Virus record (IMG/VR): IMGVR_UViG_3300032605_000010
Reading direction: 5' to 3' (one strand)
Source of the DNA: a virus
Lineage: Duplodnaviria; Heunggongvirae; Uroviricota; Caudoviricetes
Length of the DNA: 10,351 nt
This document shows, in pieces, positions 1 through 10,351 of the stretch. A model generated the notes under the pieces. The model had not been told where the DNA came from. It searched no databases and worked only from the letters and a program-made list of their open reading frames with translations. The translations under genes were made by a program, and so were the position numbers. Position 1 is the first letter of the stretch, and each line of letters begins with the position of its first letter.

Positions 1-205
1 TACCAGAGGGGATGTAAACATCCCAATATGAGTCAAATTAGACTCAAAACGAGACCACTGCACCTCGTGAGAGAGAACAAGATACAATGGCTCAGGTTTT
101 GCAAGAAAACATCTGGAGAGAGTCAGGTGTCCTCTTGCTATAAAAACTGGAGCAAATATCATAAGGAGAGAGACTTAATCAATAGCTCAACAGTTAATTA
201 TTCAG

Positions 206-1165
206 TTACTTTAGCATAACAGTTTTTGCTAATTTTTTCCAATCATTTCTATTCATGGTATAAAGAACAGCCAATTTTTCAACAGCCCTTAGAGATAATT
301 CTTTCATTTTATCAGAATTTTCCTCAATAAAGTTAATCAATATTTGATCTTCTTCAGGAGAAATGCCTTTATCCCTAAGCATACCTTTATTAACTGTTTG
401 TTTAATTTTCGTAATAAATTCCCGTTTGGTTTTAATTTTCATGTCCAACACTAGAGAACGTGATTCAAGAGCCGAAAGGTGAGGAGCATATTTTGTGTTA
501 CCATTCGCCATTTCAGAGAAATTAAGGTTAGTCAAGAAAATAATATTGCCTTCATATTGAAAGTATCTAGGAATTTGTTCACCAAAGTCATCAAAGAATT
601 CTTTCTCAGAACCCCAACCAATTGTTCTAGATGGTTTTAATTCTAATGCAGCTTTTAATAAATTCAAAGCAACTTCATCACCAAAGATGGCATCAGAATC
701 ATCAATAACAATTGTTTGACCAAGTAATTTATTTTCCCATAAGAGACGGAAAAGACCAGTGGCTTTAAGAAAACCTCTATGAAAGATATAACCAAACTCC
801 GAACCATTATTGATTTGGTTTAAGATTTTATTTACTTCATACGACTTACCTAATCCTGGAGCACCAGAACAAATAAGACTGTTCACTTTATTTGCCGCCA
901 CTGCTTCTACAAGTGTATCAAGGGTTGTATAGGTATCTTCAATCCTTTGATTAAGGTCTGCATCTGATTCTTCAATCATAGGAGAATCAATTTCCAGATC
1001 AACAGAAAATTTAAACACACCACGTTTCAGGGCATTTTGTTGATTACAGATGTGATTAGGATAGGTTGTTTGGTATTTAGAGACAACATCATTAATTTGT
1101 CGTCTAGTGATATAACCAAGTTCAGCAACTTCAGGAAACATTTCAACAGCATTCAATTCAAACAT
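206..1165 (-). CDS. AAA-type P-loop ATPase (319 aa)
   Basis: Walker A CSGAPGLGKS, Walker B IVIDDSD, IIFLTN sensor-like strand, ALESR arginine-finger-like motif. Start moved from the track TTG at 1183, which lies inside the cassette leader, to ATG at 1165 after GAGAGAG. Confidence 0.85.
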   Translation of the reverse strand: MFELNAVEMFPEVAELGYITRRQINDVVSKYQTTYPNHICNQQNALKRGVFKFSVDLEIDSPMIEESDADLNQRIEDTYTTLDTLVEAVAANKVNSLICSGAPGLGKSYEVNKILNQINNGSEFGYIFHRGFLKATGLFRLLWENKLLGQTIVIDDSDAIFGDEVALNLLKAALELKPSRTIGWGSEKEFFDDFGEQIPRYFQYEGNIIFLTNLNFSEMANGNTKYAPHLSALESRSLVLDMKIKTKREFITKIKQTVNKGMLRDKGISPEEDQILINFIEENSDKMKELSLRAVEKLAVLYTMNRNDWKKLAKTVMLK

Positions 1166-1231
1166 AAATTCTCTCTCTATCAATTTAGTATATCTTATTA
1201 TAATATTATTGGTTTAAAGTGTCAAGCACTT
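1166..1231 (-). promoter_or_regulatory. Cassette C1: sigma70-type promoter + leader + RBS
   Basis: AAGTGC-TTGACA (1220-1225), 17 bp, TATAAT (1197-1202), GAGAGAG, ATG. Confidence 0.9.
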
Positions 1232-1240
1232 TGTTGCACT

Positions 1241-1423
1241 TTATGCGAGTTTTTCTACTGAAAGAATATCAACATTACCTAATCTGAATAATGCAATCTC
1301 TTTTGCTTCTTCAGCAGTAAATGCCTTAACATAATCATATTTTACTTCAATTTCTTTTTTAAAGAAGTAATCATATGCTTCATATACAACTTCAAACTCT
1401 TTTAGTTTAGACCAATCGATCAT
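1241..1423 (-). CDS. hypothetical protein (60 aa)
   Basis: GGGAGAG RBS inside the end of the upstream ORF; ends just before cassette C1. Confidence 0.75.
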   Translation of the reverse strand: MIDWSKLKEFEVVYEAYDYFFKKEIEVKYDYVKAFTAEEAKEIALFRLGNVDILSVEKLA

Positions 1424-1424
1424 C

Positions 1425-1544
1425 TTACTCTCCCAAACCCAAATAATAATTAGTTAAGATTTGTTTCAATTTGTATTGGATGTAATAAACTACACCGAAA
1501 CCAACAAAGATTATTCCTAAAGACACATAACTAGCTATACTCAT
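1425..1544 (-). CDS. small membrane peptide (39 aa, MSIASYVSLGIIFVGFGVVYYIQYKLKQILTNYYLGLGE)
   Basis: ATG directly after cassette C2 RBS; one hydrophobic stretch; stop 1 nt before the next ATG. Not in the ORF track. Confidence 0.7.
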   Translation of the reverse strand: MSIASYVSLGIIFVGFGVVYYIQYKLKQILTNYYLGLGE

Positions 1545-1612
1545 TTTAATTCTCTCTCTATCAATTTAGTATAAGTTATTATACCTTAACGAATAGAAAG
1601 AATCAAGCACTT
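1545..1612 (-). promoter_or_regulatory. Cassette C2
   Basis: TTGATT (1601-1606), 17 bp, TATAAT (1578-1583), GA-rich RBS. Confidence 0.9.
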
Positions 1613-1627
1613 TGTTGCTCTTTTATT

Positions 1628-1703
1628 TGGAGCCACTGAGAGAACTCGAATCCCCAACCTTCTGATTACAAATCAGACGCACTACCAATTGTGCTACAGT
1701 GGC
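1628..1703 (-). tRNA. trnT: tRNA-Thr(UGU), CCA encoded
   Basis: 76-nt cloverleaf: GCCACTG/CAGTGGC, D stem GCAC/GTGC, TCTGA-TTTGTAA-TCAGA, T loop TTCGAGT. T stem is weak (A53-U61, two G-U pairs). Confidence 0.9.
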
Positions 1704-1706
1704 AAA

Positions 1707-1870
1707 TTAAATAAGTTATTGTTCTCAATCGAAGTCGAACCGATGTTTCTCAACTAGAGTGTCCTAGCCCAAACTAGACGACAGAAATAAATCTCCGATG
1801 GGATTTGAACCCATGTTTCTCAATTAGAGCGTCCTAAGCCTCTAGACGATAAGAGGAATAACTTATTTAA
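1707..1870 (-). ncRNA. candidate ncRNA: two tandem tRNA-Glu-like domains with shortened anticodon arms inside a 14-bp closing stem
   Basis: Inverted repeat TTAAATAAGTTATT at 1707-1720/1857-1870; two units with GTCT..GGAC D arm, CTC-5nt-GAG mini arm and 5-bp T arm; dedicated upstream promoter. Confidence 0.6.
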
Positions 1871-1873
1871 ATT

Positions 1874-1907
1874 ATTATACTTTAATCAGATGTATTTGTT
1901 AACCACT
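1874..1907 (-). promoter_or_regulatory. promoter without RBS module upstream of the candidate ncRNA
   Basis: AAGTGG-TTAACA (1897-1902), 17 bp, TATAAT (1874-1879); predicted start near 1867. Confidence 0.65.
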
Positions 1908-2053
1908 TTTTTACATCTTTTATAAACTTTTTTCGATTCGAACACTTTCGGTTTGTTATATTTCCAAGCATGTCAAGATGTTAATTGAATCATAAAACAG
2001 GCTTTAACAGCATCAAGGTCTGTTTTGTGAGTCTTTTTCTTTAAAAACGTCAA
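1886..2053 (-). pseudogene. possible interrupted small basic protein
   Basis: GAGAGA then TTG at 2053 (only 3 nt spacing); in-frame TGA at 1973-1975 followed by HAWKYNKPKVFESKKVYKRCKK. Confidence 0.3.
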
Positions 2054-2081
2054 AGTTCTCTCTTTGGGTATTGCTGTTTAA

Positions 2082-2243
2082 TTATACAACTTCTCTTTCT
2101 ATATAATAGAATTCAGACTCATACCTTCACTGTGAAAAAGTATATGCGGTCTGCTCATCTTCAAAAGTACCTGCGATTTTTGGTTCTTCCATGTAAGAAT
2201 CATCATAATACATTACATTATAAACATATTTCTCTTTATTCAT
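2082..2243 (-). pseudogene. cassette C3 gene with in-frame TGA (38 aa, or 53 aa with readthrough)
   Basis: MNKEKYVYNVMYYDDSYMEEPKIAGTFEDEQTAYTFSQ*RYESEFYYIEREVV*; TGA at 2127-2129. Confidence 0.55.
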
Positions 2244-2313
2244 ATTATATAATTCTCTCTATCAATTAAGTATAAGTTATTATATATAAGATAGAGAGAA
2301 ATATCAAGCACTT
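2244..2313 (-). promoter_or_regulatory. Cassette C3
   Basis: TTGATA (2302-2307), 17 bp, TATAAT (2279-2284). Confidence 0.9.
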
Positions 2314-2325
2314 TGTTTAAAAAAA

Positions 2326-2400
2326 TTAGAGAGCAAATTTGAGGACTCTTACCCCATCTTTTAATCCAAGCCTAAACACCAACTTGGAGATGCTTTCTAA
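2326..2400 (-). ncRNA. candidate 75-nt structured RNA, copy 1 (3' of tRNA-Met)
   Basis: Closing stem TTAGAAAGCA/TGCTCTCTAA, hairpin TCCAAG/CTTGGA, T-arm-like TGGGG-TAAGAGT-CCTCA; paralog at 2501-2576. Confidence 0.5.
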
Positions 2401-2420
2401 TGGTTGATCAGACCAACATT

Positions 2421-2495
2421 TGGTAGCAGGAGTTGGATTTGAACCAACGATCTTTGGCTTATGAGACCAACGAGATACCACTTCTCCATCCTGCG
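2421..2495 (-). tRNA. trnM: tRNA-Met(CAU), initiator (fMet)-type, CCA encoded
   Basis: 75-nt cloverleaf; unpaired C1/U72; A11-U24; anticodon arm TTGGT-CTCATAA-GCCAA; T arm GTTGG-TTCAAAT-CCAAC. Confidence 0.9.
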
Positions 2496-2500
2496 ATAAA

Positions 2501-2576
2501 TTAGAGAGCAAATTTGAGGACTCTTACCCCATCTTTTACCTAGACAATTAACCCCAAATCTAGTAATGTTTTCTAA
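2501..2576 (-). ncRNA. candidate 76-nt structured RNA, copy 2 (3' of the tRNA-Gln fragment)
   Basis: Same flanks as 2326-2400; the middle hairpin has a different sequence but still pairs (CTAGA/TCTAG). Confidence 0.5.
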
Positions 2577-2596
2577 TGGTTGATCAGACCAACATT

Positions 2597-2645
2597 TGAA
2601 GTTCCTACAGGATTCGAACCCATAATACCACAGTCAAAGTGTAGT
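2597..2645 (-). pseudogene. 3' half of tRNA-Gln(UUG)
   Basis: CTACA-CTTTGAC-TGTGG anticodon arm, ATGGG-TTCGAAT-CCTGT T arm, 3' acceptor strand AGGAACT-TCA; no 5' acceptor strand or D arm. Confidence 0.7.
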
Positions 2646-2653
2646 ATGTGTAT

Positions 2654-2686
2654 ATTATACTATCGGTATTACCAAATATCAACCAT
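2654..2686 (-). promoter_or_regulatory. promoter occupying the place of the tRNA-Gln 5' half
   Basis: TTGATA (2677-2682), 17 bp, TATAAT (2654-2659); the -35 overlaps the TGA stop of 2679..2933. Confidence 0.7.
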
Positions 2687-2933
2687 TGATTAAACTATTT
2701 TCAACAAGTTTAACATCTTTATGCATCACGTAAAATGAATCTGGAAATTCACTAAACGAAATCGCATAAACTTTTGACACACTTTTTTCTTCATTTTTTA
2801 TCAACACATCATAATTGTCAACTCTAACATTGGCAATGGTATCGATAATCGGTTCAAAACCACCAAAATCATATTCAACTTCTAAACCTTTAACACTGTT
2901 AATATCTTGTTTCATCATTTCTAATACAGTCAT
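2679..2933 (-). CDS. hypothetical protein (84 aa)
   Basis: ATG directly after cassette C4 RBS. Confidence 0.8.
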   Translation of the reverse strand: MTVLEMMKQDINSVKGLEVEYDFGGFEPIIDTIANVRVDNYDVLIKNEEKSVSKVYAISFSEFPDSFYVMHKDVKLVENSLING

Positions 2934-3000
2934 TTTAATTCTCTCTCAATTTCAAAGTATAAGTTATTATACCTTAACGATTAGAAAGAATCAAGCACTT
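2934..3000 (-). promoter_or_regulatory. Cassette C4
   Basis: TTGATT (2989-2994), 17 bp, TATAAT (2966-2971); spacer 16/17 identical to C2. Confidence 0.9.
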
Positions 3001-3015
3001 TGTTGCAGTTTTATT

Positions 3016-3090
3016 TGGAGCCACTCCACAGAATCAAACTGCGATCTAGAGATTACAAATCAGACGCACTACCAATTGTGCTACAGTGGC
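3016..3090 (-). pseudogene. chimeric/degenerate tRNA-Thr(UGU)
   Basis: First 40 nt and last 10 nt identical to 1628-1703; middle replaced; anticodon stem reduced to 2 bp; different intact T stem CGCAG/CTGTG; G7.G66 mismatch. Confidence 0.75.
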
Positions 3091-3093
3091 AAA

Positions 3094-3254
3094 TTAAATT
3101 ATAAAGACTGTAGGAATTGAACCTAACATAGAGACAGACCAAGCCACAACCAATGGTTATTTTTAAGTAGGAGAATTGAACTCCTTCGCAGGTCCTAGGG
3201 CTCCACTTTAACCAAAATAATCCTAAAAATAAAACATCAATCTTTATAATTTAA
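3094..3254 (-). ncRNA. candidate ncRNA: two T-arm domains inside a 16-bp closing stem
   Basis: Inverted repeat 3094-3109/3239-3254; T arms AGGAG-TTCAATT-CTCCT (3169-3185) and TAGG-TTCAATT-CCTA (3111-3125); same position relative to tRNA-Thr as 1707-1870. Confidence 0.5.
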
Positions 3255-3324
3255 ATTGCCCTCTTCGACTATGTATCCATAATCCTATCGACTTTAGGCT
3301 TTGCCGTTTTCCTAATTTTGGATG

Positions 3325-3438
3325 TTAATTTCCTATTAAAGAAACTAATATAACAGTCACAATAAATAACTGCCCGATTATATTCATTGGTAAAGTTACA
3401 ACAAATTCTTTTGGCTGCCTTACTTTATAATCTTTCAT
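3325..3438 (-). CDS. small membrane peptide (37 aa, MKDYKVRQPKEFVVTLPMNIIGQLFIVTVILVSLIGN)
   Basis: ATG after cassette C5 RBS; hydrophobic C-terminal stretch. Not in the ORF track. Confidence 0.65.
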   Translation of the reverse strand: MKDYKVRQPKEFVVTLPMNIIGQLFIVTVILVSLIGN

Positions 3439-3506
3439 TTTATTTCTCTCTCTATCAATTAAGTATAAGTTATTATATATAAGATAGAGAGAAATATCAA
3501 GCACTT
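3439..3506 (-). promoter_or_regulatory. Cassette C5
   Basis: TTGATA (3495-3500), 17 bp, TATAAT (3472-3477); spacer identical to C3. Confidence 0.9.
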
Positions 3507-3528
3507 CTGTATTTAATATAAAGATAAT

Positions 3529-3999
3529 TTATGCTGCTTCTTCCTCTTCGTAAAGTGCCATATTTTCAGAGATGGCAAAACAATCATCAATTTCTTTGGG
3601 GATATTTTCTTCCACCCAATTAGAATCACCTTGGATACTGTATTCATCTTCCTCACCATCCTTGAATGCCCCACAGAAGCCAATACCGCCTTCGTAATAA
3701 AAAGCTGTAACAGTAAACCCAAGTTCCTCAAGTTTTTGGTATCCTTCTATTGGAGGGCTCCAAGCTGAATCAAAATACACCCCGACTGAAGTATCTGTTT
3801 GTTCATAAATATATGCTTCTACAACGTCCCATTTGGTTCCCCAATTTTCCACTACGAAGCCATATTCCGATTCACAATCAGCTGGGATAGGTATAAATTC
3901 ACGAAGGAAACTATCGTTCTCCAAGGCTGCCACAGCTCTTTGGATCATAATTGGATCATCATGTTCTAAACGTAAATCATTTGAGCACCAATTAGGCAT
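3529..3999 (-). CDS. DUF1281/YubB ferredoxin-like family protein (156 aa)
   Basis: Motifs MPNWCSN, ENWGTKW, FDSAWSPP, YYEGG recognised from memory; AAGGAG RBS. Confidence 0.75.
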   Translation of the reverse strand: MPNWCSNDLRLEHDDPIMIQRAVAALENDSFLREFIPIPADCESEYGFVVENWGTKWDVVEAYIYEQTDTSVGVYFDSAWSPPIEGYQKLEELGFTVTAFYYEGGIGFCGAFKDGEEDEYSIQGDSNWVEENIPKEIDDCFAISENMALYEEEEAA

Positions 4000-4000
4000 C

Positions 4001-4111
4001 TTATTCTCCTTTCAATTTAGATTCAACAAAGTCAACCACATCAACAACTGTTAAGGTAAATAACCAGAACAAACAACCTAAAACTACGAAGTATTGGATA
4101 AATTCTAACAT
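4001..4111 (-). CDS. small membrane peptide (36 aa, MLEFIQYFVVLGCLFWLFTLTVVDVVDFVESKLKGE)
   Basis: ATG after cassette C6 RBS; its last codons supply the RBS of the next gene. Not in the ORF track. Confidence 0.7.
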   Translation of the reverse strand: MLEFIQYFVVLGCLFWLFTLTVVDVVDFVESKLKGE

Positions 4112-4175
4112 TTTATTTCTCTCTCAATTAAGTATAAGTTATTATAATCTAAGTGCTTAGAAGAATCAAGCACTT
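4112..4175 (-). promoter_or_regulatory. Cassette C6
   Basis: TTGATT (4164-4169), 17 bp, TATAAT (4141-4146). Confidence 0.9.
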
Positions 4176-4375
4176 TAAGCAAATATTTCTTTACTAAGAA
4201 TTTCTTCTTCTACAGTTTTGTGACAAGCATTTAACATCAACAATGCTACTTGGGTCGCAATACATCTTTCTTGTCCAGAAAGTGTCTTGGTATATTCAAG
4301 AACTTCATCGATGCTTTGGGTTGAGAATAAATCAAATTTTGGAATTGGATTTGGAACAGGTCTATTATCAATCAT
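4175..4375 (-). CDS. hypothetical protein (66 aa)
   Basis: ATG after C7 RBS; TAA stop abuts the AAGTGC of C6. Confidence 0.8.
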   Translation of the reverse strand: MIDNRPVPNPIPKFDLFSTQSIDEVLEYTKTLSGQERCIATQVALLMLNACHKTVEEEILSKEIFA

Positions 4376-4442
4376 TTTTTTCTCTCTCTATCAATTAAGT
4401 ATAAGTTATTATAACCGATACAGATTTAAAGATCAAGCACTT
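4376..4442 (-). promoter_or_regulatory. Cassette C7
   Basis: TTGATC (4431-4436), 17 bp, TATAAT (4408-4413). Confidence 0.9.
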
Positions 4443-4675
4443 TCAATAATATCTAATTGGATATTAACACCATCATATCTACCACCGATACCTAGGATCG
4501 TTTCAGTACGATTTTTGTATTCTAAACCAATCAATAAATTGTTTACATTTATGTTAAATTTACCATTCTGGCCTGTACCCTCGCGGATTTGTTTGACAGT
4601 GGTGTAAAATGATCCACCGATATCAGCCAATACGATTTTCACTTTAGTGCTAGGTTTAAATTTAAATTCTTTCAT
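4433..4675 (-). CDS. hypothetical protein (80 aa)
   Basis: ATG after C8 RBS; ends AGT GCT TGA inside the C7 -35. Confidence 0.8.
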   Translation of the reverse strand: MKEFKFKPSTKVKIVLADIGGSFYTTVKQIREGTGQNGKFNINVNNLLIGLEYKNRTETILGIGGRYDGVNIQLDIIESA

Positions 4676-4743
4676 TACGATTCTCTCTCTATCAATTAAG
4701 TATAAGTTATTATAACCGATATAGATTTAAAAATCAAGCACTT
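4676..4743 (-). promoter_or_regulatory. Cassette C8
   Basis: TTGATT (4732-4737), 17 bp, TATAAT (4709-4714); spacer 16/17 identical to C7. Confidence 0.9.
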
Positions 4744-4749
4744 TAAGAA

Positions 4750-4959
4750 TTATTTTGTTGAATAATGAACAGGTCTTTCGTATGATCCTGTTGATGATCT
4801 ATACACACTTACATATCTAAAGTCTTCAGCAATAAAGCTCTCGGTTTGATCACGGTCTATGTTCAACCCTAATGGCCAAACCTCAACCAATCCTTCTGAT
4901 TCTAATGCATCATTAAGGGTCGGGAACCAATTATTTTTTACTTCATATCTTCTTTTCAT
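4750..4959 (-). CDS. hypothetical protein (69 aa)
   Basis: Start moved to ATG 4959 after GGAGAGG; the track TTG start lies inside the C9 leader. Confidence 0.8.
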   Translation of the reverse strand: MKRRYEVKNNWFPTLNDALESEGLVEVWPLGLNIDRDQTESFIAEDFRYVSVYRSSTGSYERPVHYSTK

Positions 4960-5022
4960 CTTTCCTCTCCAATTCAAATTATAAGTTATTATAAATTAAT
5001 AGGAAAATAATGTCAAGCACTT
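4960..5022 (-). promoter_or_regulatory. Cassette C9
   Basis: TTGACA (5011-5016), 17 bp, TATAAT (4988-4993). Confidence 0.9.
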
Positions 5023-5053
5023 CGTAGCACTTCGTAGCACTTCGTAGCACTTC
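5016..5053. repeat. 10-bp tandem repeat AGCACTTCGT x3.8
   Basis: Directly visible; it amplifies the AAGTGCT element upstream of the C9 -35. Confidence 0.95.
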
Positions 5054-5395
5054 TTAAATCTTATACAGAGCAGAATACCAACTTGTGCATTGCTCGGTAT
5101 ACAAACCCACAGCTTCTAATGCTTCGCTCATCTTATTAATAAGTTCATAATTATAATTATCATAACTGAAATAATCACCTACAGATCCACCATCATGACA
5201 GATGATTAATTCTGAATGAGTACCATAATCTTCTTTTCGTTCTCTCCATCTTACAGGAGAATAAAAGGTTGTACATCCACCTGTATCGATTATTTTTTCT
5301 TCCATTACTTCCATAATGGTTTTATATGCAAGTTTCCCAACATCGGAAAGGTGTTCTGGCATTTGAGTATCTTCGGGTGAATAATTATTAAACAT
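5054..5395 (-). CDS. hypothetical protein (113 aa)
   Basis: ATG after C10 RBS; GGC..FYSP..W and HDGG segments look conserved but the family is not recognised. Confidence 0.85.
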   Translation of the reverse strand: MFNNYSPEDTQMPEHLSDVGKLAYKTIMEVMEEKIIDTGGCTTFYSPVRWRERKEDYGTHSELIICHDGGSVGDYFSYDNYNYELINKMSEALEAVGLYTEQCTSWYSALYKI

Positions 5396-5463
5396 TTTAT
5401 TTTCTCTCTTTTCAATTAAGTATGAGTTATTATAACCTTGTTGCTGGGAAATGTCAAGTATTT
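5396..5463 (-). promoter_or_regulatory. Cassette C10 (variant: no AAGTGC, 12-bp inverted repeat around -35)
   Basis: TTGACA (5452-5457), 17 bp, TATAAT (5429-5434); arms 5441-5452 and 5460-5471. Confidence 0.85.
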
Positions 5464-5479
5464 CCCAGCAAGGGCGTGG

Positions 5480-6133
5480 CTATGCAGTCTCTAACATTAA
5501 TCGGAATACTTTTTTCATTTTACGTCCATGTTGAGGATAAGCAATAACGTCTATATCCTTCGAATAACACGCTCTACAGCTCGAACATTTTCCCTCACGG
5601 TCATAGGCTTCGCAAACAAAAACACCTGCTGGTGCACTCTCAGCATCCGGAATGATTACCGATCCATGAATCCCTGGAGTAAATTCGCCAGTAATTGAAT
5701 CAGAAGAGAATCTTACCTTAACATTAGGTAAGGCATCCATTTCGGCAATTATTTTTGCGAATTTTGCAAATTTACCCATCCTTGTTGGCAACCAATATTG
5801 TGTGTTTGGAGTTGCTTTCATTACACTTAATATCTTTTTAGCAAGCTTTAAAGAATACATATCACCACTATCAAAAAACCTGAACCACTTTGCTTTTTTC
5901 ATCTCAGCAGTCATATCAGAGACCCATTCAGGACGTCTCCAATCTTCTTTATTCTCAGCTCTTGGTTCTTTTACGTTTGGGAATGCATAGTTACCAGTGG
6001 TGGCATAACAACCTGAACAAGCTGGAACCAACTCACCGTCCTCGTTTAATGATCCAGGGCAAGTTTCAAGAGCTTGTAAGCTCCAACTTTTCACGTTATC
6101 AAGTTTAGAAGTTTTAGAAATTCTTACAGTCAT
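5480..6133 (-). CDS. GP88-family Cys-rich protein (217 aa)
   Basis: CPG..ACSGCYA, FRFFDSGD, WLPTR, NVKVRFS and C-terminal KCSSCRAC motifs recognised from memory as phage gene product 88 family. Confidence 0.75.
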   Translation of the reverse strand: MTVRISKTSKLDNVKSWSLQALETCPGSLNEDGELVPACSGCYATTGNYAFPNVKEPRAENKEDWRRPEWVSDMTAEMKKAKWFRFFDSGDMYSLKLAKKILSVMKATPNTQYWLPTRMGKFAKFAKIIAEMDALPNVKVRFSSDSITGEFTPGIHGSVIIPDAESAPAGVFVCEAYDREGKCSSCRACYSKDIDVIAYPQHGRKMKKVFRLMLETA

Positions 6134-6200
6134 TTTAATTCTCTCTCAATTAATTAGTATAAGATATTATAACATATTAGGTTTCAAAGGTCAAGCACTT
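6134..6200 (-). promoter_or_regulatory. Cassette C11
   Basis: TTGACC (6189-6194), 17 bp, TATAAT (6166-6171); 6131-6200 is identical to 6615-6684. Confidence 0.9.
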
Positions 6201-6216
6201 CGTTGCCAAGTATATC

Positions 6217-6387
6217 CTATAAAATTACTTTTTCAGACAACATGATAAATTGTTTGAGCCCAAAATCGTCAATAATCCAACCACAAAACGGGTCTGGGGA
6301 AGAATAATGATCTTGTGGGTCAATCACCTCATACCATTTTTCTGGGGTGATTGACAGGGAGATTGAAGTTGCGGTTTTAACTTTCAT
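6217..6387 (-). CDS. hypothetical protein (56 aa, MKVKTATSISLSITPEKWYEVIDPQDH...)
   Basis: TAATG stop/start overlap with 6387..6617; fills the gap to C11. Not in the ORF track. Confidence 0.7.
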   Translation of the reverse strand: MKVKTATSISLSITPEKWYEVIDPQDHYSSPDPFCGWIIDDFGLKQFIMLSEKVIL

Positions 6388-6617
6388 TAGGTGAAGATGT
6401 TGTATTGAGCTTCAAGGTTTGCGAACTCAGCTTCAAGGATGACCATTTGTTGCTTAGATAAGTTTAGGCGATCTATAAAATAAGCCAGTGAGGTGGTCGC
6501 TGCTTCTAAAGTATAAAGATAATTTATATCAGATCCATAAGTGTCGTACTTAGATCTTTCTTGAGCCACTTTAACAGTTAGATCAACAAGGGCGAAGACG
6601 GAATCAGTTTTAATCAT
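6387..6617 (-). CDS. hypothetical protein (76 aa)
   Basis: ATG after C12 RBS. Confidence 0.8.
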   Translation of the reverse strand: MIKTDSVFALVDLTVKVAQERSKYDTYGSDINYLYTLEAATTSLAYFIDRLNLSKQQMVILEAEFANLEAQYNIFT

Positions 6618-6684
6618 TTTAATTCTCTCTCAATTAATTAGTATAAGATATTATAACATATTAGGTTTCAAAGGTCAAGCACTT
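6618..6684 (-). promoter_or_regulatory. Cassette C12
   Basis: TTGACC (6673-6678), 17 bp, TATAAT (6650-6655). Confidence 0.9.
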
Positions 6685-6889
6685 CTAACGGTCGCTTCGA
6701 AAAATAATTCACTTAATTTTTGGATAAGTTCTTCTTTACTTAAATCAATTAAATAACTATTGTTTTTTCCTCTTAAATTAAGGTAAGTTTTATCTTTTTT
6801 CATTGAACTTTCAACTACAAAATGTTCATGTTCACTTAGGAAAAAAGTGAACGACCCACCGCCATCACGTGGTAAAGTAATTTTTTCAT
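6675..6889 (-). pseudogene. frameshifted gene (71 aa if the A6 run were A7)
   Basis: ATG AAAAAA gives a 17-aa ORF; the shifted frame ITLPRDGGGSFTFFL...EATVRSA is open to TGA in the C12 -35. Confidence 0.7.
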
Positions 6890-6955
6890 TTTATTTCTCT
6901 CTCTTTATTAAGTATAAATTATTATACTAAAGACCCATCCTTAGGTCAAGCACTT
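6890..6955 (-). promoter_or_regulatory. Cassette C13
   Basis: TTGACC (6944-6949), 17 bp, TATAAT (6921-6926). Confidence 0.9.
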
Positions 6956-6960
6956 TTAGA

Positions 6961-7176
6961 TTAAATTTCTATTAGAAGTTTTCTTATCGCAGAAATTTCT
7001 TGGCTATCCCATTCTTTAGAATATTTTTTCTCAGGAAAATGTATAAGGATTAAATACTGAATATTTTCTAAAGTATATTTTAAGGTATCGATGTTAATTT
7101 TACCATCATTATAGTCATCTCCAGCGAAAAGGACTTGAACCAACAAAGAATTAAATAAGGCTTGTTTTTTTGACAT
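6961..7176 (-). CDS. hypothetical protein (71 aa)
   Basis: ATG after C14 RBS. Confidence 0.8.
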   Translation of the reverse strand: MSKKQALFNSLLVQVLFAGDDYNDGKINIDTLKYTLENIQYLILIHFPEKKYSKEWDSQEISAIRKLLIEI

Positions 7177-7241
7177 TTTTCTCTCTCCTTTCTTAAGTTA
7201 TGATTCATTATACCTTAAAAAAAGAGAGAATACAAGCACTT
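7177..7241 (-). promoter_or_regulatory. Cassette C14 (divergent leader)
   Basis: TTGTAT (7230-7235), 17 bp, TATAAT (7207-7212). Confidence 0.85.
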
Positions 7242-7244
7242 TTT

Positions 7245-7661
7245 TTACCCGATGTTTATTGATCGAACAAGTTCCATTCTGTATTCATTATTCGGTCCTT
7301 CAAAATATACAATCACATCATCAATTTCAGCACCAATCCGAATGTATTCAATATTCAGGTCAGGATAATTAAATGTTGAATTATAAAACAAATCGTCAAA
7401 GAAACTTACAGCTGGAAAATCAACATCACCCGAGTACCATTTTTCCCGCGTCGCCTGAAATAACAATTCATAATAACCATTTTCAGCTACATGAAACAAA
7501 GTTTTACCAGTTAAATTAAAAGAATTTTGTTCAAGATCCATTACCTTTAATTGTACTTCTTCAGGAAGTTCGGCGAATTTATCTTCATATTCATAACCAA
7601 ATTCTTCCATTTGGACAGCACCACCGTAAATCCTTACAGCCACGTCAGATAAATAAGCCAT
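7245..7661 (-). CDS. acidic hypothetical protein (138 aa)
   Basis: AGGAG RBS in the end of the upstream ORF; TAA abuts C14. Confidence 0.85.
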   Translation of the reverse strand: MAYLSDVAVRIYGGAVQMEEFGYEYEDKFAELPEEVQLKVMDLEQNSFNLTGKTLFHVAENGYYELLFQATREKWYSGDVDFPAVSFFDDLFYNSTFNYPDLNIEYIRIGAEIDDVIVYFEGPNNEYRMELVRSINIG

Positions 7662-7663
7662 AA

Positions 7664-7858
7664 TTAAACTCCTGCAAAGGTATTAGAGATAGAGAAACGT
7701 GGAGCATCGCCACCAACGGGTTTACCTCTAGATTCCTTAGCACGACATGTTGATTTAATTTTAATTTGTTTAGCAGGAACTTCTTTAATTGAATTGCCAT
7801 TTAGAACGAATTCTAGAGTGTCGTTTAGAAGTTTTTGTCTCAATTCAGTTTTAGTCAT
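7664..7858 (-). CDS. basic hypothetical protein (64 aa)
   Basis: Start moved to ATG 7858 after the C15 RBS. Confidence 0.8.
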   Translation of the reverse strand: MTKTELRQKLLNDTLEFVLNGNSIKEVPAKQIKIKSTCRAKESRGKPVGGDAPRFSISNTFAGV

Positions 7859-7924
7859 TTTTTTCTCTCTCAATTAATTAGTATAAGTTATTATAACCGA
7901 TGTAGTTTTATAATACAAGCACTT
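7859..7924 (-). promoter_or_regulatory. Cassette C15
   Basis: TTGTAT (7913-7918), 17 bp, TATAAT (7890-7895); spacer shared with C16-C18. Confidence 0.9.
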
Positions 7925-7926
7925 TA

Positions 7927-8364
7927 TTAATATTCTTCGTCTGGATCAAAGTATTCATCATCTTCGTCCTCAGGCTCCCATGCAGTGTCTATACAAACGT
8001 TTCCGAAGTCAAATATACCACTCTCGGCGATTACAGAAAACGGAGCGTAGAAGTCGTGTACGACGCCATCAGTTACATTTTTTTGATCTTCCTGAGAAAT
8101 ATCTTTAGTTGCGATTATACCTAATAAACCAGCATCTACACCATAAGTATTGCCTAAATTATCTTGATATTCGCCATCACCATAAGCTGTCATCGCTAAA
8201 AAAAACCTACGACCGTCCGATAAATTAAAAGCACCGTTAATTAAATTATTACCTTTAATTGTTAAATCGCAAACTTCTTTCCACTCATCATGCATCACAT
8301 AACTTAGGTCGCCGATATAATATTCGCCAGCAGGAAATTCAGCAGAAACTTTTTCATATCTCAT
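7927..8364 (-). CDS. acidic hypothetical protein (145 aa), possibly DUF4241-like
   Basis: GEYYIGD, TAYGDG, YGVDAG motifs; D/E-rich tail. The family guess is weak. Confidence 0.8.
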   Translation of the reverse strand: MRYEKVSAEFPAGEYYIGDLSYVMHDEWKEVCDLTIKGNNLINGAFNLSDGRRFFLAMTAYGDGEYQDNLGNTYGVDAGLLGIIATKDISQEDQKNVTDGVVHDFYAPFSVIAESGIFDFGNVCIDTAWEPEDEDDEYFDPDEEY

Positions 8365-8430
8365 TTTATTTCTCTCTCTTTATTAAGTATAAGTTATTAT
8401 AACCGATGTAGTTTTATAATACAAGCACTT
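8365..8430 (-). promoter_or_regulatory. Cassette C16
   Basis: TTGTAT (8419-8424), 17 bp, TATAAT (8396-8401); 8362-8430 is identical to 9019-9087. Confidence 0.9.
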
Positions 8431-8599
8431 AATAATATATTATCAAATTATTTTCGGTTGGGTCTATTTCTATATCAAAAGCTGGGTCTAATATAACATC
8501 CTTTATTCTAGCTTCGCTTATAAATATTTCGTTGTTTAGATCTACACCTTGGGCTTCCGCTTGTAATAATAAATCTAATAAATCTTTAGCTGTAATCAT
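8429..8599 (-). CDS. acidic hypothetical protein (56 aa, MITAKDLLDLLLQAEAQGVDLNNEIF...)
   Basis: ATG after C17 RBS; TAA overlaps the AAGTGC of C16. Not in the ORF track. Confidence 0.75.
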   Translation of the reverse strand: MITAKDLLDLLLQAEAQGVDLNNEIFISEARIKDVILDPAFDIEIDPTENNLIIYY

Positions 8600-8667
8600 T
8601 TTTATTTCTCTCTCAATTAATTAGTATAAGTTATTATAACCGATGTAGTTTTATAATACAAGCACTT
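8600..8667 (-). promoter_or_regulatory. Cassette C17
   Basis: TTGTAT (8656-8661), 17 bp, TATAAT (8633-8638). Confidence 0.9.
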
Positions 8668-8688
8668 TTTTTCTAATGGGACACAAGA

Positions 8689-8717
8689 TTTTTCCCGCGT
8701 CCCATCAAGTTAAGTAA
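8689..8717. repeat. 29-bp dispersed repeat (second copy 9107-9135)
   Basis: TTTTTCCC(G/C)CGTCCCATCAAGTTAAGTAA, 28/29 identical. Confidence 0.9.
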
Positions 8718-8721
8718 TAGG

Positions 8722-9021
8722 TTAACATTCTTCTACTTTAGCTTCAACCTTAAATTTTCTTACCCAATCGTAAATTTGGGAATCGTTAAGTAACTCCATA
8801 CCTTGAACTATAAATTTAGCGATAGATGAATTTAACTTAGTTTGTTGAGCGTATTCGGTTGAAATTTCATTTTCATCGTCGTAAACATATAACCATATTC
8901 CGTAAGCATCAACAAGTATGGTACCGATATTTTCATCTACGGCATAATAAGGATCAGAACCATCTTCAAAACTAGAAGCACCTAAATAAGCTTCATCCCA
9001 ACCTTTAGTAAATTTTATCAT
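8722..9021 (-). CDS. acidic hypothetical protein (99 aa)
   Basis: ATG after C18 RBS. Confidence 0.85.
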   Translation of the reverse strand: MIKFTKGWDEAYLGASSFEDGSDPYYAVDENIGTILVDAYGIWLYVYDDENEISTEYAQQTKLNSSIAKFIVQGMELLNDSQIYDWVRKFKVEAKVEEC

Positions 9022-9087
9022 TTTATTTCTCTCTCTTTATTAAGTATAAGTTATTATAACCGATGTAGTTTTATAATACAAGCACTT
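9022..9087 (-). promoter_or_regulatory. Cassette C18
   Basis: TTGTAT (9076-9081), 17 bp, TATAAT (9053-9058). Confidence 0.9.
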
Positions 9088-9138
9088 TTTTACATTTATT
9101 TTTTAATTTTTCCCCCGTCCCATCAAGTTAAGTAAGCA

Positions 9139-9372
9139 CTAAATTGTCGCGATTAATTTCCCATTAGGCAAATAACTAATGAATACCTTAGCAGCATTTA
9201 ATACACCATCAAAACTTTCTGGTGCATAAAATTCAACTTCATAAGCGGCAGCATACTTTTCTTTATCATAAGTATCTACTAAATCAGCAGATTTTATACG
9301 GTCACAGACCCATCCCTCACCTAAGAAAATTAAGGTTTCAATTTCGGCTTTTGATAAATTTTTAGGATTCAT
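9139..9372 (-). CDS. hypothetical protein (77 aa)
   Basis: ATG after C19 RBS. Confidence 0.8.
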   Translation of the reverse strand: MNPKNLSKAEIETLIFLGEGWVCDRIKSADLVDTYDKEKYAAAYEVEFYAPESFDGVLNAAKVFISYLPNGKLIATI

Positions 9373-9439
9373 TTTATTTCTCTCTCAATTAATTAGTATA
9401 AGTTATTATAACTCAGCTGTATTTTAAACACAAGCACTT
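9373..9439 (-). promoter_or_regulatory. Cassette C19 (first of the array in transcription order)
   Basis: TTGTGT (9428-9433), 17 bp, TATAAT (9405-9410). Confidence 0.85.
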
Positions 9440-9485
9440 TTTACATTTATTTTTTAATTTTTTCCCGCCTCGCATTTTTTAAAAA

Positions 9486-9520
9486 AAGTGATTGACAAAC
9501 ATGCTCAGATTTTATATAAT
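9486..9520 (+). promoter_or_regulatory. divergent consensus sigma70-type promoter
   Basis: AAGTGA-TTGACA (9492-9497), 17 bp, TATAAT (9515-9520). Confidence 0.85.
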
Positions 9521-9634
9521 AAGTCATAATAATAAGAAAGCGGAAAAAACCGTATGAAGGCTGTGAAGCTGGTCCCCAACTAGCTGGCCACTTCGTTTTA
9601 AATTTAAAACTTAATTTACTCATTAATTACTTTC

Positions 9635-9750
9635 CATAAGTAATCACTTAGATTACATAAGTAATCACTTAGATTACATAAGTAATCACTTAGATTACAT
9701 AAGTAATCACTTAGATTACATAAGTAATCACTTAGATTACATAAGTAATC
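9635..9750. repeat. 21-bp perfect tandem repeat CATAAGTAATCACTTAGATTA x5.5
   Basis: Units start at 9635, 9656, 9677, 9698, 9719 and 9740 (partial). Confidence 0.95.
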
Positions 9751-9788
9751 GGATACTTTGATCGGAAATCCGACGAATTTTTTTACCG

Positions 9789-9834
9789 AAAGTGCAACAA
9801 AGTGCTTGACAAATCTTTAGGAATCAGGTATGAT
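9789..9834 (+). promoter_or_regulatory. second plus-strand promoter
   Basis: AAAGTGCAACAAAGTGC-TTGACA (9806-9811), 17 bp, TATGAT (9829-9834). Confidence 0.8.
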
Positions 9835-9943
9835 TAAGGTGTAAATATAATGTTTTCTGAGGTTTTCTTGAGGGTAAGTTGCACCTTATAGAAACATGAA
9901 TTAGTTAGGAGTTAATTAATGGATTGGTATGTCTTTACTTAAC

Positions 9944-10057
9944 ATAAGTATTTGGATACTTTGGATAAGTAATCACTTAGATTCCATAAGTAATTCATTA
10001 GCTAATAAGTTAGGACTTAGTTACGATAAGTTAGGACTTAGATTCCATAAGTATTTA
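9944..10057. repeat. degenerate copies of the 21-bp repeat
   Basis: ATAAGTAATCACTTAGATT at 9965, then ATAAGTTAGGACTTAG variants. Confidence 0.85.
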
Positions 10058-10081
10058 CATACTTTGAATAAGTCCTGGATT

Positions 10082-10299
10082 ATAGCGTTTCGGGTTTTGA
10101 AAATAGCGAAACAAATAGCGAAGCAAATAGCGTTTCGGCTTCTGCCTCGTCTTCTGATTATAGCGTTTGCAAATAGCGTTTTCGGTTTTGAAAATAGCGA
10201 AACAAATAGCGTTTCGGTTTCGAAATAGCGAAGCAAATAGCGTTTTCCGTTTTAAGCGGACTTCCTAGCGGACTTCGTAGCGGACTTCGTAAAATAGCG
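10082..10299. repeat. array of 11 co-oriented ATAGCG motifs
   Basis: At 10082, 10103, 10115, 10127, 10160, 10173, 10194, 10206, 10225, 10237, 10294. Confidence 0.9.
10255..10290. repeat. 12-bp tandem repeat AGCGGACTTC(C/G)T x3
   Basis: Directly visible. Confidence 0.9.
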
Positions 10300-10351
10300 T
10301 TTTCCCCTCTGGGAATTCGGGTTCGAAAATAATGCTTGACGAACTAATGTT

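Follow-up and report, generated by a model that had tools for sequence, protein, structure and literature searches.

A probable PeSL-like, recombination-prone array of early-promoter cassettes in an uncultured freshwater phage

Introduction

Why should a phage place nearly the same promoter and leader before almost every small gene of a region, and how do such repeats come to stand before unrelated genes? These questions are raised by a stretch of phage DNA of 10,351 nucleotides, called here the window, in which an earlier note had described an array of self-contained promoter cassettes and proposed that it is shuffled by recombination. In our opinion, this is probably a PeSL-like, recombination-prone array of early-promoter cassettes, the repeats of which serve both as expression units and as portable homology. 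The repeated modules of sigma-70-consensus promoter and leader and the hypervariable character of the region have stood from the earlier interpretation; the word self-contained has not.

Structure of the Repeat Unit

The motif TTG-N20-TATAAT was found 21 times in the window, 20 times on the minus strand and once on the plus strand, against a mean of 0.43 and a maximum of 3 in dinucleotide-preserving shuffles. Nineteen of the minus-strand copies belong to promoter-leader units of 66-73 bp with a joint span of 1163-9439, which confirms the units described earlier. Each is composed, in this order, of AAGTGC (AAATAC in one of the 19), an adjoining TTG-type -35 element, exactly 17 bp, a perfect TATAAT, a conserved AU-rich leader, a GA-rich ribosome site and ATG. 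The leader of 28-35 nt between the -10 element and ATG (consensus AAcTTATACTtAATTgAtAGAGAGAGAAatAAA) is present at 19 of the 20 minus-strand sites, and a conserved start region (..ATACT..) is also carried by the units. The ribosome site had been placed directly against ATG and lies instead about 5-9 nt upstream of it. The conservation of AAGTGC exceeds that of the 3' half of the -35 element, and the box is retained even where this element is TTGTAT. The promoters of the window and their cargo are as follows.

9492-9520, plus strand: divergent member of the promoter family, AAAGTGATTGACA-17-TATAAT, at the strand switch at the array head
9370-9439, minus strand: unit C19, with -35 at 9428-9433, -10 at 9405-9410 and ATG at 9372; cargo g77 (9139-9372)
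9019-9087, minus strand: unit C18; cargo g99 (8722-9021)
8597-8667, minus strand: unit C17; cargo g56 (8429-8599)
8362-8430, minus strand: unit C16; cargo g145 (7927-8364), charge -24, PHROG family phrog_20074
7856-7924, minus strand: unit C15; cargo g64 (7664-7858) and g138 (7245-7661)
7174-7241, minus strand: unit C14, with variant leader GGAGAGAG; cargo g71 (6961-7176)
6887-6955, minus strand: unit C13; its ATG opens 17 codons only
6615-6684, minus strand: unit C12, exact repeat of C11; cargo g76 (6387-6617) and g56b (6217-6387)
6131-6200, minus strand: unit C11; cargo g217 (5480-6133), Pfam family GP88 (PF17338)
5393-5463, minus strand: unit C10, AAATAC replacing AAGTGC; cargo g113 (5054-5395)
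4957-5022, minus strand: unit C9; cargo g69 (4750-4959)
4673-4743, minus strand: unit C8; cargo g80 (4433-4675)
4373-4442, minus strand: unit C7; cargo g66 (4175-4375)
4109-4175, minus strand: unit C6; cargo g36 (4001-4111, hydrophobic) and g156 (3529-3999)
3436-3506, minus strand: unit C5; cargo g37 (3325-3438), followed by tRNA-like RNAs and a tRNA-Thr variant (3019-3090)
2931-3000, minus strand: unit C4; cargo g84 (2679-2933)
2654-2682, minus strand: 20th promoter, TTGATA-17-TATAAT, without AAGTGC or leader
2241-2313, minus strand: unit C3; cargo g38 (2127-2243), then tRNA-like RNAs and tRNA-Thr (1628-1703)
1542-1612, minus strand: unit C2; cargo g39 (1425-1544) and g60 (1241-1423)
1163-1231, minus strand: unit C1; cargo NrdC.10-like AAA ATPase (206-1165)

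The -35/-10 pair of the units is near the sigma-70 consensus, and both promoter activity and early timing are predicted from this match. A T4 middle (MotA-dependent) promoter was considered and rejected: TGCTTGA occurs, with its last A 19 bp from TATAAT, at the normal -35 position. The T4 MotA box, TGCTTtA, has its centre at about -30 and a distance of 11-13 bp to the -10 element. A search with the MotA profile gave no match, and the control was likewise silent. Mot-box PmSLs are mentioned for T4-type phages (PMC4122927).

The units are packed at 2.4 per kb, with about 20 promoters in 8 kb. As a rule, the gap from a stop codon to the next -35 element does not exceed 12 nt, and four stop codons fall within the TTGA of the -35 itself; the TGA of g80 lies in the -35 of C7, and that of g84 in the -35 of the following promoter. 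Terminators numbered 7 as against 4.5 expected, which is no enrichment, and none was found between cassettes. A regular stem-loop upstream of the units is absent: among the 19 upstream 50-mers, a single one folds strongly (C17, z -7.2), where the 3' flank of g99 contains a 16-bp hairpin (about 8675-8712, -22.8 kcal/mol), and two others with z < -2 (C8 and C4) are weak or tRNA-derived folds. With such terminators, folds and gaps, the cassettes are not self-contained.

Several sites depart from the common plan. It had been stated that each cassette carries cargo, and the ATGs do open reading frames, except that the one in C13 gives a frame of only 17 aa. The long frame is offset there by one base at an A6 run past the ATG and ends at 6675, within the next -35; the arrangement is the same in the related contig L082. 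The number 19 holds for full units and leaves out the leaderless 20th promoter, which is directed towards the 3' half of a tRNA-like sequence and the tRNA-Met slot (2421-2495). In C10, the -35 is straddled by an inverted repeat, GCTGGGAAAT/ATTTCCCAGC. Upstream of C9, a 10-bp unit, GAAGTGCTAC, containing most of the AAGTGC box, is present in four tandem copies (5017-5053).

Distribution of the Promoter Family and Its Cargo

The array extends beyond the limits of 1166-9439 assigned to it earlier: the 37-kb viral contig contains 33 such minus-strand promoters, which continue leftward out of the window and become sparser. Outside this contig, the same family was found in 5 viral contigs and 70 metagenome contigs, which gives 478 copies in 76 sequences, preceding 145 cargo families. 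Its density reaches 2.6 per kb on contigs longer than 5 kb and is higher on short ones. The 20 runs holding the sequence are lake or freshwater samples, none of them RNA. Such promoters are a marker of one lineage of uncultured phages from fresh water.

In relatives, the arrays run from a conserved strand-switch region to a conserved gene of the NrdC.10-like ATPase at the far end. Of 36 cargo families, 30 are followed by neighbours of at least two kinds, and the more distant relatives G001, L104 and L078 contain the same cargo families in different orders. When relatives are compared, as the earlier note had suggested, both the order and the set of genes are seen to vary.

The homologues of T4 genes in 279 kb of lineage contigs, which are fragments, are only NrdC.10, gp39, gp44, RNase H, ligase and DexA; homologues of T4 structural genes were not found in this fragmentary material, and a gp23 profile search gave no match, its control being silent too. 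A search of these contigs (G000-G004, about 279 kb, fragments) for integrase and resolvase (PF00589, PF00239) gave no match, the controls giving hits, and the description of the array as integrase-free agrees with this result.

The cargo consists of small, mostly acidic proteins without assignable function; g156, with a charge of -29, has an Api92/DUF1281-like double ferredoxin fold. No paralogues were found among the cargo of the window. Selection on the cargo genes is purifying (pN/pS = 0.24 across 19 shared genes), and their role is probably host takeover or counter-defence.

Concerted Evolution of Promoter Spacers

The spacer families noticed earlier (C2/C4, C3/C5, C7/C8, C11/C12 and C15-C18) are real. 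C11 and C12 are identical over 72 bp (6130-6201 and 6614-6685) rather than 70 bp, and the same 20-nt stretch, comprising the -35 tail and the spacer, is identical in all four units from C15 to C18. Neighbouring spacers are 0.547 alike as against 0.414 for random pairs, a value reached in 0 of 10,000 permutations. A twin promoter with at least 80% spacer identity exists for 51% of promoters within a contig and for 0.8% between contigs, and near-identical promoter pairs stand before unrelated cargo in 87 cases out of 87. In orthologous promoters, spacer identity falls to background with cargo divergence. Within a genome, the spacers undergo concerted evolution, being homogenised locally whatever the cargo.

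Rearrangements between Strains

The strain comparisons were made on metagenome assemblies, which may mis-join at 70-bp repeats; the contig Ga0214178_1000157 (L082 plus L093), 98-99.9% identical, shows at least five cassette-level differences with breakpoints within units, each variant junction being represented by one or two contigs. The g77 cassette is missing from the 98%-identical L082 and present in L120, which has a third arrangement. Gene g56 stands upstream of g99 in L082 and is missing from L120, and the 3'-flank hairpin of g99 moves together with this gene in both. An additional 53-aa gene (g53) lies in L082 between the C8 leader and g80, flanked by the ribosome-site repeat AGAGAGAA; the 20th promoter is present there in two copies with an 86-aa gene (g86) between them, and tRNA-Gly occupies the tRNA-Met slot. 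In L082, a promoter of C6 type with a 65-aa gene stands in place of C2 and g39, the replacement starting inside the spacer and ending within g60. In contigs from three other runs, the C1-C2 slot is occupied by about 279 letters of different sequence. L120 and L082 agree in the g99-to-g145 junction, down to a 7-bp difference that separates both from the window next to the repeat, and since this exact variant is found in both, they represent haplotypes rather than products of misassembly. The contig L111, which seemed to have lost the stretch between the 72-bp repeats by a clean deletion, was discarded as a chimera with bacterial genes.

The crossover sites are the 70-bp identical core, the position after CATACT or the AGAGAGAA ribosome site. 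Crossovers within 60-70 bp of perfect identity left no junction scar, otherwise identical genes carry swapped leaders in the two strains, and the changes are distributed along the array and not clustered at one insertion end. The proposal of recombination between repeats is supported by the strain changes that break inside them and does not cover some gains and losses without repeats: plain gene boundaries are the site of two replacements at 15-17 kb of G000 and of several differences that separate G003 from G005.

Proposed Mechanism and Alternatives

The window may be regarded as the head of what is presumably the early-gene region of a large, uncultured phage from fresh water, in which nearly every small gene or gene pair owns one copy of the 66-73-bp expression unit. 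Host RNA polymerase would start at about 20 promoters in 8 kb, and because there are no terminators between units, nested read-through transcripts would be formed, with each gene translated via its own leader. The repeats would double as portable homology. Recombination between copies, within a genome or between co-infecting relatives, could delete, duplicate, move or replace the intervening genes and homogenise adjacent promoters; such is the pathway that we infer at the repeats, and a dedicated recombinase would be unnecessary for it. The outcome would be a mosaic array drawn from a common pool of small cargo genes. By its resemblance to the known PeSL cassettes, the array is a clear new example of them and not a new principle.

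The repeats may instead be strong early promoters kept alike by selection, with turnover due to general short-homology or illegitimate recombination, the intergenic survivors of which are selected; as a recombination substrate, the promoters would then have no particular role. Selection alone would also leave breakpoints in intergenic repeats, whatever the mechanism; the intergenic DNA is almost all promoter, and therefore surviving breakpoints must land in promoters. Several structural differences are without a promoter repeat at one or both ends, and T4 rearranges through 2-10 bp homology (PMC9391042). Nevertheless, we consider this explanation unlikely, since the 17-bp spacer, free of polymerase-contact constraint, is identical in neighbours and only at background level in diverged orthologues, and since scarless crossovers inside 60-70 bp of perfect identity and the exchange of leaders between otherwise identical genes of two strains also speak against it. 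It is likewise doubtful that, as one bolder reading would have it, the AAGTGC box and start region are bound by a phage or host factor timing early transcription and directing recombination, and the array is an integron-like gene-capture device without integrase; if true, such a device would keep at least 145 families of small genes, and even tRNA genes, pooled across a whole freshwater lineage outside the T4 family.

There is very little probability that the cassette differences are assembly artefacts, produced by short-read path choice through 70-bp repeats or by strain mixing, even though L111 proved chimeric, the Logan contigs (k=31) are interrupted at each promoter and a single contig is behind most variant junctions. 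Path choice cannot make new sequence, and therefore the 53-, 86- and 65-aa genes and tRNA-Gly of L082, none of which is found at these sites in G000, count against this explanation; so do the junction common to L082 and L120, which come from different samples, the other cargo orders of G001, L104 and L078 and the differing C1-C2 slots of three other runs. Dedicated gene capture, with the AAGTGC box or the unit as the integron-like target of a phage site-specific recombinase or DNA-binding factor, is highly improbable: the conservation of AAGTGC above the -35 3' half, even beside TTGTAT, the tandem copies of its larger part at 5017-5053 and the conserved bounds of the arrays are in its favour, and against it are the failure to find a tyrosine or serine recombinase in 279 kb of lineage contigs, breakpoints scattered over the unit (core, start region and ribosome site) with no single point, cassettes bearing promoters and not attC-like hairpins, and changes all along the array instead of at one insertion end.

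Comparison with Known Systems

PeSLs, or promoter-early stem-loops, are found in the T4-type phages RB49/phi1, T4/PST and KVP40/nt-1, where mini-circles form by recombination between neighbouring elements, and the comparison with them drawn earlier is apt (Arbiol et al. 2010, PMC2839356; Comeau et al. 2014, PMC4122927). In both systems, the repeated unit combines a sigma-70 promoter close to the consensus, its spacer 17 bp long, with a Shine-Dalgarno site and the start codon, and it stands between small function-unassigned genes of a hypervariable region; close relatives differ by insertion, deletion, replacement and displacement at the units. PeSL crossovers were mapped between the -10 element and ATG, as in this array. 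In contrast to PeSLs, the stem-loop/terminator half is absent here (a strong hairpin in 1 of 19 units), and the units are therefore not insulated from each other; they are also denser (2.4 per kb), more alike (up to 72 bp identical) and supplied with the extra AAGTGC box and conserved start region. PeSLs lie in hyperplastic regions of T4-like myovirus genomes, whereas here few replication-type T4 homologues and no structural one were found in 279 kb of fragmentary contigs. To our knowledge, no dedicated recombinase is known for PeSLs or for this array.

The host-takeover module of Bacillus phage SPO1, reportedly described by Stewart et al. in 1998, comprises some 24-26 short early genes in one cluster. 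It is situated in the terminal redundancy, is read at the start of infection and encodes small host-remodelling proteins, the timing and several functions having been shown experimentally. Runs of short genes, each gene or pair with a strong host-sigma promoter and a strong ribosome site, are common to the module and, by prediction, to this array, for which early timing and host-directed functions are predicted. We know of no description of shuffling at promoters in SPO1. The module finds mention in passages of PMC6873191 and PMC7414437.

Integrons resemble the array in having short, unrelated, exchangeable genes split by a repeated element, with order and content variable among close relatives. 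Their cassettes are promoterless, each with an attC hairpin at its end, and a tyrosine recombinase (IntI) brings them to one insertion point, with an attI site at the head of the array. Here, by contrast, there is a promoter per cassette, attC-like hairpins are absent, no integrase was found in the fragmentary lineage contigs and the changes are array-wide.

Repeated upstream regulatory units are also represented by the CUP (conserved upstream) repeats, which are longer and fewer and belong to a plasmid, not a phage. According to a passage of PMC6289460, which cites Delver and Belogurov 1997, they lie in the leading region of IncN plasmids, precede establishment and anti-restriction genes expressed first on entry and contain the binding site of the regulator ArdK. 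By analogy, this site suggests that a regulator-binding role of the AAGTGC box is possible.

Organization of the promoter array

Cassette turnover by recombination without an integrase, as proposed in the earlier note, is supported by cassette differences between strains and by the concerted evolution of promoter spacers, and no integrase was found; the interpretation given in that note is, as a whole, partly supported. The window corresponds to bases 21825–32175 of a 37,389-bp IMG/VR viral contig (G+C content 31.6%, CheckV completeness 21%), and the sequence is present in 20 lake-water or freshwater metagenome runs; no RNA run appeared among the runs listed.

The pattern TTG-N20-TATAAT occurs at 21 sites in the window, 20 of them on the minus strand, against 0.43 expected from shuffled sequences, and one unit of 66–73 bp is shared by 19 of the 20 minus-strand sites (C1–C19, numbered from left to right). 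It consists of the box AAGTGC, a −35 element beginning with TTG, exactly 17 bp, TATAAT, the conserved start region AAcTTATACT and an AU-rich leader, whose ribosome site is GA-rich, ahead of the ATG that opens a reading frame. The repeated promoter-leader modules described previously, 19 in number with TATAAT and exact 17-bp spacing, were confirmed, and the spacer families were borne out, including the 72-bp exact repeat of C11/C12 and four identical spacers in C15–C18. The array is present at 1166–9439, where it had been placed, yet it extends past the window: the whole contig contains 33 minus-strand promoters, with 2.4 per kb in the window and a thinner distribution leftward. Further promoters of the family are as follows.

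2654–2682, minus strand: 20th promoter, without the leader, facing a tRNA-like RNA
9492, plus strand: promoter of the same family (pattern match)
9806, plus strand: promoter of the same family

Since the family is also found on the plus strand at the last two positions, the array begins at a divergent promoter region.

The match to the consensus suggests promoter activity and early timing. The 19 units would drive 23 small ORFs of 36–217 aa (including an out-of-frame 42-aa ORF behind C13), the gene of a 319-aa ATPase and several tRNA or tRNA-like genes. The distance from a stop codon to the next −35 element is mostly ≤12 nt, and four times in the contig (window 4433, 2679 and 6675; position 12409 of the viral contig, G000:C1) an upstream gene and the following promoter overlap, the gene's TGA stop being part of the −35 TTGA. 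Terminator-like sites were not enriched (7 against 4.5 expected), none of them lay between cassettes, and a strong hairpin was found in only one upstream region, after g99 (cargo genes are named approximately by product length in aa). In view of these short gaps, the lack of terminator enrichment and the single hairpin, the units are promoter-plus-leader modules without insulation, and calling them self-contained was wrong; transcription from each unit should read through into the next.

Several smaller elements accompany the array. Just upstream of C9, at 5017–5053, stand four tandem copies of a 10-bp unit, GAAGTGCTAC, that contains the greater part of the AAGTGC box. A promoter-like site on the minus strand at 1874–1902 (TTAACA-17-TATAAT, with AACCAC replacing AAGTGC) precedes a tRNA-like pair at 1704–1873. 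The plus strand at 9492–9612 has a promoter that matches the consensus perfectly and, no more than about 80 nt beyond it, a hairpin and a U run (MFE −20 kcal/mol, z −2.2); this may be the site of a short non-coding RNA transcribed away from the array. Between the divergent promoters (window 9632–9757, 9940–10084 and 10082–10252) lie 5.5 tandem 21-bp units CATAAGTAATCACTTAGATTA, degenerate copies of these and a second repeat set containing AAATAGCG; the copy number in this region is unlike that in a related contig. These repeats look like iterons and could represent an origin or a regulator array.

Gene order among strains and relatives

All gene orders were compared in short-read assemblies. 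The metagenome contig Ga0214178_1000157 (in two pieces, L082 and L093) is 98–99.9% identical to the viral contig across 18.8 kb, yet the two differ by whole cassettes. The order is g77-g99-g56-g145 in the window, g56-g99-g145 in L082 and g77-g99-g145 in L120, another metagenome contig. In this reshuffling of g56, g77 and g99, the 3′ flank stays with each gene, and the joins fall within about 70 bp of perfect identity. The g99-to-g145 junction is exactly common to L082 and L120, including a 7-bp difference from the window beside the repeat, which argues for real haplotypes.

L082 has two additional genes. One, of 53 aa, follows the C8 leader and precedes g80, with the ribosome-site repeat AGAGAGAA as its boundary; the other, of 86 aa, is enclosed by two promoters of the 2654 type, and the break falls directly after CATACT. 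In the same strain, a C6-type promoter and a 65-aa gene replace C2 and g39, starting inside the spacer and ending inside g60, away from repeats, and leaders are swapped between otherwise identical genes of the two strains. The slot at 2324–2597, occupied in the window by tRNA-Met(CAT) (2421–2495), contains tRNA-Gly(TCC) in L082:9690–9910 between the same flanking repeats with GGGGTAAGAGTCCTCA; thus, tRNA genes are also swapped as cassettes, on a different repeat scaffold. Changes without the use of repeats include two replacements further left and several differences between two viral-contig relatives, G003 and G005, all of them at plain gene boundaries. Turnover can be gauged from the strain variants: for every eight or nine point substitutions in shared genes, there is about one cassette change.

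In distant relatives, the same cargo families stand in other orders, with more than one kind of downstream neighbour in 30 of 36 families, and it is the ATPase gene that is conserved at the arrays' far end. Carried out as the earlier note had advised, the comparison between relatives showed that neither gene order nor content is invariant, be it in L082, L120 or the distant relatives.

Logan contigs stop at each promoter repeat, and circles or deletions are not visible in them; joints with short sides (1614 to 2940, 4147 to 4383 and 3846 to 3978) were left out as repeat-path ambiguities. The loose ends seen at 4383 and 4443 correspond to other copies within the same genome, and the C1–C2 slot has different letters in Logan contigs of three other runs. 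The metagenome contig L111 (Ga0214245_1011558) was dropped as a case of clean deletion between 72-bp repeats, being a chimera with bacterial efflux-pump genes: at L111:1–884, the N-terminal part of g217 is fused in frame to HlyD- and AcrB-type genes. Given this chimera, any evidence on repeat junctions that comes from short contigs calls for caution.

A 19-bp promoter-like sequence TGCTTGACGAACTAATGTT forms an inverted pair around a segment of about 5.2 kb (window 10333–10351; G000:C1:37371–37389; L082:1895–1913). The viral contig ends exactly at the second copy. In the related contig, the segment is attached to the array side by its far end and in reverse orientation, which suggests inversion between inverted promoter copies.

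Concerted evolution of promoters

Spacers of adjacent promoters are more alike than those of random pairs, the observed value being reached in none of 10,000 permutations. Lineage-wide, spacers before orthologous genes fall from 0.88 identity to a background of about 0.36–0.39 as the genes diverge. A twin with ≥80% spacer identity was found for 51% of promoters within a contig versus 0.8% between contigs, and in each of the 87 near-identical pairs within contigs, the genes behind the two promoters are unrelated. Local spacer identity combined with unrelated cargo indicates that promoters are copied or converted locally, independently of genes, and this is the footprint of frequent recombination between repeats. 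Growth of the array by duplication of whole genes with their promoters is out, as the window holds no cargo paralogues and none of the 87 pairs has related cargo.

Lineage and known systems

A DNA search of cultivated phages gave no near match, the distant matches being tRNAs only. Searching viral contigs for a protein pattern of the ATPase gave no match, but relatives were recovered with the promoter pattern: IMG/VR yielded 16 stretches, on 8 contigs, and 70 contigs came from metagenomes, with names pointing to freshwater lakes. Across 76 sequences, 478 promoters were found, up to 2.6 per kb on contigs >5 kb and denser on short ones, with the consensus AAAGTGCTTGAC-N17-TATAAT-aAnTcATAcTtAat; a related array in another genome has the motif AAAGTGCTTG. 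The 478 promoters stand before 399 promoter-proximal ORFs, which fall into 145 families with 53 singletons among them. The lineage is that of a large phage with topoisomerases, an NAD-dependent ligase, a Lon-like protease and tail-fibre genes, and its closest cultivated-phage matches are only about 40% identical. Since only a handful of replication-type proteins and no structural ones match those of T4, the lineage cannot be called T4-like; profile searches for gp23 and MotA gave no match, and their controls were silent too. The closest viral-contig relative with a dense array, L037 (8221–13346), carries genes of a phosphate-selective porin (Porin_O_P) and a CHASE2-adenylate cyclase, which are either unusual phage-borne host-like genes or the result of chimeric assembly.

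The closest known system is the promoter-early stem-loop (PeSL) of T4-type phages, a composite found in hyperplastic regions, in which a stem-loop is joined to a sigma-70 promoter, a Shine-Dalgarno site and a start codon. This element is implicated in indels between close relatives, has crossovers mapped between −10 and ATG, and was shown to give mini-circles (PMC2839356, PMC4122927). The present array works alike, but lacks the defining stem-loop; PeSLs sit in T4-like genomes, and this phage cannot be called T4-like. The array is not an integron: no integrase was found in about 279 kb of contigs of the lineage, attC is absent and each cassette has a promoter. With the SPO1 host-takeover module and the plasmid CUP repeats, the analogy is one of function only. 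A T4 MotA middle promoter was rejected, as TGCTTGA in the box resembles a MotA box but stands at the ordinary −35 distance.

Promoter-mediated gene shuffling, known from three pairs of cultivated T4-type phages, is thereby extended to an abundant uncultured lake phage lineage, where it operates without the stem-loop part of the element. The array is notable for its density, missing stem-loops, extra AAGTGC box and strain-level evidence. The shared promoter serves as a search handle, since a single 45-nt pattern led to candidate early genes of 145 families, which could be taken directly into screens for host takeover and counter-defence.

Cargo genes

The cargo genes are collectively real, as pN/pS is 0.24 over 19 genes shared with the 98–99.9% identical strain. 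Their products are mostly small and acidic (pI 4.1–4.7, charge as low as −29). Only three could be placed in a family: the ATPase, which resembles T4 NrdC.10, g217, a member of Pfam GP88, and g156 (window 3529–3999, minus strand, charge −29). For g156, a fold with two ferredoxin-like halves was confidently predicted (pLDDT 95.6); the model matches only Api92/DUF1281 (PDB 2ijr), and g156 belongs to a very large viral family of >3,300 mostly unnamed proteins. The remaining cargo consists of ORFan families seen in viral metagenomes only, and function searches (Pfam, PHROGs, PDB sequence search, Atlas) yielded unnamed viral families only.

Behind C13 (window 6675–6889), the ATG opens just 17 codons; one more A in the A6 run that follows it would bring into phase a 70-codon frame ending in the next −35 element. 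The same state of the frame in L082 shows that this is no sequencing slip; the gene could be in decay, translation could begin at an internal start and yield 42 aa, or slippage could occur on the A run.

Outside the window, two tandem RHS-repeat paralogues of 244 and 328 aa, 48% identical, lie on the minus strand at G000:C1:12409–14185, each behind an identical promoter; only one other pair of paralogues was found in this contig.

What the first reader, a model, noticed from the sequence alone, without database searches (positions are those of the whole stretch)
2324..2597. Two tRNA-sized (75/76 nt) structured repeats, each placed right after a tRNA 3' end
Seen: about 100-nt direct repeats (2324-2422, 2498-2597) flank tRNA-Met, and each begins right after a tRNA 3' end (CCA or TCA, then AATGTTGGTCTGATCAAC hairpin). 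The core has a 10-bp closing stem and a T-arm-like TGGGG-TAAGAGT-CCTCA. Its middle hairpin differs completely between copies but still pairs (TCCAAG/CTTGGA vs CTAGA/TCTAG). Inference: a three-way-junction tRNA-like RNA lacking an anticodon arm, or a structured processing or stability element of the tRNA operon. I do not recognise it as a known family.
Basis: partly seen in the sequence, partly recalled or inferred. Interest (0 to 1): 0.75.

Follow-up and report, generated by a model that had tools for sequence, protein, structure and literature searches.

The report
Knotted small RNA among phage tRNAs
The two repeats are copies of a small RNA with two predicted pseudoknots that recurs in the tRNA gene clusters of many unrelated bacterial viruses; I found it in no RNA catalogue or paper I could search, it is not a tRNA look-alike, and its job is untested.

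Summary
The repeats are real (minus strand, 2496-2596 and 2321-2420). They belong to a family of over 70 distinct 85-160 nt RNAs in phage tRNA clusters, including cultured Pseudomonas phages. Rfam has no match; T4, T5, KVP40, FelixO1 and PAK_P1/P3 lack it. Covariation supports a short stem P2, a pseudoknot between the variable hairpin loop and the 3' tail (own pairs -8.7 versus permuted -4.2 kcal/mol), and a 2-bp docking of the T-loop's extruded bases (C-G, U-G, U-A; a prediction that held in 7 of 7 new variants). Copy 2 looks like a recombinant with a broken tail pseudoknot. No partner protein, Ro60 or obligate RNase P was found. Best reading: a free, nuclease-resistant RNA cut from the tRNA precursor that acts through its shape on a host factor, most likely as a decoy (about 35%). 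There are no expression data. This scan's earlier notes do not describe this family.

The parts
2496..2596 (-). Copy 1 of the RNA family (whole unit)
   Evidence: Model R2 64.6 bits, E 3e-13; the copy is in the model's training set
2321..2420 (-). Copy 2 (whole unit), followed by a run of T; probable recombinant: 5' part like L011 element a, tail like L011 element b and copy 1
   Evidence: R2 68.6 bits; 2422-2340 is 98.8% identical to L011 9624-9706 and 2357-2054 is 99.3% identical to L011 9899-10202
2577..2591 (-). Copy 1 P1 hairpin (loop sequence varies across the family)
   Evidence: An upstream hairpin folds in 66 of 66 members (lenient cut-off, no shuffle control)
2568..2576 (-). Copy 1 purine-rich J1/2 linker; its last purine (2569) and the C at 2568 are predicted to pair with the T-loop's extruded G-U (2521-2520)
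   Evidence: A at position -3 in 66 of 66 (partly required by the parser); pair counts C-G 22, U-A 6, U-G 4 and A-U 23, G-U 11
2530..2567 (-). Copy 1 P2 stem (2567-2564 with 2534-2531) enclosing the P3 hairpin (2563-2540, loop 2558-2545)
   Evidence: P2 covaries: 4 of 5 pairs with changes on both sides
2517..2529 (-). Copy 1 P5: 3-bp stem with a 7-nt loop, a T-loop pentamer UAAGA plus two extruded bases
   Evidence: 99% paired, compensatory variant in three related sequences
2501..2516 (-). Copy 1 3' tail, pseudoknot partner of the P3 loop; G-U rich and weak here
   Evidence: -5.7 kcal/mol; family-wide test
2401..2415 (-). Copy 2 P1 hairpin
   Evidence: MFE fold
2355..2400 (-). Copy 2 J1/2, P2 and P3 (loop 2382-2371)
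2342..2354 (-). Copy 2 P5 T-loop hairpin
2326..2341 (-). Copy 2 tail; does not pair with its own P3 loop
   Evidence: -1.4 kcal/mol with its own tail, -10.2 with the tail of L011 element a
2421..2495 (-). tRNA-Met(CAT) with encoded CCA, between the copies
   Evidence: ARAGORN; Rfam 62.8 bits
2597..2647 (-). 5'-truncated tRNA-Gln(UUG)-like 3' half at the start of the predicted transcript
   Evidence: Rfam tRNA partial hit 2607-2662; also present in L011 behind a different promoter
2654..2682 (-). Sigma70-type promoter, 11 of 12 consensus matches, predicted to drive the unit
   Evidence: consensus match only

Best explanation
Each repeat is the gene of a small, independently folding RNA that phages keep in their tRNA operons. 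Shown by comparison of sequences: the order P1 hairpin, A-rich linker, P2 stem enclosing one to three variable hairpins, 3-bp T-loop hairpin, 3' tail; a long pseudoknot between the first inner loop and the tail; and a 2-bp docking of the linker's end onto the T-loop's two extruded bases. Inferred: it is transcribed with the tRNAs or from its own promoter, released at the AU-rich spacers by host tRNA processing, and protected from 3' exonucleases by the tail pseudoknot. Only the architectural core is conserved and every free loop varies, so it should act through its compact shape, not by base-pairing to a target. Since no phage partner protein travels with it, the partner is probably a host factor. 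My single most likely role is a stable decoy or inhibitor of a host RNA-binding nuclease or tRNA-directed defence factor. In this window copy 1 is probably intact and copy 2 is a recombinant with a broken tail pseudoknot. My odds: fold about 0.9; free trans-acting RNA about 0.6; decoy role about 0.35.
For: 66 distinct members parsed plus 7 T-loop variants. P2 and P5: 94% of cells paired, 52 cells with double changes, 0 of 500 shuffles as high. Loop-tail pseudoknot: mean -8.7 versus -4.2 kcal/mol, best of 10,000 permutations -5.5; also in L370, L361, XD2, Amme-3 and an L045 variant. T-loop docking: all 7 distinct members found by searching for A at the first extruded position have U at the partner site, 6 in one clade and 1 in a separate short form. 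13 of 66 members abut no tRNA, and some sit just behind promoter-like sequence. Adjacent tRNAs are of 16 types downstream and 14 upstream. Up to 4 diverged copies per locus. No Ro60/TROVE in 14 carrier genomes; no protein specific to five complete carrier genomes except a large baseplate-like cluster. Precedent for stable RNAs of unknown role in a phage tRNA region: T4 RNAC and RNAD (PMC3014915).
Against: Nothing here tests binding or defence, so the decoy role rests on context and elimination. 53 of 66 members abut a tRNA, which also fits a cis role. Members are related, so pair counts are not independent events, and most were found with the T-loop hairpin as the search word, which inflates its apparent invariance.
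Confidence: 0.35

Rival explanations
1. Cis-acting structural element of the precursor: a compact knot that insulates neighbouring tRNAs during folding or blocks exonucleases, so it matters only in place.
For: 35 of 66 abut an upstream tRNA, 44 a downstream one, 26 both; the spacing to the next tRNA is tight, mostly 20-28 nt.
Against: 13 of 66 abut none; tandem copies occur without a tRNA between them (L044, L045, L069, L079); most tRNAs in the same clusters have no copy beside them; an invariant T-loop core is more than an insulator needs.
Confidence: 0.18
2. A new class of small self-cleaving ribozyme that helps cut up the tRNA precursor, in the way theta ribozymes do.
For: Size, pseudoknots, variable stems, multiple copies and tRNA adjacency match the general profile; theta ribozymes are a precedent (PMC10879173).
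Against: The HDV-like nested double pseudoknot and J4/2 cytosine are not present (alignments). Nearly all invariant bases are explained by the T-loop and its docking. Upstream tRNAs often encode CCA and the spacing to P1 varies. No Rfam ribozyme hit.
Confidence: 0.15
3. A detached, remodelled RNase P specificity (S) domain that binds tRNA elbows and works in trans with host RNase P or with the S-domain-less mini RNase P RNAs of some phages.
For: Three words occur in the same order as in E. coli rnpB: the A-rich linker resembles J11/12, and L004 shares 16 of 17 bases with the stretch from J12/13 to L13. Mini RNase P-like RNAs lie in the same clusters in L036, L048, L081 and L209; 6 of 21 such contigs carry the family, 4 of them first reached through it.
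Against: No covariance-model hit on rnpB and no Rfam RNase P hit on the element. The strand that forms P13 in rnpB pairs upstream here. No mini RNase P core found in complete carrier genomes (pattern tests tuned to one subfamily). A complete 364-kb phage has the mini RNase P but not this RNA.
Confidence: 0.12
4. Ligand- or ion-sensing RNA that uses a riboswitch-like T-loop docking module but acts on a non-coding transcript.
For: T-loops that take an inserted base from another loop are part of cobalamin riboswitches (PMC7367189; criteria in PMC6158498).
Against: No downstream protein gene or expression platform; few conserved bases are left over for a pocket.
Confidence: 0.07
5. Selfish or neutral module spread by recombination within tRNA clusters.
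For: Copy 2 looks chimeric with a broken pseudoknot; L011 holds a 3' remnant and L034 a hybrid; distribution is patchy.
Against: Compensatory changes in several helices across phages of 96-354 kb; no mobility gene shared by carriers.
Confidence: 0.07
6. One reading: a three-way-junction tRNA mimic without anticodon arm, closed by a 10-bp stem.
For: It is the MFE fold of copy 2 (-24.7 kcal/mol) and may be what this recombinant copy adopts; the stem is followed by a T run and could aid termination.
Against: The closing stem is not conserved; no CCA end at an acceptor-like stem; the outer T-arm pairs lack covariation.
Confidence: 0.04

Closest known systems
Phage T4 RNAC and RNAD (species 1 and 2 stable RNAs)
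   Same: Small non-tRNA RNAs of 120-140 nt encoded in a phage tRNA cluster, role unknown (PMC3014915).
   Different: No shared motif and no model hit in T4. T4 rnaC carries a canonical tRNA T-loop near its 3' end; this family does not, and has a tail pseudoknot.
Theta (minimal HDV-like) ribozymes
   Same: Small pseudoknotted RNAs next to phage tRNA 3' ends (PMC10879173).
   Different: Different topology; no J4/2 catalytic C; has a T-loop hairpin and a 5' hairpin; catalysis untested.
Bacterial type A RNase P RNA, S-domain (Rfam RF00010)
   Same: Similar purine-rich words in the same order, including the L13 loop sequence.
   Different: Different helix partners, no P7-P11 or P14, no model score.
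T-loop docking modules of cobalamin and FMN riboswitches
   Same: T-loop pentamer whose extruded bases pair with a distant strand (the FMN case and the 2-bp pairing are from my own knowledge; T-loop criteria in PMC6158498).
   Different: No riboswitch core, no regulated gene, no Rfam hit.
YrlA / Y RNAs with Ro60 (Rfam RF02553)
   Same: Phage small RNAs with a T-loop, found near tRNAs.
   Different: No 5'-3' closing stem, no D arm or acceptor stem, no TROVE gene in 14 carrier genomes.
PAK_P3 sRNA2
   Same: Expressed small RNA between two tRNAs of a Pseudomonas phage (PMC4933390).
   Different: Lacks the motif; no model hit in PAK_P3 or PAK_P1.

Membership tests
tRNA / tRNA-like RNA | Acceptor stem joining 5' and 3' ends, stacked on the T arm, ending in CCA | tested here: not met
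   Closing stem no better than permuted pairs; the tail pairs with the P3 loop instead
tRNA / tRNA-like RNA | 5-bp T stem with a U54-U55-C56 loop | tested here: not met
   3-bp stem; loop positions 55-56 are A-A or A-C
tRNA / tRNA-like RNA | T-loop geometry (U-A pair at positions 1 and 5, purine at 4) | tested here: inconclusive
   Sequence fits in all members; 3D structure not testable
T4 rnaC/rnaD | Sequence or structure homology | tested here: not met
T4 rnaC/rnaD (as a kind) | Discrete stable RNA processed from the tRNA transcript | not testable with these tools
Theta / HDV-like ribozyme | Nested double pseudoknot with catalytic C in J4/2 | tested here: not met
   Covarying helices give another topology; no Rfam hit
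Theta / HDV-like ribozyme | Self-cleavage at the tRNA 3' end | not testable with these tools
   Needs an in vitro assay
RNase P RNA S-domain | CR-II and CR-III-like words flanking a variable helix, and the L13 loop word | tested here: inconclusive
   Word-level likeness by eye; no model score
RNase P RNA S-domain | P13 formed with a downstream strand; P7-P11 present | tested here: not met
   The equivalent strand pairs upstream in P2
RNase P RNA (split form) | A catalytic-domain RNA in every carrier genome | tested here: not met
   None found in complete carriers; RF00010 itself misses the mini form, so the test rests on patterns
Y RNA / YrlA | Ro60 (TROVE) gene in the genome and a 5'-3' binding stem | tested here: not met
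   0 of 14 genomes, controls ring
Any Rfam 15 family | Covariance-model match | tested here: not met

The most novel reading that the evidence does not exclude
The family is an undescribed functional class: either a free-standing RNase P S-domain-like clamp that phages evolved to grip or process tRNAs, or a new self-cleaving ribozyme built around a docked T-loop, carried by unrelated phages including cultured Pseudomonas phages.
Probability: 0.25. Interest if true: 0.88.

Novelty: new variant of a known kind. Interest (0 to 1): 0.62.

Why it matters
Phage tRNA clusters have been known since the 1970s to hold stable non-tRNA RNAs of unknown role (T4 bands C and D; PMC4933390, PMC3014915). This is a widespread family of such candidates with a covariation-backed secondary and tertiary model. 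It sits unannotated in cultured phages of Pseudomonas putida KT2440, P. syringae and P. aeruginosa, while two other Pseudomonas phages (PAK_P1, PAK_P3) lack it, so expression, deletion, cleavage and pull-down tests can be done directly. If it is a decoy, it adds an RNA-only counter-defence; if a ribozyme or S-domain-like clamp, a new class of functional RNA.

Tried and rejected
Rfam on the window, on 16 homolog loci and on one isolated member: tRNAs only. BLAST of the window element against cultured phages found only tRNA-Met or chance hits; the Escherichia virus TH47 hit lies in non-homologous sequence. Two gapped pattern scans returned mostly chance matches. A scan with the 5' hairpin gave one chance hit in a coding region. 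The GTDB scan gave one true member, L089, on a contig whose proteins cluster with Otagovirus-like phages, so I found no sign of a chromosomal family. T4 rnaC/rnaD and PAK_P3 sRNA2 were rejected as homologs. The model found nothing in T5, KVP40, FelixO1, XacN1, Aeh1, RaK2, phi92, RSP15, phiCbK, S-CRM01 or Jay2Jay (strict filters). Hammerhead, twister, pistol, hatchet and hairpin cores were compared from memory only and did not fit. The partner-protein search in neighbourhoods and in whole genomes was negative. Literature searches found no description, but the supplement of the 10,006 viral candidate RNAs (PMC10690425) is not held, so a prior automatic prediction there cannot be excluded. The T-loop review PMC3748142 was not available.

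Full report
Observation. The window is part of a 37-kb phage contig with many sigma70-type promoter cassettes and small genes on the minus strand. The two repeats are real and flank tRNA-Met(CAT). A promoter-like site at 2682-2654 would drive a transcript made of a 5'-truncated tRNA-Gln-like half, copy 1, tRNA-Met and copy 2, ending at a T run before the next promoter at 2307. Folding either copy alone is not better than shuffles, and Rfam finds only tRNAs.

Homologs. Scans with the 3' hairpin word found the element in viral and metagenome contigs, the true members in or near tRNA clusters. Parsing gave 66 distinct members, and a later scan added 7 variants. Covariance models built from them recover short and long forms. 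They also find the element, unannotated, in cultured phages: the P. putida phage Amme-3 group, phiPsa300, UAVern, Bobbio and P. aeruginosa phage XD2. Carrier genomes range from 96 to 354 kb. T4, T5, KVP40, FelixO1, PAK_P1, PAK_P3 and eight other tRNA-bearing phages gave no significant hit. Because the search word was the T-loop hairpin, more diverged relatives are probably missed.

Fold. The family reads: variable P1 hairpin, A-rich linker, P2 stem of 3-5 bp enclosing a P3 hairpin and up to two more hairpins, a short A-rich joint, a 3-bp hairpin with a 7-nt loop, and a tail ending in an AU-rich spacer. P2 and P5 are 94% paired with 52 double changes, above all 500 shuffles and all slid controls. 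A variant in L045, L069 and L071 changes two of the three P5 pairs on both sides; these three are related and count as about one event. The P3 loop pairs with the tail: across 46 distinct loop-tail pairs the mean duplex energy is -8.7 kcal/mol against -4.2 for permuted partners, and no permutation in 10,000 came below -5.5.

A tertiary contact. One new member (L359) had A instead of G at the first base after the T-loop pentamer and U instead of C at the end of the linker. I predicted a base pair and searched for more members with that A. All 7 distinct ones have U at the partner site. Alignment counts are C-G 22, U-A 6, U-G 4, with 2 'unpaired' cells caused by visible misalignment of L262 and L370; the neighbouring pair is A-U or G-U in 34 of 34. 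A parser that ignores this position gives 6 of 6 against 9 of 58. Six variants belong to one clade that also holds U-G forms; L370 is a separate short form, so this is about two independent events. The pattern fits a T-loop docked by a 2-bp pseudoknot, a module I know from riboswitch structures (own knowledge; T-loop criteria in PMC6158498). The same C could instead pair with the invariant G that precedes P5; the data favour the T-loop contact but do not exclude both.

The two copies here. The close relative L011 (about 98% identical over most of the window) has one element whose loop and tail pair well (-12.8), then tRNA-Gly, then a remnant with the same tail as both window copies. Copy 2 matches the first L011 element at its 5' end and the remnant at its 3' end; its loop pairs with the L011 tail (-10.2) but not its own (-1.4). 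Copy 1 pairs weakly with its own tail (-5.7, G-U rich) and about as well with the L011 tail (-5.4), so its pseudoknot is plausible but not shown.

Function. Members abut many different tRNAs; 13 of 66 abut none, some follow promoter-like sequence directly, and up to four diverged copies occur in one locus. No phage protein is specific to carriers and Ro60 is absent. The words resemble the RNase P S-domain, and earlier notes of this scan describe phage mini RNase P RNAs that lack that domain. I found such RNAs beside the element in four loci, but not in complete carrier genomes, and one complete mini RNase P phage lacks the element, so an obligate split enzyme is unlikely. T4 rnaC/rnaD, PAK_P3 sRNA2, theta ribozymes and Y RNAs fail their membership tests. 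I therefore read it as a free, compact RNA that acts by shape on a host factor, most likely as a decoy. That step is inference only; expression could not be checked.

Novelty. There is no Rfam family, no annotation in the cultured phages, and no paper in ten searches; one large candidate set could not be checked. Look-ups in this scan's earlier notes by sequence, words and place found no description of this family; one note shares short words with L036 but describes a different RNA. It is a new structured RNA family of a known kind, the orphan RNAs of phage tRNA clusters. Interest 0.62.

Noticed in passing
window 1704-1873 (-): Two tandem tRNA-Glu-like RNAs with D- and T-arm-like parts but a shrunken anticodon arm, enclosed by a 22-bp inverted repeat (I16); about 96% conserved in L011.
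   Followed up: partly
window 3088-3260 (-): A second long inverted repeat (I11) enclosing two other T-arm-bearing tRNA-like units, upstream of a tRNA-Thr copy.
   Followed up: no
window 3016-3092 (-): Second tRNA-Thr(UGU) sharing 49 identical nt with 1628-1703 but with an atypical T arm; Rfam 43 bits, missed by ARAGORN.
   Followed up: no
window 2597-2647 (-): tRNA-Gln(UUG) 3' half placed at the predicted transcription start; L011 has the same half behind a different promoter, so the truncation may be selected.
   Followed up: partly
   Followed up: no
window 2580-2588 and 2404-2412 (-): The P1 loop of both copies reads like an Ile(GAU) anticodon loop; shared with L001 and L011 but not with the wider family.
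   Followed up: partly
window 1189-9443: At least 18 copies of a promoter plus purine-rich leader cassette, each in front of a small gene or RNA (D1-D3).
   Followed up: no
window 9611-9757: 21-nt tandem repeat and further short repeats to 10311, where GC skew changes sign: possible replication origin.
   Followed up: no
L036 2431-2639 (+); also L048, L081, L209, L309-L325: Miniature RNase P-like RNA with CR-I and CR-V words that can form P4; not detected by Rfam.
   Followed up: partly
L001 about 1430-1490 (+): tmRNA-like words (5' arm and tag-like reading frame) just upstream of the family member; seen by eye only.
   Followed up: no
L089 (JAHFOH010000003.1): Contig of a Thaumarchaeota MAG whose proteins cluster with Otagovirus-like phages: probably a mis-binned phage.
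   Followed up: partly

Follow-up and report, generated by a model that had tools for sequence, protein, structure and literature searches.

The tRNA cluster of phage T4 holds two genes for RNAs that are not tRNAs, rnaC (species 1) and rnaD (species 2), which lie beside the tRNAs on the same strand, downstream of tRNA-Arg. In the fold of species 1 RNA, a canonical T arm stacks on a terminal stem that is formed by its own 5′ and 3′ ends. To our knowledge no function has been assigned to the stable non-tRNA RNAs of phage tRNA clusters since the T4 species 1 and 2 RNAs. Further likenesses to the element described here come from three other systems. YrlA RNAs, some of them phage-encoded, mimic the D and T arms of tRNA on a terminal stem and carry, close to the 5′ end, the Ro-binding motif GNCGAA(N)G (PMC4201824). 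In MALAT1, RNase P makes the 3′ end by cutting before the tRNA-like mascRNA (PMC8457004). Finally, PeSL promoter cassettes mediate gene shuffling in T4-type phages (PMC2839356, PMC4122927).

We examined a window of 10,351 nt, which is part of a 37.4-kb IMG/VR virus record (IMGVR_UViG_3300032605_000010) holding by estimate ~21% of the genome. It belongs to an uncultured T4-like phage of lake water: 93–96% of its tRNA cluster is present in 16 DNA runs that are labelled as lake-water metagenomes, and the 325-aa protein encoded directly downstream of the cluster is the nrdC.10-type ATPase of T4-like phages. Every gene and tRNA in the window is on the minus strand, that is, the transcribed strand, and a strong early promoter of the TTGAT-17-TATAAT kind precedes each gene. 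The element under study, el2, lies in this cluster together with a second element, el1, that serves for comparison. Positions within el2 are numbered from 1 (window 3257) to 167 (window 3091). In the order of transcription the features are:

3472–3500, minus strand: nearest upstream promoter-like site, TTGATA-17-TATAAT, driving the 59-aa ORF 3325–3504 and el2 by read-through
3091–3257, minus strand: el2, 167 nt; homologs L005:5754–5920, L092:5495–5661 and L272:185–349
3019–3090, minus strand: degenerate tRNA-Thr-like gene directly 3′ of el2, a candidate RNase P handle
3′ of the degenerate tRNA-Thr in cluster order, minus strand: promoter and 84-aa gene
2607–2662, minus strand: 3′ half of a tRNA-Gln, 3′ of the 84-aa gene
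After the tRNA-Gln half, minus strand: repeat of ~100 nt, tRNA-Met, second repeat, then small ORFs, in that order
1874–1902, minus strand: promoter, just upstream of el1
1704–1873, minus strand: el1, a different module, which in L272 lies directly 3′ of el2
1628–1703, minus strand: intact tRNA-Thr directly 3′ of el1

No promoter-like site was found between 3325 and 3257, leaving el2 without a promoter of its own in the window. There is no intrinsic terminator at el2 (no G+C-rich stem with a U tract after it), and no minus-strand ORF of at least 40 aa within it. A plus-strand ORF at 2815–3120 was considered as a small-gene reading of el2 and rejected, since it runs antisense to a gene and a tRNA. 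Among the larger proteins encoded nearby, Pfam and PHROG scans yielded no candidate RNA-binding partner. Exact RNA contigs from four lake metatranscriptome runs match 1500–3600 at 2366–2704 only; these are assembled contigs and are uninformative on expression. The sole RNA-contig match over an el2 edge is a 33-nt piece, 3255–3287, of another sequence.

An earlier reading from sequence alone had placed the element upstream of a tRNA-Thr. It does adjoin the gene at 3019–3090, but that tRNA-Thr is degenerate, scoring 43.4 bits with the Rfam tRNA model, with a broken anticodon stem and no call by ARAGORN; moreover, in the related phage L272 it is el1 that follows. Both known alleles of this gene keep the acceptor stem and T arm, with scrambled D and anticodon regions; the second allele has its D-arm region replaced, and one difference between the alleles converts a T-stem G-U to G-C. 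Broken tRNAs of the cluster include this gene and the tRNA-Gln 3′ half, and mosaic breakpoints fall within tRNA genes.

On the minus strand el2 can form a nested structure, running outer stem – [inner stem – hairpin – T arm 1 – inner stem] – hairpin – T arm 2 – outer stem. Its parts, all on the minus strand, are:

3238–3254 (positions 4–20), minus strand: 5′ strand of the closing stem P1, 17 bp with one G-U; pair probability 0.96–1.0 in all five haplotypes
3222–3232 (positions 26–36), minus strand: 5′ strand of the acceptor-like inner stem P2, 11 bp, invariant
3188–3206 (positions 52–55/67–70 and 58–59/63–64), minus strand: small hairpin P3, between P2 and T arm 1, in the minimum-energy fold of three haplotypes
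3169–3185, minus strand: P4, T arm 1, a perfect 5-bp stem with loop UUCAAUU; pair probability 0.93–1.0 in all haplotypes, invariant
3157–3167 (positions 91–101), minus strand: 3′ strand of P2, starting one nucleotide after T arm 1
3143–3157 (positions 101–105/111–115), minus strand: small hairpin P5 with loop UGGUU
3111–3125, minus strand: P6, T arm 2, a 4-bp stem plus a U-C mismatch, with loop UUCAAUU (UUCGAUU in L272), abutting P1
3094–3110 (positions 148–164), minus strand: 3′ strand of P1, followed by three U and then the tRNA-like gene

The components proposed by the sequence-only reading are all in place. Its 16-bp closing stem with one G-U is exact (positions 4–19 with 149–164), and G20-C148 supplies a seventeenth pair; its 9-bp acceptor-like stem (3157–3165/3224–3232) is likewise exact, and a G-U and a G-C pair lengthen it to 11 bp; its two T arms with TTCAATT loops are found at 3169–3185 and 3111–3125 of the minus strand, and both loops match the canonical T-loop pattern. 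The closing stem is the longest inverted repeat of the whole 10.3-kb window (23 nt, 91%, 127 nt between the arms), followed by that of el1 (22 nt, 126 nt between the arms). Folding of the minus strand of el2 gives −43.7 kcal/mol (z = −3.6; none of 200 shuffles did as well), as against −28.1 kcal/mol (z = −1.9) for the plus strand, and the G-U pairs of P1 and P2 form only in minus-strand RNA. T arms so close together are rare: 1.5 Mb of related phage DNA, picked regardless of T arms, holds only 6 pairs spaced 30–70 nt apart, and the reversed sequences hold none. Because of the long inverted repeat, the minus-strand z score and the rarity of close T-arm pairs, we conclude that el2 has a real, strand-specific architecture, in which a long clamp surrounds two T arms and an acceptor-like inner stem.

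This architecture fits none of the RNA classes that were searched. ARAGORN makes no tRNA call on el2, and there is no full or partial match to the Rfam tRNA family (RF00005) in 3091–3257 at E ≤ 10; with no partial match in its interior even at that threshold, el2 is not a lightly decayed tRNA. The two T arms are its only tRNA-like parts, joined to stems of 17 and 11 bp; it has no anticodon arm, and no discriminator and CCA end on a 7-bp acceptor stem, the 3′ side of P1 being followed by UUU and the next gene. An Rfam scan over 1500–3500 found no family of any kind inside el2 at E ≤ 10, Y RNA and YrlA included. A tmRNA was sought as well, and neither a tmRNA-clan match nor an ARAGORN prediction was obtained. 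The ACAGCAA motif is absent from el2; its only copy in the window, at 2071–2077, is outside both elements and no more than expected by chance.

Among the described systems, the T4 species 1 and 2 RNAs share the setting of el2, as non-tRNA RNA genes beside the tRNAs and on their strand in a T4-type cluster. However, rnaC has one T arm where el2 has two, the clamp of el2 is much longer and A/U-rich, and el2 lies upstream of a tRNA or tRNA-like gene, unlike the T4 pair with its place downstream of tRNA-Arg. A distant blastn search of a collection that includes T4 revealed no similarity between el2 and rnaC. YrlA-type Y RNAs resemble el2 in having an end-to-end terminal stem that carries a tRNA-like domain with a T arm and takes no part in decoding; they differ in having one D/T pair instead of two T arms, and a closed hairpin between the T and D arms in contrast to the open-ended, nested inner stem of el2. 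The YrlA motif GNCGAA(N)G is absent near the 5′ end of el2, where the only CGAA is in mid-molecule at positions 70–73, preceded by UG. Y RNA genes of this type lie within ~4 kb of a Ro60 gene and on its strand; a search of the whole 37-kb record, ~21% of the genome, gave no match to the TROVE/Ro60 domain (PF05731); DUF2828 was without a match in the record and likewise in the control genomes. In MALAT1–mascRNA, as here, a structured RNA is followed at once by a non-decoding tRNA-like structure that keeps acceptor stem and T arm, just what RNase P requires. MALAT1 belongs to the eukaryotic nucleus, however, cleavage at el2 is inferred, and in L272 the next unit is a structured RNA without a tRNA-like handle. 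As for PeSLs, el2 is situated inside an array of repeated early-promoter cassettes, and shuffling among close relatives has altered its presence, its neighbours and the tRNA alleles on its flanks; but PeSLs are short promoter-plus-terminator motifs flanking ORFs, whereas el2 is a passenger of ~167 nt with T arms, between cassettes.

We searched widely for further copies of el2. The cluster was compared by megablast and blastn with a collection of 50,697 phage records that includes T4; the outcome was no match or tRNAs alone, and the distant blastn, with 1560–3300 as query, matched only tRNA-Thr and tRNA-Met. Pattern scans of IMG/VR for the tRNA junction, the el1 core, a tRNA-Thr 25-mer and an invariant el2 31-mer had no match, nor did a pattern scan of genome contigs; a twin T-loop pattern matched mostly adjacent tRNA genes in IMG/VR. 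No related locus was found with a single ATPase protein as query. A search with an ATPase alignment yielded 80 IMG/VR loci (≤54% identity) and 50 metagenome loci, with el2 only in L092, a near-identical strain. A covariance model of el2 (R1), run over ~2.6 Mb of fetched loci, scored the variants of el2 itself at 195–215 bits; its weak matches (17–24 bits), in loci preselected for T-loop words, are tRNA pairs or unrelated multi-T-arm modules.

The sequence-only reading had also proposed a search for the closing stem plus double T loop before tRNAs in other phages. Modules of this kind do occur, unrelated to el2. A descriptor scan of phage tRNA clusters found unrelated closing-stem modules with two to four orphan T arms (L215, L232, L143 and L157), in loci partly preselected for T-loop words, so that the frequency of such modules is not to be read from them. 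One of these, L215:4307–4443, is followed by TTT and a tRNA, as at el2. None matches Rfam at gathering score.

The copies of el2 compared are strain-level ones from ENA and JGI contigs, plus one from the more distant phage L272, whose neighbouring ATPase is 78% identical in protein and 75% (74.9%) in DNA; el2 has thus been seen in two lineages only. The order in L272 is promoter (133–161), small hairpin, el2 (187–345), el1 core (338–500), tRNA-Thr (501–576), repeat and tRNA-Met. The promoter matches the consensus at 12 of 12 positions and is 25 nt upstream of el2, with no internal promoter further on. el2 is the best conserved segment, 96.9% identical (4 differences in 161 nt), compared with 95% for el1, 92% for the upstream ORF and promoter, 84% for tRNA-Thr, 82–86% for the repeat and tRNA-Met, and 75–78% for the ATPase gene; against tRNA-Thr, the repeat and tRNA-Met, and the ATPase gene the Fisher p values range from 3e-4 to 8e-12. 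However, L272:51–539, from the upstream ORF to the 5′ half of tRNA-Thr, forms one block of ~94% identity that looks recently exchanged. Within the block, el2 (4/161 differences) does not differ significantly from the rest (20/314; p = 0.078), and its high identity may therefore mean recent transfer instead of constraint. Between the window and strain L005, el2 is 97.6% identical against a background of 98.2%. el2 is absent from the relatives whose ATPase is 66–70% identical (L010, L011, L274 and L275), and in other contigs of that class the 59-aa and 84-aa genes are adjacent, leaving no room for it. As its tRNA-Thr neighbour is a pseudogene, selection on the entire module could be relaxed.

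What variation there is points to constraint through the placement of the changes, not through their low number. Five natural haplotypes are available (window, L005, L259, L264 and L272), and all known differences of el2 are G23A, a 2-nt deletion at 22–23, U53C, U105C, C115U, A140G and A164U. In P1, 16 pairs are invariant; A164U opens only the outermost pair, 4–164, which is unpaired in L272 at its joint with el1. The six internal differences spare all 74 nt of P1, P2 and both T stems (P4 and P6), with a chance of ~0.03. In P3, U53C turns a U-G pair into C-G; in P5, U105C does the same and C115U turns an A-C mismatch into A-U. A140G, in the second T loop of L272, is the only loop change, an A to G at purine position 57. 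L272 hence keeps the pairing predicted for an ortholog, in P1 (minus its outermost pair), P2 and the T-arm stems. No compensatory change on both sides of a pair occurs in any known copy of el2. These one-sided changes, seven differences in all, are consistent with the nested fold and are no proof of it.

Folding energies favour the nested structure unevenly among the haplotypes. It had been expected that folding would support the closing stem and the T arms, and for P1 and T arm 1 this holds throughout. In the window allele both have pair probabilities of ~1, but the inner stem has 0.00 and T arm 2 has 0.01 (0.44–0.52 in the C53 haplotypes), and an alternative fold without P2 or T arm 2 beats the nested architecture by 6.9 kcal/mol. 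P2 is absent from the minimum-energy folds of the window and L264 alleles. The complete architecture, P1 to P6, is the minimum-energy fold in three of the five haplotypes, L005, L259 and L272, all with C53, and the minimum-energy fold of the 338-nt L272 precursor is likewise nested. As a native fold, the minimum-energy fold of the window allele is disfavoured, because U53C, present in these same three haplotypes, breaks a U-A pair of its central helix.

el1 and el2 had been taken for one architecture preserved through near-total sequence turnover, on the grounds of similar length and the same termini. The likeness at the ends is confirmed by comparison of the junctions: the elements have their termini and the TTT-GCCAC junction to the next tRNA-like gene in common, and the surrounding scaffolds align without a single difference as far as the final 9 nt of each element. 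They further share an operon, A/U clamps, size, two T arms and the lack of anticodon loops. Inside there is no similarity in the alignment or by BLAST, and as a structural comparison R1 fails to find el1 at E ≤ 5. The connectivity differs as well. In el2 the segment that leaves T arm 1 pairs back to positions 26–36, closing a self-contained inner unit that is inserted between the outer 5′ strand and the remainder of the outer unit. In el1 the segment that leaves T arm a pairs instead with sequence further on, as a hairpin (CGGAGA/UUUCUG in the window, CGGCAG/CUGCCG in L275). Its outer acceptor stem leads into D arm a but stacks on T arm b, and with D and T arms swapped in this way the two bodies are interlocked or permuted. 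Unlike the nested el2, el1 also has recognisable tRNA-Glu-type D arms, a partial Rfam tRNA match (22 bits) and homologs at 72% identity, with compensatory stems, in L274 and L275. In those two phages el1 is followed by a module closed by a 13–14-bp A/U stem; the stem sequences differ, each pairs perfectly, and the interiors are unrelated.

L272 carries both el1 and el2, adjacent to each other between a single promoter and a single tRNA-Thr, which makes them two different modules and not diverged copies. Identical stem ends around unrelated interiors are the mark of a mosaic and not of stepwise divergence. The 9 nt that the termini have in common, and the matching place ahead of tRNA-Thr, look like a recombination joint, as in L272 the 3′ end of el2 runs into el1, not into a tRNA. 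In place of a shared architecture, we therefore regard el2 as a second, structurally different tRNA-mimic module of the same operon. That el2 is nevertheless a paralogue of el1, which equal length, termini and arm spacing and the two T arms in each would suggest, is scarcely credible in view of the tandem in L272, the nested versus interlocked connectivity, the failure of a covariance model of one to detect the other, and scaffolds that are identical to the stem ends and unrelated within.

Our preferred reading, held tentatively and at a little less than even confidence, is that 3091–3257 is a gene for a small structured RNA of the tRNA operon, tRNA-like and clamped by a stem, which would be co-transcribed with the tRNAs and released by RNase P. 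That el2 is a real structured RNA at all is probable, with moderate support, and debris of a recent exchange is a live alternative. By that alternative, el2 would be the remnants of two decayed tRNA genes, a neutral passenger in a recombination-prone early-promoter array of the PeSL type, looking conserved through a recent move. The cluster does contain other broken tRNAs (3019–3090 and 2607–2662) and breakpoints of mosaicism within tRNA genes, the presence of el2 varies among relatives, its conservation in the exchanged block is not significantly above that of the flanks, and shuffling by PeSLs is documented (PMC2839356, PMC4122927). Against this, decay does not produce a perfect 17-bp stem and a perfect 11-bp stem, both T loops are still canonical, the strand asymmetry of folding is strong, and the interior lacks even a partial Rfam tRNA match at E ≤ 10; in addition, the six internal differences are all outside the main stems, and the three in hairpins are compatible with pairing. 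We consider neutral debris unlikely, though to be taken seriously. As to whether a long-stem, two-T-arm RNA is under selection, as the sequence-only reading had it, the RNA feature is real and strand-specific and 97% identical in L272, but the ortholog offers no compensatory change.

Alternatively, el2 may act in cis, as a leader whose clamp and T arms only guide processing by RNase III, E or P or stabilise the tRNA precursor, the excised piece being idle. In every known case el2 is part of a tRNA transcription unit, 3 nt ahead of the tRNA-like gene in the window and 1–2 nt ahead of the next module in L272, and A/U-rich stems of 13–21 bp close unrelated interiors in L010, L274 and L275, so the stem may be the selected part. 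Such a leader would, however, serve a tRNA that is degenerate in the window; its interior is conserved as well as its stem and keeps both T arms, and these arms and the 11-bp inner stem would be superfluous if a processing stem sufficed. On balance we find a leader role possible and doubtful. A reading at the DNA level, with the 23-nt terminal inverted repeat marking a mobile or recombinogenic cassette and the stem having no role in RNA, draws on the two longest inverted repeats of the window having near-equal spacing (127 and 126 nt) and their outer 6–9 nt in common, and on the L272 junctions falling exactly at these termini. It is very improbable, given that the G-U pairs of both long stems become A-C mismatches in the other strand or in DNA, that the T-loop motifs are strand-specific, and that no transposase, homing endonuclease or target-site duplication is seen beside el2.

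If el2 is a structured RNA of the tRNA operon, its parts suggest how it might be made and act. P1 can form on the minus strand as a 17-bp A/U-rich clamp around a three-way arrangement. One branch is a self-contained minihelix unit of P2, P3 and T arm 1; the remaining branches are P5 and T arm 2, the latter set against the clamp in the way that the T arm of a tRNA is set against its acceptor stem. Both units lack an anticodon arm and a CCA end, so neither can serve as a tRNA in decoding. The RNA would be made within a polycistronic tRNA precursor, by read-through from the promoter at 3500–3472 in the window and from the consensus promoter 25 nt upstream in L272. By analogy with MALAT1, the 3′ end of el2 would be set free when RNase P cleaves before the tRNA or tRNA-like handle that comes next, and the paired ends would then shield the released RNA of ~165 nt from exonucleases. 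RNase P has a ruler that measures ~12 bp. The stacked helices of el2 extend 21 and 16 bp from the T loops, beyond this ruler, so the body should stay intact. In the most speculative step, the RNA would offer two tRNA elbows to a factor that reads the T arm or elbow, titrating or recruiting it; candidates are RNase P, T-arm modifying enzymes, the ribosomal L1 stalk and tRNA-directed host defence.

A bolder conjecture, to which we give little credence at present, is that el2 and its neighbour represent an undescribed class of stem-clamped, anticodon-less double elbows, made from the tRNA operon, released by RNase P and acting in trans during infection as decoys or adaptors for a host factor that recognises T arms or elbows, such as a tRNA-directed defence nuclease, RNase P or a T-arm modifying enzyme, with the modules of L215, L232, L143 and L157 as further members. 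Should el2 prove instead to be debris, it would be a warning that high identity and perfect stems can mean recent exchange in cassette-shuffling genomes. In any event el2 is a compact and clearly delimited case, with two bare tRNA elbows on long clamps, natural variants and a second genomic arrangement, that of L272, where it stands in tandem with a different tRNA mimic behind one promoter. As a stable RNA, it would be a simple construct with which to ask what reads the tRNA elbow in phage infection, and it bears on the survival of degenerate phage tRNA genes as RNase P handles.

L272:133-760, in a related phage contig, forms a single unit that runs from a consensus promoter through a hairpin, the element under study (window 3091-3257, minus strand) and the other element (window 1704-1873, minus strand) to tRNA-Thr, an approximately 100-nt repeat and tRNA-Met. 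In the L272 copy of the other element the 14-bp outer stem has no 5′ strand, and where the window has a 2x2 internal loop, two substitutions give a continuous acceptor stem of 9 bp (UUGCUCUUA/UGAGAGCAA).

Strains about 98% identical to one another carry the degenerate tRNA-Thr as two alleles (window 3019-3090 and L005:5921-5995). One allele has its first 40 nt in common with the intact tRNA-Thr; in the second the D-arm region is unrelated. Contig L268 pairs the window type of the element under study with the non-window allele of the degenerate tRNA-Thr, and therefore recombination has occurred between the element and the degenerate tRNA-Thr.

Exact matches to contigs from three lake metatranscriptome runs were found for window 2366-2704, which spans tRNA-Met, both of the approximately 100-nt repeats and the 3′ half of tRNA-Gln; the middle hairpins of these two repeats are unlike in sequence, with pairing in both. 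Elsewhere in window 1500-3600 no exact RNA contigs were found, and as these are assembled contigs rather than reads, their non-coverage of the element under study says nothing on its expression.

Multi-T-arm modules were found in unrelated phage tRNA clusters, at loci partly preselected for T-loop words:

L215:4307-4443, multi-T-arm module, followed by TTT and then a tRNA
L232:8097-8227, multi-T-arm module
L143:5576-5722, multi-T-arm module
L157:5614-5725, multi-T-arm module
L042:5685-5803, multi-T-arm module

These modules are 110-150 nt long, with a closing stem of 8-10 bp around two to four T-arm hairpins; ARAGORN made no tRNA call for any of them, and none matched an Rfam family at gathering score. 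At 1853-2063, the phage contig L215 also matches the manA RNA family (Rfam RF01745) at 101 bits, with tRNA genes on either side. Two adjoining odd RNAs lie at L059:17740-17990. The first, of about 115 nt, has tmRNA-like ends (5′ GGGGAGGG; 3′ a T arm plus CCCUCCCCA), but is very short; the second (122 nt) ends in ACCA and has two T arms as well as an acceptor stem of 7-8 bp. Outside the window in the same virus record, L002:12409-14185 is internally repetitive DNA that encodes two neighbouring proteins (244 and 328 aa) with RHS repeats (Pfam PF05593), which is unusual for the early region of a T4-like phage.

Among more distant relatives with homologs of the other element, the L274 and L275 contigs are near-identical apart from the module after the homolog, where L274:768-850 and L275:2951-3058 are different modules in the same position. 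Each has a perfect A/U-rich closing stem of 13-14 bp, and the stem sequences differ. The interior of the L275 module looks tRNA-like, with a T arm and a 7-bp hairpin whose loop is 7 nt long; that of the L274 module is without a T arm. At L010:12306-12592 the homolog has a linker of some 60 nt as well as a 20-bp closing stem of wholly different sequence, and is followed by a degenerate tRNA-like gene (Rfam 33.7 bits) in which a tetraloop replaces the anticodon loop. This layout, a structured RNA and then a tRNA-like handle, is the same as in the window.
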